Part shown: positions 1-56,699 of the stretch, one piece after another
How positions within the stretch are numbered: position 1 is the first letter of the stretch
Layout of the letters: every line of letters starts with the position of its first letter
NCBI GenBank assembly: GCA_046596625.1
Contig: JBKJMH010000044.1
Location: 1-56,699 of the forward strand
Direction of reading: 5' to 3'
Origin: Vicinamibacterales bacterium
GTDB lineage: Bacteria > Acidobacteriota > Vicinamibacteria > Vicinamibacterales > CAVVIG01
DNA length: 56,699 bases
Translations under genes and position numbers: made by a program
Notes under the pieces: generated by a model
Database searches by the model: none
What the model was told of the DNA's origin: nothing
What the model saw: the letters and a program-made list of their open reading frames with translations, nothing else

Positions 1-110
1 TCGAAGCCGGCATACGCCGTGATCGATTGCGTCCCGAGCAATTCGGATAGCCCTTCGGTTGCGTCGTAGACGAGCTCACGCCAGGTCAGTTCTTCGAAGA
101 GATTCGTCAT
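1..110 (-). CDS. tyrS: Tyrosyl-tRNA synthetase, N-terminal fragment (gene continues left of the window)
   Basis: Manual minus-strand translation from ATG at 108-110 gives MTNLFEELTWRELVYDATEGLSELLGTQSITAYAGFD. This matches the TyrRS N-terminus pattern (L..L.WRGL ... Y.GFDPTA). It is absent from the ORF track because it is open-ended. Confidence 0.6.
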   Translation of the reverse strand, partial: MTNLFEELTWRELVYDATEGLSELLGTQSITAYAGF

Positions 111-136
111 GGTTTCACGATTTACTATATCAATGA

Positions 137-964
137 GTGGCAATGACCAGGCGCGAGGCATTGAAGGGCATGATCGCTGTTGGCGCCGGGCTCGCCGGCG
201 GCGCAGGCGCATACGGCTACCTGTACGAGCGGCATCATCTGTCCGTCGTCGAGCAGGACGTGCCGGTCACCGGCCTGGCGCCCGTGCTGTCGGGACTCCG
301 CGTGGGCCTGCTCACTGACGTCCACCGCAGCCGCTGGGTCTCCGACGACGACGTCGTCTTCGCCGCCCAGCAGCTTATGCGGGCTGCACCAGACATCATC
401 GTGCTGGGAGGCGACTACGTCACCTGGGGTGACCGCGCCTATGTCGGCGCCGTCGCGGTTGCACTCGGCGTGCTGTCGGCGCCGCACGGCGTGTTCGCGG
501 TCCTGGGAAACCATGACGATGACCGCGAGATGACGACGGCGCTCACCGCACAAGGGATTGTCGTGTTGCGGGATGCACGAACCGAGCTGGTCATCCGCGG
601 CGAGTCACTTCAACTCGCGGGCCTGCGGTTCTGGACGCGCAAGGTGGCTGAGATCGCACCGATCCTGCGCGGCGCCACGGGCACCACCCTGCTGCTGGCA
701 CACGACCCTCGGCGAGTCACGGAAGCTGCTGTTCTCGGCGTGCCGTTGGTGCTCTCAGGCCATACCCACGGGGGGCAGGTCATCCTGCCGGGCCTCGGAG
801 CAGTGGCCGCGCGCAAATTCCCAGTCATATCCGGATTCGCGCGCCAGGACCGGACCTCGCTGTTCGTGAGCCGCGGGGTCGGAACCGTCTACGTGCCGGT
901 GCGTATCAACTGCCCGCCGGAGGTGGCCGTGCTCACGCTGAGACCAGGCGGCCTCGTCGCGTAA
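137..964 (+). CDS. Calcineurin-like metallophosphoesterase (YaeI-like) with a Tat-like signal
   Basis: N-terminus MTRREALKGMIAVGAGLAGGAGA. Motifs TDVHRS, GGDYV, GNHDDD and SGHTHGGQ are typical of the metallophosphoesterase fold. Confidence 0.8.
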   Translation: MAMTRREALKGMIAVGAGLAGGAGAYGYLYERHHLSVVEQDVPVTGLAPVLSGLRVGLLTDVHRSRWVSDDDVVFAAQQLMRAAPDIIVLGGDYVTWGDRAYVGAVAVALGVLSAPHGVFAVLGNHDDDREMTTALTAQGIVVLRDARTELVIRGESLQLAGLRFWTRKVAEIAPILRGATGTTLLLAHDPRRVTEAAVLGVPLVLSGHTHGGQVILPGLGAVAARKFPVISGFARQDRTSLFVSRGVGTVYVPVRINCPPEVAVLTLRPGGLVA

Positions 965-982
965 ACATGACTGGCCCCATCC

Positions 983-1606
983 TCACACTCCGGTCACGGC
1001 GGCATCGACCACGACACGCCGTCCAGCCAGACACCACTTCCGATCGAGCACGAGCGCGATCGCCCTGGGATAGAGGCGGTGCTCCTCAATCAGAATCCGC
1101 GCGGACAGACTCTCGACTGTGTCGGCGTCCAGAACGGGTACCGCCGCCTGCAGCACAATGACGCCGCCGTCCAACTCGGCATCGACGAGGTGAACGGTGG
1201 CGCCCGCGACCCGGACGCCATACTCCAACGCTTGCCTCTGGGCATCCAGACCAGGGAACGCCGGCAACAGCGACGGATGGATGTTCAGGATCCTGTTTGG
1301 AAATGCCTTCAACAGCGGCTCGCCGATGAGTCGCATGAATCCAGCCAGGCAGACCAGATCGACACAGCGCGACAGGAGCGCCTGCGCCACGGCCGCGTCG
1401 TAGAGATCACGACTGGCGTAGTCCTTCGCGAGGATGGAGACCGTCTCGAGGCCGGCCTCCCTGGCACGCATCAGGCCGGCGGCTTCCGTGCGATTCGAGA
1501 TCACCACCGCGATCTCGGCCTGGAGTTCTCCGCGCTGGATCGCGTCGACGATCGACTGCAGGTTCGAACCGCGGCCAGAGATCAGGATACCGAGGCGGCG
1601 GCTCAT
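983..1606 (-). CDS. purN: Phosphoribosylglycinamide formyltransferase
   Basis: MSRRLGILISGRGSNLQSIVDAI...NIHPSLLPAF...G.TVH.VD. The ORF-track ORF (to 1849) is trimmed to the ATG at 1604-1606, which overlaps the purM stop (ATGA coupling). Confidence 0.9.
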   Translation of the reverse strand: MSRRLGILISGRGSNLQSIVDAIQRGELQAEIAVVISNRTEAAGLMRAREAGLETVSILAKDYASRDLYDAAVAQALLSRCVDLVCLAGFMRLIGEPLLKAFPNRILNIHPSLLPAFPGLDAQRQALEYGVRVAGATVHLVDAELDGGVIVLQAAVPVLDADTVESLSARILIEEHRLYPRAIALVLDRKWCLAGRRVVVDAAVTGV

Positions 1607-2631
1607 GGCACGTAGCGGACGCCAGGGGCACCTTGGACGACCCGGCCGATCTCGTGCGCACCGGTCTCGCCGGACTGCTTCAACAACTCGAGAACCTGCG
1701 CACGCGAGTCGGCATCGCACGCCACGACCAAACCAATGCCCATGTTGAACGCGCGCAGCATCTCGTCGCCGGCGATGCCGCCGCGTTCTGCAATGAACGT
1801 AAACAACGGCGGAACCGACCAGGCGCTGCGGCGAATCTCCGCTTCGCATCCTTCCGGCAGGATTCGCGGGAGGTTCTCGGTCAGTCCCCCGCCCGTGATG
1901 TGCGCCATGCCCTTGACGACACCGGCCTGCAGAAGTGGGCGGATGGGTGGAAGGTACGAGCGATGCGTTGCGAGCAGGACATCGCCTGCCGTGCCCTGCA
2001 GTTCAGGCACGTAGGTATCCGCCTGGAATCCGCAGAGGTCGAAGAACACCGTCCGGGCAAGCGAGTAGCCGTTCGTATGAAGGCCCGACGAGGGCAGGCC
2101 AATCAGCACATCCCCAGGACGAATGGTCTTTCCGTCGATCAACTTCGACCGGTCCACGGCTCCGACGATGAAGCCGGCGATGTCGTACTCCCCGTCGGCA
2201 TAGAACCCGGGCATCTCGGCGGTCTCTCCGCCAATCAGTGCACACCCATTCTCCCGGCAGGCGCGGGCCACGCCGGTGACGATTTGCTCGGCCACATCCG
2301 GCGAGAGCCGCCCAGTAGCGAGGTAATCGAGAAAGAACAGCGGCGTTGCCCCCTGCACGAGGATGTCGTTGACGCAGTGATTCACGAGGTCAGCACCAAT
2401 GGTGTTGTGCCGGCCCGTCATGAACGCCACCTTCAACTTGGTGCCGACCCCATCTGCACTCGACACAAGCACCGGGTCCTGCAGGCCCGCGGCGCTGAGG
2501 CTGAACAGGCCGCCGAACGACCCGATCTCGGACAGCACTCCTGGCGTGAACGTCCCCCGCGCGAGCGCCTTGATTCGCCTGACTGTCTCATTGCCAGCGT
2601 CGATGTCGACGCCGGACTGCCGGTAATCCAT
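1603..2631 (-). CDS. purM: Phosphoribosylformylglycinamidine cyclo-ligase (AIR synthetase)
   Basis: MDYRQSGVDIDAGNETVRRIK...GGLF...DGVGTKLK...HITGGG. The start ATG at 2629-2631 overlaps the stop of the upstream HEAT gene. The 483-aa track ORF is an upstream read-through. Confidence 0.9.
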   Translation of the reverse strand: MDYRQSGVDIDAGNETVRRIKALARGTFTPGVLSEIGSFGGLFSLSAAGLQDPVLVSSADGVGTKLKVAFMTGRHNTIGADLVNHCVNDILVQGATPLFFLDYLATGRLSPDVAEQIVTGVARACRENGCALIGGETAEMPGFYADGEYDIAGFIVGAVDRSKLIDGKTIRPGDVLIGLPSSGLHTNGYSLARTVFFDLCGFQADTYVPELQGTAGDVLLATHRSYLPPIRPLLQAGVVKGMAHITGGGLTENLPRILPEGCEAEIRRSAWSVPPLFTFIAERGGIAGDEMLRAFNMGIGLVVACDADSRAQVLELLKQSGETGAHEIGRVVQGAPGVRYVP

Positions 2632-3842
2632 CAGAAGTCCAGTTTTCCGATCAGCGTCTGCATCAGTTGCCGGTCGGTGGACCCTTCCGGCGACTCCCAG
2701 TATGTCCGCCGCACCAGCGCGAAGAATCGTTCCTTGTCCAGGTCCTCTTCGAGGATGTCGAACCCTTCGGCCATCAGCGCGATCGCGTCGGCTTGCGCAG
2801 GCGCCACCTTCAGCAACGCGAGCATCAGCGGCGTGTTGCGAAGGGCCACCGTCGCCAACGCGAGCGAGATCGGCGCCCTGACCGGGTCCCGTGATGGGAT
2901 CCCTGCATCGAACAGCGCCTGCGCCGCTGACTCGCGGCCGCCAACCGCGAGCGCGCCGAGCCCGGACGCCGCTCCGCGCAGCAACTCCTGAAAGCCGATG
3001 TTCTGGTCGGCGAAACGAAGCGTCTGGACAAGAAAGCTCTCGTGCGAGCCGCAATTGGTGCCGAGCAGGCAGATCGCCGCGGCCACGAACGGTTGCGCCG
3101 TTCTGGGCGCGCTCCGTTGCAGTCCTGCGAGTGTCTCGAGCGCGCGCGGGTCGCCAATCTTTCCCAGCGCCAGCGCCGCATCATCGAGGAGAGGTCCATC
3201 GAGCCTGGCGATGGCATTGATCCCGTCGAAAGCGTAGCGCGCCTTGTAGTCGCCGAGTGCCTCGATCACGGCCCCGCGGAAGAAGTCCTCTCCCCGTCCC
3301 GACTCCCGAACCAGCACCGGCTGCACGCGGGCGTCGGAACCGTGCGCTGCCAGCGTCCGCACGAGGGCCGGCCTGACGAACTCCGCCTGCTCCCGCTCGA
3401 GCGCCGACAGGAACGACGGGATGAGCGATGGGTCCGGGTTGTGCTCGAAGTAGCTGTAGGAGACGGTGCGGAGGCGGTCGTTTGGACTGGCCAGCGATTC
3501 CCGCATGGCATCACGGGTCCGAGGGTCGTTGAAACCCGTCAGCAGGACGAGGGCGCGAAAGCGGACGTAACCGTCCGCGTGTTGCGCGACGGCGTTCAAC
3601 AGCGCGGGCACGGCCTGTGCGGGAAGGGTTCGTCGAACCAACTGGGACGCGGCCGTACGTGTCGCGTAGTCGAGCGAGCCCAGCGTGTCGATGGCTGCCT
3701 GCAGTCGAGGCGCAGCGACCGACTGGGGTGACGCAGGCTCTTGCGCCGCCGCGGTCGAGATGCCGAGGGCGAGTCCAAGACAGACAAGCGCGGACCGCAC
3801 CACTCCGTCGACGGACTCCAGGCGCCGCATCACTCCTCCCAT
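2631..3842 (-). CDS. Exported HEAT/PBS-lyase-type repeat protein
   Basis: Signal-like N-terminus (SALVCLGLALGISTAAAQEP). It is followed by repeated alpha-helical units of the HEAT type (V.ALL.A...D..VR..A...L..). The gene sits 1 nt after the purF stop and overlaps the purM start. Confidence 0.6.
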   Translation of the reverse strand: MGGVMRRLESVDGVVRSALVCLGLALGISTAAAQEPASPQSVAAPRLQAAIDTLGSLDYATRTAASQLVRRTLPAQAVPALLNAVAQHADGYVRFRALVLLTGFNDPRTRDAMRESLASPNDRLRTVSYSYFEHNPDPSLIPSFLSALEREQAEFVRPALVRTLAAHGSDARVQPVLVRESGRGEDFFRGAVIEALGDYKARYAFDGINAIARLDGPLLDDAALALGKIGDPRALETLAGLQRSAPRTAQPFVAAAICLLGTNCGSHESFLVQTLRFADQNIGFQELLRGAASGLGALAVGGRESAAQALFDAGIPSRDPVRAPISLALATVALRNTPLMLALLKVAPAQADAIALMAEGFDILEEDLDKERFFALVRRTYWESPEGSTDRQLMQTLIGKLDF

Positions 3843-3843
3843 G

Positions 3844-5274
3844 TCAGTTCGTGACGATGGCCTTGTCCAGCTTCAACGCCAGCTGCAGGTAGCTGCGTTC
3901 GTCTCGCGGGAATGCGACCGGATAGTGGCCCGTGTAGCAGGAACTGCAGTAGTGGCCGCTGCCTTCGCCGACGGCCCGCATCAACCCATCGAGGCTGAGG
4001 TACGCCACGCTGTCACAGTCGAGATAGGTGCGAATCTCGTCGAGCGTGTGCGTGGCCGCCATCAGTTCCGAGCGCCGCGGCGTATCGACACCGTAGAAGC
4101 ACGGCGAGATGGTCGGAGGGCAGCTGATGCGAACGTGGACTTCCTTCGCGCCGGCAGCGCGCACCATGCGAACAATCTTCCGGCTCGTCGTGCCTCGCAC
4201 CAGCGAGTCGTCCACGAGGATGACGCGCTTCCCGTCGAGAATGCTCCGGACCGGATTCAGCTTCACCTTCACGGCGAAGTGGCGGATGGACGACTGCGGC
4301 TGGATGAACGTACGGCCGACATAGTGATTGCGGATGAGGCCCATGCGAAGTGGGATGTTGGCTGCCTCGGCAAAGCCCATCGCTGCGCAGACGCCCGAGT
4401 CCGGAATAGGAACGACGACATCGGCATCGACGCGTTGCTCGGATGCCAGCACACGACCGAGGTTCGTCCGAACCTCGTTGACGCTCTTGCCGAAGACATA
4501 GCTGTCTGGACGCGAGAAGTAGACGTGCTCGAAGACGCAGTGCGCAAGCGGCGCCGGGCCGAACGGCTTCAGCGACTTGACGCCGCCGGCGCTGATGATC
4601 AGCAACTCACCAGGCTCGACGTCGCGCAGGTAGGTCGCGCCGATCAGGTCGAGGGCACAGGTCTCGGAGCAGACGACATAGGCCTCACCAAGACGACCCA
4701 GCGCAAGCGGCCTGAAACCGTGAGGGTCGCGCACCGCAATCATCCGGTCGGACGTCAGCATCAGGAACGAGAAGGCGCCCTGCAGTTGCGTCACCGAATC
4801 GACGACGGCATCTTCGACGCTCCGCCCCTTGGAGCGGGCGTAGAGATGCAGGACGACCTCGGTGTCGCTCCCCGACTGGAAAATAGAACCCTGGCTGACC
4901 AGCTCATTGCGCAGCGAGTCGGCATTGGTGAGATTCCCGTTGTGGCAGATGCTGAACTGACCGTGCGCGCAATCGATGAGGAACGGCTGCGCATTGGCCA
5001 GCCGGCTCTCGCCCGCCGTCGAGTAGCGTACATGTCCGATGGCCGCATGCCCCGGCAACTGCGACAGCGTCTGGCTGTCGAAGATGTCGGCGACGTAGCC
5101 CATCTGCTTCGTCACCCGCACGACACCGCCGTCGGAGACGGCAATGCCCGCGCTCTCCTGGCCGCGGTGCTGCAGCGCATACAGACCGAGGTAGGTCATG
5201 TTCGCGGACTCGTGGTGTCCGAAGATTCCGAAGACGCCGCACTCATCCCTGAACTTATCCAGCATTGACACCAT
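3844..5274 (-). CDS. purF: Amidophosphoribosyltransferase
   Basis: M(VS)MLDKFRDECGVFGIFGH (N-terminal nucleophile Cys), LQHRGQESAGIA, PRTase motif VILVDDSLVRGTTS and a C-terminal CSSCYTGHYP cluster. The start is 5274 or 5265; the upstream 100 aa of the track ORF are not PurF-like. Confidence 0.9.
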   Translation of the reverse strand: MVSMLDKFRDECGVFGIFGHHESANMTYLGLYALQHRGQESAGIAVSDGGVVRVTKQMGYVADIFDSQTLSQLPGHAAIGHVRYSTAGESRLANAQPFLIDCAHGQFSICHNGNLTNADSLRNELVSQGSIFQSGSDTEVVLHLYARSKGRSVEDAVVDSVTQLQGAFSFLMLTSDRMIAVRDPHGFRPLALGRLGEAYVVCSETCALDLIGATYLRDVEPGELLIISAGGVKSLKPFGPAPLAHCVFEHVYFSRPDSYVFGKSVNEVRTNLGRVLASEQRVDADVVVPIPDSGVCAAMGFAEAANIPLRMGLIRNHYVGRTFIQPQSSIRHFAVKVKLNPVRSILDGKRVILVDDSLVRGTTSRKIVRMVRAAGAKEVHVRISCPPTISPCFYGVDTPRRSELMAATHTLDEIRTYLDCDSVAYLSLDGLMRAVGEGSGHYCSSCYTGHYPVAFPRDERSYLQLALKLDKAIVTN

Positions 5275-5345
5275 TCTTCCGACGGAGCTGCGATTCAGGT
5301 TCTGACCGGACGCACCCGGCCAACGCACTGGCTGCTGCTGGGCGA

Positions 5346-6722
5346 CTAGGCCTTCGCGGCGGCCGAGTCGACCAATGGGGTCGCGCTCGGGATTGGCGGC
5401 CCGAACACACGGTCGAAGACGTGATCGACGTGCCGGAACTGCTCGTGCAGATCGAACGCCCGTTCGATCGCGGCGCTGGAGAGCACAGCGGTCACGTCCG
5501 AATCGGCGAGCAGCAACTTCTTGAAATCGGTCTGCTCGTGGAACGAGCGCATGGCGTTGCGCTGCACCCATTCGTAGGCCTGCTCCCGCGAAATGCCCTT
5601 CATCGCGAGTTCAAGCAGCACCGTGCCGGAGAACACCACACCGCGCGAACGGCCAAGGTTCTCGAGCATTCGCTCCGGGTAGACCACCATGCCACGGACG
5701 ATCCGCGTCATCCGGCGCAGCATGTGATCGACGGCGATGAAGCTATCGGGGATGATGACCCGCTCGACGGACGAGTGCGAGATGTCCCGCTCGTGCCACA
5801 GCGCAATATTCTCGAACCCGGCGTGGCAGTTCGCCCGAATCAGCCGGGCCATACCGACGATCTGTTCGCACCCGATCGGGTTGCGCTTGTGCGGCATGGC
5901 GGAAGAACCCTTCTGCCCCTTGGCGAACGGTTCCTCGATCTCGCCGATCTCGGTCTTCTGCAGTCCGCGAATCTCCAGGGCGAATTTCTCGAGCCCCGCC
6001 GCGGTGATAGCCAGGGCCGACAGGAGTTCAGCGTGTCGATCGCGCTGTACCACCTGCGACGCCACGGGGGCTGGCTGCAGCCCAAGCTGCTCGCACACCG
6101 CCGCCTCGATGGATGGAGGCAGGTGCGCGAACGTTCCCACTGCTCCGGACAGCTTGCCAACCGACACCACCACCCGCGCACGCTGCAGGCGCTCGATGTT
6201 ACGGGCCACCTCGGCGTACCATAGCGCGAGCTTGAGGCCGAGTGTCATTGGCTCGGCATGGACCCCGTGCGTGCGGCCGATCATCGGCGTCAGCTTGTGC
6301 TCGAAGGCGCGCTGGCGAATGGCCTCAGCCAGACCAGCCAGACCCTCGAGGATGACGTCGCACGCCTCACGCATCTGCAACGCCTGCGCGGTGTCGATAA
6401 CGTCAGACGAGGTCATCCCGAAGTGCATCCACCGCGCCGATTCGCCCACCTTCTCGGCGACTGCGGTGGTGAACGCAATCACGTCGTGCTGGGTGACCTG
6501 CTCGATTTCCTCGATGCGCGTGATGTCGAAGGCGCCGCGCTCGCGAATGTCCCGGGCGGCTTCGGACGGGACGATGCCGGCCGCGGCCATGGCATCGGCG
6601 GCGGCAGATTCAACCAGCAACCACGTCTCGTATCGACGCTGGTCGCTCCAGATCCGGCCCATTTCGGGGTGTGTGTAGCGCTGGATCACACGAAGTTCCT
6701 GCCGCGGAAGACACCATGACAC
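5346..6722 (-). CDS. purB: Adenylosuccinate lyase
   Basis: VIQRYTHPEMGRIWSDQRRYETWLLVE..., the fumarate-lyase signature GSSAMPHKRNP. The true start may be the GTG at 6689 rather than the ATG at 6722. Confidence 0.9.
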   Translation of the reverse strand: MSWCLPRQELRVIQRYTHPEMGRIWSDQRRYETWLLVESAAADAMAAAGIVPSEAARDIRERGAFDITRIEEIEQVTQHDVIAFTTAVAEKVGESARWMHFGMTSSDVIDTAQALQMREACDVILEGLAGLAEAIRQRAFEHKLTPMIGRTHGVHAEPMTLGLKLALWYAEVARNIERLQRARVVVSVGKLSGAVGTFAHLPPSIEAAVCEQLGLQPAPVASQVVQRDRHAELLSALAITAAGLEKFALEIRGLQKTEIGEIEEPFAKGQKGSSAMPHKRNPIGCEQIVGMARLIRANCHAGFENIALWHERDISHSSVERVIIPDSFIAVDHMLRRMTRIVRGMVVYPERMLENLGRSRGVVFSGTVLLELAMKGISREQAYEWVQRNAMRSFHEQTDFKKLLLADSDVTAVLSSAAIERAFDLHEQFRHVDHVFDRVFGPPIPSATPLVDSAAAKA

Positions 6723-6821
6723 CGAAGGACAAACCAGCCGACCTGTTCGGAGCCCGCGAAGGGCGCAGTCCAGCGTGATCCTCCAGAACTCTCGTGTCGT
6801 GTGTGTGTGTGGACTAGGCCG

Positions 6822-8093
6822 CTATTGTAAATCGAGACGCTCGCGCGGAACCTTCAAACCGTTCACATTCCCCAGCACTGTCGCCGAAAGCGCATCGTCA
6901 GCAAACAGGTCGGAGGCCACACGCTGCACGTCCTCGGGCGTGACCGCCTCGACGCCCTCGAGCGTTTCGTCAAGCCCGACCTGACGCTCGAAGTAGATCT
7001 CCTGACGGGCCACATGGGACATACGGCTGGCAGTGTTCTCCAGGCTCAGCATCAGGCTGCCCTTGAGGTGGTCCTTCGCGCGCTGCAACTCGGCCGGCGG
7101 CACGGGCGCGTGCTTCACGGTCCGCAGTTCATCGACCACCAGGTCGATGACCTCGCCCACCGCTTCGTTCGAACAGCCCGCATAGATCGTGAACGAGCCC
7201 GCGTCCCGGTAGGCGCTGAGACCCGAAAACACGGCGTAGGCCAGCCCGCGCTTCTCGCGCACGTTCTGGAAAAGTCGCGAGCTCATCGAGCCGCCCAGCA
7301 GCGTGTTGAGGACGTAAGTCGCGTAACGGTCGCGGTGGTCCTGGGCGTAGCTGTTGGTGCCGAGGCAGACGTGGCTCTGCTCGAGTTCCTTGTTGCGGAT
7401 CAGCACCTTCGGCACCACCCGGGGCGGCTCCTCGTGCACGGTCGCAGTGACCGCCTTGAGGTGTCCGAACCGCTCCTCGACCAACTTCTTCACGTGGTCA
7501 TGCTGGAGGTTGCCGACCGCGGAGATGATCAGGTTCTGGGGCGTGTAGGCGTCGCGGAAGTACGACTGCAGCGATTCGGACGTGAACGATTCCACCGTTT
7601 CGCGGGTGCCGAGAATAGGGCGGCCGAGTGGATGGTCTTCCCAGAACCCCTGCGTGAAGAGCTCATGAACCAGATCGTCAGGCGTGTCTTCCACCATCTT
7701 GATCTCTTCGACGACCACCTTCTTCTCCCGTTCGATGTCTTCGGGGTTGAAGGCAGGGTTGAGGACGAGGTCGGAGAGCACGTCGAGCGCCAGCGGCAGG
7801 TGCTCGTCGAGCACCTTGATGTAATAGCTGGCGTATTCCTTGGCCGTAAAGGCGTCGAGTTGCCCCCCGATCGAGTCGATGGCCTGAGCAATGTCCTCTG
7901 CGGACCTGGTCCCAGTCCCCTTGAAAAGCATGTGCTCCACGAAGTGCGCAATGCCGCCCCGTTCGGCACTTTCGTGCCTCGAACCGCGGGTCAGCCAGAC
8001 GCCGATGCTGATCGAACGAACCTGATTCATCGGCTCGGTCAGAACCCGGAGGCCGTTATCGAGTGCGTCGCGGACGATCAGTGAATTGGACAC
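6822..8093 (-). CDS. M16-family (pitrilysin/insulinase-like) zinc peptidase
   Basis: Inverted zinc motif HFVEHMLFKGT plus downstream Glu. The length and two-domain layout are typical of M16B. Confidence 0.8.
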   Translation of the reverse strand: MSNSLIVRDALDNGLRVLTEPMNQVRSISIGVWLTRGSRHESAERGGIAHFVEHMLFKGTGTRSAEDIAQAIDSIGGQLDAFTAKEYASYYIKVLDEHLPLALDVLSDLVLNPAFNPEDIEREKKVVVEEIKMVEDTPDDLVHELFTQGFWEDHPLGRPILGTRETVESFTSESLQSYFRDAYTPQNLIISAVGNLQHDHVKKLVEERFGHLKAVTATVHEEPPRVVPKVLIRNKELEQSHVCLGTNSYAQDHRDRYATYVLNTLLGGSMSSRLFQNVREKRGLAYAVFSGLSAYRDAGSFTIYAGCSNEAVGEVIDLVVDELRTVKHAPVPPAELQRAKDHLKGSLMLSLENTASRMSHVARQEIYFERQVGLDETLEGVEAVTPEDVQRVASDLFADDALSATVLGNVNGLKVPRERLDLQ

Positions 8094-8238
8094 GTGGATG
8101 GCTCACAGCGGAACGAGTTAACGATATCAGACGCGAAGCGGAGAACGCACCGCAAAGCATTGAGAATAAAGGAATTACATGCCAAGGCTCGAAATATAAC
8201 ACGCACTCGCCGGTTCGGGCAAGGTTCCGGCGCTACCG

Positions 8239-9384
8239 GTGGCTGTGCTGGACAGGCGGAGTAATATCAAGGCATTCTCGGAAGTAGCTCAGAACGTGGG
8301 AGATACCGTGTCCTCGCCCTCCAACCTTGCCGAACTCGACCTCGCCGATCTCGAAGCAGCCTTGAATGCGCGCGGCCTTGAACGCTTCCGGGCTCGGCAA
8401 GTGTTTGCCTGGATCTACAAGCGGGGTGTTACGGACGTCGAGGCGATGACCGACCTGCCACGTCAACTGCGGGCAGCGCTACTCGCCGACTTCACGATTG
8501 CCACGCCGCAGATTGCCTCGCGGGAACGCTCAACCGACGGGACCGAGAAATTCCTGATCAGACTCGCCGACGGGAAGCACATCGAGTCGGTCTTCATCCC
8601 CGATACGCCAGCCATGACCTTCTGCATCTCGACACAAGTGGGGTGCGCAATGGCGTGCGCGTTCTGCCTCACGGGCAAGATGGGCCTCGTGCGCAACCTC
8701 ACCGCAGGTGAGATCGCGGGGCAGGTGCGTGTGCTCGCCGGAGCCCTTGACCTGCGCGACAAGGCGTTCAACATCGTGCTCATGGGCATGGGCGAACCGC
8801 TGCACAACTACGATGCGGTGATGAAGGCGATGAGCATCCTCTGCGATGAACACGGCTTCCACTTGCCACCACGCCGGGTGACGCTCTCCACGGTTGGCCT
8901 GCTGCCAGCCCTCGAGAGGCTGGGCCGCGAAGCGTTGATGCCGAACCTCGCCATCTCCCTGCACGCCCCGACCGATGCGCAACGCGGCGAGCTCGTGCCC
9001 ATCAACCGGAAATACGGCGTCGCCGACATCATCGCCGCCTGCAAAGCGTTCCCCGTCCGCAAACGCAGCCGCATCACCTTCGAATACGTCATGCTGGCTG
9101 GCGTGAACGACTCTCCCGACGATGCCCGCAAGCTCGCCCGGTTGCTGTCCGGCGTGAAAGCCAAGGTGAACCTGATTCCGCTCAATGCGGCCGCCGGCAT
9201 CCCGTTCAATCGACCTGCGGACGACGTCGTCGACCGTTTCGCCCGCGTCCTGGCAGAGCGGGACGTGACCGTGTCGGTGCGGAAGAGCCGTGGACGCGAC
9301 ATCCGCGCGGCCTGTGGTCAGCTGATCGTGGAAGGGCCTGAGAGCTCACCCGCGCAGAAACTGGCGACGCTCGCCTTCCACTGA
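8239..9384 (+). CDS. rlmN: 23S rRNA/tRNA adenine-C2 methyltransferase (radical SAM)
   Basis: FRARQVFAWIYKRGV, radical-SAM cluster CAMACAFCLTG, GMGEPL, and late Cys in RAACGQL. The start codon is a GTG and the exact start is uncertain. Confidence 0.85.
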   Translation: MAVLDRRSNIKAFSEVAQNVGDTVSSPSNLAELDLADLEAALNARGLERFRARQVFAWIYKRGVTDVEAMTDLPRQLRAALLADFTIATPQIASRERSTDGTEKFLIRLADGKHIESVFIPDTPAMTFCISTQVGCAMACAFCLTGKMGLVRNLTAGEIAGQVRVLAGALDLRDKAFNIVLMGMGEPLHNYDAVMKAMSILCDEHGFHLPPRRVTLSTVGLLPALERLGREALMPNLAISLHAPTDAQRGELVPINRKYGVADIIAACKAFPVRKRSRITFEYVMLAGVNDSPDDARKLARLLSGVKAKVNLIPLNAAAGIPFNRPADDVVDRFARVLAERDVTVSVRKSRGRDIRAACGQLIVEGPESSPAQKLATLAFH

Positions 9385-9421
9385 CGCGGCAGGTTCTCCG
9401 TTGTGCCGAACCTCGTCGCAC

Positions 9422-10735
9422 TCAGTTGAGGACGACGCCGCACACGGTGGGGGCGGTGTCGGTCAACCGGACACGCACCCACTCGTTCCGCCGACGACCT
9501 GATGGGATACGGACTTTCAGGTAGTTGCCCGTCACGGCCAGGGTGCCGTCCTCGATCGTCAGCGCGCGGTGCACGGTGTCTCGCTGCGACTCGAGGAATC
9601 TCCGCGTCAGGCGCGCGCCGATCTCGCGCAGTTGCCTCCCCCGCTCCTTGACGACAACACCGGAGGGCCGGTCGGCCATCCGGGAGGCGGCAGTCCCGGG
9701 CCGGTCGGAGTAGGGGAAGACGTGAAGGTGCGTCAGCGGCGCAGCGTCAAGGTACGTCGTCAGTTCCTGGAAGTCGGCCTCGGTTTCACCGGGGAACCCA
9801 ACGATCAGGTCCGATCCGATCGACGCATTCGGAATATCCCGCCGGATCGTGTCGACCAGTCGCGCGTAGAAGGCGACGTCATAGGGACGTCGCATGGCGG
9901 CGAGCATGCGCGGGCTGGCGTGCTGGAGTGGAAGGTGAAAGTGCGGTGCGAAGCAGTTCGAATCCCTGACCAGTTCGACGACGCGCTCGGAGCAGTCCAT
10001 GGGCTCGAGGGAACTGATCCTGAAAAGGACGTGCGGCTCGCCGTTTTCGCGCACGTCACCGAAAGCGTCTCGAAGCGCCATCAGGAGGTCGGGCAGCACA
10101 GCCGGCGACTGGAGGTCGCGTCCGTACGAACCCAGATGTACGCCAGTCAGGGCAACTTCCCTGAAGCCGGACGCGACGATGCGCGTCACCTCGGCCAGCA
10201 CCTGTTCTATCGGCACGCTGCGCGGAGTGCCGCGTGTTTCGGGAATGATGCAATACGAGCAGGGTTGAGCGCAGCCCGTCTGGACGCGCAGCGTGAAGGC
10301 CGTCCGACCCGCGACGCCCGGCTCGATCGCGGAGCCGCACCCGCCGTCACCATCGCCGAACCGTTCCGCCGTAGTGAGGCTCGCGAGGGCATCGTCCTCA
10401 GCAACCAGCGCGCGGACGAATGAGAGCACCTGCGGCTTGTCGTCGTTGCAGACGACGCGAGCCACATTCGGCAACCCCGCAACCTGCACCGGCTCGCGAG
10501 TGGCGTAGCACCCGGTCACGACAATTTTCGCGGAGGGGTTGAGGCGGGCAATGCGGCGAATGGTTTGCCTTCCGCCCTGATCCGCGGTCGCCGTGACGGA
10601 GCAGGTGTTGACGACCACGACATCCGCAGCCTCCGCGGGCGCGGGCCTGGCGCCAGCCGCCAGAAACTGCTCCTCGAACCCGAGCGAGTCCGACTGGTTG
10701 ACGCGGCAGCCGAAGGTGACGATGGCGTACTTCAT
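9422..10735 (-). CDS. MiaB/MtaB-family radical-SAM tRNA methylthiotransferase (MtaB-like)
   Basis: MKYAIVTFGCRVNQSDS...VVVVNTCSVT...VTGCYA (UPF0004 cluster), radical-SAM CAQPCSYCIIP, and a C-terminal TRAM-like end. The start is set to ATG 10733-10735. The 686-aa track ORF reads through the 3' end of purD. Confidence 0.8.
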   Translation of the reverse strand: MKYAIVTFGCRVNQSDSLGFEEQFLAAGARPAPAEAADVVVVNTCSVTATADQGGRQTIRRIARLNPSAKIVVTGCYATREPVQVAGLPNVARVVCNDDKPQVLSFVRALVAEDDALASLTTAERFGDGDGGCGSAIEPGVAGRTAFTLRVQTGCAQPCSYCIIPETRGTPRSVPIEQVLAEVTRIVASGFREVALTGVHLGSYGRDLQSPAVLPDLLMALRDAFGDVRENGEPHVLFRISSLEPMDCSERVVELVRDSNCFAPHFHLPLQHASPRMLAAMRRPYDVAFYARLVDTIRRDIPNASIGSDLIVGFPGETEADFQELTTYLDAAPLTHLHVFPYSDRPGTAASRMADRPSGVVVKERGRQLREIGARLTRRFLESQRDTVHRALTIEDGTLAVTGNYLKVRIPSGRRRNEWVRVRLTDTAPTVCGVVLN

Positions 10736-10764
10736 CGGGGCCACTTGTGATTCGGGGGGCAAGG

Positions 10765-12042
10765 TCAGGCGTGCGCCTGACGCGCCTTGCGCCCGATGTC
10801 GGTGCGGTACTGCATGCCGTCGAAGCTGATGACGCGAACGCCAGCATAGGCGTCGGCGATCGCCTCGGGAAAGTCGGCGCCGCTGGCCACCACAGTGAGA
10901 ACCCGGCCACCCGCCGTGACGATGGCTCCGTCGCTTGCGGCCGTGCCCGCGTGGCAAACCATCACGCCGAGGCGCTCCGCGTCGTCGATACCGGCGATGG
11001 CACGGCCGGACTCCGACGAGTCGGGATAACCGCGAGACGCCAGTACCACACCGACCATCGACTCGGTCGTCATCTCGCACGACTCCTGAGTCAGTCGCCC
11101 TTCGGCCGCTGCAGCGAACAGAGGCGCGAGCGGTTCCGCGATGCGGGGCAGGATGACCTGCGCTTCGGGATCGCCGAGCCGGACGTTGAACTCGATGACC
11201 TTCGGACCCGCCGAGGTCAGCATCAGCCCGACGTAGAGGAAGCCCTTGAAGGGATGTCCCTCCGCCGTCATACCCGCCACGACCGGCGAGACGATCTCGC
11301 GCATGACGCGGGCATGAAGTTCGGCGTCGATCAGGGGGCTCGGCGCGAACGCGCCCATTCCGCCGGTATTCGGTCCCTCGTCGTTGTCGAAGATGCGTTT
11401 GTGGTCCTGGGCGGTGCCAATGGGCAGCGCCCGCTCCCCATCGCACAGCACGAAGAAGGACACTTCGGGCCCGACTAGGCACTCCTCTATAACCAGGCGT
11501 TCTCCCGCGCGCCCGAAGCGACCGCCAGTCATCGAGGCAACGATGGCGTCTTCCGCCTCGGCCAGCGTCTGGGCAACGACCACGCCCTTGCCGGCAGCCA
11601 GCCCATCTGCCTTGAGCACGACAGGGAACCCAAACGAACCGCTCCGAACCACCGCGAGGGCATCGTCGGCCGAATCGGCGGTGTGGAACCTTGCAGTCGG
11701 GACACCATGCCGCTCCATGAAGGCCTTCGCAAAGGCCTTGCTGGTTTCGAGACGTGCCGCCGCAGCGGTGGGTCCGAGCAGCACCCGCCCGTCGGCGGCG
11801 AAGCGGTCGGCCACGCCGACGCTGAGCGGAAGTTCAGGACCGACAACCGTCAGGTCGACTTTCTCGCGGACCGCAAGCGCGGCGATACTGTCAGGACTGC
11901 CGAGGTCGACTGTGTAGATGGGTGAGATTTGGGCAATACCCGGATTTCCCGGTGCGCAGATCACCGAGACACCGGGATCGGAGGCTAGGCGCGCGACGAG
12001 TGCGTGCTCACGCCCTCCACTGCCAAGTACGAGAACTCTCAT
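10765..12042 (-). CDS. purD: Phosphoribosylamine-glycine ligase
   Basis: MRVLVLGSGGREHALVARL...GNPG...ATP-grasp...GPNTGGMGA... Confidence 0.9.
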   Translation of the reverse strand: MRVLVLGSGGREHALVARLASDPGVSVICAPGNPGIAQISPIYTVDLGSPDSIAALAVREKVDLTVVGPELPLSVGVADRFAADGRVLLGPTAAAARLETSKAFAKAFMERHGVPTARFHTADSADDALAVVRSGSFGFPVVLKADGLAAGKGVVVAQTLAEAEDAIVASMTGGRFGRAGERLVIEECLVGPEVSFFVLCDGERALPIGTAQDHKRIFDNDEGPNTGGMGAFAPSPLIDAELHARVMREIVSPVVAGMTAEGHPFKGFLYVGLMLTSAGPKVIEFNVRLGDPEAQVILPRIAEPLAPLFAAAAEGRLTQESCEMTTESMVGVVLASRGYPDSSESGRAIAGIDDAERLGVMVCHAGTAASDGAIVTAGGRVLTVVASGADFPEAIADAYAGVRVISFDGMQYRTDIGRKARQAHA

Positions 12043-12108
12043 TTTTTCAGCGATTTGCGCCGGACAGGTCCGTGGCACTTCGACGGAACGTCCGCGGGGA
12101 GTATTTCG

Positions 12109-12137
12109 TTGACGCGGTCAGGGTTTGGCCCTAGAAT
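12109..12137 (+). promoter_or_regulatory. Sigma70-type promoter candidate for rpsU (TTGACG-17 nt-TAGAAT)
   Basis: TTGACG at 12109-12114, exactly 17 nt of spacer, TAGAAT at 12132-12137. It lies about 95 nt upstream of the rpsU start. Confidence 0.5.
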
Positions 12138-12230
12138 CCGCCGTTGCCGTGATAGCCTAGCATATTTGGTTGTAGCGGCTATTCAACGTGATAACCGTGA
12201 TTTGAGCCACCCGAAAGAGGGGTGATTTTC

Positions 12231-12428
12231 GTGGCAGAAGTGAAGATTCAGGAGGGCGAGTCTATCGAGAGCGCTCTTCGACGCTTCAAGCGGAAGGTGC
12301 AGCAGGAAGACATCATCAAGGATATCAAGAAGCACTCCTTCTACCTGAAGCCGGGCGACAAGCGTCGCGCCAAGCAGGCGCTGGCCCGCAAGCGTAATCG
12401 GAAGAAGCTCCGACGAGAAACGGAGTAG
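12231..12428 (+). CDS. rpsU: 30S ribosomal protein S21
   Basis: (V)AEVKIQEGESIESALRRFKRKVQQEDIIKDIKKHSFYLKPGDKRR. GTG at 12231 is preceded by AAGAGGGG. The track ORF starts 9 nt earlier. Confidence 0.9.
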   Translation: MAEVKIQEGESIESALRRFKRKVQQEDIIKDIKKHSFYLKPGDKRRAKQALARKRNRKKLRRETE

Positions 12429-12452
12429 ACCGACCTAGACGAGGTGGGACCG

Positions 12453-12761
12453 ATGGAGTTCCAGGACAGGACCCTCACGTGCGTGGACTGCGGTGCGGCA
12501 TTCGTCTGGACGGCCGGAGAGCAACAGTTCTTCGCCGACAAGAACTTCACGAACGAACCGAAGCGCTGCAAGTCCTGTAAGACGACGAGGGCAAGCCGCC
12601 CGGCCAGCGCAGTCGTTGCGCGGGAACGGGTGGAAACGGTCACCAACTGTTCGGCGTGTGGCAGGGAAACGACCGTGCCGTTCCGTCCGACCCAGGGTCG
12701 ACCGGTGTTCTGTAAGGACTGCTTCCAATCCCGCAAAGTTGCGGGTGCCGGCAGCATCTGA
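12453..12761 (+). CDS. CxxC-x17-CxxC zinc-ribbon protein (two copies of the module)
   Basis: CVDCG...CKSCK and CSACG...CKDCF pairs. GAGGTG lies 6 nt before the ATG at 12453. Confidence 0.65.
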   Translation: MEFQDRTLTCVDCGAAFVWTAGEQQFFADKNFTNEPKRCKSCKTTRASRPASAVVARERVETVTNCSACGRETTVPFRPTQGRPVFCKDCFQSRKVAGAGSI

Positions 12762-12875
12762 CTGCGTCGGTTCCACGTCGTTGATTGAGACAGACGTGCC
12801 CCTGCGTGCAGCCCGAGGGCTGTGGTGCGCAGGGTGTGTTAAGCTCACGAGCACGCACACATCTGGAGCGTTTTC

Positions 12876-13226
12876 ATGCAGATCGAAGAACGAACGGTTG
12901 GCGACGTCCTCATCCTCGATGTGAAAGGTCGCATCACTCTGGGTGAAGGGGATGAGATCCTCAAGGACAAGGTGAACAGCCTTCTCAACCAGGGACAGAA
13001 GAAGATCGTCCTCAACCTGGCCGAAGTGCCGTACATCGACAGCGCCGGCCTCGGCGAGATTGTGCGGACCTATACCACCGTGAGCCGGCAGGGTGGCAGC
13101 CTCAAGCTGCTCAGCCTGACCAAGCGCATCTCGGATCTGCTCGCGATTACGAAGCTGCTGACCGTCTTCGAGACATTCGATTCGGAGAACGAAGCGGTCC
13201 AGAGCTTCTCGTCGGCGAAGGTCTAG
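12876..13226 (+). CDS. STAS-domain protein (anti-sigma-factor antagonist, SpoIIAA-like)
   Basis: VLILDVKGRI...LNLAEVPYIDSAGLGEIV...LLSL...I.DLL.ITKL..VF is the classic STAS layout, with the conserved Ser in DSAG. Confidence 0.8.
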   Translation: MQIEERTVGDVLILDVKGRITLGEGDEILKDKVNSLLNQGQKKIVLNLAEVPYIDSAGLGEIVRTYTTVSRQGGSLKLLSLTKRISDLLAITKLLTVFETFDSENEAVQSFSSAKV

Positions 13227-13243
13227 TTCGCCTCCCGCGCTAG

Positions 13244-14206
13244 ATGGCGCGCAGCACCCTTTCGAGTATGACGGTTCCCGATGTTCCTGCCGGCCCCCGG
13301 TTCGGGACATCGGGTAGCCGCTCTCCGGCGCTCAGTCTGGTCCTTTCCCTTCGGCCAGGCCAGTGGACCAAGAATCTGCTGGTCTTCGCGCCGTTGCTCT
13401 TCGCTGTCAAACTGTTCGACCTTCAGTCCGTCGCACGCGCGACCGGCGGCTTTGCCGTGTTCTGCGCGCTCTCGAGCGTCGTCTATCTCGTCAACGACGT
13501 CATGGATCGAGAAGGCGATCGGCTGCACCCGCAGAAGCGGACGCGGCCGATTGCGGCGGGTGACCTCTCGGTCAGCACGGCGCTGCTCACCGCTGTCCTG
13601 CTTGCAGTCACGGCCCTTGCCTGCGCTGGCCTGATGGGTTGGCGCTTCGCGGCCGTGGCCGCGTCCTACCTCGCGCTCCAGACGCTCTACTCGGTCGCCC
13701 TGAAACACATCGTCATCATCGACGCCCTGACGCTGGCTATCGGCTTCGTGCTGCGCGCGATTGCCGGCGCCGTGGTCATCGACGTCGTGATCAGCCACTG
13801 GCTGTTCGTCTGTACCATCCTGCTTGCGCTGTTCATTGCCCTGGCGAAGCGTCGGCATGAACTGGTGCTGCTCGCGGACGGAGCCGCGAGCCATCGTCCG
13901 ATTCTCGACGAGTATTCCGCCTATCTCCTCGATCAGATGATCGCCGTCGTCACGGCGTCGACGCTGGTTGCCTACATTTTCTATACGATTAGCCCGGAGA
14001 CCGAGCAGAAGTTCGGCACGTCGTGGTTGGGCCTCACGATTCCATTTCCGCTCTATGGAATCTTCCGCTACCTGTATCTCGTGCATCGGCGCGAGGGTGG
14101 CGGCAGCCCGTCAGACCTGTTGCTGAACGACCGTCCCCTGCTTGCCTGCGTGACCTTATGGGTCATCGCGGTGGTGCTGATCGTCTACCACCCGTTTGTG
14201 CCCTGA
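13244..14206 (+). CDS. UbiA-family prenyltransferase resembling decaprenyl-phosphate phosphoribosyltransferase
   Basis: RPGQWTKNLLVFAPLLFA, NDVMDREGDRLHPQKRTRPIAAG (the UbiA Asp-rich motif in the DPPR-synthase flavour), and about 8 hydrophobic segments. Confidence 0.65.
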   Translation: MARSTLSSMTVPDVPAGPRFGTSGSRSPALSLVLSLRPGQWTKNLLVFAPLLFAVKLFDLQSVARATGGFAVFCALSSVVYLVNDVMDREGDRLHPQKRTRPIAAGDLSVSTALLTAVLLAVTALACAGLMGWRFAAVAASYLALQTLYSVALKHIVIIDALTLAIGFVLRAIAGAVVIDVVISHWLFVCTILLALFIALAKRRHELVLLADGAASHRPILDEYSAYLLDQMIAVVTASTLVAYIFYTISPETEQKFGTSWLGLTIPFPLYGIFRYLYLVHRREGGGSPSDLLLNDRPLLACVTLWVIAVVLIVYHPFVP

Positions 14207-14208
14207 CC

Positions 14209-15447
14209 ATGCCTGATTTCAACGTACGTTCCGATGCGGTCAACGTCGAGCAGATCATGGAGCAGATCCGCTCGCGCATCCGCGAGAAGCGCGGGGCCGA
14301 TTACACCGAGGCCCAGATCCAGGAACTGGCGAGCGTCAAGCTCGAGAAGTTCCTCGATCCGCGCGGTGTCCGCTCCGATCTGCTCGAACAGTTCCGCCGA
14401 GCCCAGCCGCCCTATGGGCCGCCGGAACTCCCCAACTTCGCCTTCGAGGACCAGACTCTCTTCGAGTCGACCCGTGGCCCGCTGCGTTTCATGCGCAAGC
14501 TGCTGCAGCCGATCCTGAAGCTGTTCTTCAACCCCAATCCCCTCATCCAGGCGCTCAACATCCAGTCGAAGCTGAATGCGGGCGCGGCCGAGCGCGAGGC
14601 CAAGCGCGACGCGGCTCGCTACGCCTTCGACCAGCTGCACTACGAGGTGATGCACAACCTTGTGCTCGAGACCACGCGGCTCGGCATCGAGGTGAAGAAC
14701 CTGAAGATGCGGCTGGAATCGCTAGCCAGCCGCCTCGAGTTCAACGAGCGGCGGGCTCGCGCGCTCGAGAGCGTCGTCGCCTACACGCCGGCGGACGAGG
14801 GCAAGCCCGAGGGTCGTCGGGACGAAACGCGTCGTGAGGAGGCCCGTCGCGACGAGCCACGCCGCGAAGAGGGGCGCCGCGACGACAGCCGCCGACAGGA
14901 ACGCCAGGAGCGCCGCAGCGCCGAACCGAACAGACCGGCATCCCCGCCGCCGGCGCCACCTGCACCGCCAGCCGTGCCAGCACCAGCCATCACCGAGACG
15001 CCTGACGCACCCCAGCCGCCAGCGGCAGACACGCCGGACACGGCGGCGCAGTCTGGTGTCCCAGCAGAGGGACCCGGACAGCGGAGCCGCCGCCGGCGAC
15101 GCCGCCGCGGACGTCGCGGCAGCGGCTCTGCCGCAGCCATCATGGCTGGCGGACAGTCGGCGGACCCGGCCTCAGACGGAGAAGGCGGGCCCGAGGACGA
15201 GGGTGGACCTGACGCCGAGATGGAGGAGTCGACGCCAGACTTGGCTGCAGAGTCTGACGCCGACGGACGCACGGCACGGCCCGAACCGTTCGAGCACGCC
15301 TTCGGCGCGCAGGCCCATCCAGCCGAAGAGGCTGCCAGCGACCCATCGGCCCGGCAGGCGGCACCGCCTGCTCCGGTCGGTCCACCGAGCGAACCGTCCG
15401 AGCCGGAGCAGCCGCAAGCCGACCCAGCGGCGACGCCAGAACAGTGA
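14209..15447 (+). CDS. Hypothetical protein with a structured coiled-coil N-terminal half and a roughly 210-aa low-complexity R/E/P/A-rich tail
   Basis: The ATG at 14209 is in frame with track ORF 14023..15447 and lies just after the UbiA stop. The N-terminus is MPDFNVRSDAVNVEQIMEQIRSRIREKR... The tail has RRDETRREEARRDEPRREEGRRDDSRRQERQERR, PPAPPAPPAVPAP and [13 protein letters not shown]. Confidence 0.6.
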   Translation: MPDFNVRSDAVNVEQIMEQIRSRIREKRGADYTEAQIQELASVKLEKFLDPRGVRSDLLEQFRRAQPPYGPPELPNFAFEDQTLFESTRGPLRFMRKLLQPILKLFFNPNPLIQALNIQSKLNAGAAEREAKRDAARYAFDQLHYEVMHNLVLETTRLGIEVKNLKMRLESLASRLEFNERRARALESVVAYTPADEGKPEGRRDETRREEARRDEPRREEGRRDDSRRQERQERRSAEPNRPASPPPAPPAPPAVPAPAITETPDAPQPPAADTPDTAAQSGVPAEGPGQRSRRRRRRRGRRGSGSAAAIMAGGQSADPASDGEGGPEDEGGPDAEMEESTPDLAAESDADGRTARPEPFEHAFGAQAHPAEEAASDPSARQAAPPAPVGPPSEPSEPEQPQADPAATPEQ

Positions 15448-16907
15448 AGGTCGCGGTCGTCGTCCAGCGCTACGGCCAGGCTATCAACGGCGGGGCCGAA
15501 CTGCACGCGCGGTACATCGCCGAGCACCTGGCGCGCCATGCGCAGGTGGAGGTCTGGACCACGTGTGCCACCGACTACGTCACCTGGCGCAACGAGTTGA
15601 CGTCAGGTGAGGAACGCGTCAACAACGTGGCGGTGCGTCGCTTCCCCGTGAAGCACGAACGCAATCCGCTCACGTTCGGCCGGTTGTCCGACAAGGTCTT
15701 CAACCAGCCGCACTCGGTGGCGGACGAACTCGAGTGGCTCGAGGCCGAAGGGCCGACCAGTCCGGGACTCGTCTCGCACATCACGAAGCACGCCGGCGAA
15801 TTCGACTTCTGCATCTTCTTCAGCTATCGCTACTACCACGCCTTTCACGGGGCGCGTGCTGCAGGCACGAAGGCGATCCTCGTGCCGACCGCGGAACGCG
15901 ATCCGGCAGCGGGGCTGGCGATTTTCGCCCCGATCTTTCGCGGCGTCCGTGCCCTCATGTACAACTCGCCGGAAGAGCGCGCGATGCTGCAGGGCATCTC
16001 CGGTAACGCGCACGTGCCTTCGGTCGTGGTCGGCGTCGGTTCCGAGATTCCCTCGAATCCGCAGCCGCAGCGCTTCCGACAGAAACACAACATCCGCGGC
16101 CCGTTCGCGGTCTACGTCGGGCGGATCGACGAGAACAAGGGCTGCCGCGAACTCTTCAGCCACTTCGATGCCTACCTGCGCGACCGCGTTGGAAAGCTGA
16201 CGCTGGTGCTGATCGGCAACTCGCTCCTCGGCATCCCGTCGCATCCGCGTATCCGCCATCTCGGCTTCCTCGACGATGCAGACAAGTTCGATGCGATCGC
16301 GGCGTCGGAGCTGCTCATCATGCCGTCGTTCTTCGAGAGCCTCTCGATGGTGGCGCTGGAAGCCTGGGCGCTGGGTAAGCCGGTGCTGGCCAACGCGAAG
16401 TGCGACGTGCTGAAGGGACAGTGCATCCGCAGCAACGCGGGGCTCTACTACCAGAGCGCGTCGGAGTTCGCCGAGACGCTGCGGGCGATCGAGTGCAACA
16501 AGTGGATTGCCGGCACGCTGGGCAAGAACGGTCGGCAGTATTATCGCGACAACTACGACTGGCCGGTGGTCGAGCGCAAGTACCTCGATATGCTGCAGCG
16601 CCTGTCGTCTGAGCCGACGCCCGCCGGCTTCGAGCCGCTGCCCGGATGGATGGAGCGGCGCAAGCCGACCTGTCCGCCTGGAGCTGCGGTCGTCGCCGCT
16701 GCACCGGGCGGTCCCGCGTCCGCACCGGACATGACGATTCCCCGCCCGACGGGACCCGTGTCCCCGCCATTGCCAACGCGGCCATCCGCCGTCACCGAAC
16801 GCAGCCGTCCGGCGCCGCCCTCGCGCTCAGGACCGCCGCCCTCAGCTCGCCGGCCGCAGGGCCGGAACCGGCGCTCCTCGGGCCACGGCTCCGGCGCGGG
16901 ACGATGA
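15444..16907 (+). CDS. GT-B fold glycosyltransferase (GT4-like), type A, with a Pro-rich C-terminal tail
   Basis: MKVAVVVQRYGQAINGGAELHARY..., the E(x7)E-like region PSFFESLSMVALEAWALGKPVL, and a start that overlaps the upstream stop. It is a paralog of 19185..20498. Confidence 0.8.
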   Translation: MKVAVVVQRYGQAINGGAELHARYIAEHLARHAQVEVWTTCATDYVTWRNELTSGEERVNNVAVRRFPVKHERNPLTFGRLSDKVFNQPHSVADELEWLEAEGPTSPGLVSHITKHAGEFDFCIFFSYRYYHAFHGARAAGTKAILVPTAERDPAAGLAIFAPIFRGVRALMYNSPEERAMLQGISGNAHVPSVVVGVGSEIPSNPQPQRFRQKHNIRGPFAVYVGRIDENKGCRELFSHFDAYLRDRVGKLTLVLIGNSLLGIPSHPRIRHLGFLDDADKFDAIAASELLIMPSFFESLSMVALEAWALGKPVLANAKCDVLKGQCIRSNAGLYYQSASEFAETLRAIECNKWIAGTLGKNGRQYYRDNYDWPVVERKYLDMLQRLSSEPTPAGFEPLPGWMERRKPTCPPGAAVVAAAPGGPASAPDMTIPRPTGPVSPPLPTRPSAVTERSRPAPPSRSGPPPSARRPQGRNRRSSGHGSGAGR

Positions 16908-18109
16908 GCACGCATCGTCCCGCCGTTCACCAGGTGCTCGCGACACTGGGCTACGGCGACGCCATCGGGCACGAAGTGCTTGGCATCCAGCGCGTGCTCC
17001 GTGCGGCCGGCTACGAGTCCGACATCTTCGTGGACACCGCCGACCCGCGGCTCGAGTCGCTGACGCGCGACTATCGCGAACTCGTCGACGCGAGCCGTCC
17101 AGACAACCTGCTGCTGCACCACTTCTCGATCGGGTCGAAGGCGTCACGCACCGCGTACGCGCTGCCCGATCGGATGGCCATCATCTATCACAACATCACG
17201 CCGCCGGAGTACTTCGCGGCCGTGCACCGCACCCTGGCGCGACAGTGCTTCCGGGGCCGGCGGGAAATCCACGCCTACGTCGATCGCTGCGACATGGCGC
17301 TCGGCGATTCTGAGTTCAACCGGCAGGATCTCGTGTCGCTCGGCTTCACCCGGACGGGCGTGCTCCCCGTCGTCCCCGATCTGGCTCACCTCGACAACCC
17401 CGCCGACTGGCTGGTGCCGCAGCAATTCGACGACGAGTGGACCAACGTCCTCTTTGTCGGCCGGGTCATCGCGAACAAGAAGATCGAGGACGTGATTCGC
17501 TGCTTTCACGCCTACCAGACGACGTTCAATCCGCGCAGCCGGCTGATCATCGCCGGCGTTTTCAGCGTGTTCGAGCGCTACTTTGCCGCGCTGACGCACC
17601 TGGTTGACGACCTCGGCCTGCAGCACGTCCACTTCGCCGGGCATGTATCGGACGCCGAGCTGATCGCGTATTACGAACTCGCCGACCTGTTCCTCTGCTG
17701 CAGTGAACACGAGGGGTTCTGTGTGCCGCTGATCGAGGCGTTCTACAAGCAGATCCCGGTGCTCGCGTATGCAGCGACCGCGGTGCCCGCCACCATGGAC
17801 GGCGCCGGGGTGCTCTTCGACACCAAGGACCCTGCCTACGTTGCGGCGCTGATGGACGGCATCCTCTCCAACGCCGACCTGCAGGATGCCATCGTCGAGG
17901 AACAGTTGCAGGCGGTTGAACGGCTGCAGGCAAAGGACTTCGACCGCACGCTCCTGGGCTTTGTCGAGCAGATTCTCGCCTCACCGCGCAGCGGCGCTCC
18001 TCACGTCTCGTTCGACTTCTGGCAGCAGTTCGACGTGCTGGAGCAGCTCGAGGAAGTGCGGCGCTACCGTCCTTCTGCGTACTTCGAGTTGCCGGAGGAA
18101 CCGGCGTGA
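16904..18109 (+). CDS. GT-B fold glycosyltransferase (GT4-like), type B
   Basis: The ATG at 16904 overlaps the upstream TGA (ATGA). Motifs include LFVGRVIANKKIED and CCSEHEGFCVPLIEAFYKQIPVLAY. It is a paralog of 18106..19188. Confidence 0.8.
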   Translation: MSTHRPAVHQVLATLGYGDAIGHEVLGIQRVLRAAGYESDIFVDTADPRLESLTRDYRELVDASRPDNLLLHHFSIGSKASRTAYALPDRMAIIYHNITPPEYFAAVHRTLARQCFRGRREIHAYVDRCDMALGDSEFNRQDLVSLGFTRTGVLPVVPDLAHLDNPADWLVPQQFDDEWTNVLFVGRVIANKKIEDVIRCFHAYQTTFNPRSRLIIAGVFSVFERYFAALTHLVDDLGLQHVHFAGHVSDAELIAYYELADLFLCCSEHEGFCVPLIEAFYKQIPVLAYAATAVPATMDGAGVLFDTKDPAYVAALMDGILSNADLQDAIVEEQLQAVERLQAKDFDRTLLGFVEQILASPRSGAPHVSFDFWQQFDVLEQLEEVRRYRPSAYFELPEEPA

Positions 18110-19188
18110 TCGTCAACCAGTGGGTGCCCGCCGCCCACAAGGGAGACGCAATCGGGGACAGCGCCCGAAAGATGCGCGCGATGCTCCGCGCGCTCGGGCA
18201 CGAGTCCGACATCTATGCGCTGACGATCGACGATGTGCTGCAGGGTGACGTCCTGCCATTTTCCGATCCGGCATCTCGCGACGGCGACCTGACCATCTTC
18301 CACTACGCCATCCCCTCGCCGATGACCGAGGCGTTCGCGCGCCTGTCGCGGGGCCGCGTGATGCAGTACCACAACGTCACGCCTGCCCACTACTTCGCAC
18401 CGTACTCGCCGGCACTCTTCAGGCTGGCGTCGCTGGCTCGTGCCGAGCTGCAGTCGCTCGTCGGCCAGGTGGACCTGGCTCTTGGGGTATCGGAATTCAA
18501 CCGCGCCGAACTCGAAGGCATGGGTTTCTCGCCGACCGGCGTGCTGCCGCTGGCCATCGACCTGACGCGGGTCACCCAGCCGGTCCGGCGGCCGGCCCTC
18601 GAGAAGATTCTGTCGAACGATGACATGATCAACTTCCTGTTCGTCGGCCGTATCGCCCCGAACAAGAAGATCGAAGACCATCTCAAGCTTGCCGAACACT
18701 ACAAGCGCTACGTCGACTCGTACTACCGCTTCATCTTCGTTGGGAAGTACGACGCCGTGCCGCAGTACTACGCGGCGATTCGGACGATGATGGCGCAGTA
18801 CCGGTTGCTGAACGAGCGTTTCGTATTCACTGGCCCGGTGCCGGACGAGGAACTGGCGGTCTATTACCGTCATTCGGCCGTGTACATCTCCCTCAGCGAA
18901 CACGAGGGATTCTGCGCACCGCTGCTCGAGGCCATGGCCGCCGACGTGCCGGTGCTCGCCTACTCCGCCGCAGCCGTCCCCGAGACACTCGGCGGTGCCG
19001 GGGTGCAGTTCGCACCCAAAGACATGGAATATGCCGCGGAACTCCTCGGCATCCTGACATTCGACGATGAGCTGCGCGCGAAGGTGATTGCCGGTCAACG
19101 GCGACGCCTCGCGGATTTCAGTGACGCCAGGCTCGAGCGCGCACTGTCCAGGCTCGTCGCCTATTCTGGTGGCCATTACCCGTCATGA
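18106..19188 (+). CDS. GT-B fold glycosyltransferase (GT4-like), type B'
   Basis: The GTG start overlaps the upstream stop. Motifs include LFVGRIAPNKKIED and SLSEHEGFCAPLLEAMAADVPVLAY. Confidence 0.8.
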   Translation: MIVNQWVPAAHKGDAIGDSARKMRAMLRALGHESDIYALTIDDVLQGDVLPFSDPASRDGDLTIFHYAIPSPMTEAFARLSRGRVMQYHNVTPAHYFAPYSPALFRLASLARAELQSLVGQVDLALGVSEFNRAELEGMGFSPTGVLPLAIDLTRVTQPVRRPALEKILSNDDMINFLFVGRIAPNKKIEDHLKLAEHYKRYVDSYYRFIFVGKYDAVPQYYAAIRTMMAQYRLLNERFVFTGPVPDEELAVYYRHSAVYISLSEHEGFCAPLLEAMAADVPVLAYSAAAVPETLGGAGVQFAPKDMEYAAELLGILTFDDELRAKVIAGQRRRLADFSDARLERALSRLVAYSGGHYPS

Positions 19189-20498
19189 AGCTAGCCTTCG
19201 TCATCCAGCGCTATGGCGCCGAAGTTCTCGGCGGCTCCGAGCAATTGTGCCGTCTCGTTGCCGAGCGGCTCGCCGGCCAGCACGAGGTCGAAGTGCTGAC
19301 CACGTGTGCGCGCGACTACGTCACCTGGAAGAACGAGTATCCCGAGGGGACGGATCGCGTCAAGGGCGTCACGATCCGCCGCTTCGCCAGTTCGCGCACG
19401 CGCGAGATCGAGTCGTTCAACACCTACTCGGACTGGATCTTCAACAACCCGCACACGCGGGCCGACGAGATGGAGTGGCTCAAGCAACAGGGGCCGTGGT
19501 GCCCGCCGCTCATCGAGTATCTTCGACGGAATCACCAGCAGTACGACGTCCTCATCTTCTTCACTTACCTGTACGCCACCACTGTGCAGGGGCTCGAGGT
19601 GAACCCCGGCCGCAGCATCGTCGTGCCGACTGCGCATGATGAGCCGGCCATCTACCTCGAGATCTTCAAGGACGTCTTCACCAAGGCCGGCGCGCTCTGC
19701 TACCTGACCGACAGCGAACGGCGCTTCGTGCAGCAGCAGTTCCCGGACCGGCCGCTGCTCGAGGAACTCATCGGCGTCGGCATCGACATCCCGCAGCAGC
19801 AACCTTATCCTCGCGTACCGGATCGGCCCGAAGACGAGCCGGCCGGGATTGCGGAAGACGACGCCTCCGGCGTCGACCATCTCGCCGACGATACGACGGC
19901 GGAGGACATCAGTGCTGGGGAGTTCCCGTCGCACATCCTGTCCCGCGGTTCGGTGTTTCGTCGCCGTCATCGCCTGCATGGCCCGTTCGCGCTCTACGGC
20001 GGTCGAATCGATCCGGGCAAGGGATGCGAGGAACTGCTGAATTATTTCAACAGCTACGTCGGCGAAGGCGGCGAAGGCACGCTGGCGCTGATGGGCGCGA
20101 AACTCATGGCGTTGCCCGAAGACCCGGCAATCCGGTTCGCAGGCATGCTGAGCGAGATCGAACGGATGCAGGCGCTCGAGGCCGCCACCGTCGTCGTCTG
20201 CCCGTCTCCCTACGAGAGCCTGTCGCTGCTGGCGCTGGAGGCACTCGCCGTCGGCACGCCGATTCTCGTCAACGGCCGCAGCGAGGTCCTCGTCGAGCAC
20301 TGCGTCCGCAGCAACGGCGGCCTGTACTACGGGGACAAGGACGAGTTCATCGAGTGCATGAAGCTGTTGTTCTCCGACCCACGCCTGCGGGCCGCGCTCG
20401 GACGCAACGGCCGCGACTACGTGCAGAAGCACTACCGGTGGGACGTGGTGCTGGGTAAGTACGAGCGGATCTTCGCCCGGGTGCGAAACGCGCGCTGA
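19185..20498 (+). CDS. GT-B fold glycosyltransferase (GT4-like), type A', with an acidic internal insertion
   Basis: MKLAFVIQRYGAEVLGGSEQLCR...TTCARDYVTWKNE (compare TTCATDYVTWRNE in type A) and PSPYESLSLLALEALAVGTPIL. The start overlaps the upstream stop. Confidence 0.8.
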   Translation: MKLAFVIQRYGAEVLGGSEQLCRLVAERLAGQHEVEVLTTCARDYVTWKNEYPEGTDRVKGVTIRRFASSRTREIESFNTYSDWIFNNPHTRADEMEWLKQQGPWCPPLIEYLRRNHQQYDVLIFFTYLYATTVQGLEVNPGRSIVVPTAHDEPAIYLEIFKDVFTKAGALCYLTDSERRFVQQQFPDRPLLEELIGVGIDIPQQQPYPRVPDRPEDEPAGIAEDDASGVDHLADDTTAEDISAGEFPSHILSRGSVFRRRHRLHGPFALYGGRIDPGKGCEELLNYFNSYVGEGGEGTLALMGAKLMALPEDPAIRFAGMLSEIERMQALEAATVVVCPSPYESLSLLALEALAVGTPILVNGRSEVLVEHCVRSNGGLYYGDKDEFIECMKLLFSDPRLRAALGRNGRDYVQKHYRWDVVLGKYERIFARVRNAR

Positions 20499-20501
20499 CG
20501 G

Positions 20502-21947
20502 CTACGAGCCGCTCGTGGTGTCTGGGGCAGGGTCGGGGGTGCCGCTGCCCTGACGCTTCCGCCGTGGGCGGATGTCGTACCGCTTGATCATCTCGTTCAG
20601 TGTCGTCGGCTTGATGTGCAGCAGCTCGGCTGCCCGCTTCTGGACGCCGCCGGCCGCTTCCAGTGTCGACTCGATAAGCCTTTTCTCGAAGTCGGTGATA
20701 ACGTCCTTGAACGAGATCCCCTCGGGCGGCACCACGAACTGCGGCATGTGGAAGCTCGGCGCGCGCCGGACGTGATCGGGAATCATCTCCACGCCGATGC
20801 GTGGCCCGGACGTCAGCACCACCGCTCGCTCGACCACGTTCTCGAGCTCCCGCACGTTGCCTGGCCAGTCGTACTCGGTCAGCACATCGACGGCGTCCGG
20901 GGCAACTTCCAGATCCGCCTTCCGGTTCTCGTCCCCATACTTGTGCAGGAAGTGCTGGACAAGCAGTGGAATGTCATCCTTGCGCGCGCGCAGGGGCGGC
21001 AGGGTGATGGTCACCACGTGCAGTCGGTAGAAGAGGTCCTCACGGAAACGCCCTTCCGCCATCGTCTGCCGCAGGTCGGTGTTGGTCGCCGCGATCACCC
21101 GCACGTCCGCAGAGACCGACTCGACGTCGCCCAATCGCGTGAACTCGCGGTCCTGGATGATGCGGAGCAGCTTGGCCTGCGTGTCGAGCGGCACACTCGC
21201 GATCTCGTCGAAGAACAGGGTGCCCCGATCGGCTAGGTCGAAGAGGCCCTTCTTCGGGTAGACCGCGCCGGCAAATGCATCGCGCACGTGCCCGAAGAGG
21301 GTCGACTCGAGCAGGTCCGGAGTGACACTGCCGGAGTTGACCGCCACGAACGGCTGCTCCGAGCGTGACGAGTTGGAGTGAATGGCCCTGGCGACGAGTT
21401 CCTTGCCGGTACCGCTCTCGCCCTGGATGAGGATGCTGGACCGGCTCGGTGCCGCCTGGATGATCAGGTCGAACACCTGCCGCATCTTCGGGCTGCGCCC
21501 GATGATGTTGCCGAACTTGTGATAGCGCTCCTGGATGTTCTGGCGAAGATTGCGGTTCTCGTGCACCAGCCGCCGACGCTCCATGGCGTTGCGGATGACG
21601 ACCAGCACTTCCTCGTTCTTGAACGGCTTGGTGATGTAGTCGAACGCGCCGCTCTTCATCGCCGAGATGGCGCTCTCCACGGAGGCATAGGCGGTGATGA
21701 TGATCACGGCCAGATCCTCGTCGAGGCGACGCAGCTCGTCGAGCGTCTCGATGCCGTTGATTCCTGGCATCATGATGTCGACCACGGCCGCGTCGAACGG
21801 CAGGGCGCGCGCCAGTTCCAGCCCCTCTTCACCGCACGAGGCAAGCTTCACGTCGTAGCCCTCACGCGTCAGGAGGGTTTCGAGGATCTCGCGCATGATC
21901 TCCTCGTCATCGACGACAAGGATCGTGCCTTTGCGGGTGGTGGCCAT
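20502..21947 (-). CDS. Sigma54-dependent response regulator (NtrC family)
   Basis: REC domain (ILVVDDEEIMRE...D...MPG.NG), AAA+ domain (GESGTGKELVARAIH, ...FREDLFYRL) and C-terminal Fis-type HTH (AAELLHIKPTTLNEMIKRY). The start is set at MATTRKG (21947). The track ORF extends into the kinase gene. Confidence 0.9.
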   Translation of the reverse strand: MATTRKGTILVVDDEEIMREILETLLTREGYDVKLASCGEEGLELARALPFDAAVVDIMMPGINGIETLDELRRLDEDLAVIIITAYASVESAISAMKSGAFDYITKPFKNEEVLVVIRNAMERRRLVHENRNLRQNIQERYHKFGNIIGRSPKMRQVFDLIIQAAPSRSSILIQGESGTGKELVARAIHSNSSRSEQPFVAVNSGSVTPDLLESTLFGHVRDAFAGAVYPKKGLFDLADRGTLFFDEIASVPLDTQAKLLRIIQDREFTRLGDVESVSADVRVIAATNTDLRQTMAEGRFREDLFYRLHVVTITLPPLRARKDDIPLLVQHFLHKYGDENRKADLEVAPDAVDVLTEYDWPGNVRELENVVERAVVLTSGPRIGVEMIPDHVRRAPSFHMPQFVVPPEGISFKDVITDFEKRLIESTLEAAGGVQKRAAELLHIKPTTLNEMIKRYDIRPRRKRQGSGTPDPAPDTTSGS

Positions 21948-21963
21948 GGCTGGGGGAGGAACG

Positions 21964-24927
21964 TTACTGTCTCGCGCTGCTCCGAAGCGCGAGCTGGACG
22001 GCGACGGGCAGTGACATCGTGAATCGTGTGCCCTGACCGACGGTGCTGTCGCAACGGATGGTGCCGTCGTGCTCGCGCACGATGCCGTACGAAATGGACA
22101 GGCCAAGCCCGGTGCCGCGGCCGATCGACTTGGTCGTGAAGAACGGATCGTAGATACGCGCCAGCTGTTCTGGCGGTATGCCGCTGCCGGTGTCCGCAAT
22201 TTCAGCGATCACGTCCGAACCGTCGGTGCGGGTCGACACGGTCAGCCAACCTCCGCTGGGCATGGCATCGCGGGCATTGAGGAACAGGTTGAGGAACACC
22301 TGCTGCAACTGGTGCTCGATGCCGAGCACCAGGAGCGGTTCCTGCGCCAGTTCACGGCGCACCTTGATGCGGCCCACCTCGAACTGGTGCTCGAGCAGCG
22401 AGTAGACGTCGTTGATGACGGCGTTCAGGTCGACCGGGGAACGCTCCCCGCCCGGGGTGCCCGGGCGCGACAACGTCAGTAGGCCGTTGACGATCTTCGC
22501 AGCACGGAACGTCTGCCGCTCGATTTTCTCGAGGATCTGGGTGCGCGGGTCGGCGGCGTCGGCGTTCTCGAGCAACATCTGCGTGTAACTGGAGATGCCG
22601 GTGAGTGGCGTGTTCACCTCGTGGGCCACGCCAGCGGCGAGCAGGCCGATCGACGCCATCTTCTCCGAAATCTGCAACTGCTCCTCGAGGCGGACACGGT
22701 CGGTGACGTTCTCGAGCAGCAGGATGGTGCCGTCGACGGTGTCGCCGCCGCCGTGTGACTGCAGCGGCACGACGGTCGCGTTCACCAGCAGTCGCGGCGC
22801 GACGAGTTCATCCTCATCGTCGGAGGCACGGGTTTGCAGCGGCACCTTGAACAGCGTCGCGCCAAGCGGGTTGTCCTCGCGCGCGGCGCGCAGCGCCCCG
22901 ACGAAGCGCTCGTCGAAGACGTTCGAGAGGTAATCGCCGATGGCTTCGGCCCGGGTCACCCCGTAGAACCCTTCCAGCGCATGGTTCCAGCGGACGATAC
23001 GCTCGTCCTCGTCGAAGACCACCAGGCCGTCGTCGAGCGATTCGAGAATGTTCTCGTTGAACTCGCGCATGCGGCCGAGTTCCTCCGCCTTGAGGTGAAG
23101 CTGGCGGTACAGGCGGCCGTTCTCGATGGCCGTGGCCACCTGGCCGGCGACCGCCGTCAGCAGCGCCAGGTCTTCGCTGTTGAAGGTCTCGTCCGATTCC
23201 TTCCGTCCGAGGGCAAGCACGGCGATCGCCGACCCCTCGAAGACGCAGGGCACGAAGTAGTAGATGCCGTGGTCGCGCCAGAACTCGACATCTTCGGCGT
23301 CGAACCGCGCGGCGGAGATCGGGTCGTCGAGCGCGATGGTGTGATTGGTGTCGAGACGCGCCACGAACGACGACGATCGCGCCAAACGAGGCACGGCCTG
23401 TGGGAAACCGAAATCGCCGATCGAATGGAAGTCGCCGAGGCGTTCGTCTGCCAGCATCAGCGACATCTGGTCGACGATAAGGGTCTCGACGACGCGCGTG
23501 ACGAGCCGCTGGCTGAGCCTGACGACGTCGAGGTCGGTGTTCAGATCGCGGGCGAAGCCGACCAGGGCGCGCCGGTAGTCGTAGCGGTCACGGTAGAAGA
23601 CGCGATCGAGGGCGTTCTGCACCGCGTCCTTCACCGGTTGCGCGAGCAGCACGACAACCATCGTGGCCAGCGCGGCCACCACCCAGTTGTGCGGGTCGGT
23701 GTCGTCCGCAAAGATGAAACCGACGGTCTTGCGCAGCGCCAGGTAGAGCAGGCCGCTGGCGCCGAGGAACGCGGTGTAAGCGAGCCCGCGCTTGATGATG
23801 ACTTCGACGTCGCGCAGCCGGTAGCGCACAATCGCGGAAGCGAACGCGAGCGGCACCAAGCCAAGCGGCACGGCCGTGAGTTGCAGGGCCAGCGGCGGGT
23901 TCGCGCCGAACGCCCACGGCAGCGCGTAGAACAGCGCGTAGGGACCGACGCCGAGCACAGAGCCCCAGGCAATCCACCGCAATTGGCGACGGCCGGTGAG
24001 CGAAACGATATCGCCGAACCCCTTCGCCAGCACCACCACCGCCGCGATCGCGCAGACCAGCAAGTACAGCGGTTCGAAGCGGTCCAGCACGTCGAGCGTG
24101 CGCGAGAGCACCTCGCCGTTCGACGCACCGCGGGCGACAGCAATGATGCGACCGGCGCCGAGAATGAGCGCGGGCGCATACATCACCGCGAGCAGCGCAT
24201 AGGACCGCGATGGTGCGCTTTGCGAGCGGGGGCGATCCGGAAAGACCAGGGTGAAGTGGAGCAGGAGCGGCGGCAGCAGCGCCATCGCCACGGCGTCACC
24301 CCAGTAGAACGTCCAGTCGAGTCGATCGAACGGACCGTTGAACGAGAAGGTGAAGGCGCCGAAGAAGGCGACACAGAGCCAGAAGAAGTGCAGCGTCGCC
24401 TGGTCGCGCGGGCGGCGCAGACGCACTGACGCGCCGACGAGCAACGTGAAGAGACCGACGGCGGCGAGGACGAAGTACATCGACGCGGGCCGCGCGGCTT
24501 CGGCAAGCGATACCTCGAGGGCCTCGCGGCTGCCGATGCGAAGGATGGTGTAGGAGAGCGTCGTGCCCGCCATGCCGCTGTGCTGATATTCGACAACGTC
24601 GGCTGGTGCTTCGACCGCCGCACCGTTCACGGCCAGCAGCACATCGCCCGGGCGCACGCCAGACGCCGCAGCCGGTGAGTCCGGCGCCACTTCGAGCGCG
24701 GTCACGCCCTGGGAGCGCGCGCCCCAGAGCACGCCGTCTTCCACCTCGTGCCACTTCGCACGCATCGCGACATTCGCGACACCCAGCCCGACCAGCACGG
24801 CCACCACCGCCACGATGAACACGGGACGGGCCCACGCACGCCAAAGGGGCTCGTGCGCCTCCTGGCGGAAGGCAACAGCAGAGCGCGGTGGCTCGGAGCC
24901 GGGCATCAGGGGGGACAGGTGGGTCAT
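21964..24927 (-). CDS. Sensor histidine kinase: N-terminal PDZ-like domain, about 9 TM segments, GAF, PAS, HisKA, HATPase_c
   Basis: PDZ-like GVTALEVAPDSPAAASGVRPGDVLLAVNG. It continues with a long hydrophobic block, a GAF-like region, a PAS-like region (IVRWNHALEGFYG), H-box AAGVAHEVNTPL, N-box LNLFLNARDAM and G-box DTGSGI...GTGLGL. Confidence 0.85.
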   Translation of the reverse strand: MTHLSPLMPGSEPPRSAVAFRQEAHEPLWRAWARPVFIVAVVAVLVGLGVANVAMRAKWHEVEDGVLWGARSQGVTALEVAPDSPAAASGVRPGDVLLAVNGAAVEAPADVVEYQHSGMAGTTLSYTILRIGSREALEVSLAEAARPASMYFVLAAVGLFTLLVGASVRLRRPRDQATLHFFWLCVAFFGAFTFSFNGPFDRLDWTFYWGDAVAMALLPPLLLHFTLVFPDRPRSQSAPSRSYALLAVMYAPALILGAGRIIAVARGASNGEVLSRTLDVLDRFEPLYLLVCAIAAVVVLAKGFGDIVSLTGRRQLRWIAWGSVLGVGPYALFYALPWAFGANPPLALQLTAVPLGLVPLAFASAIVRYRLRDVEVIIKRGLAYTAFLGASGLLYLALRKTVGFIFADDTDPHNWVVAALATMVVVLLAQPVKDAVQNALDRVFYRDRYDYRRALVGFARDLNTDLDVVRLSQRLVTRVVETLIVDQMSLMLADERLGDFHSIGDFGFPQAVPRLARSSSFVARLDTNHTIALDDPISAARFDAEDVEFWRDHGIYYFVPCVFEGSAIAVLALGRKESDETFNSEDLALLTAVAGQVATAIENGRLYRQLHLKAEELGRMREFNENILESLDDGLVVFDEDERIVRWNHALEGFYGVTRAEAIGDYLSNVFDERFVGALRAAREDNPLGATLFKVPLQTRASDDEDELVAPRLLVNATVVPLQSHGGGDTVDGTILLLENVTDRVRLEEQLQISEKMASIGLLAAGVAHEVNTPLTGISSYTQMLLENADAADPRTQILEKIERQTFRAAKIVNGLLTLSRPGTPGGERSPVDLNAVINDVYSLLEHQFEVGRIKVRRELAQEPLLVLGIEHQLQQVFLNLFLNARDAMPSGGWLTVSTRTDGSDVIAEIADTGSGIPPEQLARIYDPFFTTKSIGRGTGLGLSISYGIVREHDGTIRCDSTVGQGTRFTMSLPVAVQLALRSSARQ

Positions 24928-25120
24928 CGGATGAAATCAGCAGTCGGTGGCATCGTCACCGGACAACCGGTGCGTTACACGAACTGCTGGTCACATGGTA
25001 TGGCTGACGGGCGTGGCGGAGCGCCTGTTTCCATGGAAATTGCTAGGAAAGCCGGCGTTATCCGAGCGGTTGGTTCTGCTATCCGAAATATTGGATGAGC
25101 AAGTTCCCGGCGGTCCGGAA

Positions 25121-27055
25121 TCAAAAGTGGAGGGTGACGCCGCCGACCACACGCTTGGGTGGGCGAACGACGTAGAGCTCGTCGAAGATGGCCTGGTCGC
25201 AGGACGCGTCGCGGAAGAAATTGCGGACCGCGAGCAGCATTTCCCACCTGGCGTTGCTGAAGTTCATGAATGGCAGCGACTGACGCACCTGCACATCGAA
25301 GCGGCCGTCCACACCGGACCGCCCGTCCGACCGGCGACCGGCGTCGGCGAAGCCGTTGCTGAGGCGATACAGCATCATTACCCGCGTCGCCGTCTCAGGC
25401 AGCTGAGCATCAACGCGAGCCGTAACGTCGTGCACGGTCGTGCGCCCCTGGCGAGCCGTGAGAGGCGCCAGCAGCATCAGGTAGCTGTCGCCTGTCTTGA
25501 GGATTTCGGCACGGGCCAGCGAATACTCGACTGAGCCGTGGACGCGGCTGGCAATGACGGCGCGAAACTCCGTGCTGAAGCCGCGGGCATCAACGTCGCC
25601 CGTATTCCCGACCAGGTAGTGCCCGACCTTGGCCGTTGGCTGGCCAGGAACATCGGCGCCGAAGACGGTAACGAGCTGATCGTTCACGTGCTGGCGGAAC
25701 GCTCGGACCGCTAGTGTCGATGGGCCGAAGTCGTGCTCGAGACCGACCGCGGCCGATAGCGCCTGCTCAGCCTTGAAGCCGGCGTGCGCCTCGATCGACG
25801 AGAACGTTCGCTGCGGCGGCAGCCAGATCCCCGAATCGGACGGCGCGAGGAATTCCTCGGCTCCGGGCGCGACGGCACGGCGCGAGACCGACGCCGTGAT
25901 GCGGGTGTCGGCGGCCGGCGACAGCGTCAGTTCCACCCGCGGACTGATCAGGGTTGGCCGGGTCAGGTAGTCGTAGCGGGCGTACTTGCCACCGAAGGAC
26001 AGTGTCGCCACGGGAGTCAGCCTGAAGCTGTCGTAGCCGTACACCGTGCCGACGTTGCGTGTGCCATCCGTGACATCCCGTAGCGCGAGCGGATTCCCGC
26101 CGTCATAGCGTTGGGTGCTGTAGCTGATGCCCATGTCGTAGCGATGACGGGCCGGGGCACGCATCGAGTACGAACCGGCGACCACCCACGACGAAATGTC
26201 AGCCTGCGTGAAGGCGCCGGCTACGTTCCAGTCGGCATTCGCGCCGGCTGGCGCGCCGATGCGGACATTGGCGACGTTGCGGGACACCGAGTCGGTCGAA
26301 AACAGTTGCTGCGGAGTGTCGAACGAACCAGCGGTCAGCAGGTTCACCTGGCCGGAGATAGGAGCATCGGCGAACAGGCCGACGAAGCGGCCCGGCGAGC
26401 CTGCGATCTGGCCAAACAGCGACGTGATGGCGGATGGCTCGTCGACATCGACGAGCCACTGCTCCGGCAGCGTGGCGTCCTTCAACACACCGCGCCGCCC
26501 GTGACGGATACGCCAGGGGGTCTCGGAGTGGTCGTCGTTATCGGTGGGCGCGGACGCGGTGCCTCCGGCGTCGGCCGAGGACGGCTGCGCCGTGGTTGTT
26601 TCGGCTCCGGAGACCCCGGAGAGACCGACACCAGCGGCCAGCACGGGTGGCACCCCTTCGCGGCGCAGCGCAATCGCCGACACGGCGCTGGCACTCGGCC
26701 GCACCTGCACCATCAGCGCGCGGGGCGCGACATAGCCGGCCAGATGCGCACGAACAAGGTAGGGACCCGGCGTGAGCCCGCCGAACTGGAACCGTCCGAA
26801 CGCATCGGAGATGGCGATGGTGGTGACGGCGCCAAGCGCCGACACCACCACGTTCGGGACGGGAAGGCCGCGTTCGTCACGCACGAGGCCGGCAATCGAC
26901 CCTGGCGCGGAGGACGAGGCCGTGCGTACGACAGGAGACAGGGAGGCTCGCGCCGCGCTCTGTTGTGCAGAGGCGAACGCCGGCGCTCCCATAACCAAGA
27001 GACCGCCGACTGCTGCCGAGGCCAGCACGCTGGTTGCTCCCGCCATGTCGTTCAA
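25121..27055 (-). CDS. Outer-membrane beta-barrel protein with an N-terminal carboxypeptidase-regulatory-like domain
   Basis: Signal peptide (LLVMGAPAFASAQQ), a CarboxypepD_reg-like segment (GSIAGLVRDERGLPVPNVVVSA...DAFGRFQFGGLTPGPYLVRA), alternating beta-strand pattern, and C-terminal ...GGVTLHF (terminal Phe). Confidence 0.6.
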   Translation of the reverse strand: MNDMAGATSVLASAAVGGLLVMGAPAFASAQQSAARASLSPVVRTASSSAPGSIAGLVRDERGLPVPNVVVSALGAVTTIAISDAFGRFQFGGLTPGPYLVRAHLAGYVAPRALMVQVRPSASAVSAIALRREGVPPVLAAGVGLSGVSGAETTTAQPSSADAGGTASAPTDNDDHSETPWRIRHGRRGVLKDATLPEQWLVDVDEPSAITSLFGQIAGSPGRFVGLFADAPISGQVNLLTAGSFDTPQQLFSTDSVSRNVANVRIGAPAGANADWNVAGAFTQADISSWVVAGSYSMRAPARHRYDMGISYSTQRYDGGNPLALRDVTDGTRNVGTVYGYDSFRLTPVATLSFGGKYARYDYLTRPTLISPRVELTLSPAADTRITASVSRRAVAPGAEEFLAPSDSGIWLPPQRTFSSIEAHAGFKAEQALSAAVGLEHDFGPSTLAVRAFRQHVNDQLVTVFGADVPGQPTAKVGHYLVGNTGDVDARGFSTEFRAVIASRVHGSVEYSLARAEILKTGDSYLMLLAPLTARQGRTTVHDVTARVDAQLPETATRVMMLYRLSNGFADAGRRSDGRSGVDGRFDVQVRQSLPFMNFSNARWEMLLAVRNFFRDASCDQAIFDELYVVRPPKRVVGGVTLHF

Positions 27056-27086
27056 ACCGCGGGGAACCGGCCCCGCTGAACTGCGT

Positions 27087-28010
27087 TTACGAACCGACGA
27101 CGAACTTGATCGACTCGGTGAGCGTCTTGCTCGACCCCTTGTCGGTCAGCTTGATCTCGAGCCGGTAGTTGCCGGGTTCGAAGTCGGTCAACGGCACACG
27201 GTCCGGAATACCCTGCCGCGCCGGGTCGATCTCGGCGACTGCCCATTTCTTGAAGGGCTCGGCAACGCCTTCCTTGTACGCAACGTACTCCACACCCACA
27301 CGGCCGGTGGCGTTGAACACCATGCCGTTGATGCGCAGCGGTTCAGTCTTCGCCAGCGTCGGGTTCACGAGCGGCAGGCTCTCTTCTTCGGGCGTGCCGT
27401 ACGGGTGTTCCATGATGTCGCCCAGCGGCGCGTCGTACTTGCGGGCACGGAAGACATAGAGGCCAGACACCATGAACTCGCCGCCGGTGAGCGCCGGCAC
27501 GTCGATGGTCTGCTTGAGCACCGAGATCGGCGCCTTGCTCGCCTTGCCCTCGAGCAGTTCATGCGCGCCAATGAATACGTCCACCTTGCCGGCAGGCGCC
27601 AGCACCAGTCGACCGATGAACGGGACGCCAGCTTCCAGCGCCACGGTGCTAAAGTTCTCGAAGATCGGCACGACCGTCTTGTCCTTAGGATCGGCCCCGG
27701 CCGGAAGCACGCGCCAGATCATGAAGACCTTACCCGACGGCGCCTTGGCCGGGTCGAGAGTGAGGCCGAAGGCGATGATGTTCTTGTCGGCCTGCGCCTG
27801 CAGACCGTCGTGACGAATCCAGGCGAGGCCCAGTTCGTTCGTGACCGGCTTGCCCTGAAAGGCATTGCCGAGTGCGCTGGTCACAGCTTTGGCTTCCCGC
27901 TCTTCATCCTTGGTAAGCGGGCGGCCCTGCGCCGCGACAGTGGAAGCGGTCGACACAAGGAGAAGAAGTGCGGCTGAAGCGAGGGCGAGGCCAGGGCGCC
28001 GGATCACCAT
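27087..28010 (-). CDS. Exported hypothetical protein
   Basis: Signal peptide MVIRRPGLALASAALLLLVSTASTVAAQ. The C-terminal Ig-like end is EPGNYRLEIKLTDKGSSKTLTESIKFVV. I recognise no family. Confidence 0.5.
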   Translation of the reverse strand: MVIRRPGLALASAALLLLVSTASTVAAQGRPLTKDEEREAKAVTSALGNAFQGKPVTNELGLAWIRHDGLQAQADKNIIAFGLTLDPAKAPSGKVFMIWRVLPAGADPKDKTVVPIFENFSTVALEAGVPFIGRLVLAPAGKVDVFIGAHELLEGKASKAPISVLKQTIDVPALTGGEFMVSGLYVFRARKYDAPLGDIMEHPYGTPEEESLPLVNPTLAKTEPLRINGMVFNATGRVGVEYVAYKEGVAEPFKKWAVAEIDPARQGIPDRVPLTDFEPGNYRLEIKLTDKGSSKTLTESIKFVVGS

Positions 28011-28162
28011 AAACGGTCAACTCCAGAAAAAAGTCGATAAGACGAAAACAGCCAATGATAGGCGGCTCGCAGAACCCAAGTCAAACGATTGTCCCGCCAG
28101 TATTTCGTCCGAAAAGGCGGCGCTTTGCTTATGCTATACGTCCGGCGCCTCCCGGTCCCCCA

Positions 28163-28789
28163 ATGAAGCTCATCGACGTCACCGTCCCCATCGACTCGAA
28201 CCTGGCGAACTATCCGGGTAACACCCCGTTCAGCCTCGAAGCTATCAAGCGTCTTGCCAACGGCGACAGCTCGAACGTATCCACCCTTCACTTGAGTGCC
28301 CATGCAGGCACCCACGTCGACGCACCCCGACACTTTTTCGACGATGGGGGCGGCGTCGAGAGCCTTGCGCTCGAGATGCTCTGCGGGCGGACCCGGGTGG
28401 TCGAGCTGACAACCCGGAAGGGGGTCACGGCCGAGGATCTGGCCGGCTTCGACCTGCGCGAAGATGTGCGCCTACTCCTGAAGACCGCCAATTCCCGCCT
28501 CTGGGGCACACCCGAATTCCATCCGGACTTCATCGGGGTCACCGAGGGCGCGGCCCGCTTCCTGGTCGACCGTGGCGTGAAAGTTGTGGGCGTCGACTAC
28601 CTGTCAGTGGAACCGTACAAGACACCTGGTGCCCCCGCGCATCATATCCTGCTGGGGGCCGGCACCATCGTCATCGAAGGGCTGAACCTTCGTGATGTGG
28701 AACCCGGCAGCTACGAGATGTTCTGTCTGCCGCTCGCCGTCGTCGGAGCCGACGGCGCGCCGGCCCGCGTCATTCTCCGAAGGAGCTGA
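28163..28789 (+). CDS. Cyclase-family protein (kynurenine formamidase-like)
   Basis: MKLIDVTVPI...STLHLSAHAGTHVDAPRHF (HxGTHxDxPxH motif) and later VGVDYLS. The start is trimmed to the ATG at 28163. Confidence 0.75.
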   Translation: MKLIDVTVPIDSNLANYPGNTPFSLEAIKRLANGDSSNVSTLHLSAHAGTHVDAPRHFFDDGGGVESLALEMLCGRTRVVELTTRKGVTAEDLAGFDLREDVRLLLKTANSRLWGTPEFHPDFIGVTEGAARFLVDRGVKVVGVDYLSVEPYKTPGAPAHHILLGAGTIVIEGLNLRDVEPGSYEMFCLPLAVVGADGAPARVILRRS

Positions 28790-28794
28790 GCGTC

Positions 28795-30084
28795 ATGCCC
28801 GCGTTGCTCGACGACAGCCTGGTCATCGTCCTCGCCGGCGGCGCCGGCGAACGACTCTCGCCGCTCACGAAACATCGCGCAAAACCGGCTGTGTACTTCG
28901 GCGGACCGTATCGCATCATCGACTTCTCGCTCAGCAACTGCATCAACTCCGGGCTTCGCCGCATCTACATCGCGACGCAGTACAAGTCGTTGTCGCTGAA
29001 TCGTCATATCCGCATGGGCTGGAACGTGGTCTCGGAGGAACTCGGCGAGTTCATCGAGATCCTGCCGCCCCAGAAGCGCGTCGGTGAACACTGGTACCAG
29101 GGCACGGCGGACGCGGTCTACCAGAACCTCTACTCGATCATTCGCGAGAACCCGCGCTACGTCATCGTGCTGTCTGGCGACCACGTCTACAAGATGGACT
29201 ACTCGCGCATGCTCCGGTTCCATCAGGAGAGCGGCGCGGCCGCGACGCTGGCCGCCATCGAAGTGCCACTGCACGAAGCCACGGAGTTCGGCGTCGTCGC
29301 CATCGATGATCAGGAACGGATCACCGGCTTCCAGGAGAAGCCGAAGCAGCCGATCCCGATTCCGGGCTCGCCCGACGTGGCGCTGGCCTCGATGGGCGTC
29401 TACATCTTCGACACCGACGCGCTGGTGAAGGCCCTCGAGGAAGACGCGGTCCAGCCGACCAAGCACGACTTCGGCAAGGACATCATTCCGGCTCTCATCC
29501 ACAAGGCACCGGTCTACGCCTATCGTTTCTACGACGAGAACAAGAAGGCCTCGAAGTACTGGCGCGACGTCGGCACGCTCGACGCGTATTTCGAAGCGAA
29601 CATGGACCTCTGCCAGGTCAACCCGGAATTCAACCTCTACGATCCGGAATGGCCGCTGCGCACCTACCAGCCGCAAGCGCCGCCGGCGAAGTTCGTCTTC
29701 GCCGAGACCGGCCATCGCTGCGGCCAGGCACTGGACTCCATCGTCTCGCCCGGCTGTATCGTGTCCGGCAGCAGTATCTACGGCAGCGTGCTCTGCCCGA
29801 ATGTGCGGGTCCACAGCTTCAGCCATATCGAACAGTCGATCCTGATGCCGGGCGTCCGCGTCGGGCGGCACGCCCGCATCCGTCGCGCCATCATCGACCG
29901 CGACCTGCTTATTCCGCGGGGCGCGGTCATCGGCTACAACCTCGAAGAAGATCGGCGGCGGCACACCGTGACCGAGGGCGGTGTGGTGGTCGTCACCGCC
30001 GACGACGAACCGTTCATTGCGCCGCTCAGCGACGAGGCCTTGCGTTATGAGGCCGAAGCGGACCGGCGTGGCGCAGGAGTCTGA
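28795..30084 (+). CDS. glgC: Glucose-1-phosphate adenylyltransferase
   Basis: [42 protein letters not shown]...WYQGTADAV...[16 protein letters not shown] lies upstream. Confidence 0.9.
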
Positions 30085-30086
30085 CT

Positions 30087-31385
30087 GTGAAAATCACCCG
30101 AGTGCACGGCCGCGAGATCCTGGACTCACGCGGCAATCCGACCGTGGAAGTGGATGTCACCCTCGACGGGGGCGCGATGGGACGCGCAGCCGTTCCTTCA
30201 GGCGCCTCGACCGGTGAGCGCGAAGCGCTCGAACTGCGGGACGGCGACAAGGCGCGCTACCTCGGCAAGGGCGTCCGCCATGCGGTTGCGAACGTCAACG
30301 GCGAAATCGCCGCCGCGCTCGTCGGCCAGTCGTTCGATCAGCGCACGCTCGACGCCGCGATGATTGCGCTCGACGGCACGCCGACCAAGGCGCGCCTCGG
30401 GGCCAACGCCCTGCTCGGCGTCTCCATGGCCGCGCTGCGGGCCGAGGCGCTGTCCGGTGGGCGTGCGCTCTACACGCACATCGGCGCCCTGTACGGCACC
30501 AGCCGCTACACGCTGCCGGTGCCGATGATGAACATCCTGAACGGCGGCGCCCACGCGGACTCGAGCGTCGACTTCCAGGAATTCATGGTCATGCCGGTGG
30601 GCGCGTCGTCGTTCGCCGAAGCGCTCCGCACCGGCGCGGAAATCTTCCATGCCCTGCGCGGCATCCTGAAGGGGCGCGGCCAGTCGACCGGCGTCGGCGA
30701 CGAGGGCGGCTTCGCGCCGAACCTGAAGTCGAACCGCGAAGCGGTGGAGGTGGTGCTCGAAGCGATCGGGAAGGCCGGCCTGAAAGCCGGCCAAGACGTC
30801 TTCATCGCGCTCGACGTCGCGTCGAGCGAACTCTGGGCCGGCGGCGGACGCTACGTCTTCAAGAAGTCGAGCGAGCCCGAGCGCACGTCTGAACAGATGG
30901 TCGAGCTCTACGCCGACTGGATCCGGCAGTACCCGATCATCTCGATCGAGGACGGCATCGCCGAAGGCGACTGGACCGGTTGGCAGCAGTTGACGGAGGC
31001 CATCGGCGACAAGGTGCAACTGGTGGGCGACGACGTCTTCGTCACGAACCCGGAGATTCTCAAGCGCGGCATCGCGGACAAGGTGGCCAACGGCCTGCTG
31101 GTGAAGCTGAATCAGATCGGCACCGTCACCGAAACGCTCGATGCCGTGCGCATGGCCGCAGATGCCAACTACGCCACGATCATGTCGCACCGATCGGGCG
31201 AAACCGAGGATGCGACCATCGCTGACATGGCCGTGGGCACGGCCGCCGGCCAGATCAAGACCGGTTCGGCGAGCCGCACCGATCGCACCTGCAAGTACAA
31301 CCAGTTGCTGCGCATCGAAGAAGAACTCGGGTCGGCAGCGGTGTATGCCGGCCGTGGCGCCATCCGGGCTCTGGCTGGCCGCTGA
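30087..31385 (+). CDS. eno: Enolase
   Basis: (V)[23 protein letters not shown]...[15 protein letters not shown]...[11 protein letters not shown]...GQIKTGS. Confidence 0.95.
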
Positions 31386-31417
31386 CAGTTCGGAGGTCTG
31401 CGTTTCATCGAGGTGCT

Positions 31418-32164
31418 ATGTACAAGCTTGTGCTGCTCCGCCACGGCGAAAGCACGTGGAACAAGGAAAACCGCTTCACCGGCTGGACCGATGTCGACCT
31501 CTCGGACAAGGGCCGCGAGGAAGCGGCTGAAGCCGGCCGCCTGTTGCAGGCTGGCGGCTACGTGTTCGATCAGGCCTATGTCTCGTTGCTGAAGCGCGCC
31601 ATCCGCACGTTGTGGATCACACTCGACCAGCTCGATCAGATGTGGCTGCCGGTCGAGAAGAGCTGGCGCCTCAACGAACGTCATTACGGCGCCCTGCAGG
31701 GGCTGAACAAGGCGGAGACCGCGGCCCTGCACGGCGACGCGCAGGTGCTGGTGTGGCGGCGCAGCTACGACATCCCGCCGCCGCCGCTCACGCTCGATGA
31801 CGAACGCCATCCGGCGAAGGACCCGCGTTACGCCGGCCTCGACGCGGCGGACCTGCCGCTGACCGAGTCGCTGAAGGAAACGGTCGCACGGTTCCTGCCC
31901 TACTGGCACGGCACCATCGCGCCGGCCATCACCAGCGGCAAGCGCGTGATCGTTGCGGCGCACGGCAACAGCCTGCGTGCCCTGGTGAAGTACCTCGACG
32001 ACGTCTCGGAGTCGAAGATCGTCGAGCTCAACATTCCGACCGGTATCCCGCTGGTGTACGAACTGGACGCCGACCTGAAGCCGATTCGCCATTACTACCT
32101 CGGTGACGCGGCCGCGGCCGCCGCCGCCGCGGAACGCGTCAAGCAACAGGCGGCCTCCCGCTGA
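31418..32164 (+). CDS. gpmA: 2,3-bisphosphoglycerate-dependent phosphoglycerate mutase
   Basis: [29 protein letters not shown]...[12 protein letters not shown]...[10 protein letters not shown]. Confidence 0.95.
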
Positions 32165-32170
32165 ACGGTT

Positions 32171-32193
32171 CGCGCGGACGCCACGTCCGCGCG
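32171..32193 (+). terminator. Perfect 10-bp GC hairpin after gpmA with no U-tract (possible terminator or attenuator)
   Basis: CGCGCGGACG-cca-CGTCCGCGCG is read directly from the sequence. It lies 7 nt after the gpmA stop and 31 nt before the channel-gene ATG. No T-run follows. Confidence 0.4.
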
Positions 32194-32224
32194 GCGCAGC
32201 CTTCCCTCGAGGACTCGCTGCTCG

Positions 32225-33949
32225 ATGCGGTCATATATCGTCTACGTGCTCGGGATCGTCGCGCTGGTCATCCTGACGAGCGCGACCGGCTTCTACGCGG
32301 CTGAAATCGGCACGAACCAGAATCTCGACAGCTACGGCGATGCCCTGTGGTGGGCGATCGTCACCGTCACCACAATCGGCTATGGCGACATCTTCCCCGT
32401 TACCGTGGCGGGACGGTTCGTCGGCGCCTTCCTGATGTTCGCCGGCATCGGTGCGCTCGGCGTGTTCACGGCGTCCATCGCCGCCTACCTCATCAAGTTC
32501 GATCGGCTCGATGCCCTGCGCGTCAGGGGTATGCATCGCCACGTGGTGATCTGCGGCCTCGGCTCGACCGGTGCGCTGCTGACGCAAGCCTTCCAGCGCG
32601 ATGGCTACACGGTGCTGGCGATCGAGAAAGCCGAGGACAACCCGCGCCTCGACGCGGCTCGCGAGGCGGGGGCGGTCGTGCTGATTGGCGATGCCTCGCG
32701 GACGGAGGTCCTGCAACGGGCCCGAGTCGATAGGGCCGCGCACATCGTGATCGTCGCCGGCGCCGATGCGACGAACGTGGAGATTGCGGCGGCAGCGCGT
32801 GCCCTGGTGCACGACTCGGCGGCCAGCGTCTCGTGCGCGGCGCAGATCGAAGACCCTGAACTGTGGTACGCCCTGCGCAGCTGGGACGTCGGCACCCAGG
32901 ACCGCGTGAGGCTCGAGTTCTTCAACGTGACCGAGCTCGGTGCCCGCGCGCTGCTTGCGCGCCATTCGCCCTTCGCGGGAGTCGCCGACGCCGCTGCCGC
33001 CCCACCTCGCGTGCTCATCGTCGGCTCCGGCGCGCTCGGCCAGCACCTGATCGGGCACATGGTGCGGCAGTGGCAGGACGTCGAAGGCGAGACCAAGGCG
33101 CCCCTGCCGATCGCGCTGGTCGATGCTGACGTCGACCGCGTGACCCAGGACCTGCATCATCGCCACCCCGAGTTGCGCACACTCGCCGTAATCACCCCGT
33201 ATGCCCTGGATCTGCGTTCGACCACATTCCAGCGCGGCGCGTTCCTGTTCGACGACACCGGCCTCTGCGCGGTCACGCATGCATATGTCTGCGTCGAGGA
33301 CGAAGGGCTGGCCCTCTCCACGGCGCTGCTGCTGCTGAATCATCTCCGCCAGTACGGCGTGCACGTGATGGTGCGAACGAACCGCGAGGCCGGCCTGGCG
33401 GCGCTGCTGCGCGCGGTCGGCACCCAGGGTTCACGCGGCGTCTCCCACCTGCACGTGTTCAGCCTGCTCGAGCAGGCCTGCCGCCCGGAGTTCGTGCTTC
33501 GTGGCACCAATGAAGTGCTCGCGCGGGCGCTGCACCAGGACTACCTGTCACAGGCATCCCGCCATCAGAATCCGTCGGCTGTTCCGTGGGATGATTTGCC
33601 CGTCGACCTCAAGGAGTCGAATCGACGACAGGCCGATCACATCGCGACCAAGCTCGAAGCGGTGAGGTGCCACATCGTGCCGCTCACCGCGCTCGAAGGC
33701 GATGCCTTTGCGTTCGCTCCAGCCGAAGTGGAGCACCTGGCCGAGATGGAACACGAACGCTGGGTGGCGGAGCGCCGCGCGCAGGGCTGGACGCGCGGCC
33801 CTCGTGATCCGATACAGAAGACCAACCCCAGTCTGGTCTCCTGGGCCGAACTCGATGAGCCGGCTCGCGAGATGAACAGGGGTTCCGTGCGTCGACTGCC
33901 GTTCTTCCTGAATCGCGCGGGCTTCACCGCACACCGTGACAACGCATGA
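32225..33949 (+). CDS. 2TM K+ channel fused to an RCK/TrkA-N domain, a second Rossmann-like domain and tandem C-terminal RyR-like repeats
   Basis: Pore TVTTIGYGD (nt 32360-32386) is flanked by two TM helices. The RCK domain has VVICGLGSTGALL...IGDAS. The second glycine-rich loop is VLIVGSGALGQHL. The C-terminus has LARALHQDY...PWDDLPVDLKESNRRQADHI and VEHLAEMEHERWVAERRAQGWTRGPRD..KTNPSLVSWAELDEPAREMNR, matching the RyR-domain pattern E.LAe..HE.W....GW.yG......P.LvpW.eL. Confidence 0.75.
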   Translation: MRSYIVYVLGIVALVILTSATGFYAAEIGTNQNLDSYGDALWWAIVTVTTIGYGDIFPVTVAGRFVGAFLMFAGIGALGVFTASIAAYLIKFDRLDALRVRGMHRHVVICGLGSTGALLTQAFQRDGYTVLAIEKAEDNPRLDAAREAGAVVLIGDASRTEVLQRARVDRAAHIVIVAGADATNVEIAAAARALVHDSAASVSCAAQIEDPELWYALRSWDVGTQDRVRLEFFNVTELGARALLARHSPFAGVADAAAAPPRVLIVGSGALGQHLIGHMVRQWQDVEGETKAPLPIALVDADVDRVTQDLHHRHPELRTLAVITPYALDLRSTTFQRGAFLFDDTGLCAVTHAYVCVEDEGLALSTALLLLNHLRQYGVHVMVRTNREAGLAALLRAVGTQGSRGVSHLHVFSLLEQACRPEFVLRGTNEVLARALHQDYLSQASRHQNPSAVPWDDLPVDLKESNRRQADHIATKLEAVRCHIVPLTALEGDAFAFAPAEVEHLAEMEHERWVAERRAQGWTRGPRDPIQKTNPSLVSWAELDEPAREMNRGSVRRLPFFLNRAGFTAHRDNA

Positions 33950-35844
33950 GCAGCGAACACCCGTCTTCCCCACACCCGTCGCACCGGCATCGGCGACGCA
34001 GGCGCGTTCGACGGCCAGGCACTGGCCAGGCGCCTGGTCCGCTGCCGCTCGTGGTGGGCGTCACCGGTCACCGTGACCTTCGCCCCGAGGACCTGCCCGC
34101 ACTCGAAGGACTGGTGCGGCGCGTCATCAACGACGTGAAGGACGCGCACCCGCACACCCCGCTGTTGCTGCTATCGCCGCTCGCGGAAGGGAGCGACCGG
34201 CTGGTCGCTCGCGTCGCCCTCGAAGGTGGCGTGCGCCTGGTGGTACCGCTGCCGCTGCCGCTCGAACTGTACGAGCAGGACTTCGTCAGCGACGAGTCGC
34301 GTGCCGAGTTCCGCCGTCTGCTTGGCCTCGCCGAAAGTTCCTACGTGCTGCCGCTCATGCACGGCAACACCGACGAGGGCATCCGACAGTACGGTGACCA
34401 GCGGAACCGTCAGTACGCCCAGGTCGGCGCTCTCATCGCCAGGCAGAGTCAGGTGTTCCTCGCTCTCTGGGACGGCGCAAGCGATGCCGGCAACGACAAG
34501 GTCGGCGGAACCGCGGAAGTTGTCCGGTTCCGACTCGACGGGGTACCGCCAAGCTACGAGCCGACGTCGGCCAGCCCGCTCAGCGACTCGAGCAGCGGTT
34601 CGGTCTATCACCTGATCACGCCGCGCATCGGTCAGCCGCTGCCGCGGAAGGCGCTGACCTCGGAACTCGTGCTGCCCACTCGGCAGTCCGCCGCGTCGTT
34701 CGATGAACTTCAGGGGTGGATGGATCAGTTCAACGAAGATGCCTTACACTTCGACGCGTCGATGGCGCCGGCCCGCCTCACGAGCAAGTCGTATCTCCTG
34801 AACACCACGGAAGACGCGGTCGACGCGACAGCGCGCTCGCTGCCCGCCTCCGCACAGATGACCATGGAGCGTTACGCCGTGGCCGACGCCCTGGCGCTCC
34901 ATTTCGCCAGCCACGCCAGGGCTGCATCGAAGAAGCTCTTTCTCTGGGTGTTCGTGTCGGCGCTGTTCTTCAACCTGTTCCACTCGTTGCCGCACCCCCA
35001 CATTGCGGAACACCCGTCGCTCGGCGAGCGGCTCATCGCCGTTCCGTGGCTGCTGCTACTCTTCCTCGCATCGTCTATCGTCGCGAGCTACTGGATCCAT
35101 CGCGAGGCGACCGAGCAGGATTACCAGAACAAGCACCAGGACTATCGGGCACTGGCCGAAGCCCTGCGCATCCAGTTCTTCTGGCAGGTCGCCGGCGTGC
35201 AGGGTGATGTCGCCGACCATTACCTGCGGAAGCAGCGTGGCGCACTCGAGTGGATTCGCAACGCGCTCCGGGCCTGGGATGCCGAGTCGTCGGCGAGCGA
35301 GGCGCGCGAGGCGGTCGGTGGGTTCGTGCCGGACCGGCTGGCCTACGTCGCCAGGAACTGGGTCAGCGAGCAGCGCAACTACTTCGCCTCGAAGGCGCGC
35401 CGTGAACAGGCGACGCTCGAAGAGGAAGAGAAGAAGATCGAGTGGCTGGTGCGCATCAGCGTGGTGTTGGCCCTGCTCCTCGCAGTGGTGCTGACGGTCC
35501 CGCTCATCATTCCCATCCACGCGCTCGAAGGGGTGAAGCACTGGGTCGAAGAGCCGTGGACGCACGGCATCGTGATGATCGTCATCGTGACGCTGGCCGT
35601 GGTGGCCGGCCTGCGCCACGGCTACAACCAGCAGATGGCGCGCTCCGAGCATGCGAAGCAGTTCGGGCGCATGAGCGAGCTCTTCGATGCGGGGCAGACG
35701 CACCTGTCGGCGCAACTGGACGCCGGACACGTGGAACAGGCGGCGGCGCTGCTGCGCGAGCTGGGCCAGGAAGCGCTGGAGGAGAACGGTGACTGGGTGT
35801 TGCTGCACCGCGAGCGTCCGCTCGAAGTGCCGCACTCGGGCTGA
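33946..35844 (+). CDS. SLOG-like (LOG/YpsA/DprA-type Rossmannoid) N-terminal domain fused to two 2TM modules (SLATT-like)
   Basis: The ATG overlaps the channel-gene stop (ATGA). The N-terminal domain has VVGVTGHRDL, SPLAEGSDRLVA, VVPLPLP and KVGGTAEVV (compare the LOG-type GGxGTxxE). TM pairs lie at about aa 330-385 and 500-556. Each pair is preceded by an amphipathic Y..A......K/R helix (RYAVADALALHFASHARAASKK; RNYFASKARREQATLEEEEKK). Confidence 0.6.
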   Translation: MSSEHPSSPHPSHRHRRRRRVRRPGTGQAPGPLPLVVGVTGHRDLRPEDLPALEGLVRRVINDVKDAHPHTPLLLLSPLAEGSDRLVARVALEGGVRLVVPLPLPLELYEQDFVSDESRAEFRRLLGLAESSYVLPLMHGNTDEGIRQYGDQRNRQYAQVGALIARQSQVFLALWDGASDAGNDKVGGTAEVVRFRLDGVPPSYEPTSASPLSDSSSGSVYHLITPRIGQPLPRKALTSELVLPTRQSAASFDELQGWMDQFNEDALHFDASMAPARLTSKSYLLNTTEDAVDATARSLPASAQMTMERYAVADALALHFASHARAASKKLFLWVFVSALFFNLFHSLPHPHIAEHPSLGERLIAVPWLLLLFLASSIVASYWIHREATEQDYQNKHQDYRALAEALRIQFFWQVAGVQGDVADHYLRKQRGALEWIRNALRAWDAESSASEAREAVGGFVPDRLAYVARNWVSEQRNYFASKARREQATLEEEEKKIEWLVRISVVLALLLAVVLTVPLIIPIHALEGVKHWVEEPWTHGIVMIVIVTLAVVAGLRHGYNQQMARSEHAKQFGRMSELFDAGQTHLSAQLDAGHVEQAAALLRELGQEALEENGDWVLLHRERPLEVPHSG

Positions 35845-35847
35845 GTG

Positions 35848-35871
35848 CCCCCGGCGCCTGCGCCCGGGCGG
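35848..35871. terminator. Imperfect GC-rich hairpin in the 36-nt gap between convergent genes (possible bidirectional terminator)
   Basis: In gcccccggcgcctgcgcccgggcggg, a stem of about 9 bp with two bulges can be drawn by hand. There is no U-tract. Confidence 0.25.
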
Positions 35872-35880
35872 GCAGGGAGC

Positions 35881-37260
35881 CTAGGCCGACGGGGTCTGGG
35901 CCGCGGCCAGCCAGGCGGCCGTCACTTCCGACGCGGTCGAGAAGCGGGCGTTGGCGTCGGACAGGATGCAGCGCATGATCATCGCCGCAGCCTCGGCCCC
36001 GAGGTCGGGGCGCTCGGTGGCGACGTCGGACGGCTTGGTCATGAGCATGCGGCCGAGCAACTGCGGAAATGACTCCGCTGGATACGGCGGCCGGCCGGTG
36101 GCCATGTAGTACATCAGGGCGCCGATCGTGAACACGTCGGCACGCTGATCCGCCGGGTTGCCCATCAGCAGCTCCGGCGCCACGTACGACAGCTCGTGCG
36201 GTGCGGCCTGTCCACGCAGCGTGGCCTCGTTCATCGTCGACAGCAGATCCTGCATGCCGCCGATGCCCGCGCTCGAAATCGCGAGGCGCTCTTCCTTCGC
36301 TGGTTCCCGCACCACCCGGATGATCTCGGGGTGAAGCCCCGAGATGAAGCCGCCGTGCACGTGCACCGCCGCCGTCGCCTCGCTCAACTCGCGCACGAAC
36401 TGCGTCAGCGTCTTGATGGCCAGTCGTCCGTCCGAGCGGACGAGTTCGCCGAGGCTCACGCCAGCCAGCAGGTCGGTGACCACGTACATCATCTCCGCCG
36501 TCTCGCCGAAGTCGCGAACGTGGATGATGTTCGGGTGCATCACTTGCAGGGCGCGCGCCTCGCGCAGGAACCGCGCGCGAATGGCTTCCTTGTTGTCCTT
36601 CTCGGTCGGCCGGTAGACGCGGACCGCAACCGGGCTGCCGAGCATCCGATGCTCGCCGGCGTAGACGACGCTGCCAAATCGACCGATGGCGAGCACTTTC
36701 GTCAGGTCGTAGTTGCCCACGACCAGAGGCGATTCCCTGGACGGTTCGAGCAAGGCCGGCGGAGGTGCAGCCGCTGCGGGTACGGCCGCAGGGGCCACGA
36801 GAGCGAGAGCCGCGGGCGCGCCGCCGCCGTCGGGAATCAGGTCGCCGTCGGTGCCGGGCCGGCGCAGGTGTGCATTGACCCCCTGGACGAGACGCTCGAT
36901 GTGCTGGTCAATCGGCTGAGCAATGGCATCGAACCAGTGCTGCGAGCTGATGAAATACTCCATCGTGCGGGTCGGCATCACGTTCTCGATGCGGACCGGC
37001 ATGAGCGACAGACCCTTGTGGACGGCGCGCTCGACCTCGCGCTGGACCTGGACCGACTTGTTGGAGGCTTCGCTGAAGACCAGCAGCATGAGCCGCGAGC
37101 CTTCGATGCCGTCGATGATCGACTCGGCCCACGGCACGCCGGGCACGATGTCGCGTGGGGCAATCCAGCACGGAATACCGCGCTGCTCGAGCCCCGCGCA
37201 AATCGCGTTCGAGACAACCACGTCCTTCGACGCGTAACTGATGAAGACCACGTGCGCCAT
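35881..37260 (-). CDS. TIR domain fused through an Ala/Pro linker to a degenerate Ser/Thr-kinase-like (pseudokinase) domain
   Basis: The TIR domain has HVVFISYASKD...GIPCWIAPRD...LMLLVFSEASNKSVQVQREVERA (candidate catalytic Glu in REVE) and ...LMPVRI. The kinase fold has IGRFGSVVY, HPNIIHV, YVAPELL and DVFTIGALMYYMATGRPPY. Its catalytic motifs are altered: VAVR (K to R), ISGLHPEII in place of HRDLKPxNI, and SAG in place of DFG. The start is set at the ATG at 37258-37260 because the longer ORF would overlap the upstream terminator. Confidence 0.75.
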   Translation of the reverse strand: MAHVVFISYASKDVVVSNAICAGLEQRGIPCWIAPRDIVPGVPWAESIIDGIEGSRLMLLVFSEASNKSVQVQREVERAVHKGLSLMPVRIENVMPTRTMEYFISSQHWFDAIAQPIDQHIERLVQGVNAHLRRPGTDGDLIPDGGGAPAALALVAPAAVPAAAAPPPALLEPSRESPLVVGNYDLTKVLAIGRFGSVVYAGEHRMLGSPVAVRVYRPTEKDNKEAIRARFLREARALQVMHPNIIHVRDFGETAEMMYVVTDLLAGVSLGELVRSDGRLAIKTLTQFVRELSEATAAVHVHGGFISGLHPEIIRVVREPAKEERLAISSAGIGGMQDLLSTMNEATLRGQAAPHELSYVAPELLMGNPADQRADVFTIGALMYYMATGRPPYPAESFPQLLGRMLMTKPSDVATERPDLGAEAAAMIMRCILSDANARFSTASEVTAAWLAAAQTPSA

Positions 37261-37290
37261 GAGGAAAGCGCCCCGATCATATCGCATCGA

Positions 37291-37329
37291 AAACAAAAAA
37301 AAGGCCGCCGGGTTGAACCCGGCAGCCTT
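37291..37329 (-). terminator. Rho-independent terminator downstream of the AGE-STAS gene
   Basis: The minus strand reads AAGGCUGCCGGG-uucaa-CCCGGCGGCCUUUUUUUUGUUUU. This is a 10-bp stem with one mismatch followed by a U-run. Confidence 0.75.
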
Positions 37330-37356
37330 CTCTCGGTTCTTCTGCGAAGAACGCTG

Positions 37357-39585
37357 TTAGTCGACGAAAGTGAGGCTTTCGCCGAATTCGGTCGCGTTGA
37401 GCGAGTCCTTGACTCCCTGACTCGCGCCGATGACCTGAACGTCCTCATCGGTCCGCAGCTTCTGCTTCCCGAAGATGAGAGCGCGGATTGCGGCCGGCGT
37501 CAGCGTCTTGAGGTCCTTCACGCGAATGATGAGCGTCTCGGGCTGTGCGGCGATGACTTCCTGCAGCTTGGCCTGCAGAGTCGGCAGTGCCATGTGGTCA
37601 GCATCGCCAGCGAGGGTCAGCGTGGCCACGCCCTTGTCCACCGTGCAGTGGGCGGAGAAGTGGGTCAGTCCTTCGGTCGGCGCGATTCGGACCACGATCT
37701 TCACCTGGCCATCCGCCTCCGGGATGGTGACGGTGAGGTTCGCCGCATCGAAGTCGTTGTATTCTTTGCCGTCAACCGTGACCGACTCGATCTTGATGCT
37801 GCCCTTCGGCAGCATGTCAGGCGCCACGCGCAGAATGTTGTCCTTGAACCCGCCCGGCTTCGGCTTGAAGTGCAGGTCGAGCGGCTGCTTGGTGATCAGC
37901 AGGTTGGTGTAGACCGCCGCCAGGTAGCACAGCTCGAACGAGTGGTAGCCGCTCATCGAGTGGCTGCCCTTGTTGCGTTCGGTGCCAAGCAGGTACGGCA
38001 GGCCGTTGGCCAGCACGTTGAAGTAGACCGCGCCCGAATCGTGGTCGAGGAAGAAGGCGCTGTAGAACGCCGACGACTCGCGCGCCTGCTTGAGGTACTC
38101 CGGCTTCTTCAGCGAGCCGTGCAGGATCAGGTAGGCCAGGATGCCCTGTTCCTGCTGCCACCATGCCTTACGGTCGTGGAAGGCGAAGCGGTGAATCGAC
38201 TGGCCCTCCGGCAGGGCGCGCTCCACAACGTCGTACCAGCCGCCGCGCTGCGGGTCGCCGCCGTGCTTGGGCATAAGACCGGCGATCTTCTCGGCCAGCA
38301 CCACGTAGCTGTCGTCCTGCTTCGCATTCACCATGCGCATCAGATTCCAGGCGATCTTGAGGTTGTGACCGACCACCGCGCGGTTCTGCTGCCAGCCCCA
38401 GGTACGGTCGGCGCTCCAGTCCTCGTGGAACTTCTCCTGGACGAAGGCGCTGTTGTCGTAGTCCGGGAAGCGCGTCGCGATGGTGGTTGCCGTGTCGATG
38501 AGCATCTCGAGGTGCTCGGGTTCGTTCGTCGCCAGCGCCAGGTTGATCAGGTACGCCGGGGCGTGATCGCCGACGGAATTCCAGTTCTTCTTGCCGCAGT
38601 TGCGACCGAGTGACTCGGCCTTCGGATTGAACGTGACCGGGTCGATGTGCGAAAAGTAGCCGCCGCCTTCGTAGTCGCGGTAGTACTTGTTGAACATGTT
38701 CAACGTGCGGTCGATGTCCTTGCGGATCTTCGGGTCGCCGGTGATGCGGAAGGTCTGGGTCGGGCCGGCCAGCGCGTAAATCTGCTCGTAGGCCGGGATG
38801 GCGTCCCAGTCGTCACCAAACTCCGACGACAGCAACTTGCGCTCGTGCGCGGCGGCATTGCTGGAGCGGCGCATGCCGGGCACTTCCGCCATGTCCGAGT
38901 TCAGAACCTTCTTGCCCTTCTGCTCGGCAAAGTCGACGGCGTGGTACCAGTAGCAGGTGTTCTCGACCGTGTCGACCGCGCAGAAGTGCTCGCGCAGGTA
39001 GTCGCTGCCCTTCTCGGCGGCTTCGAGGAAGCGTTCGTCGCCGGTCAACAGGTAGGCCGACGCGAAGCCGAAGATCAGGCGCGAGATGGTATCGGTCTCC
39101 TGGCGGGTCGCTTCGATTTTGCGACCGTAGAGGTCGAGCATCGTGCGGTAGTTGCGGTAGTCGACCGGGCCGTCGCCGAACTGGGCGCGGAAGTAGAAAT
39201 TGCCCAGTTCCTGGATCTGGTGAACCCACCAGTCCGGCTTTTCGAACACGAATTCCGTCGGGCCGCGGCCCACGAACACAATGTGCTGCGCCTCGAGTGC
39301 CATCGGCACGTCGGGGTAGAACACACCGTACGAGTATAGGAACCGGCCGGTCTGCAGCATGTCGCGCATCTGCCCGGTGCAGTCGATATACGACTCTCCG
39401 AGGTTGCGCGCCAGCTCGGCGTAGCACGCGCCCGAGTAGCGAATCTGGAATTCCCGGCCATCCGACGTGGCCACGCGGAAGCCGTTACGGTCGGCATCCA
39501 CGCCGGTGACGTAGCCGGCAACCGTATCCGAGAATGCAAACCCTGTCCCTGTCGTCGTATCCGAAAGCGAGTTCTTCACGTCCAT
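37357..39585 (-). CDS. N-acylglucosamine-2-epimerase (AGE)-superfamily (alpha/alpha)6 protein with a beta-sandwich and a C-terminal STAS domain
   Basis: The AGE-type features are ISRLIFGFASAYLLTGDERFLEAAEKGSDYL, GGYFSHID and VGHNLKIAWNLMRM (the GH..E/K.aW pattern). The C-terminal roughly 100 aa are STAS-like (VATLTLAGDADHMALPTLQAKLQEVIAAQPETLIIRVKDLKTLTPAAIRALIF). Confidence 0.6.
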   Translation of the reverse strand: MDVKNSLSDTTTGTGFAFSDTVAGYVTGVDADRNGFRVATSDGREFQIRYSGACYAELARNLGESYIDCTGQMRDMLQTGRFLYSYGVFYPDVPMALEAQHIVFVGRGPTEFVFEKPDWWVHQIQELGNFYFRAQFGDGPVDYRNYRTMLDLYGRKIEATRQETDTISRLIFGFASAYLLTGDERFLEAAEKGSDYLREHFCAVDTVENTCYWYHAVDFAEQKGKKVLNSDMAEVPGMRRSSNAAAHERKLLSSEFGDDWDAIPAYEQIYALAGPTQTFRITGDPKIRKDIDRTLNMFNKYYRDYEGGGYFSHIDPVTFNPKAESLGRNCGKKNWNSVGDHAPAYLINLALATNEPEHLEMLIDTATTIATRFPDYDNSAFVQEKFHEDWSADRTWGWQQNRAVVGHNLKIAWNLMRMVNAKQDDSYVVLAEKIAGLMPKHGGDPQRGGWYDVVERALPEGQSIHRFAFHDRKAWWQQEQGILAYLILHGSLKKPEYLKQARESSAFYSAFFLDHDSGAVYFNVLANGLPYLLGTERNKGSHSMSGYHSFELCYLAAVYTNLLITKQPLDLHFKPKPGGFKDNILRVAPDMLPKGSIKIESVTVDGKEYNDFDAANLTVTIPEADGQVKIVVRIAPTEGLTHFSAHCTVDKGVATLTLAGDADHMALPTLQAKLQEVIAAQPETLIIRVKDLKTLTPAAIRALIFGKQKLRTDEDVQVIGASQGVKDSLNATEFGESLTFVD

Positions 39586-39625
39586 CTCTTGGCGCTCCTT
39601 GGTCCAAAGGGTGCAATTCCCGTTG

Positions 39626-41767
<2,142 letters not shown>

Positions 41768-42121
41768 CCTGCTCCTCCACCCGTTAGGGTTCCAGCCGAA
41801 CCCTCACTCTGACAGCGTGCCCCCGTCGATCTGGGGTCCACCTTGTCTCTGTCGAATATCCGTCCAATCGCCGAATCCACTCTGCACACGCGCCCGACCA
41901 GCGTCTTGCCCCGCCCCGCTCCGTGTCGGGCAGGAATTGCCGATCGGCGCCTCCGGCGGCCGGCCGCCGAGCGACATCCTACATCTGGTGGACCCGAACG
42001 GCCGTGCAGGAATGACCCGCTTCAGAGTAGTAGTGACGACAAGGGCATGCTGACGTCCGAAGCCGCGACGCAGGCGCAGAGTCCGTCGGTCCGTCAGGGC
42101 AGTTGATATTTGGGAGGCGGG

Positions 42122-42427
42122 CTACTCGACAGACTCCGCGGTTTCGTCGGCCGCGATACGCAGCGAGCGCAGAAACCGGCGATCATTTGCGGTGACCTCG
42201 AATCCGCGCCCGCCCCGAAGGGTGCGCGCTGCAGCGGGCACACTCGTAAGCGCCTGCGACTGGTGTCCGCGGCTCGCGAATCCGACGACCGCTTCGAGCG
42301 TGACCTTCATGTCGAAGCCCGCCGCTCGCGCCCGCTCGCGGCACGCCTCGACCTGCGGACTCCCCGCTACGGCCGCGGCAATCACGTCGGCCAGTTCCCT
42401 GGCAAACCGGTTCACGACGTCGTCCAT
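42122..42427 (-). CDS. Small hypothetical protein
   Basis: The ATG at 42425-42427 is preceded by AGGAGG (minus strand). Sequence: MDDVVNRFARELADVIAAAVAGS... I recognise no family. Confidence 0.4.
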   Translation of the reverse strand: MDDVVNRFARELADVIAAAVAGSPQVEACRERARAAGFDMKVTLEAVVGFASRGHQSQALTSVPAAARTLRGGRGFEVTANDRRFLRSLRIAADETAESVE

Positions 42428-42667
42428 ATTCGTTCCTCCTACGCCACCGGTTGGATCGGGCGAGCGGCGCCTAGCAAGGATCCGAGCCACAGGTTTGAGC
42501 GGCACGGAACGCGGCTGCCTGAGCCTCGGGCTTGGTCGAGTCGAGTAGCCGAGTTTAGGGACGGATCCGTGGTTGTGTCAAGGACTTACAGCCACGGTCC
42601 TTCTCAGCCTCGCGCGACAAGAAAGCGACCCCTGACCTGGAACCGGCAGTCCTGCCAGGGGTCGACG

Positions 42668-43273
42668 TCAGCGAGGCTGCCTTTCGATCTCGGCGACGAA
42701 GGTCTCCATAAACCGATCGACCATCCCGGGATGCTTCCCGGATATGAGGTCGCCATCAATCACCAGTTCGGCCGTCACATCGTTGTCGTACACGACTTCG
42801 GCACCCGCGTTTTCGACATCGCAGACGATGTTGTGTGCGCAGGTGACTCTGCGGCCCTTGAGCAGGTCCGGATCGGCGCAGAAGAGCCAGAGCGAATGGC
42901 AAATCGTGCCCAACTTCACGCCCTTGGTCGCTTCGGCAGCGCGCAGGAAGGCGACCGCCGGAGCGTTGTTCCTCTGTCCCTTCTTGACGTTGACCTGATA
43001 GCGGAGGCGGTCCATGGCATAGGCGCCGATAGCGATGATGCCCTTGTAGTCCGAGGGGCTGACGTCATTGACCTCAGTGGATACCGTCACTTCGGCACCG
43101 ACGACACCATTCTCGGGGTTGGCGCCGAAACGCAACTCCTTGTTACCCCACAGGTGACTGATGTACTCGACCTCGTAGCCGCGGGTCGGGAAGTACTCGT
43201 TGAACCGCTTGAATTCCGTCAGATCGAAATGCTCCTCGATGAGCACGCCAATCTTTCCCCTTGTTGCCATCAC
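42668..43273 (-). CDS. DJ-1/PfpI-family protein
   Basis: KIGVLIEEHFDLTEF..., nucleophile elbow GTICHSLWLF, and ...RVTCAHNI. Confidence 0.75.
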   Translation of the reverse strand: MMATRGKIGVLIEEHFDLTEFKRFNEYFPTRGYEVEYISHLWGNKELRFGANPENGVVGAEVTVSTEVNDVSPSDYKGIIAIGAYAMDRLRYQVNVKKGQRNNAPAVAFLRAAEATKGVKLGTICHSLWLFCADPDLLKGRRVTCAHNIVCDVENAGAEVVYDNDVTAELVIDGDLISGKHPGMVDRFMETFVAEIERQPR

Positions 43274-43280
43274 GAACTCC

Positions 43281-43847
43281 CTAACTGGTGATCAGCGTGA
43301 GGAGTTCGTCTGGTGCGAACACGTCACGATAGAAGGTCAGTTGCTCGCCCTTGTAGTAACAGGCACCCCGGTGGCCTCGTCGCACCCAGGACACGCTTCC
43401 CTTGGCGATGGTTTCGCCAGTCGTCATGTCGAGGCAGGCCCACTCGAACCAGACGAACTCGCCGGAGAACATCACCACTGGCCAGGTCATGCGGACCCCG
43501 GGCTGGGCAATGAGCGCCCACCAGTGCTGCTCGCGCGGCTTCTGCTCATCGATGCCGTAGTACGGGCCGTCCTGGCAGTGATAGACCAGGTCGTCGCGGT
43601 ACTCACCGGTCAGGAGGTCGCCGCGGCCCTGCCGCAGCGCCTCGCAGTGGGTCGGCCACCAGGCCTTGTTCTCGGCTTCGATCTGCCGCATCGTGTAGTC
43701 GGGTCCGATCGTCGGAAGCGTCGCCTGCTTCTGCGCGATGAACGTGGCGGCGTCGTCGAGCAGCCGTTTCGCCAGATCCGGTGCAACCGGTTCCGGACGG
43801 GAATAGTCCGCCGTCAGATCTTTATAGAAATTCACTCGTTTTCGCAT
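43281..43847 (-). CDS. Hypothetical protein, probably NTF2-like fold
   Basis: The C-terminal beta-sheet pattern GEFVWFEWACLDMTTGETIAKGSVSWVRR...GEQLTFYRDVF resembles SnoaL/NTF2 cones. The N-terminal 60 aa are not assigned. Confidence 0.4.
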   Translation of the reverse strand: MRKRVNFYKDLTADYSRPEPVAPDLAKRLLDDAATFIAQKQATLPTIGPDYTMRQIEAENKAWWPTHCEALRQGRGDLLTGEYRDDLVYHCQDGPYYGIDEQKPREQHWWALIAQPGVRMTWPVVMFSGEFVWFEWACLDMTTGETIAKGSVSWVRRGHRGACYYKGEQLTFYRDVFAPDELLTLITS

Positions 43848-43884
43848 CTGTCACGTCCCTCTTGTAAGTGGTGATCGCTGCGCG

Positions 43885-44463
43885 CTACGGTGCGGACTGA
43901 TCGTCGGAGACCGCTTCGACGTCGATGGCGATCGTCACAGCATTGCCGACCACGAGACCGCCCTTTTCGATAATCGCACTCCAGGTTATGCCGAAGTCCT
44001 GACGATTGATCGCAGCAGTGGCGACGAAGCCGGCGCGCGTCCGAATACCTTTGTTCACGCCGTCCTCCACCCACGGGGTCCGCCACTCGCCGAGATAGCG
44101 GACCTGCAGCATGGTCGGGCGCGTGATGCCCCGTATCGTCAACTCCCCGGCGACAGCGTACTCATTCTCACTGAACACCGTAACCTGATCGCCGCGAAAC
44201 GTGATCTCGGGATACCGCTCCACGTCCAGAAAATCGACGCTGCGCAAATGCGCGTCGCGCGCCGCTTCCCCGGTCCAGAGACTGCGTGTGTCGATGGTGA
44301 CTTCGGTCGACGATTGGACAGGATCGTCCGGGTCGAACGTCATCGAGCCGCGCACGTCCTTGAAGTGTCCGCGGATGTTGGTGACCATCATGTGCCGCGC
44401 CGAGAACTCCGCGGCGGTGTGTCCAGGAACAAACGTCCATTTCGCCATAGTCATCGTGCTCAA
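43885..44463 (-). CDS. YceI-family polyisoprenoid-binding protein
   Basis: WTFVPGHTAAEFSARHMMVTNIRGHFKDVRGSMTFD...DAHLRS.DFLDVERYPEITF. Confidence 0.8.
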   Translation of the reverse strand: MSTMTMAKWTFVPGHTAAEFSARHMMVTNIRGHFKDVRGSMTFDPDDPVQSSTEVTIDTRSLWTGEAARDAHLRSVDFLDVERYPEITFRGDQVTVFSENEYAVAGELTIRGITRPTMLQVRYLGEWRTPWVEDGVNKGIRTRAGFVATAAINRQDFGITWSAIIEKGGLVVGNAVTIAIDVEAVSDDQSAP

Positions 44464-44516
44464 GGCTGCCAGCGTGCAATCCGAACGGCCGAATGGGAGT
44501 CAGGCTCGGTCGCGCC

Positions 44517-45422
44517 TCACACGCTGGCACCTTTCCCGAGCATCAAGCCTCGAATGTCATCGCGCAGCTGATTGGTCGCGCCGATCCTGGTGATCAATTC
44601 GGCCACCGTGGAGCTTCGCTCCCCCGCCATTGTCATCTGCCCGTCATACACGAACGCGAAGGCGCTTCGCTCGGGGAAGGCGCTGATTTGCTGCACGAAG
44701 TCGGCCTGGCCCTTCACCGCCTCAGCGTAGGCCGGTGACTGGAAAAACGCTTCCATGGCCAGGTGATCGGCGAATGCAATTTCGAAGGCGGCCTGATAAG
44801 ACTCCTCGGCCGGTTCGCTGTGCGCGACGCCGGCGGCGTCGGGCCGACTCGCGTCAACCTCCTCGAACAGGTGAAGTCGGAATTTGAGGACGTGCTCGCT
44901 GGCCGCGATCGGCGGCGCGAACACCTGTGTCAGGTAGTTACGGAACTCCTGCGTGCCGGCGGCCGACTTCTTCACCATCACATGGAGCTTGAGCACGCCG
45001 ACCGGGCCGTTGGGCGCGCCATTCGGAATCCGATCGATGTGGGTGCGGGAATTGCCGTCGCTGGTGTTGTAGCCTATCGCCTTGCGAAACAGGTTGTGCT
45101 CGTCGTCCATGAGGATGCCGGCAGCCTGGAACCAGATGGTCCTCTCCCGATCAGAGTTGAACGTCAGCTCCGCAATCCCGTCGAACTGACTTTCCTCGGA
45201 GCCGTCGTATCGGATCCCCGGCAACTGCGGCCAAAGGCCGCCCTGGTCATGGGCGACGTGCAACTGCCAGTACTGGAACTGTCCGGGGAGTCGAGCACAG
45301 ACCGGACCGTGCACGTTGCGCCAGTAGTCGTCGAACAACTGAAGAGAGATTCCCTTGCGTTTCCAGAGCAGCACGTAGAACACCACCCGGCCGTCCTGAT
45401 CTCTTCTTGAATAGTCAGTCAT
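44517..45422 (-). CDS. Tandem EthD-domain (dimeric alpha-beta barrel) protein
   Basis: Two halves each have the EthD pattern (VFYVLLWKRKGISLQLFDDYWRNVHGP...; LKLHVMVKKSAAGTQEFRNYLTQVFAP...). GGGAGG lies before the ATG. Confidence 0.6.
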   Translation of the reverse strand: MTDYSRRDQDGRVVFYVLLWKRKGISLQLFDDYWRNVHGPVCARLPGQFQYWQLHVAHDQGGLWPQLPGIRYDGSEESQFDGIAELTFNSDRERTIWFQAAGILMDDEHNLFRKAIGYNTSDGNSRTHIDRIPNGAPNGPVGVLKLHVMVKKSAAGTQEFRNYLTQVFAPPIAASEHVLKFRLHLFEEVDASRPDAAGVAHSEPAEESYQAAFEIAFADHLAMEAFFQSPAYAEAVKGQADFVQQISAFPERSAFAFVYDGQMTMAGERSSTVAELITRIGATNQLRDDIRGLMLGKGASV

Positions 45423-45726
45423 CTCGCGTCAACCTCCCATCGTTCACCTCGCGCTGCTCCCGGTCTGCAACCGGCGTCGCGGTGCGAGGTGCCTTTCATG
45501 CGTTGCCTGAGTGCCTCGCATTCTAAATCACCCGCAGCCCCATTCGCGTACCAAAGCCATCTGGTATGGAGGCGAATGCGCTCCGACACTGACGGGGATC
45601 TGCGGCAGAATTGCGATCACCAGCTGAGAGCTTCCAGCCGCGCTGTTTGTGGATATACTGGCGACTTCATCACGAGGCCGAGCTGTTTAGACCTGCTGTG
45701 GTACTTGTGCAATCCTGGAGCACAAC

Positions 45727-46545
45727 ATGACACACGACTTCGGATCGCAGTTGGCGTCCCTGCAAGGGGGCAAAGGGCTTGGTCACAGGTTGCAGGGCGT
45801 GCAACATGTCGGCGTCACCGTTGATGACATGGCCAAGTCGCTGGAATTCTACGTAGGGGTCCTCGGCGGTCGCGTTGCTGCCATGGGCACCGGCTTCTAT
45901 GGCGACGTCCTTTACAACACACTGTTCGAAAAGGAAGGAATTGACGCCTTCCAGAACAATGCGAGTCCGCGCTCACTGGGCATCCCCGACATCAGGGACG
46001 GCTCGAAGGAAGCACTCGACGTCTGTTTCATTTCGTTCGGGAACACGAGCGTCGAGTTGCTCCATTTCCGTGATGCCCGCCTCGATCCTACGGCGCCGAA
46101 CATTTTCCCCAAACTGCCAAGCGGCGTCGGGTACGGCAACGCCGGGCACATTTCCTTCCACGTCAAGGACGATGTCGACCTCAACGTCTTCGCCCGCGAA
46201 CTCGAGGAGGAATGCCAACGCCGCGAAATCCGCAACGTCGTGTGCAACCGGGTGGTGACAGTCCAGTCGCACGCGGAGCGTCTGAGTCTGCCTCTGAAGT
46301 ACGCCGCCAACAAGTTCTGGAACGAGCCGGAATACTTCATCGACGGCTACTCCGACTCGAACTTCGGCGACTTCCACGGCTGGTCGCTGTTCTACGTCAA
46401 AGGGCCAAACGGCGAACAGCTCGAGTTCAACCAGGTCACTCGCGACATCAAGGCCAGCTTCGACCAGGCGCGGGCGAAGTACAACGCGGACAACAACACG
46501 GACTTCGCCGCTCCGCAACCACGCAAGACAACAGTCGAGAAATAG
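45727..46545 (+). CDS. VOC (glyoxalase/bleomycin-resistance/dioxygenase) superfamily protein
   Basis: LQGVQHVGVTVDDMAKSLEFYVGVLGG, ...SVELLHF, GHISFHVKD and GPNGEQLEF. Confidence 0.7.
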   Translation: MTHDFGSQLASLQGGKGLGHRLQGVQHVGVTVDDMAKSLEFYVGVLGGRVAAMGTGFYGDVLYNTLFEKEGIDAFQNNASPRSLGIPDIRDGSKEALDVCFISFGNTSVELLHFRDARLDPTAPNIFPKLPSGVGYGNAGHISFHVKDDVDLNVFARELEEECQRREIRNVVCNRVVTVQSHAERLSLPLKYAANKFWNEPEYFIDGYSDSNFGDFHGWSLFYVKGPNGEQLEFNQVTRDIKASFDQARAKYNADNNTDFAAPQPRKTTVEK

Positions 46546-46554
46546 GAGAAACCG

Positions 46555-46941
46555 ATGGCAGCAGCCAGACCTGAAGGTGCTAACAGTCAGCTCGTGCGGC
46601 AGATGTTCCAGGCCGGCGAATCGATGAATGTCAACAATTTCGCCGCGTTCTACGCCGAAGGCGCGCTCTATCAGTTCGGAAACTTTCCTGTCGCCCACGG
46701 CCCGCAAGGCATCGTCAACGCGTCCGACGGGTTCCTGCAGAAGGTCAAGAAGGTCGTTCACTACATCGAGAACATCTGGGAAATCGACGATGAGACGCTC
46801 GTCGTCGAGATGACCGTCAAGTACGACCGGCATGACGGAAAGTCCTTCACGCTGCCTTGCTGCGACACGGTCCGCGTCCGCGACGGGAAGGTTCAGTCTC
46901 TGAAGATCTTCATGGACATCACGCCGGTATTTGGCGACTAG
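46555..46941 (+). CDS. NTF2-fold protein, limonene-1,2-epoxide-hydrolase-like family (paralog 1 of 4)
   Basis: FYAEGALYQFGNFPVAHGPQGI...LVVEMTVKYDRHDGKSFTLPCCDTVRVRDGKVQSLKIFMDITPVF. The Y.FGN(F/Y)P..G and PC(V/C)D(V/T) motifs are shared with three other genes in this window. Confidence 0.6.
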   Translation: MAAARPEGANSQLVRQMFQAGESMNVNNFAAFYAEGALYQFGNFPVAHGPQGIVNASDGFLQKVKKVVHYIENIWEIDDETLVVEMTVKYDRHDGKSFTLPCCDTVRVRDGKVQSLKIFMDITPVFGD

Positions 46942-46980
46942 CCACCGCAGGGCCTGAGCCGCGGCGGCTCCCGCTGGCTG

Positions 46981-47499
46981 TCAATGCGTGGCGGGCCGCT
47001 CCGCAGCGGAGTGAGGACCAGATCGATGGGCGCCTACTGAGTAGGCGCCACTTTCTTCCAGTTGCTTGAACACCGCCATCGCACGAGCGGTGTCGCCGTG
47101 ATTCGAGTAAATCCGCCCCAGCGCGAATTGCGCCAGAGGCTTCATCAGCACGTCGCCCTCGGCGATGAGTGCATTCAGGTGCTCCTTGGAGCGATCGGTG
47201 CGGCCGAGATTCTCCTCACTGATCGCCATGTAGTAGCGGGCGAGCCTGGCTTCGGGTGACGCCGGATAGCGGGCACGAATTATCTGCGCCTCAATGAGCA
47301 GTTCTTCGAACCCTTCACGGCGATGTGCGACGGTCTCAAACCGATCGATGAGTTCGGACATTCGGGCCTGCGCCTGCGATTCCCGTTGCAACGCTGAGGA
47401 ATATCTCCACGCTCCGCCCCCGACCCCCACCACAAGCAGCGCCATCACGAACAAGAGCGCCCTGCGCCGCCCGCCGATTAGCCGTACCAGTCTCTGCAT
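46981..47499 (-). CDS. Membrane-anchored TPR-like (YfgM-like) protein
   Basis: MQRLVRLIGGRRRALLFVMALLVVGVGGG (N-terminal anchor) is followed by helical repeats (ARYYMAISEENLGR..., AQFALGRIYSNHGDTARAMAVFKQL). The start is set at 47499 to avoid overlap with the upstream gene. Confidence 0.5.
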   Translation of the reverse strand: MQRLVRLIGGRRRALLFVMALLVVGVGGGAWRYSSALQRESQAQARMSELIDRFETVAHRREGFEELLIEAQIIRARYPASPEARLARYYMAISEENLGRTDRSKEHLNALIAEGDVLMKPLAQFALGRIYSNHGDTARAMAVFKQLEESGAYSVGAHRSGPHSAAERPATH

Positions 47500-47522
47500 C
47501 AGCACTCCTCGGACCCGCTTGC

Positions 47523-48515
47523 TCACTTCCCGGAAATGGTGTCGCGCATCAGCCCGATGCAACGCTGCAACGCCGCATTGTCAGGAATCTTCTTGTACTT
47601 CGCGATGATTTGCGCCACGCGCGAATCAACGCATGGATCGACGCCGTAGACGTTCTTGGGGTACGAGGACAGGCGGAAGGTGAGCCCGTCGAGCGCGACG
47701 TTGGTCAGGCGCCGCGCGCTGTCGTACTGGACGCTGTAACTGGTCGGATAGTAGCCGCTCACCGGATACGCCTCCGGCAATTTCAACTTGGCGGAGAACG
47801 ATGGCTTGCTTTCGAAGTACGCCTTCGTGATCATCGGCTCCCAGAACAGGATGTTGCCTCCGTGAGCACCGATCAGGAAGATGTTGGCGAACTTCCCAGG
47901 CTTCAGTTCCGGCGACGTCATGTCCGCGTAGTGGGAACCCATTCGCGGCTCGGCGGTATTGGGTGCCAGCTGATAGTCGGGCGGAAGGAACTGACTCGGT
48001 GGCTCCAGGTTCGAGGTCTTCAGGTGCGTCGGATCGGCATCCTGCAGATCCACCATGATCGCATGGCGGTATTCCGTCGTCGCCATGTAGAAGTGCACGT
48101 CGAAGTGAGCGGACGTGAATATGCCCTTGGGCCCGTGCCCATCAGGATTCCAATTGAACCCCATGTGGTTGAAGGCCGTTTCCGCTGCCTCGGGCGGGAA
48201 CTTCACCTCGTACTCGAAGGTGTGGTTCGGCCCGCCGTCCATCAGGCGCATCTTCGTCGAACCGGCCTGCGCCGAATCGGTATCGCCGGGCAGCCCGGTG
48301 AGAGCCTGGTCCGTCAGCGTCACGCCGAGGCTCCGCGGCTCGCGAGTCGTGGCATCAACGGCCAGCCATGTGCGCACCACGCCGTTGCCAATTGCTCGCT
48401 CTTCGCCGGCGATCATGCGCAGGGGGTTCGACTGCGCGGTCGACGTTCGCTCCAGCGCGAGAAGGCCGCAGCTGACGACCGCCAGCAAGCCGATAGACCA
48501 TGTGTGCTTCTTCAC
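47523..48515 (-). CDS. Exported hypothetical protein (possibly DUF5602/TTHB210-like)
   Basis: Signal peptide MKKHTWSIGLLAVVSCGLLALERTSTAQ and a SAHFDVHFYM motif. The family assignment is from memory only. Confidence 0.45.
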   Translation of the reverse strand: MKKHTWSIGLLAVVSCGLLALERTSTAQSNPLRMIAGEERAIGNGVVRTWLAVDATTREPRSLGVTLTDQALTGLPGDTDSAQAGSTKMRLMDGGPNHTFEYEVKFPPEAAETAFNHMGFNWNPDGHGPKGIFTSAHFDVHFYMATTEYRHAIMVDLQDADPTHLKTSNLEPPSQFLPPDYQLAPNTAEPRMGSHYADMTSPELKPGKFANIFLIGAHGGNILFWEPMITKAYFESKPSFSAKLKLPEAYPVSGYYPTSYSVQYDSARRLTNVALDGLTFRLSSYPKNVYGVDPCVDSRVAQIIAKYKKIPDNAALQRCIGLMRDTISGK

Positions 48516-48532
48516 GCTTTATCTCCTCGCGG

Positions 48533-50302
48533 CTATGGAATGACGATGTCCATCGGTCGCATCATGTCGTTGTCTTCGTGTTCGAGCATGTGGCAATGGT
48601 GGACGTAGCGCAGTCGCTGACCGGACGGAAGCCGGACATCCGAGGGCACCTCGAACGACACCAGTACTCGGGTGACTGTGCGCCAGTCCACCCGCACCGT
48701 GTCCTTGGGCGCGTTGAGTTCGTTGGGCTGAGGGCCAGTTCTGGGTCCTACCGTGACGATCTCGCCGGTTTGCAGGTACTTGTCGATGTCGAACAGCTGG
48801 CGGTCGAGCACCCGCAGCGTTGCCAGGTGGATGTGCATCGGGTGCGCCACAGCAGTGGCGTTGATGTAGCGCCAGATTTCGGTACGCCCTGCCACGGGGG
48901 TGGTAATCACCGGATCCATGTACGGGCGGCCCTCTACCAGTAGCCGAATCGGCAGGTGGACCTCGCAGAAGCCCGCAGGCACGGGCAGCATGGCAGTCTC
49001 TTCGGTCAACACGATGTCGCGGGTAGGCGGGGTGCCGGCAACCTTGAAGGGTTCCGCGGGCAGCCGGGCGGGAATGCGGCCCTGGTCGCGGCCATTTCGC
49101 TTGCCGCGTACCTTGAACTGCATGATGCGCGAAATGGACCCCAGGAACCCGATGGGGAACGGGTTCGCTGCATCGTTGGTCATGATGAGGTCTTCGCCTT
49201 CGAAGCCGGCGAAATCGACGATCACATCGGCCCGTTCGGCGTTCACCAGCATCAGGGTACGCATCGCGACCGGCTCCGGCAGGAACCCGAGATCGGAGCC
49301 AATCTGCACGAACTCCGGACCAGAGCCCGACTCGTTCTCGAGACGGAGATTGAAGAACGTGCTGTTGGCACCGTTCAGCATGCGGAAGCGGTACTTGCGC
49401 GGTTCCACCTCCAGGTAGGGCATGACCTTGCCGTTCACGACCGCAACGTCACCGGCGTAGTCCGGTTGCCACACGGGATGCGTGAACGGAGGCAGGCCGA
49501 CAGTTGGGTAGTAGATCGAGCCGTCCTGATTGAACCGGCGGTCCTGAATGACCAGCGGGATCTCGAATTCATCGCGGGGCAGCCCCAGCGATTCCTCGCC
49601 GTCTTCGCGGATGAAATAGCAGCCGGCCAGACCGGCCGCGACATTGAGCCGGGTCAGCGCCAGGGCATGGTCGTGATACCACAGCATGGCTGCCGGCTGA
49701 TCGTTGGTGTAGTAGAAGATGCCGCTGTTCGGGAAGGGGCCGGTCTGCTCGAAGCCTGGCGTAAACCAGGCTTCAGGGTGTCCATCGCTTTCGGGCATTG
49801 TCTTTCCACCGTGCAGGTGGACCACGGCCCGGACGTCAGGCTCGCCGTCATTGGCGCCGTGCAGCGTGCGGTCGATCGAGCCGGCGAAGATATGTTGTTG
49901 CGGGAGACTGTTTATCCACTTCACCGCAATCGGCTGGCCCCGCCGGACTTCGAAACTGGGACCGGGGTACGAACCGTTGTAGCCCCACACGGTGGTCGGC
50001 GGGAGATCCCGGTGGAGCTTCTGCTGCGCCTGCAGCATCGACACCTCGTAGTAGGGGCTCAGCCGGTCGCGGCCATGAGGATTCGGCGCCACGCCGACTG
50101 GGCGCAGCACTGACGGGAGCGGCAACGGATCGACGAACGGGAACATGCCCGGAGACGGCGGAGCCGGCGGCAGCGGGAAGGGTGTGCAGTTGCGCGGCCC
50201 CTGCGCCAGGGTGACACCGCTTCGCTGTGAGGTCGCGATAAGCGCGCCAGCTCCCGCAACCGCACCAGCCATCGCCTTCAAGAATGTTCGCCTATCGCTC
50301 AC
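48533..50302 (-). CDS. Tat-exported multicopper oxidase (CotA/bilirubin-oxidase-like, three cupredoxin domains)
   Basis: Twin-arginine motif SDRRTFLKAMAG. The copper motifs are VVHLHGG, WYHDHA, HPMHIHL and HCHMLEHEDNDMM. The GTG start at 50302 is preceded by GAGGAG. Confidence 0.85.
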   Translation of the reverse strand: MSDRRTFLKAMAGAVAGAGALIATSQRSGVTLAQGPRNCTPFPLPPAPPSPGMFPFVDPLPLPSVLRPVGVAPNPHGRDRLSPYYEVSMLQAQQKLHRDLPPTTVWGYNGSYPGPSFEVRRGQPIAVKWINSLPQQHIFAGSIDRTLHGANDGEPDVRAVVHLHGGKTMPESDGHPEAWFTPGFEQTGPFPNSGIFYYTNDQPAAMLWYHDHALALTRLNVAAGLAGCYFIREDGEESLGLPRDEFEIPLVIQDRRFNQDGSIYYPTVGLPPFTHPVWQPDYAGDVAVVNGKVMPYLEVEPRKYRFRMLNGANSTFFNLRLENESGSGPEFVQIGSDLGFLPEPVAMRTLMLVNAERADVIVDFAGFEGEDLIMTNDAANPFPIGFLGSISRIMQFKVRGKRNGRDQGRIPARLPAEPFKVAGTPPTRDIVLTEETAMLPVPAGFCEVHLPIRLLVEGRPYMDPVITTPVAGRTEIWRYINATAVAHPMHIHLATLRVLDRQLFDIDKYLQTGEIVTVGPRTGPQPNELNAPKDTVRVDWRTVTRVLVSFEVPSDVRLPSGQRLRYVHHCHMLEHEDNDMMRPMDIVIP

Positions 50303-50489
50303 GCAGGTCTCCTCACAGCGGTTGTTGATCACGACCGCGCCGACGCACCCGGCGGGCGTCGGCGAAATCGTGGGGCAGGTTCTGATTCGGGTCGAGAGCG
50401 TGGTGATGCACTGCCGAGGGGGCACTGCAGACGACGTCGGCGGCCCGCGCGCCCATCGACAGCGAGTGCGCGGATCGCGCCGCGGCGGA

Positions 50490-50909
50490 CTAGCGCCTCG
50501 CGGCGTTCGACTTCATGACCAGATCGGTCATGTCGACGGTGTCCCAATGCTCGGCGAGACGTCCGTCCTCGATCCGAAAGATTTCGGCCGTCCGGATCAC
50601 GATGGGCTGACCGGATGAACGCAGGTCCATCAGGTCGGCCTGATGTGTCCCATTCCATGTCATGAACGAGAACACCTTATCGCCTTCGGCATACAGGTGA
50701 TCCACCGTGGCATGTAGATCCGGGATGGCGGTGAAGAGCATCGAGAAAAAGGTCTTGACGCCGTCGCGGCCAGGCGGCGCCTGAGGATTGTGCTGAATGT
50801 AACCCGGGTGATAGAGCCGGTCGACTGCACTCACGTCGTGCTGGTTGAGGAACTCCTCCGTGACGGTGCGCATCAACTGCTTGTTGCGTTCGAGATCTGC
50901 ATTCTGCAT
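50490..50909 (-). CDS. SnoaL-like (ester-cyclase type) NTF2-fold protein
   Basis: NKQLMRTVTEEFLNQHDVSAVDRLYHPGYIQHNP...G..G...F......PDLH.TV...AEGDKV..........G.P......EIFRIEDGRLAEHWD. Confidence 0.7.
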   Translation of the reverse strand: MQNADLERNKQLMRTVTEEFLNQHDVSAVDRLYHPGYIQHNPQAPPGRDGVKTFFSMLFTAIPDLHATVDHLYAEGDKVFSFMTWNGTHQADLMDLRSSGQPIVIRTAEIFRIEDGRLAEHWDTVDMTDLVMKSNAARR

Positions 50910-50954
50910 TGGATCAACTCCGGATCGCGCGTGACGAGGTCGTGGGAGCCGGGT

Positions 50955-51350
50955 TCAGCGTTTCAGGTTGGGCAGCTCGATGCCCTCGAAGAATGGCGCC
51001 ATGTCCATGTAGACGCGAAGATCGCGGATCTGATTGTCGGCGGTAAGACGGGCGACGTCGACGCACGGCATCTCCACGACGCGATCATCGGTTCGGGTAA
51101 TCTTCACGACCATCTCGACAATCACCGTGTCGCCGAACTCCCAGGTTCCAGCGATGTCGACGTGCAGTGACTTCATGATGTCGACGTGGGTGTCGTACAG
51201 ATTCTTGCGGATGGCGGGCACACCGGTGACAGTTGGAAAATTTCCGAATCGGTACGACGCATCCGGGGCGTAGTAGGACAGCGCTTCATCGACTTTCAGT
51301 TCGTGAGCCGCTTCAAGTGAGTGGAGCACGACGTCTAAATTCTTACCCAT
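50955..51350 (-). CDS. NTF2-fold protein, LEH-like family (paralog 2 of 4)
   Basis: The GGAGG-preceded ATG at 51350 opens YYAPDASYRFGNFPTVTGVPAIRKNL...VIVEMVVKITRTDDRVVEMPCVDVARL...IRDLRVYMDMAPFF. Confidence 0.6.
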   Translation of the reverse strand: MGKNLDVVLHSLEAAHELKVDEALSYYAPDASYRFGNFPTVTGVPAIRKNLYDTHVDIMKSLHVDIAGTWEFGDTVIVEMVVKITRTDDRVVEMPCVDVARLTADNQIRDLRVYMDMAPFFEGIELPNLKR

Positions 51351-51419
51351 GGAGCCTCCAAGATGTCGGTGGGACGGGACCAACCCCGAGCCCTCAGGAT
51401 CACAATAGCCGTGGCCTCG

Positions 51420-51911
51420 TCAGAACTCGCGAGTCGTGAATGCCGCAGCCACCGATTCGATATATGCGAGCACGGCGGATATCACTCCCACTGCGATCAC
51501 CGCGCTCTGAACCGATATGGTGGCTTGCGGCCAGTTGTTGTGGGTGATGAGGCCAAAAGTGGAAATTACTCCGAGCGCCGCAAACGCGCGCAGCAGGCCG
51601 GCACCGAAGGCCCGCCTGAACCACTTCACGCCCGGCGCGAGCGGTGGGAGGACCTCTCCGGCAATCCGCTTGCTGACCGTAGTTCGCACTCCCATGACGG
51701 TCGTGATCATGGTCGTCATGACCGCCACCGGGAACAGGCTGCCGAACAATGACGGGCCGCCACCAACGGGCGGCGGCATGACATACACAGAATCCAGCTC
51801 CCGCAAGGTCACCAGCACGATCACCACGTTGATCACGATGTTCAGAATGCTGTCAACGGGCGCCTGTTTCTGGTAGGCGAAGCGTTCCAATGAATACGGT
51901 TTAGTCGACAC
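51420..51911 (-). CDS. Hypothetical integral membrane protein (about 4 TM)
   Basis: Hydrophobic segments are ILNIVINVVIVLVTL, LFGSLFPVAVMTTMITTVMGV, LLRAFAALGVISTFGLI and AVIAVGVISAVLAYI. Confidence 0.45.
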   Translation of the reverse strand: MSTKPYSLERFAYQKQAPVDSILNIVINVVIVLVTLRELDSVYVMPPPVGGGPSLFGSLFPVAVMTTMITTVMGVRTTVSKRIAGEVLPPLAPGVKWFRRAFGAGLLRAFAALGVISTFGLITHNNWPQATISVQSAVIAVGVISAVLAYIESVAAAFTTREF

Positions 51912-51959
51912 GAGCCCTTTCTCCGTCGCAAACCTCCGACGTCGTCGTTCAGCGCGGGA

Positions 51960-52337
51960 TCAGTGCAGGCCTTCGAAGAGCGGACGGCCGTCGGTGTAGA
52001 CGCGCCATTCGTACACCTGGTTGTCTCTCATGCGGTAGACGTCGACGCAGGGAATCTTGATCAGCTTGTTGTCCTTCAGCCGCCTGTAATTCGCGTCCAT
52101 TTCCACAGTGATGATGCCGGGCTCTTCCCAGAGCTTCTTGACGTCCTCGCCCTCGAGCAGGGCGGCATTCTTGAACAGCCACTGCAGGGCGTTGACCGGA
52201 GCATCCTTTCCGAACTTCGGCTCCTCAGAGCCCATCTTGTACATGAGGTCGTCAGTCAGGTAGGACTTGACCTTGTCCCAATCCTGCTGGAGTACCGCAT
52301 CCGACATTTGTTTCAGGGCATCTAGTTGCGCTGACAT
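51960..52337 (-). CDS. NTF2-fold protein, LEH-like family (paralog 3 of 4, more divergent)
   Basis: YLTDDLMYKMGSEEPKFGKDA...IITVEMDANYRRLKDNKLIKIPCVDVYRMRDNQVYEWRVYTDGRPLF. Confidence 0.55.
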   Translation of the reverse strand: MSAQLDALKQMSDAVLQQDWDKVKSYLTDDLMYKMGSEEPKFGKDAPVNALQWLFKNAALLEGEDVKKLWEEPGIITVEMDANYRRLKDNKLIKIPCVDVYRMRDNQVYEWRVYTDGRPLFEGLH

Positions 52338-52480
52338 GTGTGAGCCTCCTCGTGTCCGGCCACCGCCATGGCGGCCGACATACTCGTCGCGGATTTTCTG
52401 AACTCGGGTGCCGGGATCCTACCATGCGAGGCCCTGGCGTTGAGCACCGGGCCGTTGCTCTGACGGACCCGGCCGGACGC

Positions 52481-52891
52481 CTAGCTTCCCGCGTACGCGT
52501 CGAGCAGCTGCGCGGTGTCGAGAAACTCTCGATAGCTGATCAACTTCCGGTCTCTCACCGTCAGAACGTGTGCGTACTCGGACTTGAAATGCCGTTCGTT
52601 CGCCTTGACCATGCTGTGGACATACCCGAGGACGACCACGGTGTCGCCATCGGCCAGGAACTTGTGCTGGATCGATTCCTTGAATTCCAGCGTGGTCATC
52701 AGAGTCTGAAAGAAAGCGCCTATTTCCGCAGGCCCGGTCCGTACGCCGCAGAGGGCCAGTTCCGGTGGACCATAGAGTTGCCACGTCGAGTTTTCGTCCA
52801 TGGCCGCGAACCACGGCGCGCCATCGCCACGTTTGAACGCAGCATACAGTTCCTTGACGAATTCGACGTTGTCAGTCTCTTTCACATCCAT
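52481..52891 (-). CDS. NTF2-fold (SnoaL_2/ketosteroid-isomerase-like) protein
   Basis: NVEFVKELYAAFKRGDGAPWFAAMDENSTWQ...FLADGDTVVVLGYVHSMVKANERHFKSEYAHVLTVRDRKLISYREFLDT. Confidence 0.65.
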   Translation of the reverse strand: MDVKETDNVEFVKELYAAFKRGDGAPWFAAMDENSTWQLYGPPELALCGVRTGPAEIGAFFQTLMTTLEFKESIQHKFLADGDTVVVLGYVHSMVKANERHFKSEYAHVLTVRDRKLISYREFLDTAQLLDAYAGS

Positions 52892-52946
52892 GTGACGTCC
52901 CCGTGTTTTCTGACAAGACGCGCAGGCGTCCCATCGTTTGATCGAC

Positions 52947-54758
52947 TCAGAAGCGGTAGCTCAGGATTACTCCAAGATAGCCAAGGTTGCCATCGGGTGG
53001 ATTCTCATGCAGGAACTTGCCTGTGGCGAAGTACGCTCCGGCAACACCAATGGTGGAGTGTCGCGTGACAGGCCAATACAGTTCCGCGCCGGGCTGAGTA
53101 CCGATGTACAGAGCCTGGGAAAAGCGGCCGGTCCTCATGAGAAACCCGGGCACGTTGTAGATGCCGTCGTTCGGACTCTGGCGCCAGAAGAAAAAGACGT
53201 CCCCAGTCAGGGTGGCGCGCCGCGGCAGCTGGATCGTGACATTCGGCCGGAAACCCTGGATGTTCAACGGACCCATCTGTTGTGCCAGGCCGAAGAATCG
53301 CCCATTGGGGAACGGCGTGAAGAACGTCTGAAAGTCCGCGTCCTTGGGGTCCTTGTCCCCCGTGGCTATACCGGTCGTGACGCCTACCCGCGGCTGCAGC
53401 GGCCAGTTGTTGAACGTATAGCCAGCCTGGCTCGAAATCGTCCAGGCTCGAATGTCGCCTTTGCCGAACTGTATGAACGGAAAAGTCGGTCCGTTGAGTG
53501 GCCCCGGGCCGAACTTGCCGAACTGATAGGCGTATTCGAGATCGTAGTCCCAGCCACGCCCGAGAAGGAACGGGATGCCGCCCTTCCAGAGGCGCCCACC
53601 GACCGTTTGCCGAGTCTCGGGGCCAATCCCCTGGTCGAACACGCCGGCCTGCCGCTTCAACCCGAAGTAATACAGATCCAGATTGAACGGCACCCCGCTG
53701 AGCGAACCGGTTGCGAAGCTGCCCCAGAATGTCTGGGTTGAATCGGCGTGGTCATCGAAGTAGCCGCGCGCCCGTGTCGCATCGGGATTTCGCGGGAGCG
53801 GCGGGTATTGAACGCCTCGGCCGAGAGTGATGACCGGCTTGACCGCAAACGTGTCGAAGCGCCACCTCTGCGTCCTGGCAATAACCCGGGCGCCGTCGAA
53901 TGCGAGACGCACGTTCGGCCCTTCGCGGTTGGCAACCAGTCGTCCGGCGCCAAACAACATGGCCTGACGCCCCAGCCGAACGGTGAGCGCCGGGGCGTTC
54001 CGGCGATTGAGAAGGACGTTCACATCGACCCACGCCTGGTGCACATCCAGTTCGTCGCTGTCGATGATCGGCCGCGGTCCGCCTGTACGGCCGTTGATGA
54101 TGCTGCTTTGTATCTGCGCAAACGCGCGGAGGCGTGTTCCGAAGCGCGCATCGCCACTGAACATCCAGCGCTGCAGCAGATAGCTGTTCTTCCGCGCCTC
54201 GACCTGATCGGCGTCGGGCGGCGAATACGGCAGCACGCCCCACCCCTCGTTCTTGAAGTTCTCGAACCAGAGCCGTCCGTCACCGCCGAGGGTCAGGTAC
54301 CAATTCGGGCGTCCTCCCAATGGAATGAACTTCCACGGGTCCCACCAGTCATGGCCGCGCGTCGCCGGGTCGGCCAGATAGCTCCAGTCCTCGTCGTCCC
54401 GGAGCAGCCGGTAACGGGGAATCACCCACGGAGGTGGCGGGCCGCCGGGGCCTGGGAATACGCCAGGTGGCGGACCACCCTGACCCGGCGGTACTCCGGG
54501 TGGGGGACCGTTTTGACCGGGCGGTACGCCGGGTGGGGGACCGCCTTGACCTCGTGGTGGAGGACCACCAGGAGGCCCGCCGGGCGGAGCCCCCGACGGG
54601 GGTCGCTGACCGGATGACGCATCAACCTGTTGCACATCCACTGCTGGAGCGGCCGACACGAGTCGGGGTCTGCCAGCCTGTTGTGCATCCAGCGCGGACT
54701 GGGCCGACGCGGGTCCGACCGTCAGAAGGCAAAGCACTGTCGATGTGAGCAGCCGCAT
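52947..54758 (-). CDS. Outer-membrane beta-barrel, alginate-export (AlgE-like) family candidate, with an N-terminal Pro/Gly-rich repeat region
   Basis: Signal peptide MRLLTSTVLCLLTVGPASAQ, a P/G tract at aa 52-110, then WKFIPLGG...YLTLGGDGRLWFENF... with alternating strands, ending ...GVILSYRF. Confidence 0.5.
   Translation of the reverse strand: MRLLTSTVLCLLTVGPASAQSALDAQQAGRPRLVSAAPAVDVQQVDASSGQRPPSGAPPGGPPGGPPPRGQGGPPPGVPPGQNGPPPGVPPGQGGPPPGVFPGPGGPPPPWVIPRYRLLRDDEDWSYLADPATRGHDWWDPWKFIPLGGRPNWYLTLGGDGRLWFENFKNEGWGVLPYSPPDADQVEARKNSYLLQRWMFSGDARFGTRLRAFAQIQSSIINGRTGGPRPIIDSDELDVHQAWVDVNVLLNRRNAPALTVRLGRQAMLFGAGRLVANREGPNVRLAFDGARVIARTQRWRFDTFAVKPVITLGRGVQYPPLPRNPDATRARGYFDDHADSTQTFWGSFATGSLSGVPFNLDLYYFGLKRQAGVFDQGIGPETRQTVGGRLWKGGIPFLLGRGWDYDLEYAYQFGKFGPGPLNGPTFPFIQFGKGDIRAWTISSQAGYTFNNWPLQPRVGVTTGIATGDKDPKDADFQTFFTPFPNGRFFGLAQQMGPLNIQGFRPNVTIQLPRRATLTGDVFFFWRQSPNDGIYNVPGFLMRTGRFSQALYIGTQPGAELYWPVTRHSTIGVAGAYFATGKFLHENPPDGNLGYLGVILSYRF
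54453..54551 (-). repeat. Three tandem 33-bp coding repeats (peptide unit GQ[G/N]GPPPGV[P/F]P)
   Basis: The repeats are read in both DNA and protein: GQGGPPPGVPP GQNGPPPGVPP GQGGPPPGVFP. Confidence 0.8.
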
Positions 54759-54808
54759 ATCGAGGGTTCGCCGACGCAGGGACTTCAGTTCACCACCATC
54801 CCGGCGGC

Positions 54809-55165
54809 CTAGGCGAATGCGGGACCGGCATCGAGGTAGGCGCGAAGCGATTTCACTTTCCCGTCCTCCAGCTCGATGACGTCGACGCAGGGGACTATCG
54901 CAACCTTTCCGTCCTTGCGGTGGTAGGTCAATTCCATCTCGGAGACGATGACGTTACCGTTTTGCCAGGTGTTCTTCACCTTGTGCTCGACCTTGTCGAA
55001 CATCGGAATCACCTGCTGGGCGAATGCCTTGATAGCGGCATGACCGTACACGGCAGGATAATTTCCCGCCTTGTATTCGGCGTTCTCCTGGAAACACGTT
55101 AGGTAAGAATCCACATCGTTGTGTTCGACCGCACTAAACAGCCTGTTCAGGATTTCCATGCTCAT
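54809..55165 (-). CDS. NTF2-fold protein, LEH-like family (paralog 4 of 4)
   Basis: MSMEILNRLFSAVEHNDVDSYLTCFQENAEYKAGNYPAVYGHAAIKAF...VIVSEMELTYHRKDGKVAIVPCVDVIELEDGKVKSLRAYLDAGPAF. The start is 55165 or 55159. Confidence 0.6.
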   Translation of the reverse strand: MSMEILNRLFSAVEHNDVDSYLTCFQENAEYKAGNYPAVYGHAAIKAFAQQVIPMFDKVEHKVKNTWQNGNVIVSEMELTYHRKDGKVAIVPCVDVIELEDGKVKSLRAYLDAGPAFA

Positions 55166-55282
55166 ATGGCTCTCTTTTCCCGACTGATGAACGCCCCTGC
55201 CAAACCGACGCACTCGCAGGCGTCTTTGCAAAGCGACACACGACGCGAGCGCATCGTGTCACGGCCTCGGACGGACCGGCGT

Positions 55283-55633
55283 TCAGTCCTTGATTTCGTT
55301 CAACCGCCCGAACGCCCCGACCGCTTTGTTGAAGCCGGCGTACACGCACATGAACAGCAGCACTTCCTCGATCTCGGCCCGCGTGATCCCTTGCTGGAAT
55401 GCCATCCGCACGTGAGCCTCGAACGGCGCGCCTGGCCCCGACTCATTCGCGTTGACGACGTCGACGGCGATGGTAATCAGCGACTTGGTTCGCTGATCGA
55501 TGAGGGGAAGCCCCCACACCTCTCCCGCCACCCGGGTGACCAGGTCGCCGAATTTGGGGTTGATTGACTTCAATGCCCGCTGCAACTCGGCATCCCCGAG
55601 CACGGCATTTTGTTTGATGGAAATTTCGCTCAC
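55283..55633 (-). CDS. Carboxymuconolactone-decarboxylase (CMD/AhpD-like) family protein
   Basis: FGDLVTRVAGEVWGLPLIDQRTKSLITIAVDVV......FEAHVRMAFQQGITRAEIEEVLLFMCVYAGFNKAVGAF. Confidence 0.75.
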   Translation of the reverse strand: MSEISIKQNAVLGDAELQRALKSINPKFGDLVTRVAGEVWGLPLIDQRTKSLITIAVDVVNANESGPGAPFEAHVRMAFQQGITRAEIEEVLLFMCVYAGFNKAVGAFGRLNEIKD

Positions 55634-55922
55634 TGCGATCCCTTTCGATTCACGTCTGATCGACGTACCCTGTCCGCACGTCGAGCGTGAGATCTGTCAG
55701 ATGATTGGTTGCCAGCTGCTGACGACGGTCGGGCGGGCCGGCCACGGCAATTATGACTGCAGCCGACGACTTGTCAACCCGGAATGCCGCTCCTGTACGG
55801 AGCACATGATGTGACCACACCGGGAGCACGTCACTGGTCCGCTTCGAGCGCCTAGATGGGAGAAGCTGAGAGGCGCACGGCGTATCCTGTGCGTGCGTCG
55901 CGCTACAATCGGCCAACCGCGC

Positions 55923-56699
<777 letters not shown>

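What the first reader, a model, noticed from the sequence alone, without database searches (positions are those of the whole stretch)
32225..37260. Candidate Thoeris-like NAD-nucleotide signalling or defence locus: TIR-pseudokinase, SLOG/4TM effector and K+ channel-RCK-RyR
Three adjacent genes combine modules that established work links to NAD-derived second messengers.
- A TIR domain that retains a candidate catalytic Glu. TIR domains are NADases or cADPR-isomer synthases in Thoeris ThsB, SARM1 and plant TIRs.
- A SLOG-like Rossmannoid domain. The SLOG of Thoeris ThsA is the gcADPR receptor, and the SLOG/LSDAT module of TRPM2 binds ADPR. Here it is fused not to SIR2 but to two 2TM SLATT-like modules, which are predicted membrane-perturbing effectors.
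- A K+ channel with RCK and tandem RyR-like repeats, translationally coupled (ATGA) to the SLOG gene.

The TIR gene converges on the pair across only 36 nt. I know of no described system with this exact trio, in particular a K+ channel-RyR as a co-effector and a pseudokinase as the presumed sensor on the TIR protein.

My working model is that a trigger sensed by the pseudokinase activates the TIR domain, the TIR product binds the SLOG (and possibly RCK/RyR) domains, and membrane depolarisation or abortive infection follows. The locus has no flanking transposase or integrase and sits between core carbon-metabolism operons, so a physiological (non-defence) signalling role is equally possible.
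Basis: partly seen in the sequence, partly recalled or inferred. Interest (0 to 1): 0.9.

Follow-up and report, generated by a model that had tools for sequence, protein, structure and literature searches.

The report
TIR signalling locus with RyR-domain potassium channel
Three adjacent genes in a soil acidobacterium look like a TIR-based nucleotide alarm: a TIR enzyme fused to a dead kinase, a membrane-pore protein with a nucleotide-sensing SLOG domain, and a potassium channel carrying the same "RyR" domain found in animal ryanodine receptors, which was recently shown to bind cyclic ADP-ribose signals.

Summary

**Gene A** is a GsuK-like K+ channel with a TTIGYGD filter, two RCK domains and a tandem RyR/R12 domain.

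**Gene B**, coupled to A by an ATGA overlap, has a YpsA-like SLOG fold followed by two 2TM hairpins.

**Gene C** converges on B across 36 nt. It encodes a TIR domain with a conserved Glu, fused to a conserved pseudokinase.

The link between the genes is not chance:
- TIR domains lie within 3 kb of B homologues in 27 of 43 fully flanked loci from more than ten phyla.
- One Gimesia ORF fuses TIR-NB-ARC-TPR to SLOG-4TM.
- RyR domains recur in these loci in four different architectures.
- The exact trio is syntenic only within one acidobacterial clade.

Two recent preprints frame the finding. One lists TIR + "SLOG and 4TM" as a putative Thoeris type; the two examples tested gave no defence in E. 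coli. The other shows that phage RyR-domain proteins bind or cleave 2'/3'cADPR.

A host K+ channel with an RyR domain inside a TIR-SLOG operon did not turn up in the literature I could search.

**Best model:** a TIR-made ADPR derivative is read by both the SLOG and RyR domains and changes membrane permeability. Whether the trigger is phage or physiological stress is open. I rate it a new variant of a known kind.

The parts
32225..33949 (+). Gene A: GsuK-like K+ channel with two RCK domains and a C-terminal tandem RyR (R12-like) domain, 574 aa
   Evidence: Pfam finds Ion_trans_2, TrkA_N and RyR. The AF2 model has pLDDT 84.7. The best PDB fold match is GsuK bound to NAD or ADP (E about 1e-12); human RyR3 848-1055 matches at E 4.8e-7 with TM 0.56 on the target.
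32369..32389 (+). K+ selectivity filter TTIGYGD (A residues 49-55)
   Evidence: Read from the translation. It lies inside the Ion_trans_2 match.
32531..32944 (+). RCK1 (TrkA_N) with the dinucleotide-binding motif CGLGSTG (A residues 110-116)
   Evidence: Pfam TrkA_N covers residues 107-211. Motif position.
33002..33484 (+). RCK2-like second Rossmann lobe (motif VGSGALG, A residues 266-272)
   Evidence: The AF2 secondary structure shows alternating beta-alpha elements. The whole-length fold match to two-RCK GsuK and TrkA supports the assignment.
33512..33676 (+). RyR repeat 1 (A residues 430-484): ALH437QDY440 ... NP ... ESN466R
   Evidence: Iterated HMM hit at 4.6e-18. H437, W455, N466 and R467 are invariant in 40 homologues.
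33725..33928 (+). RyR repeat 2 (A residues 501-568): MEH510ERW513 ... KTN534P ... EMN551R
   Evidence: Pfam RyR hit. phmmer to RyR1 and RyR3 R12 structures gives E 1e-13 to 1e-16. HMM hit at 9.9e-29. Alignment of the RyDEP-equivalent residues.
33946..33949 (+). ATGA overlap of the A stop codon and the B start codon (translational coupling)
   Evidence: Sequence read directly. The same overlap is seen in L080, L081, L083 and L084.
33946..35844 (+). Gene B: SLOG domain followed by two 2TM (SLATT-like) hairpins, 632 aa
   Evidence: More than 1,448 homologue clusters. AF2 model with pLDDT 87.5. Foldseek matches to SLOG-fold proteins.
34048..34680 (+). SLOG (YpsA/YAcAr-like) Rossmannoid domain, B residues about 35-245, with motifs GVTGHRD, LAEGSDR, ALWDG and VGGT
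   Evidence: Foldseek matches: YpsA 2nx2 at E 5.6e-5 (TM 0.64 on the target), ShosA, DprA, TM1055 and LOG. Weak YAcAr hits in 19 of 39 homologues. Invariant residues listed.
34843..35193 (+). First 2TM hairpin with flanking helices (TM1 residues 331-345, TM2 residues 366-383), followed by the invariant DYRALAE helix
   Evidence: AF2 helices. Weak DUF4231 hits in 23 of 39 homologues. Motif positions.
35329..35721 (+). Second 2TM hairpin with flanking helices (TM3 residues 504-522, TM4 residues 542-556)
   Evidence: AF2 helices. The equivalent region of the L051 fusion protein hits SLATT_1 at 2.9e-5. SLATT_3 hits in 6 of 39 homologues.
35776..35841 (+). Highly conserved C-terminal tail EENGDWVLLHRERPLEVPHSG (function unknown)
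   Evidence: Invariant W617, L620, H621, R622, R624, P625 and P629 in 39 homologues.
35845..35880 (.). 36-nt GC-rich gap between the convergent stop codons of B and C
   Evidence: Sequence read directly.
35881..37260 (-). Gene C: TIR-pseudokinase, 459 aa
   Evidence: Pfam finds TIR_2 and Pkinase. The 459-aa protein matches an NCBI record exactly. A terminator-like hairpin of the upstream gene at 37334-37296 argues against the longer TTG start.
36856..37260 (-). TIR domain (C residues 1-135). The candidate catalytic Glu75 is encoded at 37036-37038.
   Evidence: Pfam TIR_2 at 1.6e-21. Alignment to the TIR of TIR-STING places the Glu in QREVERAV. That Glu is kept in the five TIR orthologue sequences printed and in the close relatives aligned. 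Codon checked.
35884..36723 (-). Pseudokinase domain (C residues about 180-459)
   Evidence: Alignment to PknE and PknB shows VAVR214V (Lys to Arg), ISG (HRD lost), Ile for the catalytic-loop Asn, and SAG (DFG lost). The same substitutions are kept in a relative with 57% identity.

Best explanation
The locus is a Thoeris-like TIR second-messenger module with two membrane outputs.

**Proposed pathway**
1. The TIR-pseudokinase protein (C) is the sensor and signal generator. A cue acting on the catalytically dead kinase domain drives TIR assembly, and the TIR converts NAD+ into an ADP-ribose-derived signal, such as a cADPR isomer.
2. That small molecule is read by the YpsA-like SLOG domain of protein B. 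The two SLATT-like 2TM hairpins of B then oligomerise or open and make the membrane leaky.
3. The same signal is also read by the tandem RyR (R12-like) domain of the co-translated GsuK-like K+ channel (A), whose gating ring additionally resembles NAD/ADP-binding RCK domains.
4. The net result is K+ flux and loss of membrane potential, meaning growth arrest or abortive infection.

**Status of each step**
- Shown here: the domain identities, the genetic linkage, and the conserved putative ligand-contacting residues.
- Inferred: TIR product formation, ligand binding by SLOG and RyR, and the membrane outcome.
- Not resolved: the trigger (phage versus envelope or metabolic stress). I lean slightly towards a conflict/defence role.
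For: **Domain identities**
- TIR, kinase, channel and RyR are called by Pfam.
- The SLOG fold is supported by a confident AF2 model and Foldseek.
- The A model best matches GsuK, followed by RyR3 R12.

**Linkage of TIR and SLOG-4TM**
- 45 of 79 B-anchored loci from more than ten phyla carry a TIR domain.
- Among 43 loci with at least 7.5 kb on both sides, 27 have a TIR within 3 kb and only 5 more have one at 3-8 kb.
- The TIR orthologues are about 50% identical across phyla while their C-terminal sensor parts vary: TM, TPR, NB-ARC, SH3 and WD40.
- In L051, TIR-NB-ARC-TPR and SLOG-SLATT lie in one 1618-aa ORF.

**Linkage of RyR domains to these loci**
- Channel-RCK-RyR proteins occur in the window clade and in L010, L036, L049, L050, L066 and L085.
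- An RCK-RyR protein occurs in L039, an nSTAND-RyR protein in L051, and standalone RyR proteins in L039 and L066.
- Going the other way, 3 of 4 loci sampled from A homologues have TIR genes. These loci also carry a SLOG, a NUDIX or an ARPP-1 gene.

**Biochemical precedent**
- PF02026 phage proteins bind or cleave 2'/3'cADPR using H75, W78, H100 and D117 (PMC13232231).
- The channel's repeats keep the equivalents of the His and the aromatic residue, invariantly in 40 homologues.
- Both catalytic-Asp equivalents are Asn. This fits a binder rather than a hydrolase.

**Operon and conservation**
- A and B overlap by ATGA.
- The trio is syntenic in relatives down to 61% identity.
- The pseudokinase substitutions are conserved, which points to a functional domain rather than decay.

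**Known parallels** (10.64898/2025.12.03.692087)
- TIR + SLATT is type VII Thoeris and signals with cADPR.
- TIR + ion channel is type X Thoeris.
- TIR + 'SLOG and 4TM' is listed as a putative type.
Against: - No biochemical step is shown for these proteins.
- The only 'SLOG and 4TM' + TIR operons tested (Streptomyces, Ca. Nitrospira) gave no phage defence in E. coli. I could not establish whether they belong to the B family.
- The TIR and B do not reach any PADLOC ThsA or ThsB model meaningfully; the best ThsB E-value is 0.026.
- The SLATT assignment rests on sub-threshold Pfam hits.
- L010, a 60%-identical relative, has the channel and SLOG-4TM but no TIR within 8 kb. About a quarter of fully flanked loci lack a TIR.
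- The context does not look like a defence island. The locus sits among glycogen and glycolysis genes, is inherited vertically in the clade, and the B family is absent from 72,556 plasmids and 50,697 phage genomes and is nearly absent from IMG/VR.
- The channel's RyR repeats have Asn where RyDEP has the phosphate-contacting H100, so ligand specificity may differ.
- ThsA's SLOG was not among the top 50 fold matches.
Confidence: 0.5

Rival explanations
1. The wiring is the same, but the role is physiological rather than anti-phage. In this reading the locus is a housekeeping second-messenger circuit in which a stress, redox or metabolic cue controls K+ flux and membrane potential through a TIR-derived nucleotide.
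For: - The locus keeps a stable chromosomal position next to glgC-eno-gpmA and the GlcNAc-2-epimerase-STAS and isoamylase genes in relatives down to 55-61% identity.
- No mobile-element or defence genes are adjacent.
- The B family is absent from plasmids and phages and has only two partial hits in IMG/VR.
- A Tll0287-like haem-type sensor with HAMP recurs next to the system in 7 loci.
- TIR partners with TM plus an extracytoplasmic domain, or with a cyclase domain, look like environmental sensors.
- The two tested 'SLOG and 4TM' systems gave no defence.
Against: - The B family is patchily distributed over more than ten phyla with fast-changing partner architectures: STAND NTPases, TPR, WD40, patatin and peptidases. 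This is the usual signature of conflict systems.
- All characterised bacterial TIR + SLOG or SLATT systems are anti-phage.
- A pore-forming 4TM effector is an odd choice for routine homeostasis.
Confidence: 0.3
2. The TIR is an NAD+-depleting effector rather than a signal generator. In this reading the GsuK-like RCK ring, and possibly the SLOG and RyR domains, respond to the fall in NAD+ or the rise in linear ADPR, so membrane changes are secondary to metabolic collapse.
For: - The best structural match of A is GsuK crystallised with NAD and ADP. RCK1 keeps a GxGxxG motif.
- The Thoeris survey itself warns that unverified types may use TIR as an NADase effector.
- TIR fused to STAND/TPR sensors, as in L051 and L063, is also the Avs-like effector architecture.
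Against: - A dedicated SLOG sensor fused to a pore, kept next to or fused with the TIR across phyla, is the architecture of signal-plus-receptor systems.
- RyR-domain proteins are documented to recognise cyclic ADPR isomers with nanomolar affinity.
Confidence: 0.12
3. The RyR domain is an off-switch or buffer rather than a receptor. It would sequester or hydrolyse the TIR product, as phage RyDEP does, to set a threshold or end signalling, while the channel is gated only by its RCK ring.
For: - Phage RyR proteins act as glycosidases or sponges for 2'/3'cADPR.
- Standalone RyR proteins with the full H/W/H/D set sit beside the TIR or SLOG genes in L066 and L039.
- Channel-less RCK-RyR proteins keep the Asp in repeat 2.
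Against: - In the window, and in every channel-bearing homologue printed in the alignment, both Asp equivalents are Asn, so hydrolysis is unlikely.
- Covalent fusion to a channel gating ring and strict conservation of that architecture suggest that ligand binding is coupled to gating.
- Buffering and gating are not mutually exclusive.
Confidence: 0.15
4. The three genes are neighbours by accident and have unrelated functions.
For: - C is on the opposite strand.
- One relative (L010) lacks it.
- The B gene has no curated family assignment.
Against: - TIR genes are concentrated within 3 kb of B homologues in distant phyla.
- A TIR...SLOG-4TM fusion ORF exists.
- A and B overlap by ATGA.
- RyR domains recur in independent architectures.
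Confidence: 0.02

Closest known systems
Putative Thoeris configuration 'TIR + SLOG and 4TM' (Yirmiya et al., bioRxiv 10.64898/2025.12.03.692087, Tables S1 and S2)
   Same: A TIR gene sits next to an effector described as SLOG plus four TM helices. This is exactly the C + B pairing, and it is the pairing I find conserved across phyla.
   Different: - That type is unverified: the Streptomyces sp. GKU 895 and Ca. Nitrospira nitrosa operons gave no defence in E. coli.
- Its listed TIR sequences belong to a different TIR cluster and lack the CWIAPRD motif. The motif is also absent from the part of Table S1 that is held.
- No kinase, channel or RyR component is mentioned there.
- I could not test whether its effector is a sequence relative of B.
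Type I Thoeris (ThsB TIR + ThsA SIR2-SLOG; signal 3'cADPR)
   Same: A TIR generator is paired with an effector whose SLOG domain is the signal receptor.
   Different: - The output module here is a 4TM membrane module, not SIR2.
- The SLOG is closest to YpsA and DprA; ThsA was not among the top fold hits.
- PADLOC ThsA and ThsB models are not matched.
Type VII Thoeris (TIR + SLATT effector ThsH; canonical cADPR) and type X Thoeris (TIR + ion-channel effector ThsK; signal unknown)
   Same: A TIR signal is coupled to a SLATT membrane effector or to an ion channel. Two effectors answering to one TIR in a single operon has a precedent in ThsH plus ThsI.
   Different: - Here the SLATT-like modules are duplicated and fused to a SLOG.
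- The channel is a GsuK-like two-RCK K+ channel with an RyR domain.
- No sequence comparison with ThsH or ThsK was possible.
Phage RyDEP and RyR-domain sponges (PF02026; Lopez Rivera et al., PMC13232231)
   Same: Same Pfam domain. The equivalents of the ligand-contacting His and aromatic residue are conserved. There is a genetic tie to TIR signalling.
   Different: - RyDEP is a small phage-encoded homodimer that counteracts Thoeris.
- Here the domain is host-encoded, tandemly duplicated in one chain and fused to a K+ channel.
- It lacks the catalytic Asp, and H100 is replaced by Asn.
GsuK (Geobacter K+ channel with two RCK domains per subunit; PDB 4gx0, 4gx1, 4gx2, 4gx5)
   Same: Best whole-protein fold match (E about 1e-12). 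It has a pore plus two tandem RCK domains and was crystallised with NAD and ADP.
   Different: - Only 14-17% sequence identity.
- GsuK has no RyR domain and no known TIR or SLOG partner.
Animal ryanodine receptor Repeat12 (R12) domain
   Same: The tandem RyR repeats match RyR1 and RyR3 R12 by sequence (E 1e-13 to 1e-16) and by fold (TM 0.56 on the target). Animal RyR1 repeat 2 carries the same NP...SNR variants.
   Different: - The domain sits on a small prokaryotic K+ channel, not a 5,000-residue Ca2+ release channel.
- Direct cADPR binding to animal R12 is itself still a hypothesis.

Membership tests
Thoeris (TIR-signalling anti-phage systems) | A TIR-domain gene is genetically coupled to an effector gene | tested here: met
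   The convergent neighbour lies 36 nt away. A TIR lies within 3 kb of B homologues in 27 of 43 fully flanked loci. A fusion ORF exists in L051.
Thoeris (TIR-signalling anti-phage systems) | The TIR keeps the catalytic Glu needed for NAD+ chemistry | tested here: met
   Glu75 in QREVERAV aligns with the helix-C Glu region of the TIR-STING TIR. It is kept in the five TIR orthologue sequences printed and in the close relatives aligned. Activity itself was not tested.
Thoeris (TIR-signalling anti-phage systems) | Match to curated ThsA or ThsB models | tested here: not met
   PADLOC gives no hit for B. For the TIR, the best ThsB E-value is 0.026 and the best generic TIR model (SAVED_TIR) scores 1.3e-6.
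Thoeris (TIR-signalling anti-phage systems) | The TIR makes an ADPR-derived signal that activates the effector, and the system protects against phage | not testable with these tools
   This needs biochemistry and phage assays. The only published test of a 'SLOG and 4TM' type was negative in E. coli.
Putative 'SLOG and 4TM' Thoeris type (2025 preprint) | The effector has a SLOG domain plus four TM helices and lies next to a TIR | tested here: met
   SLOG fold; four TM helices; adjacent TIR.
Putative 'SLOG and 4TM' Thoeris type (2025 preprint) | Sequence relatedness to the published examples | tested here: inconclusive
Homologues of the Nitrospira TIR were found only on short contigs with no informative neighbour. 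The window's TIR motif is absent from the truncated Table S1.
SLOG superfamily | Rossmannoid fold shared with YpsA, DprA and LOG | tested here: met
   Foldseek matches YpsA 2nx2 at E 5.6e-5 (TM 0.64 on the target), then ShosA, DprA, TM1055 and type-II LOG, using a model with pLDDT above 90 in this region.
SLOG superfamily | Significant match to a Pfam SLOG family | tested here: inconclusive
   YAcAr (PF10686) is hit by 19 of 39 homologues, best E 5.5e-5. The window protein itself is not hit, and none is shown above the gathering score.
SLATT (SMODS and SLOG-associating 2TM effector) | A 2TM hairpin module matching the SLATT or DUF4231 profiles | tested here: inconclusive
   DUF4231 is hit by 23 of 39 homologues (best 1.8e-4) and SLATT_3 by 6 of 39. 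SLATT_1 scores 24.5 bits against a cut-off of 26.3 in the L051 homologue. The hits are consistent but all below threshold.
RyR / R12 domain (PF02026) | Pfam match above the gathering score, with similarity to solved R12 domains | tested here: met
   49.1 bits against a cut-off of 27.4. RyR1 and RyR3 R12 match at E 1e-13 to 1e-16. Fold match to RyR3 848-1055. Two tandem repeats.
RyDEP-type cADPR glycosidase | Catalytic dyad His75 and Asp117 | tested here: not met
   The His equivalents are kept (H437, H510). Both Asp equivalents are Asn (N466, N551). The H100 equivalent is Asn. This is therefore not a RyDEP-type enzyme and is at most a binder.
RCK-gated K+ channel (GsuK/MthK type) | A TxGYGD filter and a cytosolic RCK gating domain | tested here: met
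   TTIGYGD filter. TrkA_N at 4.4e-18. Fold matches to GsuK and TrkA covering two RCK lobes.
Active Hanks-type Ser/Thr kinase | Beta-3 Lys, HRD Asp, catalytic-loop Asn and DFG Asp | tested here: not met
   The four positions read Arg, ISG, Ile and SAG in the alignment to PknE and PknB, and are conserved in a relative with 57% identity. The kinase fold is retained but the domain is a pseudokinase.

The most novel reading that the evidence does not exclude
The tandem RyR (R12-like) domain on this bacterial K+ channel is a genuine receptor for a TIR-made cyclic ADP-ribose isomer, and ligand binding gates the channel. That would make it a prokaryotic counterpart, and possibly the evolutionary source, of the long-debated 'cADPR acts on ryanodine receptors' axis. 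In this reading, standalone RyR proteins in sister loci act as built-in signal-degrading off-switches.
Probability: 0.3. Interest if true: 0.92.

Novelty: new variant of a known kind. Interest (0 to 1): 0.78.

Why it matters
**If the model holds, it extends TIR signalling in three ways.**
1. An operon in which one TIR signal is wired to two membrane outputs, a SLOG-gated pore and a K+ channel.
2. A host-encoded RyR domain that works as a receptor, rather than as a phage counter-defence protein.
3. A TIR sensor built on a pseudokinase.

**The second point bears on an old question.** Whether cADPR acts directly on ryanodine receptors has been argued for decades. A 574-residue bacterial channel whose R12-like domain sits in a TIR operon is a small, expressible system. 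In it, nucleotide binding to an R12 domain and its coupling to gating can be measured directly.

**It also gives a concrete lead for the 'SLOG and 4TM' Thoeris candidates that failed in E. coli.** They may need their native partners (channel, Tll0287-HAMP sensor) or non-phage triggers.

**If the role is physiological instead,** it would be an early case of TIR-derived nucleotides used for ordinary bacterial signalling.

Tried and rejected
- **Curated-family assignment of B.** Pfam, NCBIfam and PADLOC give nothing significant for the window protein. PDB sequence searches with the protein and with a 39-sequence profile found nothing real. Only the per-member Pfam scan and the structure prediction resolved it.
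- **Linking B to the published 'SLOG and 4TM' effectors.** It gave six hits, all on short contigs. The best contig (L089) has a UDPGP neighbour and an unrelated upstream fragment. This is a dead end, so membership is left open.
- **Searching Table S1 for the window's TIR motif.** WIAPRD and CWIA gave no hit, but the file is truncated.
- **Kinase domain as a conserved partner.** This was rejected. tblastn with the kinase part found nothing in the 79 loci.
- **A mobile or defence-island context.** Nothing was found in plasmids or phages and there were two partial IMG/VR hits. No promoter-like site was found in 31900-37700, and the only terminator-like site (37334-37296) belongs to the neighbouring downstream gene. 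There are no Rfam families in the window.
- **Literature.**
  - Burroughs et al. 2015 (the SLOG/SLATT definition paper) is not held.
  - Two keyword searches returned only noise.
  - No paper was found describing a bacterial K+ channel-RyR fusion, or RyR domains in host TIR loci.
  - No paper was found on bacterial TIR-pseudokinase fusions.
- **Aligning directly to RyDEP.** The likely PDB entry 35tm_A matched only weakly (E 0.09) and its alignment was not printed. The residue equivalences therefore go through RyR1 R12 and the B. thetaiotaomicron-type repeat.

Full report
**1. What is in the sequence**

The finding spans three ORFs.

*Gene A (32225-33949, +, 574 aa).*
- Pfam matches Ion_trans_2 (5e-17), TrkA_N (4.4e-18) and RyR (6.9e-13; 49.1 bits against a gathering score of 27.4).
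- It carries a canonical TTIGYGD filter.
- An HMM iterated from the window shows that the C-terminus holds two tandem RyR repeats, at residues 430-484 and 501-568. Every homologue has the same arrangement.
- An AF2 model (pLDDT 84.7) is most similar to GsuK, the two-RCK K+ channel solved with NAD and ADP (E about 1e-12).
- Its C-terminal part matches human RyR3 residues 848-1055, the R12 domain (E 4.8e-7, TM 0.56 on the target).
- So the 'middle' region that Pfam leaves blank is a second RCK lobe.

*Gene B (33946-35844, +, 632 aa).*
- It starts inside an ATGA overlap with the stop codon of A.
- It has no significant hit in Pfam, NCBIfam, PADLOC or PDB sequences.
- Scanning 39 homologues one by one gives coherent weak hits: YAcAr, a SLOG family, in 19; DUF4231 in 23; SLATT_3 in 6.
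- A confident AF2 model (pLDDT 87.5, pTM 0.86) has an N-terminal alpha/beta domain. Its best PDB matches are YpsA (E 5.6e-5, TM 0.64 on the target), ShosA, DprA, TM1055 and LOG, which are all SLOG-fold proteins.
- Two helical hairpins follow, giving four TM helices.

*Gene C (35881-37260, -, 459 aa).*
- This length is an exact NCBI protein.
- It converges on B across 36 nt and matches TIR_2 (1.6e-21) and Pkinase (9.5e-22).
- Alignment to PknE and PknB shows the beta-3 Lys replaced by Arg, HRD by ISG, the catalytic-loop Asn by Ile and DFG by SAG.
- A relative with 57% identity keeps exactly these substitutions. This is therefore a maintained pseudokinase and not a decaying gene.
- The TIR keeps a Glu (E75, QREVERAV) at the position of the catalytic Glu region. 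That Glu is also present in the TIR orthologue sequences inspected.

**2. Is the adjacency meaningful?**

*Survey anchored on B.*
- B belongs to a large, unannotated family of more than 1,448 clusters.
- A scan of one genome per species returned 79 loci from Acidobacteriota, Ignavibacteriota, Bacteroidota, Armatimonadota, Eremiobacterota, Abditibacteriota, Planctomycetota, Verrucomicrobiota, Gemmatimonadota and several proteobacterial classes.

*TIR genes cluster beside B.*
- A TIR HMM seeded on the window finds a TIR domain in 45 of the 79 loci. Sampled hits were confirmed as TIR_2 by Pfam.
- Among the 43 loci with at least 7.5 kb on both sides, 27 have a TIR within 3 kb and only 5 more have one between 3 and 8 kb. 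The TIRs are thus concentrated next to B, and mostly on the same strand.
- About 16 loci carry a TIR roughly 50% identical to the window's, directly abutting B.
- The region C-terminal to that TIR differs from locus to locus: TM plus an extracytoplasmic domain, SH3, TPR, or NB-ARC/STAND.
- The kinase domain was found in none of the 79 loci.

*A gene fusion.*
- In a Gimesia MAG (L051), a single 1618-aa ORF reads TIR-NB-ARC-TPR-SLOG-SLATT. This is a Rosetta-stone fusion of the two functions.

*Loci without a TIR.*
- These carry related modules instead:
  - DUF4062-NACHT-TPR in L012. DUF4062 was recently reported to be a TIR-like NADase (bioRxiv 10.64898/2026.05.01.722283).
  - AAA_35-TPR.
  - Patatin.
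  - An extra SLATT protein.

*Synteny of the exact trio.*
- Channel, SLOG-4TM and TIR-pseudokinase are syntenic in metagenomic relatives at 88% and 61% B identity, including the ATGA overlap.
- A 77% relative looks the same, apart from assembly frameshifts.
- L010, at 60% identity, has the channel and B but no TIR within 8 kb.

**3. The RyR thread**

*From the B side.*
- RyR domains occur in 7 of the 79 B-anchored loci, in four architectures:
  - channel-RCK-RyR (L010, L036, L049, L050, L066);
  - TrkA_N-RyR without a recognisable pore (L039);
  - nSTAND-NTPase-RyR immediately upstream of the L051 fusion gene;
  - standalone proteins of about 100 aa next to the TIR (L066) or between the RCK-RyR and SLOG-4TM genes (L039).

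*From the A side.*
- The A family is small, with 93 clusters.
- Fourteen channel-bearing members share identical longest-contig lengths with B homologues. This suggests, but does not prove, that they lie on the same contigs.
- Four sampled loci were examined:
  - L085 has the channel, a divergent SLOG-TM protein, a short TIR and Tll0287-HAMP.
  - L086 has a standalone SLOG and two TIR proteins.
  - L087 has an extra RyR protein, ARPP-1 and TIR-WD40.
  - L088 has a NUDIX gene directly upstream.

*Why this matters.*
- A May 2026 preprint (PMC13232231) shows that phage PF02026 proteins either cleave (RyDEP) or tightly sequester 2'cADPR and 3'cADPR.
- Its 1.7 Å structure identifies H75 and D117 as the catalytic dyad, W78 stacking on the adenine and H100 on the phosphates. 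The authors state that these residues are conserved in animal R12 domains.

*How the window compares.*
- Both repeats keep the His (H437, H510) and the aromatic residue (Y440, W513). These are invariant or nearly so in 40 homologues.
- Both Asp equivalents are Asn (N466, N551). The H100 equivalent is also Asn, the same variants as in RyR1 repeat 2.
- The standalone RyR proteins of L066 and L039 keep the full H/W/H/D set. The channel-less RCK-RyR proteins keep the Asp in repeat 2.
- My reading, which is inference, is that the channel-fused RyR is a non-hydrolysing ligand sensor. The standalone copies may degrade the signal.

**4. Mechanism**

The most economical model has four steps.
1. A cue acting on the pseudokinase activates the TIR. 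In other lineages the cue would act on TPR, STAND or an extracytoplasmic domain.
2. The TIR converts NAD+ into an ADPR-derived messenger.
3. The SLOG domain of B binds it and the two SLATT-like hairpins perturb the membrane.
4. The RyR domain of A binds it and, together with an NAD/ADP-type RCK ring, gates K+ flux.

What is shown is the domain identities, the genetic coupling and the conserved pocket residues. Everything involving a molecule or a membrane event is inferred.

The LOG-type catalytic Glu of the 'GGxGTxxE' motif (a recollection of mine, not a test) is not conserved in the B family's 'VGGTA' motif. This favours a sensor over an enzyme.

**5. Defence or physiology?**

*For a conflict role.*
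- All characterised bacterial TIR + SLOG, SLATT or channel systems are anti-phage.
- The family is patchily distributed, with rapidly shuffled STAND, TPR, WD40, patatin and peptidase partners.

*For a physiological role.*
- The locus sits stably between glgC-eno-gpmA and the GlcNAc-2-epimerase-STAS and isoamylase genes across the clade.
- There are no adjacent defence or mobile genes.
- The B family has no representative in 72,556 plasmids or 50,697 phage genomes, and only two partial hits among 2.9 million IMG/VR contigs.
- A Tll0287-like/HAMP sensor gene recurs beside the system in seven loci.
- The two 'SLOG and 4TM' operons tested by Yirmiya et al. did not protect E. coli.

I cannot decide between these and give the physiological variant 0.3.

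**6. Comparison with what is known**

- The core pair matches the description of the unverified 'TIR + SLOG and 4TM' Thoeris candidate. I could not show sequence membership.
- The locus works like type I Thoeris (SLOG receptor), type VII (SLATT effector, cADPR) and type X (ion-channel effector). It does not match curated ThsA or ThsB models.
- The RyR part has a biochemical precedent only in phage counter-defence proteins.
- No paper I could search describes a host K+ channel-RyR fusion, RyR domains in host TIR loci, or a bacterial TIR-pseudokinase. The founding SLOG/SLATT paper (Burroughs et al. 2015) was not available to check.

**7. Verdict**

I file it as a new variant of a known kind (Thoeris-like TIR signalling).

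The novel elements are the RyR-bearing K+ channel as a co-translated second output and the pseudokinase sensor.

Interest is high because the locus offers a compact system for testing whether an R12/RyR domain transduces a cyclic ADP-ribose signal into channel gating.

Noticed in passing
window 35776-35841 (B residues 611-632): The most conserved stretch of the whole SLOG-4TM family is its extreme C-terminal tail, EENGDWVLLHRERPLEVPH. W617, L620, H621, R622, R624, P625 and P629 are invariant in 39 homologues from several phyla. No function is known; it could be a docking or gating element.
   Followed up: no
window 37357-39585 (-) and 39626-41767 (-); also L010, L080-L085: A 742-aa GlcNAc-2-epimerase-like protein with a C-terminal STAS domain, together with an isoamylase/GlgX gene, sits directly beside the locus in every acidobacterial relative. 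This holds even where the upstream genes differ or the TIR gene is missing (L010). It was not seen in the Abditibacteria loci, so it is probably clade synteny, but a functional tie through the STAS domain is not excluded.
   Followed up: partly
L036:5200-6069, L049:678-1568, L050:5108-5995, L052:6396-7265, L059:6177-7292, L066:4960-5886, L085:12070-12960: A gene of about 290 aa encoding TM-Tll0287-like (CxxCH, haem-type sensor)-TM-HAMP recurs next to the TIR, channel or SLOG-4TM genes in seven loci from different lineages. It is absent from the window and is a candidate fourth component or input sensor.
   Followed up: partly
L051:1744-9716: In a Gimesia (Planctomycetota) MAG, one 1618-aa ORF fuses TIR-NB-ARC-TPR to SLOG-SLATT. 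It is preceded by a 1041-aa nSTAND-NTPase protein that ends in two RyR repeats.
   Followed up: yes
L066:3623-3922 and L039:7127-7498: Standalone RyR-domain proteins of about 100-120 aa keep all four RyDEP ligand and catalytic residues (H, W, H, D). They are encoded next to the host TIR or SLOG-4TM genes and may be host-encoded signal-degrading enzymes.
   Followed up: partly
L012:9777-10667: In an Ignavibacteriota genome a different channel type, a 6TM Ion_trans family protein, starts immediately after the SLOG-4TM stop codon. A DUF4062 (TIR-like)-NACHT-TPR gene lies upstream. This suggests that pairing a channel with the SLOG-4TM effector arose more than once.
   Followed up: partly
L053:8001-10433: The B homologue of a Woeseiaceae MAG has its SLOG domain duplicated in tandem ahead of the TM region.
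   Followed up: no
window 32171-32193: A perfect 10-bp GC-rich hairpin (CGCGCGGACG-CCA-CGTCCGCGCG) with no T-tract lies in the 60-nt gap between the gpmA stop codon and the start of A. It may be a terminator or attenuator separating the channel operon from the glycolytic genes.
   Followed up: no
L088:6540-6953 and L087:12267-13277: Channel-less TrkA_N-RyR genes sit next to a NUDIX hydrolase gene (L088) and near an ARPP-1 gene plus a TIR-WD40 gene (L087). These are further NAD/ADPR-metabolism neighbours of bacterial RyR domains.
   Followed up: no
window 1-56699: No Rfam family reaches its gathering score anywhere in the window. The window is a complete 56,699-bp NCBI contig, and its closest named relatives are Vicinamibacterales MAGs.
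   Followed up: partly

Follow-up and report, generated by a model that had tools for sequence, protein, structure and literature searches.

A SLOG protein with four transmembrane helices encoded beside a K+ channel with RyR repeats and a TIR gene: a probable signal-gated membrane effector

Related systems

Among the closest described systems is "SLOG and 4TM", which a 2025 preprint from the Sorek laboratory lists among putative Thoeris effectors without verification (Tables S1 and S2, 10.64898/2025.12.03.692087). Neither of the two such systems tried in E. coli, one from Streptomyces sp. GKU 895 and one from Ca. Nitrospira nitrosa, defended against phage (same preprint). The protein which we describe here, SLOG-4TM, is alike by described architecture: it has a SLOG domain and four transmembrane (TM) helices and lies beside a TIR gene. 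The preprint candidate was likewise proposed to be a membrane effector activated by a TIR signal. In the preprint text and supplement which we searched, we found neither a RyR-domain K+ channel partner nor tandem SLATT-like modules for it.

Several other effectors share parts of this arrangement. In type VII Thoeris the SLATT effector ThsH responds to TIR-made cADPR, and the effector of type X Thoeris is an ion channel. ThsH, the SLATT effectors of CBASS and the Pfam families DUF4231/SLATT_1-6 have in common with SLOG-4TM a helix-preceded two-TM hairpin beside TIR genes; it is also predicted for ThsH and the CBASS proteins, as for SLOG-4TM, that nucleotide binding makes them breach or gate the membrane. 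SLOG-4TM differs from them by its two hairpins per chain and its dedicated N-terminal SLOG domain, and it lies at or below the Pfam cut-offs. In ThsH, cADPR is thought to be bound between the SLATT protomers, without any SLOG domain. ThsA (SIR2-SLOG), the effector of type I Thoeris, does use SLOG as the 3'cADPR sensor: there the SLOG domain receives a cyclic ADPR isomer made by a TIR protein, and this activates the fused effector. In our case the effector part would be a membrane module instead of a SIR2 NADase, and the SLOG domain is structurally nearer to YpsA and DprA.

Two eukaryotic channels offer an analogy. TRPM2 binds ADP-ribose through an N-terminal SLOG/MHR1-2 region fused to a cation channel, and the cADPR-modulated RyR channels carry R12 RyR repeats, which resemble the two tandem RyR repeats of the K+ channel in our window. 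The logic is similar in that ligands of the ADPR type are tied both to a membrane protein with a SLOG domain and to a channel with RyR repeats. The membrane domains themselves have no relation to each other: our proteins have SLATT-like hairpins and a 2TM K+ pore, the eukaryotic channels 6TM TRP and RyR pores. TRPM2, TRPM4 and TRPM8 align in Foldseek through the SLOG region with low TM scores, and there is no evidence for direct descent. According to a recent report (PMC13232231), proteins with the RyR domain PF02026 bind or cleave 2'/3'cADPR.

Structure of the SLOG-4TM protein

The window is the whole stretch of 56,699 nt which was analysed, from a Vicinamibacterales bacterium; its relevant features are given in Table 1. 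The open reading frame has an ATG start and coincides exactly with the one proposed in an earlier note made from the sequence alone. A word-indexed search finds more than 1,400 homologs, and an exhaustive search finds 10,146 clusters at 50% identity, 3,060 of them with E <= 1e-30; nearly all are full length. The AF2 model of the whole protein has a pLDDT of 90.7 and a pTM of 0.88. Since the homologs are numerous and mostly full length and the model is confident, this is a real gene and not a chance high-GC reading frame. The basic leader was also correctly noted (HRHRRRRRVRR, residues 13-23); it shows no conservation among the aligned homologs, and residues 1-26 have a pLDDT below 50.

Table 1. 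Features of the SLOG-4TM gene and its two neighbours in the window
Feature	Residues	Position (nt)	Strand	Evidence and remarks
K+ channel with TrkA_N/RCK and two tandem RyR repeats (upstream partner)		32225-33949	+	Pfam Ion_trans_2, TrkA_N and RyR, all above cut-off
First RyR repeat	409-480	33449-33664	+	
Second RyR repeat	482-568	33668-33928	+	
SLOG-4TM, complete CDS	632 aa + stop codon	33946-35844	+	ORF list, full-length homologs, AF2 model
N-terminal basic leader	1-30	33946-34035	+	Variable, disordered; contains the basic run
Cytoplasmic SLOG domain, YpsA/DprA-like	about 31-246	34036-34683	+	Foldseek, viral SLOG matches, sub-threshold YAcAr, invariant columns
Helical linker, SLOG domain to module 1	about 249-300	34690-34845	+	AF2 helices 249-268, 274-285, 289-297
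Membrane module 1	301-416	34846-35193	+	Hydropathy, AF2, DUF4231 and SLATT_3 matches; pre-TM helix, TM1 (34933-34992), short outer loop, TM2 (35017-35097), cytoplasmic helix
Membrane module 2	462-592	35329-35721	+	Hydropathy, AF2, sub-cut-off SLATT_1; pre-TM helix, TM3 (35431-35508), short outer loop, TM4 (35551-35628), cytoplasmic helix
C-terminal nearly invariant motif G.EAL.ENGDWVLLHRERPLEVP	607-629	35764-35832	+	Homolog alignment
TIR domain fused to kinase-fold domain		35881-37296	-	Pfam TIR_2, Pkinase; convergent to SLOG-4TM gene
TIR domain	14-136	37257-36889	-	
Kinase-fold domain	198-462	36705-35911	-	

The N-terminal region had been proposed to be of the LOG/YpsA/DprA type, and residues about 31-246 are indeed confidently predicted to adopt a Rossmannoid SLOG fold: Foldseek comparison with the PDB gives only members of the SLOG superfamily. 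The best match of the AF2 model is B. subtilis YpsA (2nx2, E 2.9e-5, TM 0.64 on target), followed by ShosA, DprA, the LOG-like TM1055, the N-termini of TRPM2/4/8 and a LOG; the SLOG domain of ThsA is absent among the best 50 PDB matches. Among viral proteins the structural matches, with TM reaching 0.83, are to DprA-like proteins, to "YspA cpYpsA-related SLOG" and to DUF2493. At the level of profiles, Pfam YAcAr gives sub-threshold matches in 18 of 36 homologs and at most 21.7 bits with the family consensus (cut-off 28.2); none of the curated SLOG HMMs reaches its own cut-off with this family.

All the motifs quoted in the earlier note are present, GGT included. The SLOG motifs are GVTGHRD (38-44), LSPLAEGSDR (76-85), VPLP (100-103), ALWDG (173-177) and GGT (187-189), and most of them are nearly invariant in 78 aligned homologs, which have 40-88% identity to the window protein. 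However the catalytic Glu of the LOG motif PGGxGTxxE is not conserved in the alignment, which places the domain with the YpsA/DprA type and not with the LOG type. It shares three features with the YpsA/YAcAr/DprA clade, its best structural match: the loop that follows strand 1 is polar, a helix cap has a G.A.G.D-type motif (SPLAEGADR), and GGT is present. Those proteins are soluble, whereas here the domain is fused to four TM helices. Conserved polar residues cluster in the SLOG loops (H42, R43, D44, E81, D84, R85, E110, D112, D176, T189 and R227), and F262, N263 and D265 are conserved in the linker.

In the membrane half, hydropathy gives four TM helices, at residues 330-349, 358-384, 496-531 and 536-561. 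They form two hairpins (nt about 34933-35097 and about 35431-35628), in agreement with those noted before. The Y..A helix which had been described ahead of each pair is also found: in the AF2 model long helices (301-347 and 462-521) precede the hairpins and continue into their first TM helix, with the patterns ERYAVADALALHF and RNYFASKARRE. The outer loops have 9-13 residues and the cytoplasmic ends are flanked by basic residues. The cytoplasmic helix of module 1, DYQNKxQDYRALAEALRIQFFW, is invariant; near the C-terminus G607, E609, L611, D616, W617, L620, H621, R622, R624, P625 and P629 are invariant or nearly so.

Both modules may be described as SLATT-like: their best Pfam matches are SLATT families, below or at threshold. 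Of 36 homologs, 22 have a DUF4231/SLATT match in module 1 and 6 have a SLATT_3 match. One homolog (P0039) is above the Pfam gathering score, with 26.3 bits against 24.7; the window protein has 15.4 bits with the SLATT family, below that cut-off. For the consensus of module 2 the best match is SLATT_1 (E 5e-4, 20.5 bits, below the 26.3 cut-off). SLATT-annotated viral proteins recur as structural matches of the TM half, without significance (E >= 0.3). These matches agree with the earlier idea of SLATT-like modules in tandem. A true SLATT duplication is not proven; when the profiles of the two modules are compared with each other, the probability is only 10%.

Gene neighbours and distribution

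The start codon of SLOG-4TM and the stop codon of the channel gene upstream of it overlap (gcATGAgc, 33946-33949), and the two genes are translationally coupled. The channel has the selectivity filter TVTTIGYGD, and its RyR repeats retain the His/Trp(Tyr) ligand residues. The pair recurs in Acidobacteriota, Verrucomicrobiota, Abditibacteriota, Armatimonadota and others. On the other side, the TIR gene of the window is convergent to SLOG-4TM and not co-operonic. Its kinase-fold domain lacks the catalytic residues: the VAIK Lys is replaced by Arg, HRD by ISG and DFG by SAG, as judged by PknB alignment and by eye.

The family is found in many phyla, where it is unannotated. We sampled the neighbourhoods of 78 species-level loci from at least 10 phyla. 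The nearest TIR gene is no more than 500 bp away in 23 loci and no more than 5 kb away in 36, but at 5-10 kb in only one; the position aligned with Glu87 is kept in 52 of 55 neighbouring TIRs. RyR-domain genes were found in 17 loci, 16 of them within 500 bp and the other at about 1.3 kb; in the close ones the product is usually a K+ channel with two RyR repeats, translationally coupled as in the window, and overlap of the start codon is frequent. Stand-alone RyR neighbours at other loci retain all four RyDEP residues. Altogether 43 loci have a TIR or RyR neighbour. In Acidobacteriota and Verrucomicrobiota, separate look-ups also gave TIR partners, K+ channel-RyR partners or both. The conservation of these neighbours lends strong support to the earlier suggestion of a conflict or signalling locus.

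Alternative explanations and proposed mechanism

That TIR and RyR-channel genes lie nearby by coincidence, and that the protein does something unrelated in the membrane, for example as a transporter or structural protein, seems to us very improbable. Weak Pfam matches to UbiA, TauE, CitMHS and SpoIIM would favour it; all of them are below significance, and no transporter family exceeds its threshold. A match to a known transporter family is what the earlier note had named as contrary to its proposal. The concentration of TIR and RyR genes within 500 bp, the frequent overlap of start codons and the recurrence across phyla with varied partner architectures also speak against coincidence. An enzymatic SLOG domain, for example a N-glycosidase of nucleotides or ADPR derivatives or another signal processor, which makes or destroys the signal while the 4TM part is a mere anchor, is unlikely too. 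The many conserved polar residues do lie in loops typical of SLOG active sites, but the LOG Glu is not conserved and the closest structures belong to the non-catalytic YpsA and DprA clades. Furthermore the membrane half is conserved equally with the SLOG half and has invariant cytoplasmic motifs (DYRALAE..R..FW and GDWVLLHRERP), as one would expect of a functional module more than of an anchor.

A housekeeping role is possible, if doubtful. SLOG-4TM would then be a nucleotide-regulated protein of membrane signalling or ion homeostasis and not an immune or suicide effector: its SLOG domain would sense a metabolite of the cell itself, such as NAD+, ADPR or AMP, the TIRs would be one input among several, and the 4TM part would modulate ion flux or regulate co-encoded channels, with a shift in membrane potential or stress dormancy as the result. 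The very large size of the family, with motifs invariant across phyla, agrees with such a role, as does the stable synteny with glycolysis and glycogen genes in relatives. In 35 of the 78 loci no TIR or RyR partner was detected, and housekeeping genes adjoin (dUTPase, FBPase, urocanase, PRPP synthetase). Family members are virtually absent from 2.9 million viral contigs and PADLOC gives no match; together with its synteny and vertical conservation, this sets the gene apart from typical mobile defence systems. Ion channels of differing architecture recur nearby, either K+ channel-RCK-RyR or a 292-aa Ion_trans channel in Ignavibacteriota. The "SLOG and 4TM" candidates without defence in E. coli point the same way. 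However the partner TIRs are often typical conflict sensors (TIR-NB-ARC-TPR, TIR-TPR, a caspase-like neighbour, ThsB_TIR matches), SLATT and SLOG are so far known mainly in conflict systems, and the neighbours differ by lineage, as they do in defence loci.

SLOG-4TM is probably a signal-gated membrane effector, because its gene adjoins TIR enzymes and the K+ channel-RyR gene in many bacteria. We lean somewhat towards the whole reading, in which an effector gated by a TIR signal works beside a RyR-gated K+ channel. The TIR-pseudokinase would be both sensor and signal generator. SLOG-4TM would sit in the inner membrane, with its cytoplasmic YpsA/DprA-like domain sensing a small nucleotide, most likely a NAD+-derived product of the ADP-ribose type made by the neighbouring TIR protein. 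Sensing would control the two hairpins, which may oligomerise or open and alter membrane permeability. The co-translated K+ channel may answer the same signal through its RyR repeats; as this domain class is reported to bind 2'/3'cADPR, one signal would open two ion-flux routes. In other genomes stand-alone RyR proteins with an intact glycosidase dyad could end the signal. The "SLOG and 4TM" architecture itself was already listed (10.64898/2025.12.03.692087); the new element is its linkage with the RyR channel. The two routes would lead to depolarisation and loss of K+, and these to growth arrest, dormancy or abortive infection.

The SLOG head and the membrane half

The SLOG-4TM protein, encoded between a K+ channel gene and a convergent TIR gene, is modelled confidently by AF2 on an alignment (A1) of 78 homologs (mean pLDDT 90.7, pTM 0.88). 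Its N-terminal head has strands at residues 35-41, 73-76, 97-102, 131-134 and 170-175 with helices between them: by AF2 and Foldseek it is a three-layered alpha/beta Rossmannoid fold with a central parallel sheet, as in SLOG domains. B. subtilis YpsA (2nx2) is the only Foldseek match in the PDB below E 1e-3 (E 2.9e-5, TM 0.64 on the target). Next in rank are ShosA, several DprA structures, the LOG-like TM1055, the N-terminal regions of TRPM2/4/8 and a type II LOG, all of them members of the SLOG superfamily. Among predicted viral structures the best matches, reaching TM 0.83, are DprA-like, 'YspA cpYpsA-related SLOG' and DUF2493 proteins. The SLOG-like N-terminal domain proposed in the earlier note is thus borne out by the AF2 fold and by its best structural match; on the model it is an uncurated YpsA/DprA-like SLOG family.

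The sequence also has the polar, glycine-rich loop after strand 1 and the GGxGT-like motif which mark SLOG domains, where the glycine motif touches the nucleotide: G38, T40, G41, H42, R43 and D44 in the loop are nearly invariant in the 78 sequences, as are G187 and G188, while T189 is invariant. All the motifs that had been quoted (GVTGHRD, LSPLAEGSDR, VPLP, ALWDG and KVGGTAEVV) are found, and most are nearly invariant among the homologs, which are 40-88% identical to the window protein. The likeness of KVGGTAEVV to the LOG motif PGGxGTxxE did not hold: the position after GGT is variable (consensus GGTAxxVRF). A LOG-type enzyme was rejected because the catalytic Glu of this motif is not conserved in the family; a LOG structure ranks 45th among the Foldseek PDB matches (E 0.39). 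None of the curated SLOG HMMs (YAcAr, DUF1273/YpsA, DprA, LOG, LSDAT and SLOG clusters) reaches its cut-off. YAcAr is the only one matched, in 18 of 36 homologs (best E 7e-5); it gives 21.7 bits for the family consensus, with a cut-off of 28.2. The window protein itself has no Pfam SLOG match, and PDB sequence searches with the single sequence and the family profile gave nothing useful. The basic leader HRHRRRRRVRR is present at residues 13-23; its sequence differs among homologs and it is disordered in the model.

Hydropathy places four transmembrane helices at residues 330-349, 358-384, 496-531 and 536-561, the two hairpin pairs that had been claimed, in matching positions. The outer loops which join the paired helices are short, acidic or His-rich and variable in length, and the flanks are basic: the positive-inside rule predicts a cytoplasmic location for the SLOG domain, the region between the modules and the C-terminus. 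Two cytoplasmic motifs are invariant among the homologs, DYQNKxQDYRALAE..R.QFFW after TM2 and GDWVLLHRERPLEVP at the C-terminus. Three homologs (P0055, P0072 and P0076; alignment columns about 428-500) have His/Ala/Glu-rich insertions of ~30-75 residues in the TM1-TM2 outer loop, which may be metal-binding or periplasmic sensing elements.

Modelled alone, the membrane half is all-helical (pLDDT 92.9). Module 1 (residues 301-416) and module 2 (residues 462-592) each have a long cytoplasmic helix running into a TM helix, which a short loop joins to a second, returning TM helix; further cytoplasmic helices follow. This is the SLATT layout, a 2-TM hairpin after a cytoplasmic helix, found twice (helix 301-347 with TM2 368-391, helix 462-521 with TM4 537-564). 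DUF4231 is the founding SLATT family. It matches module 1 in 22 of 36 homologs, with 15.4 bits in the window protein, 24.3 in the family consensus and 26.3 in homolog P0039, the only one above the Pfam gathering cut-off of 24.7. SLATT_3 matches module 1 in 6 of 36 homologs (consensus 23.4 bits, cut-off 26.3). The best Pfam match of the module 2 consensus is SLATT_1 (E 5e-4), with 20.5 bits, below the cut-off of 26.3. When the membrane half is compared with viral models by Foldseek, six of the top 50 matches are annotated as SLATT, all of them insignificant (E >= 0.3). Alignment of the two module profiles by hhalign is weak (10% probability, E 0.003), and topologically equivalent.

'SLATT-like, tandem' is therefore the best description of the membrane half: module 1 is a borderline SLATT member; the membership of module 2 and the duplication are unproven. 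Of the tandem SLATT-like hairpins in the earlier note, the layout stands and the duplication does not yet, in view of the hhalign result. Its general interpretation of the protein is supported by YpsA as best structural match and SLATT as best Pfam match, with SLATT significance as the caveat. It had also named a known transporter family as a possible contrary result; no such family reaches significance for the TM region, and the transporter reading was dropped for this reason. A CBASS S_4TM effector was rejected because there is no Pfam match. One homolog is directly followed by an independent tandem-SLATT protein with DUF4231 and SLATT_1 but no SLOG domain; its profile similarity to the SLOG-4TM family is not significant.

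Features of the window and of loci around homologs (L0xx); partners of distant homologs come from look-ups
Feature	Locus	Coordinates	Strand	Remarks
K+ channel	Window	32225-33949	+	TVTTIGYGD filter, TrkA_N/RCK, C-terminal RyR; upstream, overlaps SLOG-4TM start
SLOG-4TM CDS	Window	33946-35844	+	632 aa; ORF list; genuine gene
TIR + kinase fold	Window	35881-37296	-	Convergent, 36 bp downstream of SLOG-4TM; Pfam
Terminator-like hairpin	Window	37296-37334	-	Strong; 18 pairs + T-run
Flanking genes	Window	28795-32164, 37357-41767		glgC-like NTP transferase, enolase, phosphoglycerate mutase, GlcNAc-2-epimerase-like/STAS protein, isoamylase
Stand-alone RyR	L061	11890-12180		94-144 aa (all six)
Stand-alone RyR	L069	1015-1311
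Stand-alone RyR	L072	11968-12249
Stand-alone RyR	L032	8548-8832
Stand-alone RyR	L034	9188-9622
Stand-alone RyR	L053	7524-7922
Ion_trans-type channel	L039	11861-12736		Ignavibacteriota; ~290 aa, no RyR; 28 bp downstream of homolog
Ion_trans-type channel	L046	11804-12670		As L039
AAA-ATPase-RyR	L042	2546-4648		701 aa; adjoining homolog
TIR-NB-ARC-TPR-TIR STAND	L035	11856-16514		1553 aa; adjoining homolog
SLOG-4TM paralogs	L032	6829-8535, 9935-11692		Flank stand-alone RyR gene + TIR gene
SLOG-4TM paralogs	L083	9974-11737, 11744-13213
Tandem-SLATT protein	L078	11762-12856		365 aa; DUF4231 (52-140), SLATT_1 (213-257)
43% identical homolog				Partners kinase-TIR + TPR-S/cyclase
Second distant homolog				Partner TIR
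Third distant homolog				Partner K+ channel-RyR
Verrucomicrobiia homolog				Partners ThsB_TIR protein + K+ channel-RyR
Further distant homolog				Partners TIR + K+ channel-RyR + caspase + TIR-STAND

The channel and TIR partners

The start codon of the SLOG-4TM gene shares bases with the stop of the channel gene (ATGA), which implies translational coupling. The RyR region of the channel (Pfam RyR 49.1 bits, cut-off 27.4) consists of two tandem repeats, an R12-like pair at residues 409-480 and 482-568. A preprint (May 2026, PMC13232231) shows that proteins with RyR domains (PF02026) use H75, W78, H100 and D117 to bind or cleave 2'/3'cADPR, and that the R12 domain of animal RyRs resembles them. 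Aligned with the reference protein RyDEP, the channel repeats keep the His and the Trp/Tyr, with Asn in place of H100 and D117, which suggests that they bind a ligand without cleaving it. The stand-alone RyR neighbours which were aligned (L061, L069, L072 and L032) keep all four ligand and catalytic residues H, W, H and D; the stand-alone proteins are candidate signal-degrading or signal-sequestering regulators. PADLOC has no match for the window channel, and its RyR region gave a single weak tblastn match in phage genomes. In the titles and abstracts of the literature we found no paper on a bacterial RyR-domain K+ channel tied to TIR genes.

In the TIR gene the kinase fold has lost the Lys of VAIK (now Arg) and the Asp of HRD and DFG (now ISG and SAG), as judged from an alignment to PknB and by eye; it is therefore a pseudokinase, which probably serves the TIR domain as sensor or scaffold. 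Of 55 neighbouring TIR domains, 52 have Glu in the column of Glu87, which from general knowledge of TIR NADases we take to be the catalytic Glu; it stands inside an FxSY...D / S...S.....E pattern. Judged by this column, the catalytic Glu expected of a Thoeris TIR is retained; a BLASTP comparison with a published Thoeris type III TIR produced no alignment for the window TIR. The hairpin beside this gene ends exactly at its listed TTG start, which points to the ATG at residue 13 (MAHVVFISY...) as the probable start, the gene probably having its own promoter region.

Neighbourhoods and spread of the family

We have counted neighbours in 78 species-level loci. Of these, 36 have a TIR gene within 5 kb (23 of them within 500 bp), and only one has it at 5-10 kb; with the modules fused to a SLOG domain, this is an association of the SLATT type, by fusion with or proximity to SMODS, SLOG or TIR signalling domains. 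An RyR-domain gene is found within 500 bp in 16 loci: 11 channel fusions, five stand-alone proteins and one AAA-RyR, since one locus holds both a fusion and a stand-alone protein. In one further locus the RyR protein, also stand-alone, is encoded some 1.3 kb away. At least one of the two partners, TIR or RyR, is present in 43 of the 78 loci, and both are in 10. The loci without either partner are mostly from Ignavibacteriota, Kapaibacteria and Bacteroidota and have housekeeping neighbours. The Ion_trans-type channels in two Ignavibacteriota loci indicate that linkage to ion channels recurs with a different channel architecture. In the window the three-gene module sits amid carbohydrate-metabolism genes (glycolysis, glycogen); relatives share this synteny, in contrast to a typical defence island.

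The family is very large. A word-indexed search gave more than 1,400 homologs, every one labelled 'hypothetical'; searched exhaustively with a profile, the family amounts to 10,146 clusters at 50% identity (E <= 1e-3), 3,060 of them with E <= 1e-30. Nearly all members have 560-650 aa and match SLOG-4TM from end to end. The gene is present in at least 573 species-level genomes. The nearest relatives are in Acidobacteriota/Vicinamibacterales; other hosts include Verrucomicrobiota, Planctomycetota, Armatimonadota, Abditibacteriota, Chloroflexota, Ignavibacteriota/Kapaibacteria, Bacteroidota, Spirochaetia, Firmicutes (Pelotomaculum) and Proteobacteria. A contig filed as a 'Bifidobacterium breve' MAG (CALQBJ020000001.1) has a protein 88% identical to the Acidobacteriota-like SLOG-4TM, with K+ channel-RyR and TIR-kinase neighbours as in the window; it is almost certainly mis-binned. 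Ten long homologs (690-884 aa) had no TIR/RyR or other informative fusion. SLOG-4TM has no match in PADLOC or NCBIfam, and 2.9 million viral contigs contain only one partial match to the family.

SLOG and SLATT were reportedly defined by Burroughs et al. in 2015. Established components of TIR, CBASS and Thoeris signalling include SLOG sensors and SLATT membrane effectors. According to a preprint which catalogues TIR systems (December 2025, 10.64898/2025.12.03.692087) type I Thoeris uses SLOG as its 3'cADPR receptor, the type VII SLATT effectors ThsH respond to canonical cADPR, and the type X effector is an ion channel. Among its putative effectors is also 'SLOG and 4TM', of which two representatives gave no defence in E. 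coli. Its two TIR sequences had one insignificant BLAST match in our loci; a look-up of homologs of these '4TM SLOG' TIRs gave no exact protein, or nothing at all, and one contig examined for that system had no effector. The architecture class is thus already known: the name SLATT implies association with SLOG, and 'SLOG and 4TM' is a listed, unverified Thoeris candidate. The features that set the present case apart, and give clear handles for experiments, are the hairpins in tandem, an uncurated family of great size and, most of all, RyR-domain proteins and K+ channels as recurrent partners. A K+ channel with tandem RyR repeats as partner is described neither in this preprint nor in PMC13232231; the stand-alone RyR proteins which keep the cADPR-glycosidase dyad and recur beside homologs are part of this novelty.

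A possible messenger-gated module

We moderately favour a TIR-signal-gated SLOG-4TM effector which works with the RyR-gated K+ channel. The TIR-pseudokinase would detect a trigger and produce an NAD+-derived messenger. Its binding by the SLOG domain would make the tandem SLATT-like hairpins oligomerise or open, and the RyR repeat pair would bind the same messenger and open the co-translated channel; depolarisation and loss of K+ would follow. We infer this ligand, gating and outcome from a fold, topology, conservation and linkage which are directly apparent. As in Thoeris, a TIR gene lies beside a putative effector with a candidate signal-binding domain, SLOG being a plausible receptor; the genomic context is not that of a defence island, as PADLOC finds nothing for SLOG-4TM or the channel and the neighbours are housekeeping genes.

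The main rival, a physiological and non-suicidal signalling module, is less probable but has a real chance. It agrees with the size of the family, the vertical conservation of the gene, its housekeeping neighbourhoods, its near absence from viruses, the lack of PADLOC matches and the negative defence tests of 'SLOG and 4TM' candidates in E. coli. An enzymatic role of the SLOG domain, of which the LOG type has been rejected, is improbable. We consider it most improbable that the linkage to TIR and RyR genes is a coincidence.

The TIR-signal-gated effector may be part of something wider. Tentatively, it may belong to a widespread, chromosomally stable module in which an ADP-ribose-type messenger made by TIR gates both the tandem-SLATT SLOG protein and the RyR-pair K+ channel, a prokaryotic counterpart, and possibly the source, of ADPR-TRPM2 and cADPR-RyR gating. 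Its role could be the control of membrane potential or dormancy, rather than phage defence alone. RyR domains were reported as cyclic ADPR binders only in 2026. At this locus such a domain could let a product of TIR control an ion channel, in a bacterial and genetically tractable setting. This is relevant to the long debate about whether ryanodine receptors respond to cADPR, and by what means, and to how SLOG-gated TRPM channels arose. Even if SLOG-4TM were merely another Thoeris-like effector, it would add a two-effector, membrane-targeting variant. In either case a family of ~10,000 clusters at 50% identity in many phyla, with no annotation and no Pfam model, gains a testable function.

Follow-up and report, generated by a model that had tools for sequence, protein, structure and literature searches.

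A gene in an otherwise ordinary stretch of acidobacterial chromosome predicts a small K+ channel that ends in domains of the kind found in animal ryanodine receptors, and raises the question of which ligand such a channel would read. The window (the whole stretch analysed, 56,699 nt; Vicinamibacterales bacterium, GenBank accession JBKJMH010000044.1) contains the channel gene, a partner gene that overlaps it and a convergent gene for a TIR protein.

The channel gene and its pore

The position of the open reading frame in the initial annotation, 32225-33949, is exact, and the ORF list gives a 574 aa product. Predicted features of the gene are as follows.

32225..33949, + strand: channel gene, 574 aa, with a 2TM K+ pore, RCK1, RCK2 and two RyR (R12-type) repeats
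32363..32389, + strand: selectivity filter motif TVTTIGYGD (aa 47-55)
32531..32929, + strand: RCK1 (aa ~103-235), a Rossmann domain of the TrkA_N type that carries GLGSTG and, on beta2, the acidic residue E134
32987..33499, + strand: RCK2-like Rossmann domain (aa ~255-425), with GSGALG and D300
33503..33700, + strand: RyR-like repeat 1 (aa ~427-492), divergent and shortened, with H437, Y440, N449 and N466
33716..33940, + strand: RyR repeat 2 (aa ~498-572), with H510, W513, R517, W522, R527, N534 and N551

A canonical filter in a minimal 2TM pore had been described and was confirmed, as TVTTIGYGD lies between two hydrophobic helices in a region matching Pfam Ion_trans_2 (aa 12-90, E = 5e-17). 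Sequence and the AF2 model (pLDDT 85.6, pTM 0.75) place the transmembrane helices at aa 2-27 and from aa 61 to about 90-101, with the pore helix at 37-49. At the sequence level, aa 24-206 of MthK can be aligned to the pore and RCK1 (E = 2e-14), and an NCBIfam scan of the channel returned only Kch/TrkA matches, all sub-threshold. The order pore-RCK-Rossmann-RyR-RyR was upheld by hhalign, by Foldseek on the AF2 model and by Pfam, the check that had been proposed, in which Ion_trans_2, TrkA_N and RyR were all matched.

Conservation was assessed in 65 aligned relatives, of which 42 retain a T[VIL]GYGD filter (the K+ clade) and 23 are filter-less. The filter being kept to this extent, and the His/Trp positions of RyR being essentially invariant like the glycines of the Rossmann domains, the filter, Rossmann and RyR features of the channel are not due to chance. 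Sequence and structure prediction together indicate that the product is a 2TM K+ channel subunit of the RCK-gated kind. The TM-RCK-RCK-RyR family comprises about 900 clusters at 50% identity, annotated "Kch" or "NAD-binding protein". Public records also label relatives "voltage-gated potassium channel Kch"; "voltage-gated" is wrong, the channel here having no voltage sensor.

A tandem pair of RCK domains

The RCK/TrkA-N domain that had been placed after the pore follows the inner helix directly (TrkA_N, aa 107-211, E = 4e-18). Its glycines G111, G113 and G116 are almost invariant, and position 134 is E or D in 63 of the 65 relatives. The second GxGxxG domain, which the initial annotation took to be an additional one, is real (GSGALG, aa 267, nt 33023) but is not "extra". 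It has no Pfam match of its own. The family profile of RCK2 matches that of RCK1 (hhalign 87.6%, E = 3.5e-6), and Foldseek matches of the AF2 model to the tandem-RCK proteins GsuK, TrkA and Slo1 extend over 400-700 columns; on these grounds the domain forms, with RCK1, a tandem RCK pair of the GsuK/Slo/TrkA type. G267 is present in all 65 relatives and D300 in 58, and both RCK domains carry an intact dinucleotide-binding signature. As there are two RCK domains per subunit, like in GsuK, four subunits would form an eight-RCK gating ring.

Among known structures, the channel is matched best by the multi-ligand-gated K+ channel GsuK from Geobacter sulfurreducens (PDB 4GX0/4GX1/4GX2; PMC3510474), likewise a 2TM pore with two RCK domains in each subunit (Foldseek E = 2e-12 over ~520 columns, to an ADP/NAD-bound structure). 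The GsuK Rossmann site binds ADP/NAD+, and the channel shares the tandem-RCK layout. However, the two are only 13-18% identical, and GsuK lacks RyR repeats and has no known SLOG or TIR neighbours. MthK/Kch-type RCK channels likewise have a pore followed by RCK1, and MthK is also a Foldseek match, but MthK has one RCK per chain and no RyR domain, whereas the channel has two RCK domains and RyR repeats, and no voltage sensor.

The C-terminal RyR repeats

Two C-terminal RyR copies had been recognised by eye, with profile searches suggested as the check. The second copy scores clearly as RyR (PF02026, aa 502-567, E = 7e-13, 49.1 bits against a cut-off of 27.4) and matches the R12 domains of RyR1/RyR3 in the PDB (phmmer E = 1e-16). 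The first is below threshold when searched alone (E = 0.11, 13.2 bits) and stands at the profile level only, where it matches repeat 2 (hhalign 98.4%, E = 5e-15). In the AF2 model, both repeats together match human RyR3 Repeat1-2 (6uhe, 848-1055) over 193 columns (Foldseek E = 7e-7, TM 0.56). The C-terminus is predicted to be a two-repeat R12 clamp with the fold seen in RY12/Repeat1-2, the clamp by which ryanodine receptors of animals bind nucleotides. Across the 65 relatives its H437/Y440 and H510/W513 positions are invariant or nearly so, H437 being found in all of them and Y440 in 63. At one locus (L085), an RCK-RyR gene shows translational coupling to a second gene, which encodes a RyR-domain protein of its own.

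Animal RY12 (PF02026; PDB 5C30, 6UHE; PMC13642953) is similarly a tandem two-repeat clamp on a cation channel, the tetrameric RyR. The channel keeps equivalents of RY12 H/W882, R886/R1000, W1005 and R897, the last three corresponding to R517, W522 and R527, respectively. However, the clamp is here attached to a minimal K+ pore in place of a 5000-aa Ca2+ release channel, and repeat 1 is shortened by a loop deletion and has Tyr for Trp. The oomycete PKD channel PKDRR (PMC4820453) is a further cation channel with tandem C-terminal RyR repeats outside the RyR family proper, but it has a eukaryotic 6TM TRP-type pore and no RCK, and its genomic context is uninformative.

The initial annotation regarded the function of bacterial RyR domains as unknown, a statement superseded by two 2026 preprints on the RyR (R12) domains of phages, which are reported to bind or cleave the cADPR signals of Thoeris, with binding or hydrolysis of 2'/3'cADPR (PMC13232231; 10.64898/2026.06.04.730250). 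RyDEP uses residues H75/W78/H100/D117, and RyR Tad binds with a Kd of 43 nM and also binds cADPR (PMC13232231; 10.64898/2026.06.04.730250). These anti-Thoeris proteins (RyDEP, DyoEdafos gp78; RyR Tad, Pectobacterium phage CB1 gp68) belong to the same Pfam family as the channel repeats and share their His-x-x-Trp contacts; they are functionally tied to TIR/cADPR signalling. They are, however, small and soluble, form homodimers with one repeat per chain, and either cleave the signal or sequester it, whereas the channel is a host protein with two fused repeats and with Asn where the phage proteins have a catalytic Asp and a phosphate-binding His. RyR1 RY12 is an ADP sensor that binds ADP selectively (PMC13642953). 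All three R12 domains studied experimentally (RyDEP, RyR Tad and RyR1 RY12) bind adenine nucleotides (PMC13232231; 10.64898/2026.06.04.730250; PMC13642953).

A co-translated SLOG-4TM partner

33946..35844, + strand: partner gene, 632 aa, with a predicted SLOG domain (aa ~30-245) followed by a 4TM SLATT-like region

Co-translation of the channel with a SLOG protein had been proposed, and the partner start at 33946 indeed overlaps the channel stop (ATGA). Foldseek with the AF2 model of the partner (pLDDT 89) finds YpsA first (2nx2, E = 3.5e-5, TM 0.64), then ShosA and DprA. Pfam YAcAr matches occur in 20 of 46 partner relatives (best 5.5e-5; the window partner itself, E = 0.03). When the partner family was used as a profile against the PDB, no meaningful match was found, and the SLOG call therefore rests on the fold and on the family-wide Pfam matches, levels at which the N-terminus is predicted to be SLOG. 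The protein has four TM segments. Of the 46 relatives, 27 match DUF4231 and 8 match SLATT_3, all below the Pfam cut-offs (window partner, E = 0.009-0.03).

The partner is found directly 3' of the channel gene in five further contexts, at 46-77% identity, and the adjacency is kept down to 43-48% channel identity in differing flanking contexts. Some K+-clade members lack the partner (loci L088 and L106/107). Filter-less channel relatives are adjoined by a solo SLOG gene.

Linkage to TIR genes

35881..37296, - strand: TIR-pseudokinase gene, convergent, with TIR (aa 13-150) and kinase-like (aa ~187-467) domains

Neither this gene nor the linkage of the channel family to TIR genes was part of the initial annotation. 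The end of the gene is 36 nt from the partner stop, and its true start is probably M13, nt 37260. Both domains are found in Pfam (TIR_2, 1.6e-21; Pkinase, 9.5e-22), and the catalytic residues of the kinase-like domain are lost. The Glu of "QREVE" occupies the canonical catalytic position, aligning to the S.W..E motif of a TIR-STING TIR. TIR domains that adjoin the module at other loci are 45-58% identical to this one and retain Glu at the catalytic position.

TIR linkage was surveyed in 56 metagenomic clusters of the channel family, of which 47 were informative, against 79 loci of ordinary K+ channels. These controls came from a genome-collection scan with the full-length alignment, which had keyed on a generic pore motif and in which the only true orthologue is at one of the five further contexts above. 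TIR genes are present in 14 of the 47 informative clusters and in 0/79 control loci (p = 2.5e-7); SLOG and SLATT, also looked for in the 79 control loci, were not found there either. The TIR gene lies ≤700 nt from the module in 12 of the 14 TIR-bearing clusters, against 2.8 expected. For ~70% of the channel-family clusters, TIR was not found within the flank present. One locus carries two tandem pairs, each of a channel-family gene and a TIR gene, and distant partner homologues directly follow a TIR gene, belonging to the subfamily of the window TIR, in TIR→SLOG-4TM operons; K+-clade TIR genes are convergent and not co-operonic with the channel-partner pair. The family-wide linkage and the neighbouring TIR gene are the strongest clues to the class of the ligand. 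The gene pair had been put forward as a tractable context for assigning a ligand to the RyR domain, which holds and is strengthened by the further evidence.

Genomic setting

32170..32194, + strand: GC-rich hairpin in the interval that separates the channel gene from gpmA (31418-32164), followed by a GAGGA Shine-Dalgarno motif

The upstream hairpin was correctly described as lacking a U-tract; its stem is a perfect 11 bp of GC. It was not called by a simple terminator scan, and the 71-nt junction region folds no better than shuffled sequences (z = -0.74), so that the reality of the hairpin rests on conservation, the stem being kept with compensatory changes in 7 close relatives. The gpmA-hairpin-channel layout, from which a possible read-through had been suggested, is confined to close relatives, and others have different upstream genes. 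The window is ordinary chromosome, with glgC-eno-gpmA upstream and epimerase/STAS and isoamylase genes downstream. Neither a defence island nor a mobile element was found in it, the flanks being housekeeping, and PADLOC run on the window gave no model match for the channel or the partner.

Comparison with Thoeris systems

According to a Thoeris preprint, type VII (TIR + SLATT, cADPR) and type X (TIR + ion channel) are experimentally validated, and no defence was seen in E. coli for "SLOG and 4TM" candidates (10.64898/2025.12.03.692087). The module described here resembles these in having TIR beside membrane effectors and in the concept of a channel effector, and the partner shares the SLOG + 4TM layout of the candidates. 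Features of Thoeris that can be read from the genes are an adjacent TIR gene, Glu at the catalytic position and effectors with domain types that bind TIR signals. As differences, the module here has three genes and lies outside a defence island, and its TIR is TIR_2-type and fused to sensor-like domains rather than ThsB-type.

The type X effector, the ion channel ThsK, was considered as a relative and rejected, as it is a 229-aa Bacillus gene with no Pfam match or BLASTP similarity to the channel. Membership of the "4TM SLOG" candidate class is not demonstrable, the two published TIRs of that class being only 29-32% identical to the window TIR subfamily. The preprint supplements that were searched gave only chance letter matches for RyR, TrkA and Ion_trans_2, an absence that is no proof.

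Proposed mechanism

Its SLOG and TIR neighbourhood suggests that the channel probably functions as a membrane effector under the control of signals derived from NAD. The reading we favour, with a probability of roughly 0.5, is a Thoeris-like TIR-signalling module with a nucleotide-gated K+ channel and a SLOG-SLATT protein as its effectors. The pseudokinase part of the TIR protein would be the sensor or scaffold, and the triggered protein would consume NAD+ to produce an ADP-ribose-derived signal. Two proteins would read this signal: the co-translated partner through its SLOG domain, and the channel through the RyR clamp and/or the RCK Rossmann sites, the RyR repeats binding rather than cleaving it. 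Ligand binding would open the K+ pore while the partner permeabilises the membrane, and the loss of K+ and membrane potential would stop growth (abortive infection or dormancy). We suggest more tentatively, as a possibility that is open to considerable doubt, that the ADP-ribose-derived signal made by TIR (cADPR or an isomer) has a host RY12-type RyR domain as its receptor, and that this domain gates the attached channel directly.

Alternative explanations

The alternative that survives best, though we consider it unlikely, is a housekeeping K+ channel that follows metabolic state, with RCK reading NAD+/NADH/ADP, the RyR clamp reading ADP/ATP and K+ flux set by energy status; TIR neighbours would be unrelated, or relevant merely by lowering NAD+. 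GsuK is activated by ADP and NAD+ (PMC3510474), and the selective binding of ADP by RyR1 RY12 (PMC13642953) points the same way. The repeats of the channel have the pattern H,W,N,N, as does RyR1 repeat 2; the cADPR-binding proteins of phages have H,W,H,D instead. Of the three pairs of ligand contacts in RyR Tad, two also differ (H154 is replaced by Asn, and K170/D171 by Met-Asn or Ser-Asn), so that the ligand could be ADP/ATP, as in RyR1, and not a cADPR isomer. The gene follows glgC-eno-gpmA in a housekeeping region, an arrangement kept in close relatives, and solo channels without partner or TIR occur. However, linkage to gpmA is lost beyond close relatives, and a metabolic channel would leave the conserved and often overlapping SLOG-4TM partner, the positional enrichment of TIR genes and the tandem pairs with TIR unexplained.

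It is improbable that the RyR repeats have no gating role and form a membrane-tethered sponge or hydrolase, buffering or ending the TIR signal and so setting a threshold for the SLOG-SLATT partner. Phage RyR domains do act as sponge or glycosidase, and Asp is kept at the RyDEP D117 position in 19 of the 23 filter-less members. In the channel, however, mapping through Baudelaire gp81 (the NARP1-embedded orthologue of DyoEdafos gp78, with identical residue numbering) shows the RyDEP dyad His75 + Asp117 to be incomplete, the Asp position being N551 in repeat 2 and N466 in repeat 1. With Asn at this position the channel is not classed as a RyDEP-type cADPR glycosidase, and the channel repeats are predicted to bind their ligand and not to cleave it. 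The same residue in 41/42 K+-clade members (repeat 2) and 64/65 of all aligned relatives (repeat 1) makes hydrolysis unlikely, and a mere sponge would have no use for being joined to an RCK ring and a K+ pore that is conserved.

We give equally little credence to an older view in which RyR repeats, long taken for interaction sites (PMC4820453), would be a docking or regulatory surface for a protein such as the partner or the TIR-pseudokinase, with no small-molecule ligand. A kinase-like domain is encoded by the neighbouring gene, and the coupled RyR-domain protein at L085 would also suit this view, but the adjacent kinase is catalytically dead, the invariant residues are the ligand-pocket His and aromatics, and every R12 domain studied experimentally binds adenine nucleotides. 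Finally, although these soil lineages commonly carry TIR genes and the one here is on the opposite strand, a coincidental neighbourhood of three independently working proteins is already disfavoured and most improbable given the ATGA overlap, a partner adjacency kept to 43-48% channel identity across flanking contexts, the 0/79 control loci with TIR, SLOG or SLATT, and the 12/14 TIR genes adjacent to the module against 2.8 expected.

Implications

Binding of TIR-made cADPR signals by RyR (R12) domains, shown in 2026, concerns phage counter-defence proteins only. Here, a RyR domain forms the end of a channel with a canonical K+ pore and an NAD/ADP-type gating ring, which is coupled to a putative SLOG-SLATT protein and has a statistical link to TIR. 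If the favoured reading is true, nucleotide-gated ion channels with a RyR sensor would be a new class of TIR-signalling effector, and the large TM-RCK-RCK-RyR family would gain a function. The origin of the anti-Thoeris RyR sponges of phages would be explained, and the question of cADPR and RyRs would be testable on a 574-aa bacterial protein. On the more tentative reading, in which the RyR domain gates the channel directly, the series from cADPR-type nucleotide through RyR domain to cation flux would be an ancient prokaryotic signalling arc, the phage sponges would be decoys copied from this host arc, and the domain in the animal ryanodine receptor would be inherited from it. Whether cADPR acts directly on RyRs, long a matter of dispute, could then be studied with this minimal K+ channel as a tractable model.

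Channel gene and its tandem RCK domains

The 574-aa product of the channel gene and its neighbours are encoded as follows.
32225..33949, + strand, channel ORF, 574 aa
33946-35844, + strand, partner gene, 632 aa, start at an ATGA overlap with the channel gene
35881-37296, - strand, convergent TIR-pseudokinase gene, TIR_2 and Pkinase (Pfam)
32165-32224, gpmA-channel intergenic hairpin with a GAGGA Shine-Dalgarno motif after it, found also in the related loci L081, L096, L097, L100, L101, L102 and L105

All elements of the channel architecture observed in the initial annotation are real, and the ORF has exactly the coordinates it gave. The predicted selectivity filter, TVTTIGYGD, lies at aa 47-55 of a 2TM pore, flanked by two hydrophobic helices (Ion_trans_2, aa 12-90, 5e-17), and the expected RCK/TrkA-N domain follows the pore (TrkA_N, aa 107-211, 4e-18). 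The second GxGxxG domain is also present, with GSGALG at aa 267. Because this domain has no Pfam match and the first RyR-like repeat, scanned alone against Pfam RyR, reached only E 0.11, both internal duplications were assessed with family profiles made from 22 relatives. Rossmann domain 2 (aa 255-425) matched RCK1 at 87.6% (E 3.5e-6). A confident AlphaFold2 model built from 65 relatives (pLDDT 85.6, pTM 0.75) had as its top PDB match GsuK (E ~2e-12, ~520 columns), a K+ channel with two RCK domains that was crystallised with ADP and NAD; the TrkA ring, Slo1 and MthK came next. The domain described as extra is real but not extra; it forms a tandem pair with RCK1 and is thus RCK2. Among 65 aligned members, G111, G113 and G116 are essentially invariant, position 134 is acidic in 63, G267 is found in all 65 and D300 in 58; on this basis each Rossmann site looks able to bind a dinucleotide.

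RyR repeats

Two C-terminal RyR copies had been proposed. Repeat 2 is detected by Pfam (aa 502-567, 7e-13; score 49 bits, cut-off 27.4 bits), while repeat 1, not recovered alone, holds at the profile level, where repeat 1 (aa 427-492) and repeat 2 (aa 498-572) match with 98.4% probability (E 5e-15). The C-terminus of the channel model also matches Repeat1-2 of human RyR3 (6uhe) over 193 columns (TM 0.56, E 7e-7). One distant relative, P0084, has four RyR repeats rather than two.

The statement that the function of bacterial RyR domains is unknown has been overtaken by three recent papers on the pocket of the RyR (R12) domain [PMC13232231; 10.64898/2026.06.04.730250; PMC13642953]. Mycobacteriophage DyoEdafos gp78 (RyDEP), a phage anti-Thoeris protein, is a homodimer of a single-repeat RyR-domain protein with H75 and D117 as catalytic dyad, the adenine stacked by W78 and the phosphates contacted by H100; other phage homologues bind without cleavage [PMC13232231, May 2026]. 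Pectobacterium phage CB1 gp68 (RyR Tad) binds 3'cADPR with a Kd of 43 nM, and also 2'cADPR and canonical cADPR, through H129/W132, K147/H154 and K170/D171 [10.64898/2026.06.04.730250]. The RY12 domain of RyR1 is an ADP sensor, in which W882 and W996 stack on ligands in a pocket lined by R886, R897, H904, R1000, W1005 and R1020 [PMC13642953].

CB1 gp68 was aligned with both channel repeats, as was the RyDEP orthologue Baudelaire gp81, which has the same NARP1-operon position and carries H75, W78, H100 and D117 at identical numbers.

Channel residues aligned with RyDEP positions (RyDEP; repeat 2; repeat 1)
H75; H510; H437
W78; W513; Y440
H100; N534; N449
D117; N551; N466

H437 and H510 are each conserved in 65/65 aligned members, and Y440 and W513 each in 63/65; R517 (W+4), W522 and R527 are further residues kept in repeat 2. 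The H,W,N,N pattern of repeat 2 is that of RyR1 repeat 2. The position of the RyDEP catalytic Asp is Asn in 41 of the 42 members with a K+ selectivity filter (K+ clade), and Asp in 19 of the 23 filter-less members. From these residues we infer that the channel RyR pair would be a non-hydrolytic clamp binding an adenine nucleotide or ADPR derivative.

Channel family

Of the 93 relatives recovered by a word-indexed search, ~55 have the full architecture and ~30 have TrkA_N and RyR without a called pore. Named relatives point to Vicinamibacterales (Acidobacteriota), with others in Devosiaceae, Brocadiaceae and Abditibacteriaceae. When the family-specific segment (aa 235-574) was used in an exhaustive HMMER search, 900 representatives (50% clusters) passed E <= 1e-30 and 3,849 passed E <= 1e-10, which shows, as judged by profile similarity, a family much larger than the word-indexed search suggested. 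Among 117 new full-length representatives a single one has the K+ filter, which puts the K+ clade of the window in the minority.

In most members a conserved LQLF(T/V)LESG occupies the place of the K+-clade filter, in a membrane region whose homology to the K+ pore region is supported by hhalign (86%, E 5e-6). Bacterial Na+ channels have the filter TLESW, which we take LQLF(T/V)LESG to resemble, and the filter-less relatives may have another ion selectivity or even catalysis. LQLF(T/V)LESG together with Asp at the RyDEP catalytic position occurs in relatives P0056-P0083 and P0334-P0477 (loci L109-L175).

Partner gene

The SLOG protein said to be co-translated with the channel was correctly named. 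The partner alone has no significant Pfam match, but its family (1,448 matches) gives YAcAr, a SLOG family, in 20/46 members, DUF4231 in 27/46 and SLATT_3 in 8/46. The AF2 model (pLDDT 89, pTM 0.87) matches the SLOG protein YpsA (E 3.5e-5, TM 0.64), then ShosA and DprA. Given these matches and four TM segments, the partner is assigned as a SLOG + 4TM (putatively SLATT-like) protein. The start at the ATGA overlap is the first possible one and is a candidate start. The first ~26 residues (33946-34030) are His/Arg-rich, poorly conserved and modelled at pLDDT < 50, and in another contig (L176) the gene caller picked a later position.

TIR-pseudokinase gene

The window TIR keeps the Glu at the canonical catalytic position. 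In the adjacent kinase-like domain Arg replaces the VAIK Lys, ISGLHPEI stands in place of the HRD loop and SAG in place of DFG; with the Lys, the loop and the Asp lost it is classed as a pseudokinase. Relatives begin MAHDVF, and the true start is therefore probably M13 (nt 37260). A strong intrinsic terminator (37296-37334, - strand; 18-bp stem and T-run) closes a 742-aa epimerase/STAS gene at the annotated TIR-gene start, so that the TIR gene would require a separate promoter unless this terminator leaks. At L081 the TIR-kinase orthologue (11726-13200) and the next gene (13254-15223) are each split over several frames in a long-read contig, more likely through indel errors than pseudogenisation.

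Linkage of channel, partner and TIR genes

In L081 (77% identity), L082/83 (60%, also with a 4-nt overlap), L084 (46%), and L090 and L001 (46-51%), the gene immediately downstream of the channel is a partner homologue in the same orientation, and the upstream genes vary among these loci. In the filter-less relative L086/87, a stand-alone 188-aa SLOG gene homologous to the partner N-terminus is located upstream in divergent orientation. Where distant homologues of the partner occur without a channel (L089, L091), a TIR gene comes immediately before them. TIR domains beside the module or distant partners are 45-58% identical to the window TIR, with variable C-terminal parts.

Linkage was surveyed in a metagenome collection, scanned with an alignment restricted to the RyR region. 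This gave 80 loci in 56 clusters at >=80% identity, and every ORF in them was compared with HMMs of the TIR subfamily and of the SLOG and SLATT halves. A TIR gene was present in 14 of the 47 clusters having at least 900 nt of downstream flank. No TIR, SLOG or SLATT match was found in 79 generic K+-channel control loci (994 kb in total; the test DNA amounts to 519 kb), and the TIR enrichment over these controls is significant (Fisher p = 2.5e-7). As a composition-independent control, TIR position was tested: 12 of the 14 lie <=700 nt from the module 3' end, where uniform placement predicts 2.8, and 0/200,000 simulations reached 12. The adjacent TIR proteins carry TM + TPR, TM + β-propeller, WD40 or STAND regions, a make-up expected of sensor-TIR proteins. 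L110:41-8062 has two consecutive pairs of an RCK-RyR membrane gene followed by a TIR gene, on one strand.

The second L110 TIR has a TM segment and a β-propeller-like region. At L085 (6886-8004), a distinct protein of 372 aa with a RyR domain is encoded in a 4-nt overlap with the beginning of a filter-less RCK-RyR gene; a TIR-WD40 gene is found at a distance of 6.5 kb. In one distant branch of the K+ clade (L084:1041-8008, L090:1999-14926), Bestrophin-like, TIR_2+DUF8082 and Tll0287/HAMP genes come before the module, and a caspase (Peptidase_C14) and a TIR-STAND protein come after it, a conflict-system neighbourhood richer than that of the window.

Genomic setting

The window is no defence island. 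Upstream of the module it encodes a two-component system and a TonB receptor and carries glgC-eno-gpmA, and downstream are the epimerase/STAS gene and an isoamylase. Close relatives share this placement between glycogen/glycolysis genes (glgC, eno and gpmA, 28795-32164; glgX-like isoamylase, 39629-41767), an uncommon setting for a conflict system.

The hairpin noted between gpmA and the channel is a perfect 11-bp GC stem (32170-32194) that indeed has no U-tract, and a simple terminator scan made no call there. gpmA, the hairpin with compensatory substitutions and GAGGA are kept in seven close relatives (channel at least 72% identical), and more distant family members have other genes upstream. 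Possible roles for the element are those of a terminator lacking a U-tract, of an attenuator or of a determinant of mRNA stability.

Relationship to known systems

Validated Thoeris systems include type VII (TIR + SLATT, canonical cADPR signal) and type X (TIR + "ion channel"), and "SLOG and 4TM" candidates gave no defence in E. coli [10.64898/2025.12.03.692087]. The type X effector of Bacillus, a 229-aa protein, is unrelated to the channel and was rejected as a relative. PADLOC has no model for channel or partner. On paper the module works like Thoeris-type systems but is not filed as one.

Established for the module are its architecture, two duplications, conserved nucleotide-site residues, SLOG-4TM partner, TIR-pseudokinase neighbour and family-wide TIR linkage. 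Metabolic gating only, a sponge role and a docking role are rival readings. In the reading preferred here, a TIR-derived nucleotide (or NAD+/ADP status) would gate the K+ pore via the RyR clamp and/or the RCK ring, and the channel would act jointly with the SLOG-SLATT protein. The RCK K+ channel, the R12 nucleotide clamp and TIR signalling are each of a known kind, and their combination is one not described in the literature searched.

Follow-up and report, generated by a model that had tools for sequence, protein, structure and literature searches.

A TIR domain fused to a conserved pseudokinase, a candidate sensor and signal generator in a Thoeris-like neighbourhood with a SLOG membrane protein and a potassium channel

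Introduction

To our knowledge, the bacterial TIR domains characterised so far are NAD+-processing enzymes, and the sensor regions of the known Thoeris TIR proteins are poorly understood. In eukaryotes, a link between ADP-ribose derivatives made by TIR domains and channels that carry RyR or SLOG domains has long been discussed and is mechanistically unsettled; TRPM2-type channels have a SLOG-containing N-terminus that binds ADP-ribose and is joined to a cation channel. Among the described Thoeris systems, type I pairs the TIR protein ThsB with the SIR2-SLOG protein ThsA, in which SLOG is the sensor, type VII combines a TIR protein with the SLATT membrane effector ThsH and uses cADPR, and type X combines a TIR protein with the ion channel ThsK (bioRxiv 10.64898/2025.12.03.692087). 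The same study predicts a further effector class, “SLOG and 4TM,” which is as yet unverified (Yirmiya et al. 2025, bioRxiv 10.64898/2025.12.03.692087).

Bacterial pseudokinases have been named as the families ActPs1-3, GLW, DLHK, CP1, and DYD, in a review that does not mention TIR (PMC12599244). Our literature searches found no description of a TIR-kinase or TIR-pseudokinase fusion, and a preprint on DUF4062, a TIR-like NADase used in defence, names pseudokinases only in its references. The present study concerns a fusion of this kind, encoded in a window of 56,699 nucleotides, the whole stretch of Vicinamibacterales DNA that was analysed (contig JBKJMH010000044.1).

Results

Organization and upstream region of the TIR-pseudokinase gene

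The gene lies on the minus strand, with its ATG start codon at 37260 and its stop codon at 35881-35883. In its product, a disordered linker rich in Pro and Ala connects a TIR_2 domain (aa 5-124) to a kinase fold of Hanks type (aa 186-450), and about 50 full-length homologues were found, with identities of 40-93%. The gene, its N-terminal parts and the elements upstream of it are as follows.

35881..37260, minus strand: TIR-pseudokinase gene, 459 aa plus stop, from the ORF and its translation and from Pfam TIR_2 and Pkinase
36865..37260, minus strand: TIR domain, aa 1-132, from Pfam TIR_2; “CW[IM]APRDI / MEYFISxxH” subfamily
37036..37038, minus strand: codon of Glu75, the catalytic TIR Glu position, from the codon and the profile column of the ThsB and SARM1 Glu
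36733..36864, minus strand: Pro/Ala-rich linker, aa 133-176, of variable length, with pLDDT <50 for aa 135-176
37276..37281, minus strand: -10-like box TATGAT, 15 nt 5′ of the ATG, from a DNA alignment of seven loci
37296..37334, minus strand: intrinsic terminator of the upstream GlcNAc-2-epimerase/STAS gene, with an 18-bp stem and a T-tract

Conservation is distributed unevenly along the protein: within the family, 45 of the 132 TIR residues and 47 of the 283 pseudokinase residues are invariant, as are none of the 44 linker residues. The ATG is situated 35 nt past the stem of the terminator, the hairpin and T-tract of which are kept in loci L009, L001, L002, and L003. On account of this terminator and the lack of an obvious Shine-Dalgarno sequence, a preliminary description of the locus had called the expression signals unusual. 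The terminator is real and no conserved Shine-Dalgarno sequence was found before the ATG, but the word “unusual” does not stand: a start of this type is not out of the ordinary in the window, because GGAG or GAGG precedes just 12 of its 36 ORFs (a crude count), and the TATGAT box, which is a putative promoter element, sits inside a conserved TCGATGCGCTATGATCGG in the alignment of seven loci. A consensus scan of 35780-37480 found no full sigma-70 promoter. The G+C content of the gene is 0.67, and that of the window 0.64.

Two other readings of the DNA were considered and set aside. A TTG at 37296 was rejected as the start codon, since it falls within the terminator T-tract and protein and DNA conservation begins at the ATG at 37260, and a plus-strand ORF of 805 aa (36196-38613) was attributed to high G+C, as an antisense artefact.

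The kinase-like domain is a long-established pseudokinase

Pfam Pkinase matches aa 186-450 with an E-value of 8.7e-22 and 78.2 bits, against a cut-off of 31.7, and the AF2 model (pLDDT 79) has TM scores of 0.83-0.87 to PknB/Stk1-type kinases in Foldseek, indicating a bilobal kinase fold. The domain thus shares its fold with the PknB-type (Hanks) Ser/Thr kinases; its active site is altered at the following positions.

35884..36732, minus strand: pseudokinase domain, aa 177-459, Hanks-type fold, from Pfam Pkinase, Foldseek and the motif columns
36619..36621, minus strand: Arg214 in place of the beta3 Lys (VAVR), from the codon, HMMER and MAFFT; Arg in 120 of 120 relatives
36322..36345, minus strand: ISGLHPEI in place of HRDxKxxN, with no catalytic Asp and no Asn, from the codons, HMMER and MAFFT
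36265..36273, minus strand: SAG in place of DFG, with no metal-binding Asp, from the codons, HMMER and MAFFT

In HMMER alignments to PknE and PknB, VAVR stands opposite VALK/VAVK, ISGLHPEI opposite HRDVKPEN/AN, and SAG opposite DFG, and the alphaC Glu (REAR) and the APE motif are retained. In a MAFFT alignment with PknB the register is the same for the query and for every one of the 120 relatives, in each of which Arg, Gly, Ile, and Ser replace the beta3 Lys, the HRD Asp, the catalytic-loop Asn, and the DFG Asp, respectively. The view, first taken from the sequence, that this is a kinase fold with degenerated catalytic motifs is therefore borne out by Pfam, HMMER, and MAFFT, as well as codon by codon: profile alignment revealed no register shift that would restore Lys, HRD, or DFG, structure prediction returned a kinase fold, and the same replacements recur in every relative and in the C-terminal half of a second class of proteins, described below.

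No relative, even at ~40% identity, departs from the replacement patterns VA[VI]R, [ILV][SC]GLHP[EG]I, and [ST][AG]G. G308, L309, and P311 are invariant across the TIR-pseudokinase family, and the wider set of residues that are invariant or nearly so comprises R194, R214, G308, L309, P311, E312, S329, G332, and L348-R349-G350; the adenine-pocket residues V199, V211, and A212 are likewise retained. These data show that the replacement residues are under strong purifying selection. Because all 120 retrieved relatives have the same replacements, the domain is a pseudokinase of long standing, maintained by selection; the idea of a kinase in recent decay was rejected, the degenerate motifs being fixed family-wide.

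The PADLOC models for PD-T4-6 kinase defence match the domain strongly (E 4.2e-41), but this reflects fold only, the intact kinase active site being absent; with its Lys, its Asn, and both the HRD and the DFG Asp replaced, the domain cannot work as the PknB and PD-T4-6 kinases do. Among the named pseudokinases, ActPs and GLW resemble it in the degradation of all three motifs. ActPs2 also shares the beta3 Lys-to-Arg change but has a D-to-N change and a DFG deletion, the GLW family is marked by GLW and LLLL/W motifs, and the DLHK family keeps the Asp and the Asn (PMC12599244). The published motif descriptions thus set the VAVR/ISGLHPEI/SAG combination apart from GLW, DLHK, and ActPs2, and none of the logos described there fits R / SGLHPE / SAG (PMC12599244). 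It also differs from the named families in its occurrence in Acidobacteriota-type soil bacteria and in its fusion to a TIR domain or to an active kinase.

The latter fusion is found in tandem proteins of ~570 aa from the same kind of bacteria. Where the protein studied here has a TIR domain, these have an intact N-terminal kinase (VAVK/HRDLKPxN/DFG), and their C-terminal half belongs to the same pseudokinase family, with ~50% identity and identical degenerate motifs. The gene context of one such protein, P0063, is housekeeping and uninformative, and no second kinase that might partner the pseudokinase was found within the window. The motif set R / SGLHPE / SAG defines a conserved bacterial pseudokinase family with two architectures, TIR-pseudokinase and kinase-pseudokinase. 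The tandem architecture is reminiscent of that of JAK JH1-JH2 and of the plant tandem-kinase immune receptors.

The TIR domain retains the catalytic-type glutamate

Pfam TIR_2 (PF13676) matches aa 5-124 above threshold (E 1.5e-21, 77.6 bits against a cut-off of 28). The subfamily motif CW[IM]APRDI / MEYFISxxH has >600 occurrences in GTDB genomes, where the TIR domain of this subfamily is found N-terminal to TPR, FGE-sulfatase, DUF4189, WD40, Sel1, and other domains. The preliminary description had also proposed that the TIR part keeps the Glu expected for NAD hydrolysis, and this proposal survived profile alignment: E75 shares a column with the Glu of RWVRYEI in Bacillus cereus ThsB (E85) and of WVHKEIV in SARM1 (E642), and it is invariant in 25 of 25 family members and in 77 of 77 members of the TIR subfamily. 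Together with the BB-loop region APRDIxPG, this Glu is invariant across phyla. The Trp of the WxxxE motif is replaced by Gln, and the TLR1/2/6 and Hydra TRR2 TIR domains are among the best sequence matches in the PDB. By its conserved residues, the TIR domain is apparently enzymatically active and NAD-cleaving. The match to Pfam ThsB_TIR (PF08937) covers aa 47-93 only and misses the threshold (18.6 against 21.2 bits).

A SLOG membrane protein and a potassium channel adjoin the gene

The neighbouring genes lie on the opposite strand and are convergent with the TIR-pseudokinase gene.

33946..35844, plus strand: 632-aa SLOG and 4TM membrane protein, the proposed receiver/effector, from its position as convergent neighbour, its AF2 fold and four hydrophobic segments
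34042..34680, plus strand: SLOG-like Rossmann domain, aa 33-245 of the 632-aa protein, from fold matches of the predicted structure
32225..33949, plus strand: gene for a K+ channel with TrkA_N/RCK and RyR domains, from Pfam Ion_trans_2, TrkA_N and RyR

Only 36 nt separate the SLOG-4TM gene from the TIR-pseudokinase gene, and the K+ channel stop codon overlaps the start of the 632-aa gene (ATGA), so that these two are translationally coupled. The channel has a TTIGYGD filter, and the GLGSTG of its RCK domain is an intact GxGxxG dinucleotide motif. The 632-aa protein has no Pfam, PADLOC, or NCBIfam match, a search of the PDB with its family profile returned nothing, and PADLOC recognised neither this protein nor the channel. 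Its SLOG fold was recognised solely from the predicted structure: in the AF2 model (pLDDT 87.5), YpsA heads the PDB fold matches (2nx2, E 2.5e-5, TMt 0.64), ahead of ShosA, DprA, a MoCo carrier protein, TM1055, and LOG, and on this modelling the N-domain is predicted to be a SLOG fold. The four hydrophobic segments resemble two 2TM units. Pfam gave no SLATT/DUF4231 match for the query, and one homologue, P0159, has a precomputed match to PF14015 (DUF4231), which we take to be SLATT-related. The protein is likened to “SLOG and 4TM” by class description, and two candidates of that class, from other bacteria, gave no phage protection in E. coli (bioRxiv 10.64898/2025.12.03.692087).

The three genes are conserved together, and SLOG-4TM proteins adjoin TIR proteins across phyla

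Within the lineage, identities are 53-93% for the conserved trio of TIR-pseudokinase, ~630-aa, and K-channel genes, in which the ~630-aa gene converges on the TIR-pseudokinase gene at a distance of 2-80 nt. The trio is retained in loci L092-L094 despite differences in both outer flanks, and the channel gene is co-conserved in L001-L004, L092-L095, L029, L066, and L068. The flanking genes, which are syntenic across the lineage, encode GlgX, a GlcNAc-2-epimerase/STAS protein, enolase, GlgC, and a His_Phos_1 protein of the phosphoglycerate mutase family; these are housekeeping functions, and the locus may therefore serve either defence or physiology. A check that covered ~10 kb to either side showed no defence genes, no defence-island setting, and no patchy distribution. 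The TIR and SLOG-4TM genes converge, and do not form one operon, in the window and in every close relative; some distant loci (L048, L097, L135, and L138) have them on the same strand.

Distant homologues of the 630-aa protein (41-44% identity) at three unrelated loci each adjoin a TIR protein of a different architecture. The linkage was also seen from the TIR side: among 80 genome loci picked by the TIR motif alone, 14 have a member of the 630-aa family, or its N-domain, no more than 10 kb away, and the channel is present in 5 (L009 and four unrelated loci). In metagenomes, 27 loci have a 630-aa-family gene flanked on either side by 3 kb or more; a TIR gene is present in 13 and in a further 2 (~15 of 27), lying at most 400 nt away in 12 of the 13, and no TIR was detected in the other ~12 of these well-flanked loci. 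The TIR partners include TIR alone, TIR with Sel1, TIR-NB-ARC-TPR, and a second, independent fusion of a degenerate kinase with TIR, and at other loci the SLOG-4TM family has TIR-NB-ARC-TPR, nSTAND1, and AAA_35 proteins as partners. Adjacency to TIR proteins extends across many phyla, with variable order and orientation, and the variety of TIR partners is what would be expected if the sensor varies and the signal generator and the receiver stay constant. TIR-pseudokinases at greater distance (41-47% identity; the L005-L008 clade and P0049) have no SLOG-4TM or channel neighbour and occur either in a cluster with DUF4062 and nSTAND1 or alone.

Discussion

Because the TIR-pseudokinase adjoins a SLOG membrane protein and a potassium channel, it can be viewed as the sensor half of a Thoeris-like system, and we lean toward the reading that the gene encodes the sensor and signal generator of a three-gene Thoeris-like nucleotide-signalling module. 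In such a module the pseudokinase would be the input domain, either binding a trigger, which might be a protein or a ligand with a phosphate group, or mediating regulated self-association. The TIR domains, brought together, would cleave NAD+ or cyclise it to an ADP-ribose-derived messenger, which would bind the SLOG domain of the 632-aa protein and cause its four membrane helices to open or oligomerise. The cotranscribed K+ channel may sense this messenger too, or else the drop in NAD+, through its RyR and RCK/NAD-binding domains. Cells would then lose K+ and membrane potential and stop growing. The analogy with Thoeris would make defence of the abortive-infection type the most likely purpose.

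The likeness to Thoeris lies in a catalytic-Glu TIR protein that adjoins a ligand-sensing SLOG domain joined to membrane helices, along with an ion channel, in an arrangement that is conserved and recurs across phyla, and in a variable extra domain on the TIR partner of a constant receiver. The preliminary description had suggested a trigger-sensing, ThsB-like component; the gene neighbourhood and the recurrent TIR adjacency favour this, but “ThsB-like” is an analogy rather than membership, because the protein falls below the Pfam ThsB_TIR cut-off. It also differs from the Thoeris proteins in its fusion to a conserved pseudokinase and in its TIR subfamily, and no CWIAPRD-type TIR appears in the part of the supplementary tables of the Thoeris preprint that was covered (bioRxiv 10.64898/2025.12.03.692087). 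The locus has two putative effectors at once. Two features of its layout weigh against the Thoeris-like model: the TIR gene is convergent with, rather than co-operonic with, its proposed partners, and the syntenic housekeeping setting is unlike a typical defence island. Also on that side of the balance are the failure of PADLOC to recognise either neighbour, the negative phage tests of two “SLOG and 4TM” candidates in E. coli, the distant TIR-pseudokinases that have no SLOG-4TM neighbour, and the ~12 of 27 well-flanked SLOG-4TM loci in which no TIR was detected.

One alternative keeps the same wiring and gives it a physiological purpose, that of a vertically inherited Vicinamibacterales second-messenger pathway in which an NAD derivative or the NAD+ level would gate the K+ channel and the SLOG protein, and in which the pseudokinase would read an internal cue, such as the state of a paralogous tandem kinase or the energy or carbon status. 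The conserved position among housekeeping genes, at 53-93% identity and with no defence genes within ~10 kb, is consistent with such a pathway, as are a G+C content like that of the surroundings, the fusion of the same pseudokinase to an active kinase in cytoplasmic tandem proteins from housekeeping contexts, the intact dinucleotide motif of the RCK domain, and the failure of the “SLOG and 4TM” candidates to defend E. coli. We nevertheless consider it unlikely, if deserving of real weight, given that the partners of SLOG-4TM elsewhere (TIR-NB-ARC-TPR, nSTAND1, and AAA_35) are typical of conflict systems, that the extra domain of the TIR partner is freely swapped, like that of immune sensors, and that distant TIR-pseudokinases sit with DUF4062 and nSTAND1. 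In another alternative the protein would act alone in abortive infection, its pseudokinase sensing the trigger and its TIR domain depleting NAD+, as the TIRs of CBASS, Pycsar, and SPARTA do, with the neighbours as passengers of synteny. P0049 and the L005-L008 clade, which lack both neighbours, point that way, and so do the separate, terminator-bounded transcription unit with its -10-like box and the many members of the TIR subfamily in which one protein joins the TIR domain to repeat or sensor domains. That the trio outlasts a change of both outer flanks, and that SLOG-4TM and TIR genes adjoin one another across phyla, their order and orientation varying, much more often than chance could plausibly explain, make this decidedly improbable.

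Two further alternatives concern the domains themselves. The kinase-like domain may not be dead, and a noncanonical activity (AMPylation, or glutamylation, as in SelO and SidJ) or metal-free nucleotide binding might control the TIR domain, with the conserved Arg194, Arg214, His310, and Arg349 serving the chemistry. The replacement residues are indeed invariant or nearly so, the adenine-pocket Val/Ala residues and the alphaC Glu are kept, and ATP binding can persist in pseudokinases with the beta3 Lys-to-Arg change and in Arg-rich clefts (PMC12599244). This reading is very improbable all the same: all three metal- and base-providing residues are gone, the alignment reveals no migrated Asp or Lys, and families that lose all three motifs are nearly always without ATP binding (PMC12599244). 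That the TIR domain is a mere protein-protein adaptor with no enzymatic role, as in animal TLR/MyD88, is scarcely credible; the Gln in place of the Trp of WxxxE and the TLR and TRR2 matches would fit an adaptor, but the invariance of the catalytic-position Glu and the BB-loop region across phyla, the nucleotide-binding SLOG fold of the conserved neighbour, and the NAD+ processing generally known of bacterial TIRs all argue for an enzyme.

A more specific pathway, which we regard as rather unlikely, would also be vertically inherited and would serve physiology as well as, or instead of, defence: a pseudokinase that binds its ligand independently of metal would switch on the TIR domain, the (c)ADPR-type product of which would directly gate both the RyR-domain K+ channel and the SLOG-4TM protein. 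If true, prokaryotes would have their own version of the animal cADPR/ADPR-to-RyR/TRPM2 axis, with SLOG-4TM being TRPM2-like in logic. The resemblance of the 632-aa protein to TRPM2, a SLOG fold joined to membrane helices, is a lead only: the Foldseek matches to TRPM2/TRPM8 are weak (probability 0.1-0.4), and its membrane part differs from that of TRPM2 in having four helices in a different topology.

If the Thoeris-like model is correct, the pseudokinase would represent a new kind of input to TIR signalling enzymes in bacteria. A sensor with a kinase fold is also amenable to study, since the standard methods of kinase work apply to its ligand, its partner, and its dimer interfaces. The pairing with SLOG-4TM would offer a handle on a predicted, as yet unvalidated Thoeris effector class, and the K+ channel with its RCK and RyR domains would be a bacterial test bed for the gating of RyR- or SLOG-domain channels by ADPR derivatives. 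In addition, the conserved R / SGLHPE / SAG proteins constitute a new pseudokinase family, defined in both TIR and kinase fusions.

A TIR domain fused to a degenerate kinase fold

We conclude that the locus is a Thoeris-like TIR signalling module in which the TIR domain bears a conserved pseudokinase as its putative input domain; its functional steps are all ones that we infer.

Features of the locus (window coordinates)
32225-33949, plus strand: K+ channel gene, with a TTIGYGD filter, TrkA_N/RCK with intact GLGSTG and a C-terminal RyR domain
33946-35844, plus strand: gene of the 632-aa protein (SLOG-4TM family), convergent with the TIR-pseudokinase gene, 36 nt between them
35881-37260, minus strand: TIR-pseudokinase ORF, 459 aa, N-terminus MAHVVFISYASKD
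36265-36273, minus strand: SAG codons, read in the DNA
36322-36345, minus strand: ISGLHPEI codons, read in the DNA
36619-36621, minus strand: R214 codon, read in the DNA
37036-37038, minus strand: E75 codon, read in the DNA
37334-37296, minus strand: intrinsic terminator of the upstream GlcNAc-2-epimerase/STAS gene
37357-39585, minus strand: GlcNAc-2-epimerase-like protein, 742 aa, C-terminal STAS, follows GlgX

Two Pfam domains clear their curated cut-offs by a wide margin: TIR_2 (aa 5-124, E 1.5e-21) and Pkinase (aa 186-450, E 8.7e-22). In HMMER alignments with PknE and PknB, VAVR lies opposite VA[LV]K, ISGLHPEI opposite HRDVKPxN and SAG opposite DFG, with both the aC Glu and the APE motif retained; aligning the protein to PknB in MAFFT leads to the identical register. 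An AlphaFold2 model built with 25 homologues (pLDDT 79) shows the TIR domain joined through a disordered linker (aa 135-176) to a bilobal kinase fold, and the latter superposes on PknB/Stk1 with a TM of 0.83-0.87. The preliminary description had reported a TIR domain fused to a kinase fold with the catalytic Lys, HRD and DFG replaced, and this observation is confirmed: HMMER, MAFFT and the codons agree on the degenerate catalytic columns, no shift of register restores Lys, HRD or DFG, and the predicted fold is that of a kinase.

With 45 of its 132 residues invariant, the TIR is the best-conserved portion of the protein. Its catalytic-type Glu, which had been described as kept, is indeed present: E75 is invariant throughout the TIR-pseudokinase family, it is likewise invariant across 77 proteins of the TIR subfamily that span many phyla, and it shares a profile column with the Glu of RWVRYEI in B. 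cereus ThsB and the Glu of WVHKEIV in what we take to be the SARM1 sequence. The ThsB sequence was taken from the supplement of a preprint (10.64898/2025.12.03.692087). Judged from these residues, the TIR looks active. It falls short of the Pfam threshold for ThsB_TIR. Its subfamily is a distinctive one, marked by CW[IM]APRDI and MEYFISxxH; GTDB genomes contain >600 stretches that match these motifs, and in the 80 loci retained from them the TIR forms the N-terminal part of proteins with TPR, FGE-sulfatase, DUF4189, WD40, Sel1 or other domains.

The pseudokinase family and its tandem relatives

All 120 best relatives carry the same degenerate motifs (VA[VI]R, [ILV][SC]GLHP[EG]I and [ST][AG]G, together with APE and a GR[FL] glycine loop), which rules out a decaying kinase; by its sequence, the kinase-like domain would be an old pseudokinase. 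Across the TIR-pseudokinase family 47 of its 283 residues are invariant, including R194, R214, E234, G308, L309, P311, S329, G332, L348-R349-G350 and A361-P362-E363. About 50 of the 120 are full-length TIR plus kinase-like proteins (40-93% identity), one of them named from a Vicinamibacterales MAG. The remainder (P0052-P0120, e.g., P0063 in L178:6001-7737) form a sizeable family of cytoplasmic proteins of ~570 aa with two kinase stretches: an intact N-terminal kinase (VAVK / HRDLKPxN / DFG) and a C-terminal half that is the same pseudokinase (R / SGLHPE / SAG) at ~50% identity. This layout, with the intact Ser/Thr kinase first, resembles that of JAK or plant tandem kinases. Among 1.84 billion cluster representatives, P0030 and P0051 were the only TIR-pseudokinases, followed by tandem proteins and then by generic kinases at 25-32% identity; this makes the TIR-pseudokinase family a narrow one. 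Of the seven families of bacterial pseudokinases named in a 2025 review (PMC12599244), none has the R / SGLHPE / SAG motif set or a TIR partner, and we found no description of the tandem family there.

The SLOG-4TM protein and the K+ channel

The 632-aa protein has no match in Pfam, PADLOC or NCBIfam. Its AlphaFold2 model (pLDDT 87.5, pTM 0.85) begins with a Rossmann-like domain whose best fold match in the PDB is YpsA (E 2.5e-5), followed by ShosA, DprA, the MoCo carrier protein and LOG, and the domain is thus a predicted member of the SLOG superfamily; long helices with four hydrophobic segments follow. The K+ channel stop overlaps the 632-aa start in an ATGA, through which the two genes are translationally coupled. 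By analogy, an RyR-domain channel beside a TIR gene may echo the animal link between cADPR and the ryanodine receptor; the pairing also occurs in Verrucomicrobiae (L095), Bacteroidales (L029), Alphaproteobacteria (L066) and Chthonomonadales (L068). Between the TIR-pseudokinase stop codon and that of the SLOG-4TM gene lie 36 G+C-rich bases (35845-35880; 2-7 bases at fewest in relatives), in which no T-tract terminator was found, so a 3' overlap of the convergent transcripts is possible.

Conservation of the gene neighbourhood

The trio of TIR-pseudokinase, SLOG-4TM and K+ channel genes is kept in homologue loci at 53-76% identity, which also share the outer flanks; in three loci (L092-L094, 62% identity) the trio is intact and both outer flanks differ. 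The GlcNAc-2-epimerase/STAS gene lies directly upstream in most relatives (L001-L004, L089-L091), not in L092-L094, and probably reflects synteny rather than membership of the module. The only full-length genome match, at 90% identity and with the same gene order, is L009 (CALQBJ020000001.1, 57,250 bases); the record is labelled "MAG: Bifidobacterium breve," which appears to be a mistake of binning or annotation, since its content, 64% G+C and synteny fit Vicinamibacterales MAGs.

Distant 632-aa homologues (41-44% identity) in three unrelated loci each adjoin a TIR gene, and the TIR proteins differ in architecture: one locus in Verrucomicrobiae with an 837-aa TIR protein and the channel, L096:3918-10899 with a convergent 1002-aa degenerate kinase-like plus TIR protein, and a third with a 429-aa TIR protein. 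The 1002-aa protein, with an N-terminal kinase-like domain lacking HRD and DFG and TIR_2 at aa 635-725, is a second, independent pseudokinase-TIR fusion; the SLOG-4TM homologue there is preceded by a TPR-S/MAP3K_TRAF_bd/guanylate-cyclase protein.

The association was tested in both directions. Among 80 genome loci selected solely by the TIR motif, 14, one of them archaeal, have a member of the 632-aa family, or its SLOG domain, no more than 10 kb away, against a chance expectation of <1 per 80 even at one copy per genome, itself a gross overestimate; the channel is also present in four loci besides the near-identical L009. Conversely, among 27 metagenome loci in which a 632-aa-family gene is flanked by 3 kb or more on each side, 13 contain a TIR ORF (within 400 nt in 12) and two more have TIR proteins by Pfam. 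These partners include TIR alone (~237 aa), TIR+Sel1 and TIR-NB-ARC-TPR; nSTAND1 and AAA_35 proteins are among the other neighbours. A variable input, combined with a TIR and a SLOG-membrane partner that both stay constant, is the hallmark of a system of sensor, signal generator and receiver. In a Methanobacteriota archaeon MAG (L067, ~10001-12490), a same-subfamily TIR protein is convergent with a SLOG-4TM-like gene, which suggests either a pairing that spans domains of life or a contaminated bin.

Comparison with Thoeris and alternative roles

A December 2025 preprint extends Thoeris to types V-XI and describes SLOG sensing of 3'cADPR in type I, a TIR with a SLATT membrane effector signalling through canonical cADPR in type VII, a TIR with an ion channel in type X, and two-effector operons (10.64898/2025.12.03.692087). 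The part of its tables consulted here names "SLOG and 4TM" among the predicted effector classes, so that a TIR plus SLOG-4TM system is already recorded as an unverified candidate; it also reports two such systems that gave no protection in E. coli, and it contains no CWIAPRD-motif TIR. Literature searches for TIR-kinase or TIR-pseudokinase fusions yielded nothing relevant. Apparently new are the pseudokinase-fused TIR, the pairing of SLOG-4TM and K+ channel-RCK-RyR proteins as putative effectors, and the vertical conservation of the locus. In contrast to Thoeris, the TIR-pseudokinase gene shares no operon with its proposed partners but converges on them.

The preliminary reading of a pseudokinase with an active-looking TIR in trigger sensing is supported and extended by these data. 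Because function is inferred and the genes are convergent, two rivals must be weighed. The serious one is a physiological signalling role instead of defence: the flanks are housekeeping genes, syntenic across the lineage, and the locus does not look like a defence island. A stand-alone NAD-depleting role is the lesser rival. No TIR was detected in ~12 of the 27 well-flanked SLOG-4TM loci, and the TIR-pseudokinases at 41-47% identity occur without a SLOG-4TM gene, either alone or in a DUF4062 + nSTAND1 (+376-aa) cluster. In the most distant of these (L005-L008, 41-44% identity) the TIR-pseudokinase gene closes a same-strand cluster (e.g., L005:2210-9419), where it comes after the genes of a DUF4062/TIR-like protein (505 aa), an nSTAND1 NTPase containing TPR repeats (979 aa) and a 376-aa protein; this is a different, STAND-centred context. 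The anatomy of the proposed Thoeris-like module is clear and testable, but attempts to validate its nearest effector class in a heterologous host have so far been unsuccessful.

Expression signals

The gene's expression signals had been called unusual. The upstream terminator and the missing Shine-Dalgarno sequence both stand, but the start is not unusual for the window, where by a crude count GGAG/GAGG precedes just 12 of 36 ORFs. The interval between terminator and ATG holds TCGATGCGCTATGATCGG, conserved in the window, L009, L001, L002 and L003, with a related box in L092 despite its different upstream gene; TATGAT lies 15 nt upstream of the ATG. These elements suggest transcription from a promoter belonging to the gene itself, with a very short leader that would account for the absent Shine-Dalgarno sequence. 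An 805-aa plus-strand ORF (36196-38613), antisense to this gene and the upstream one, has a low-complexity Arg/Ala/Gly-rich translation and is almost certainly a high-G+C artefact rather than a gene.
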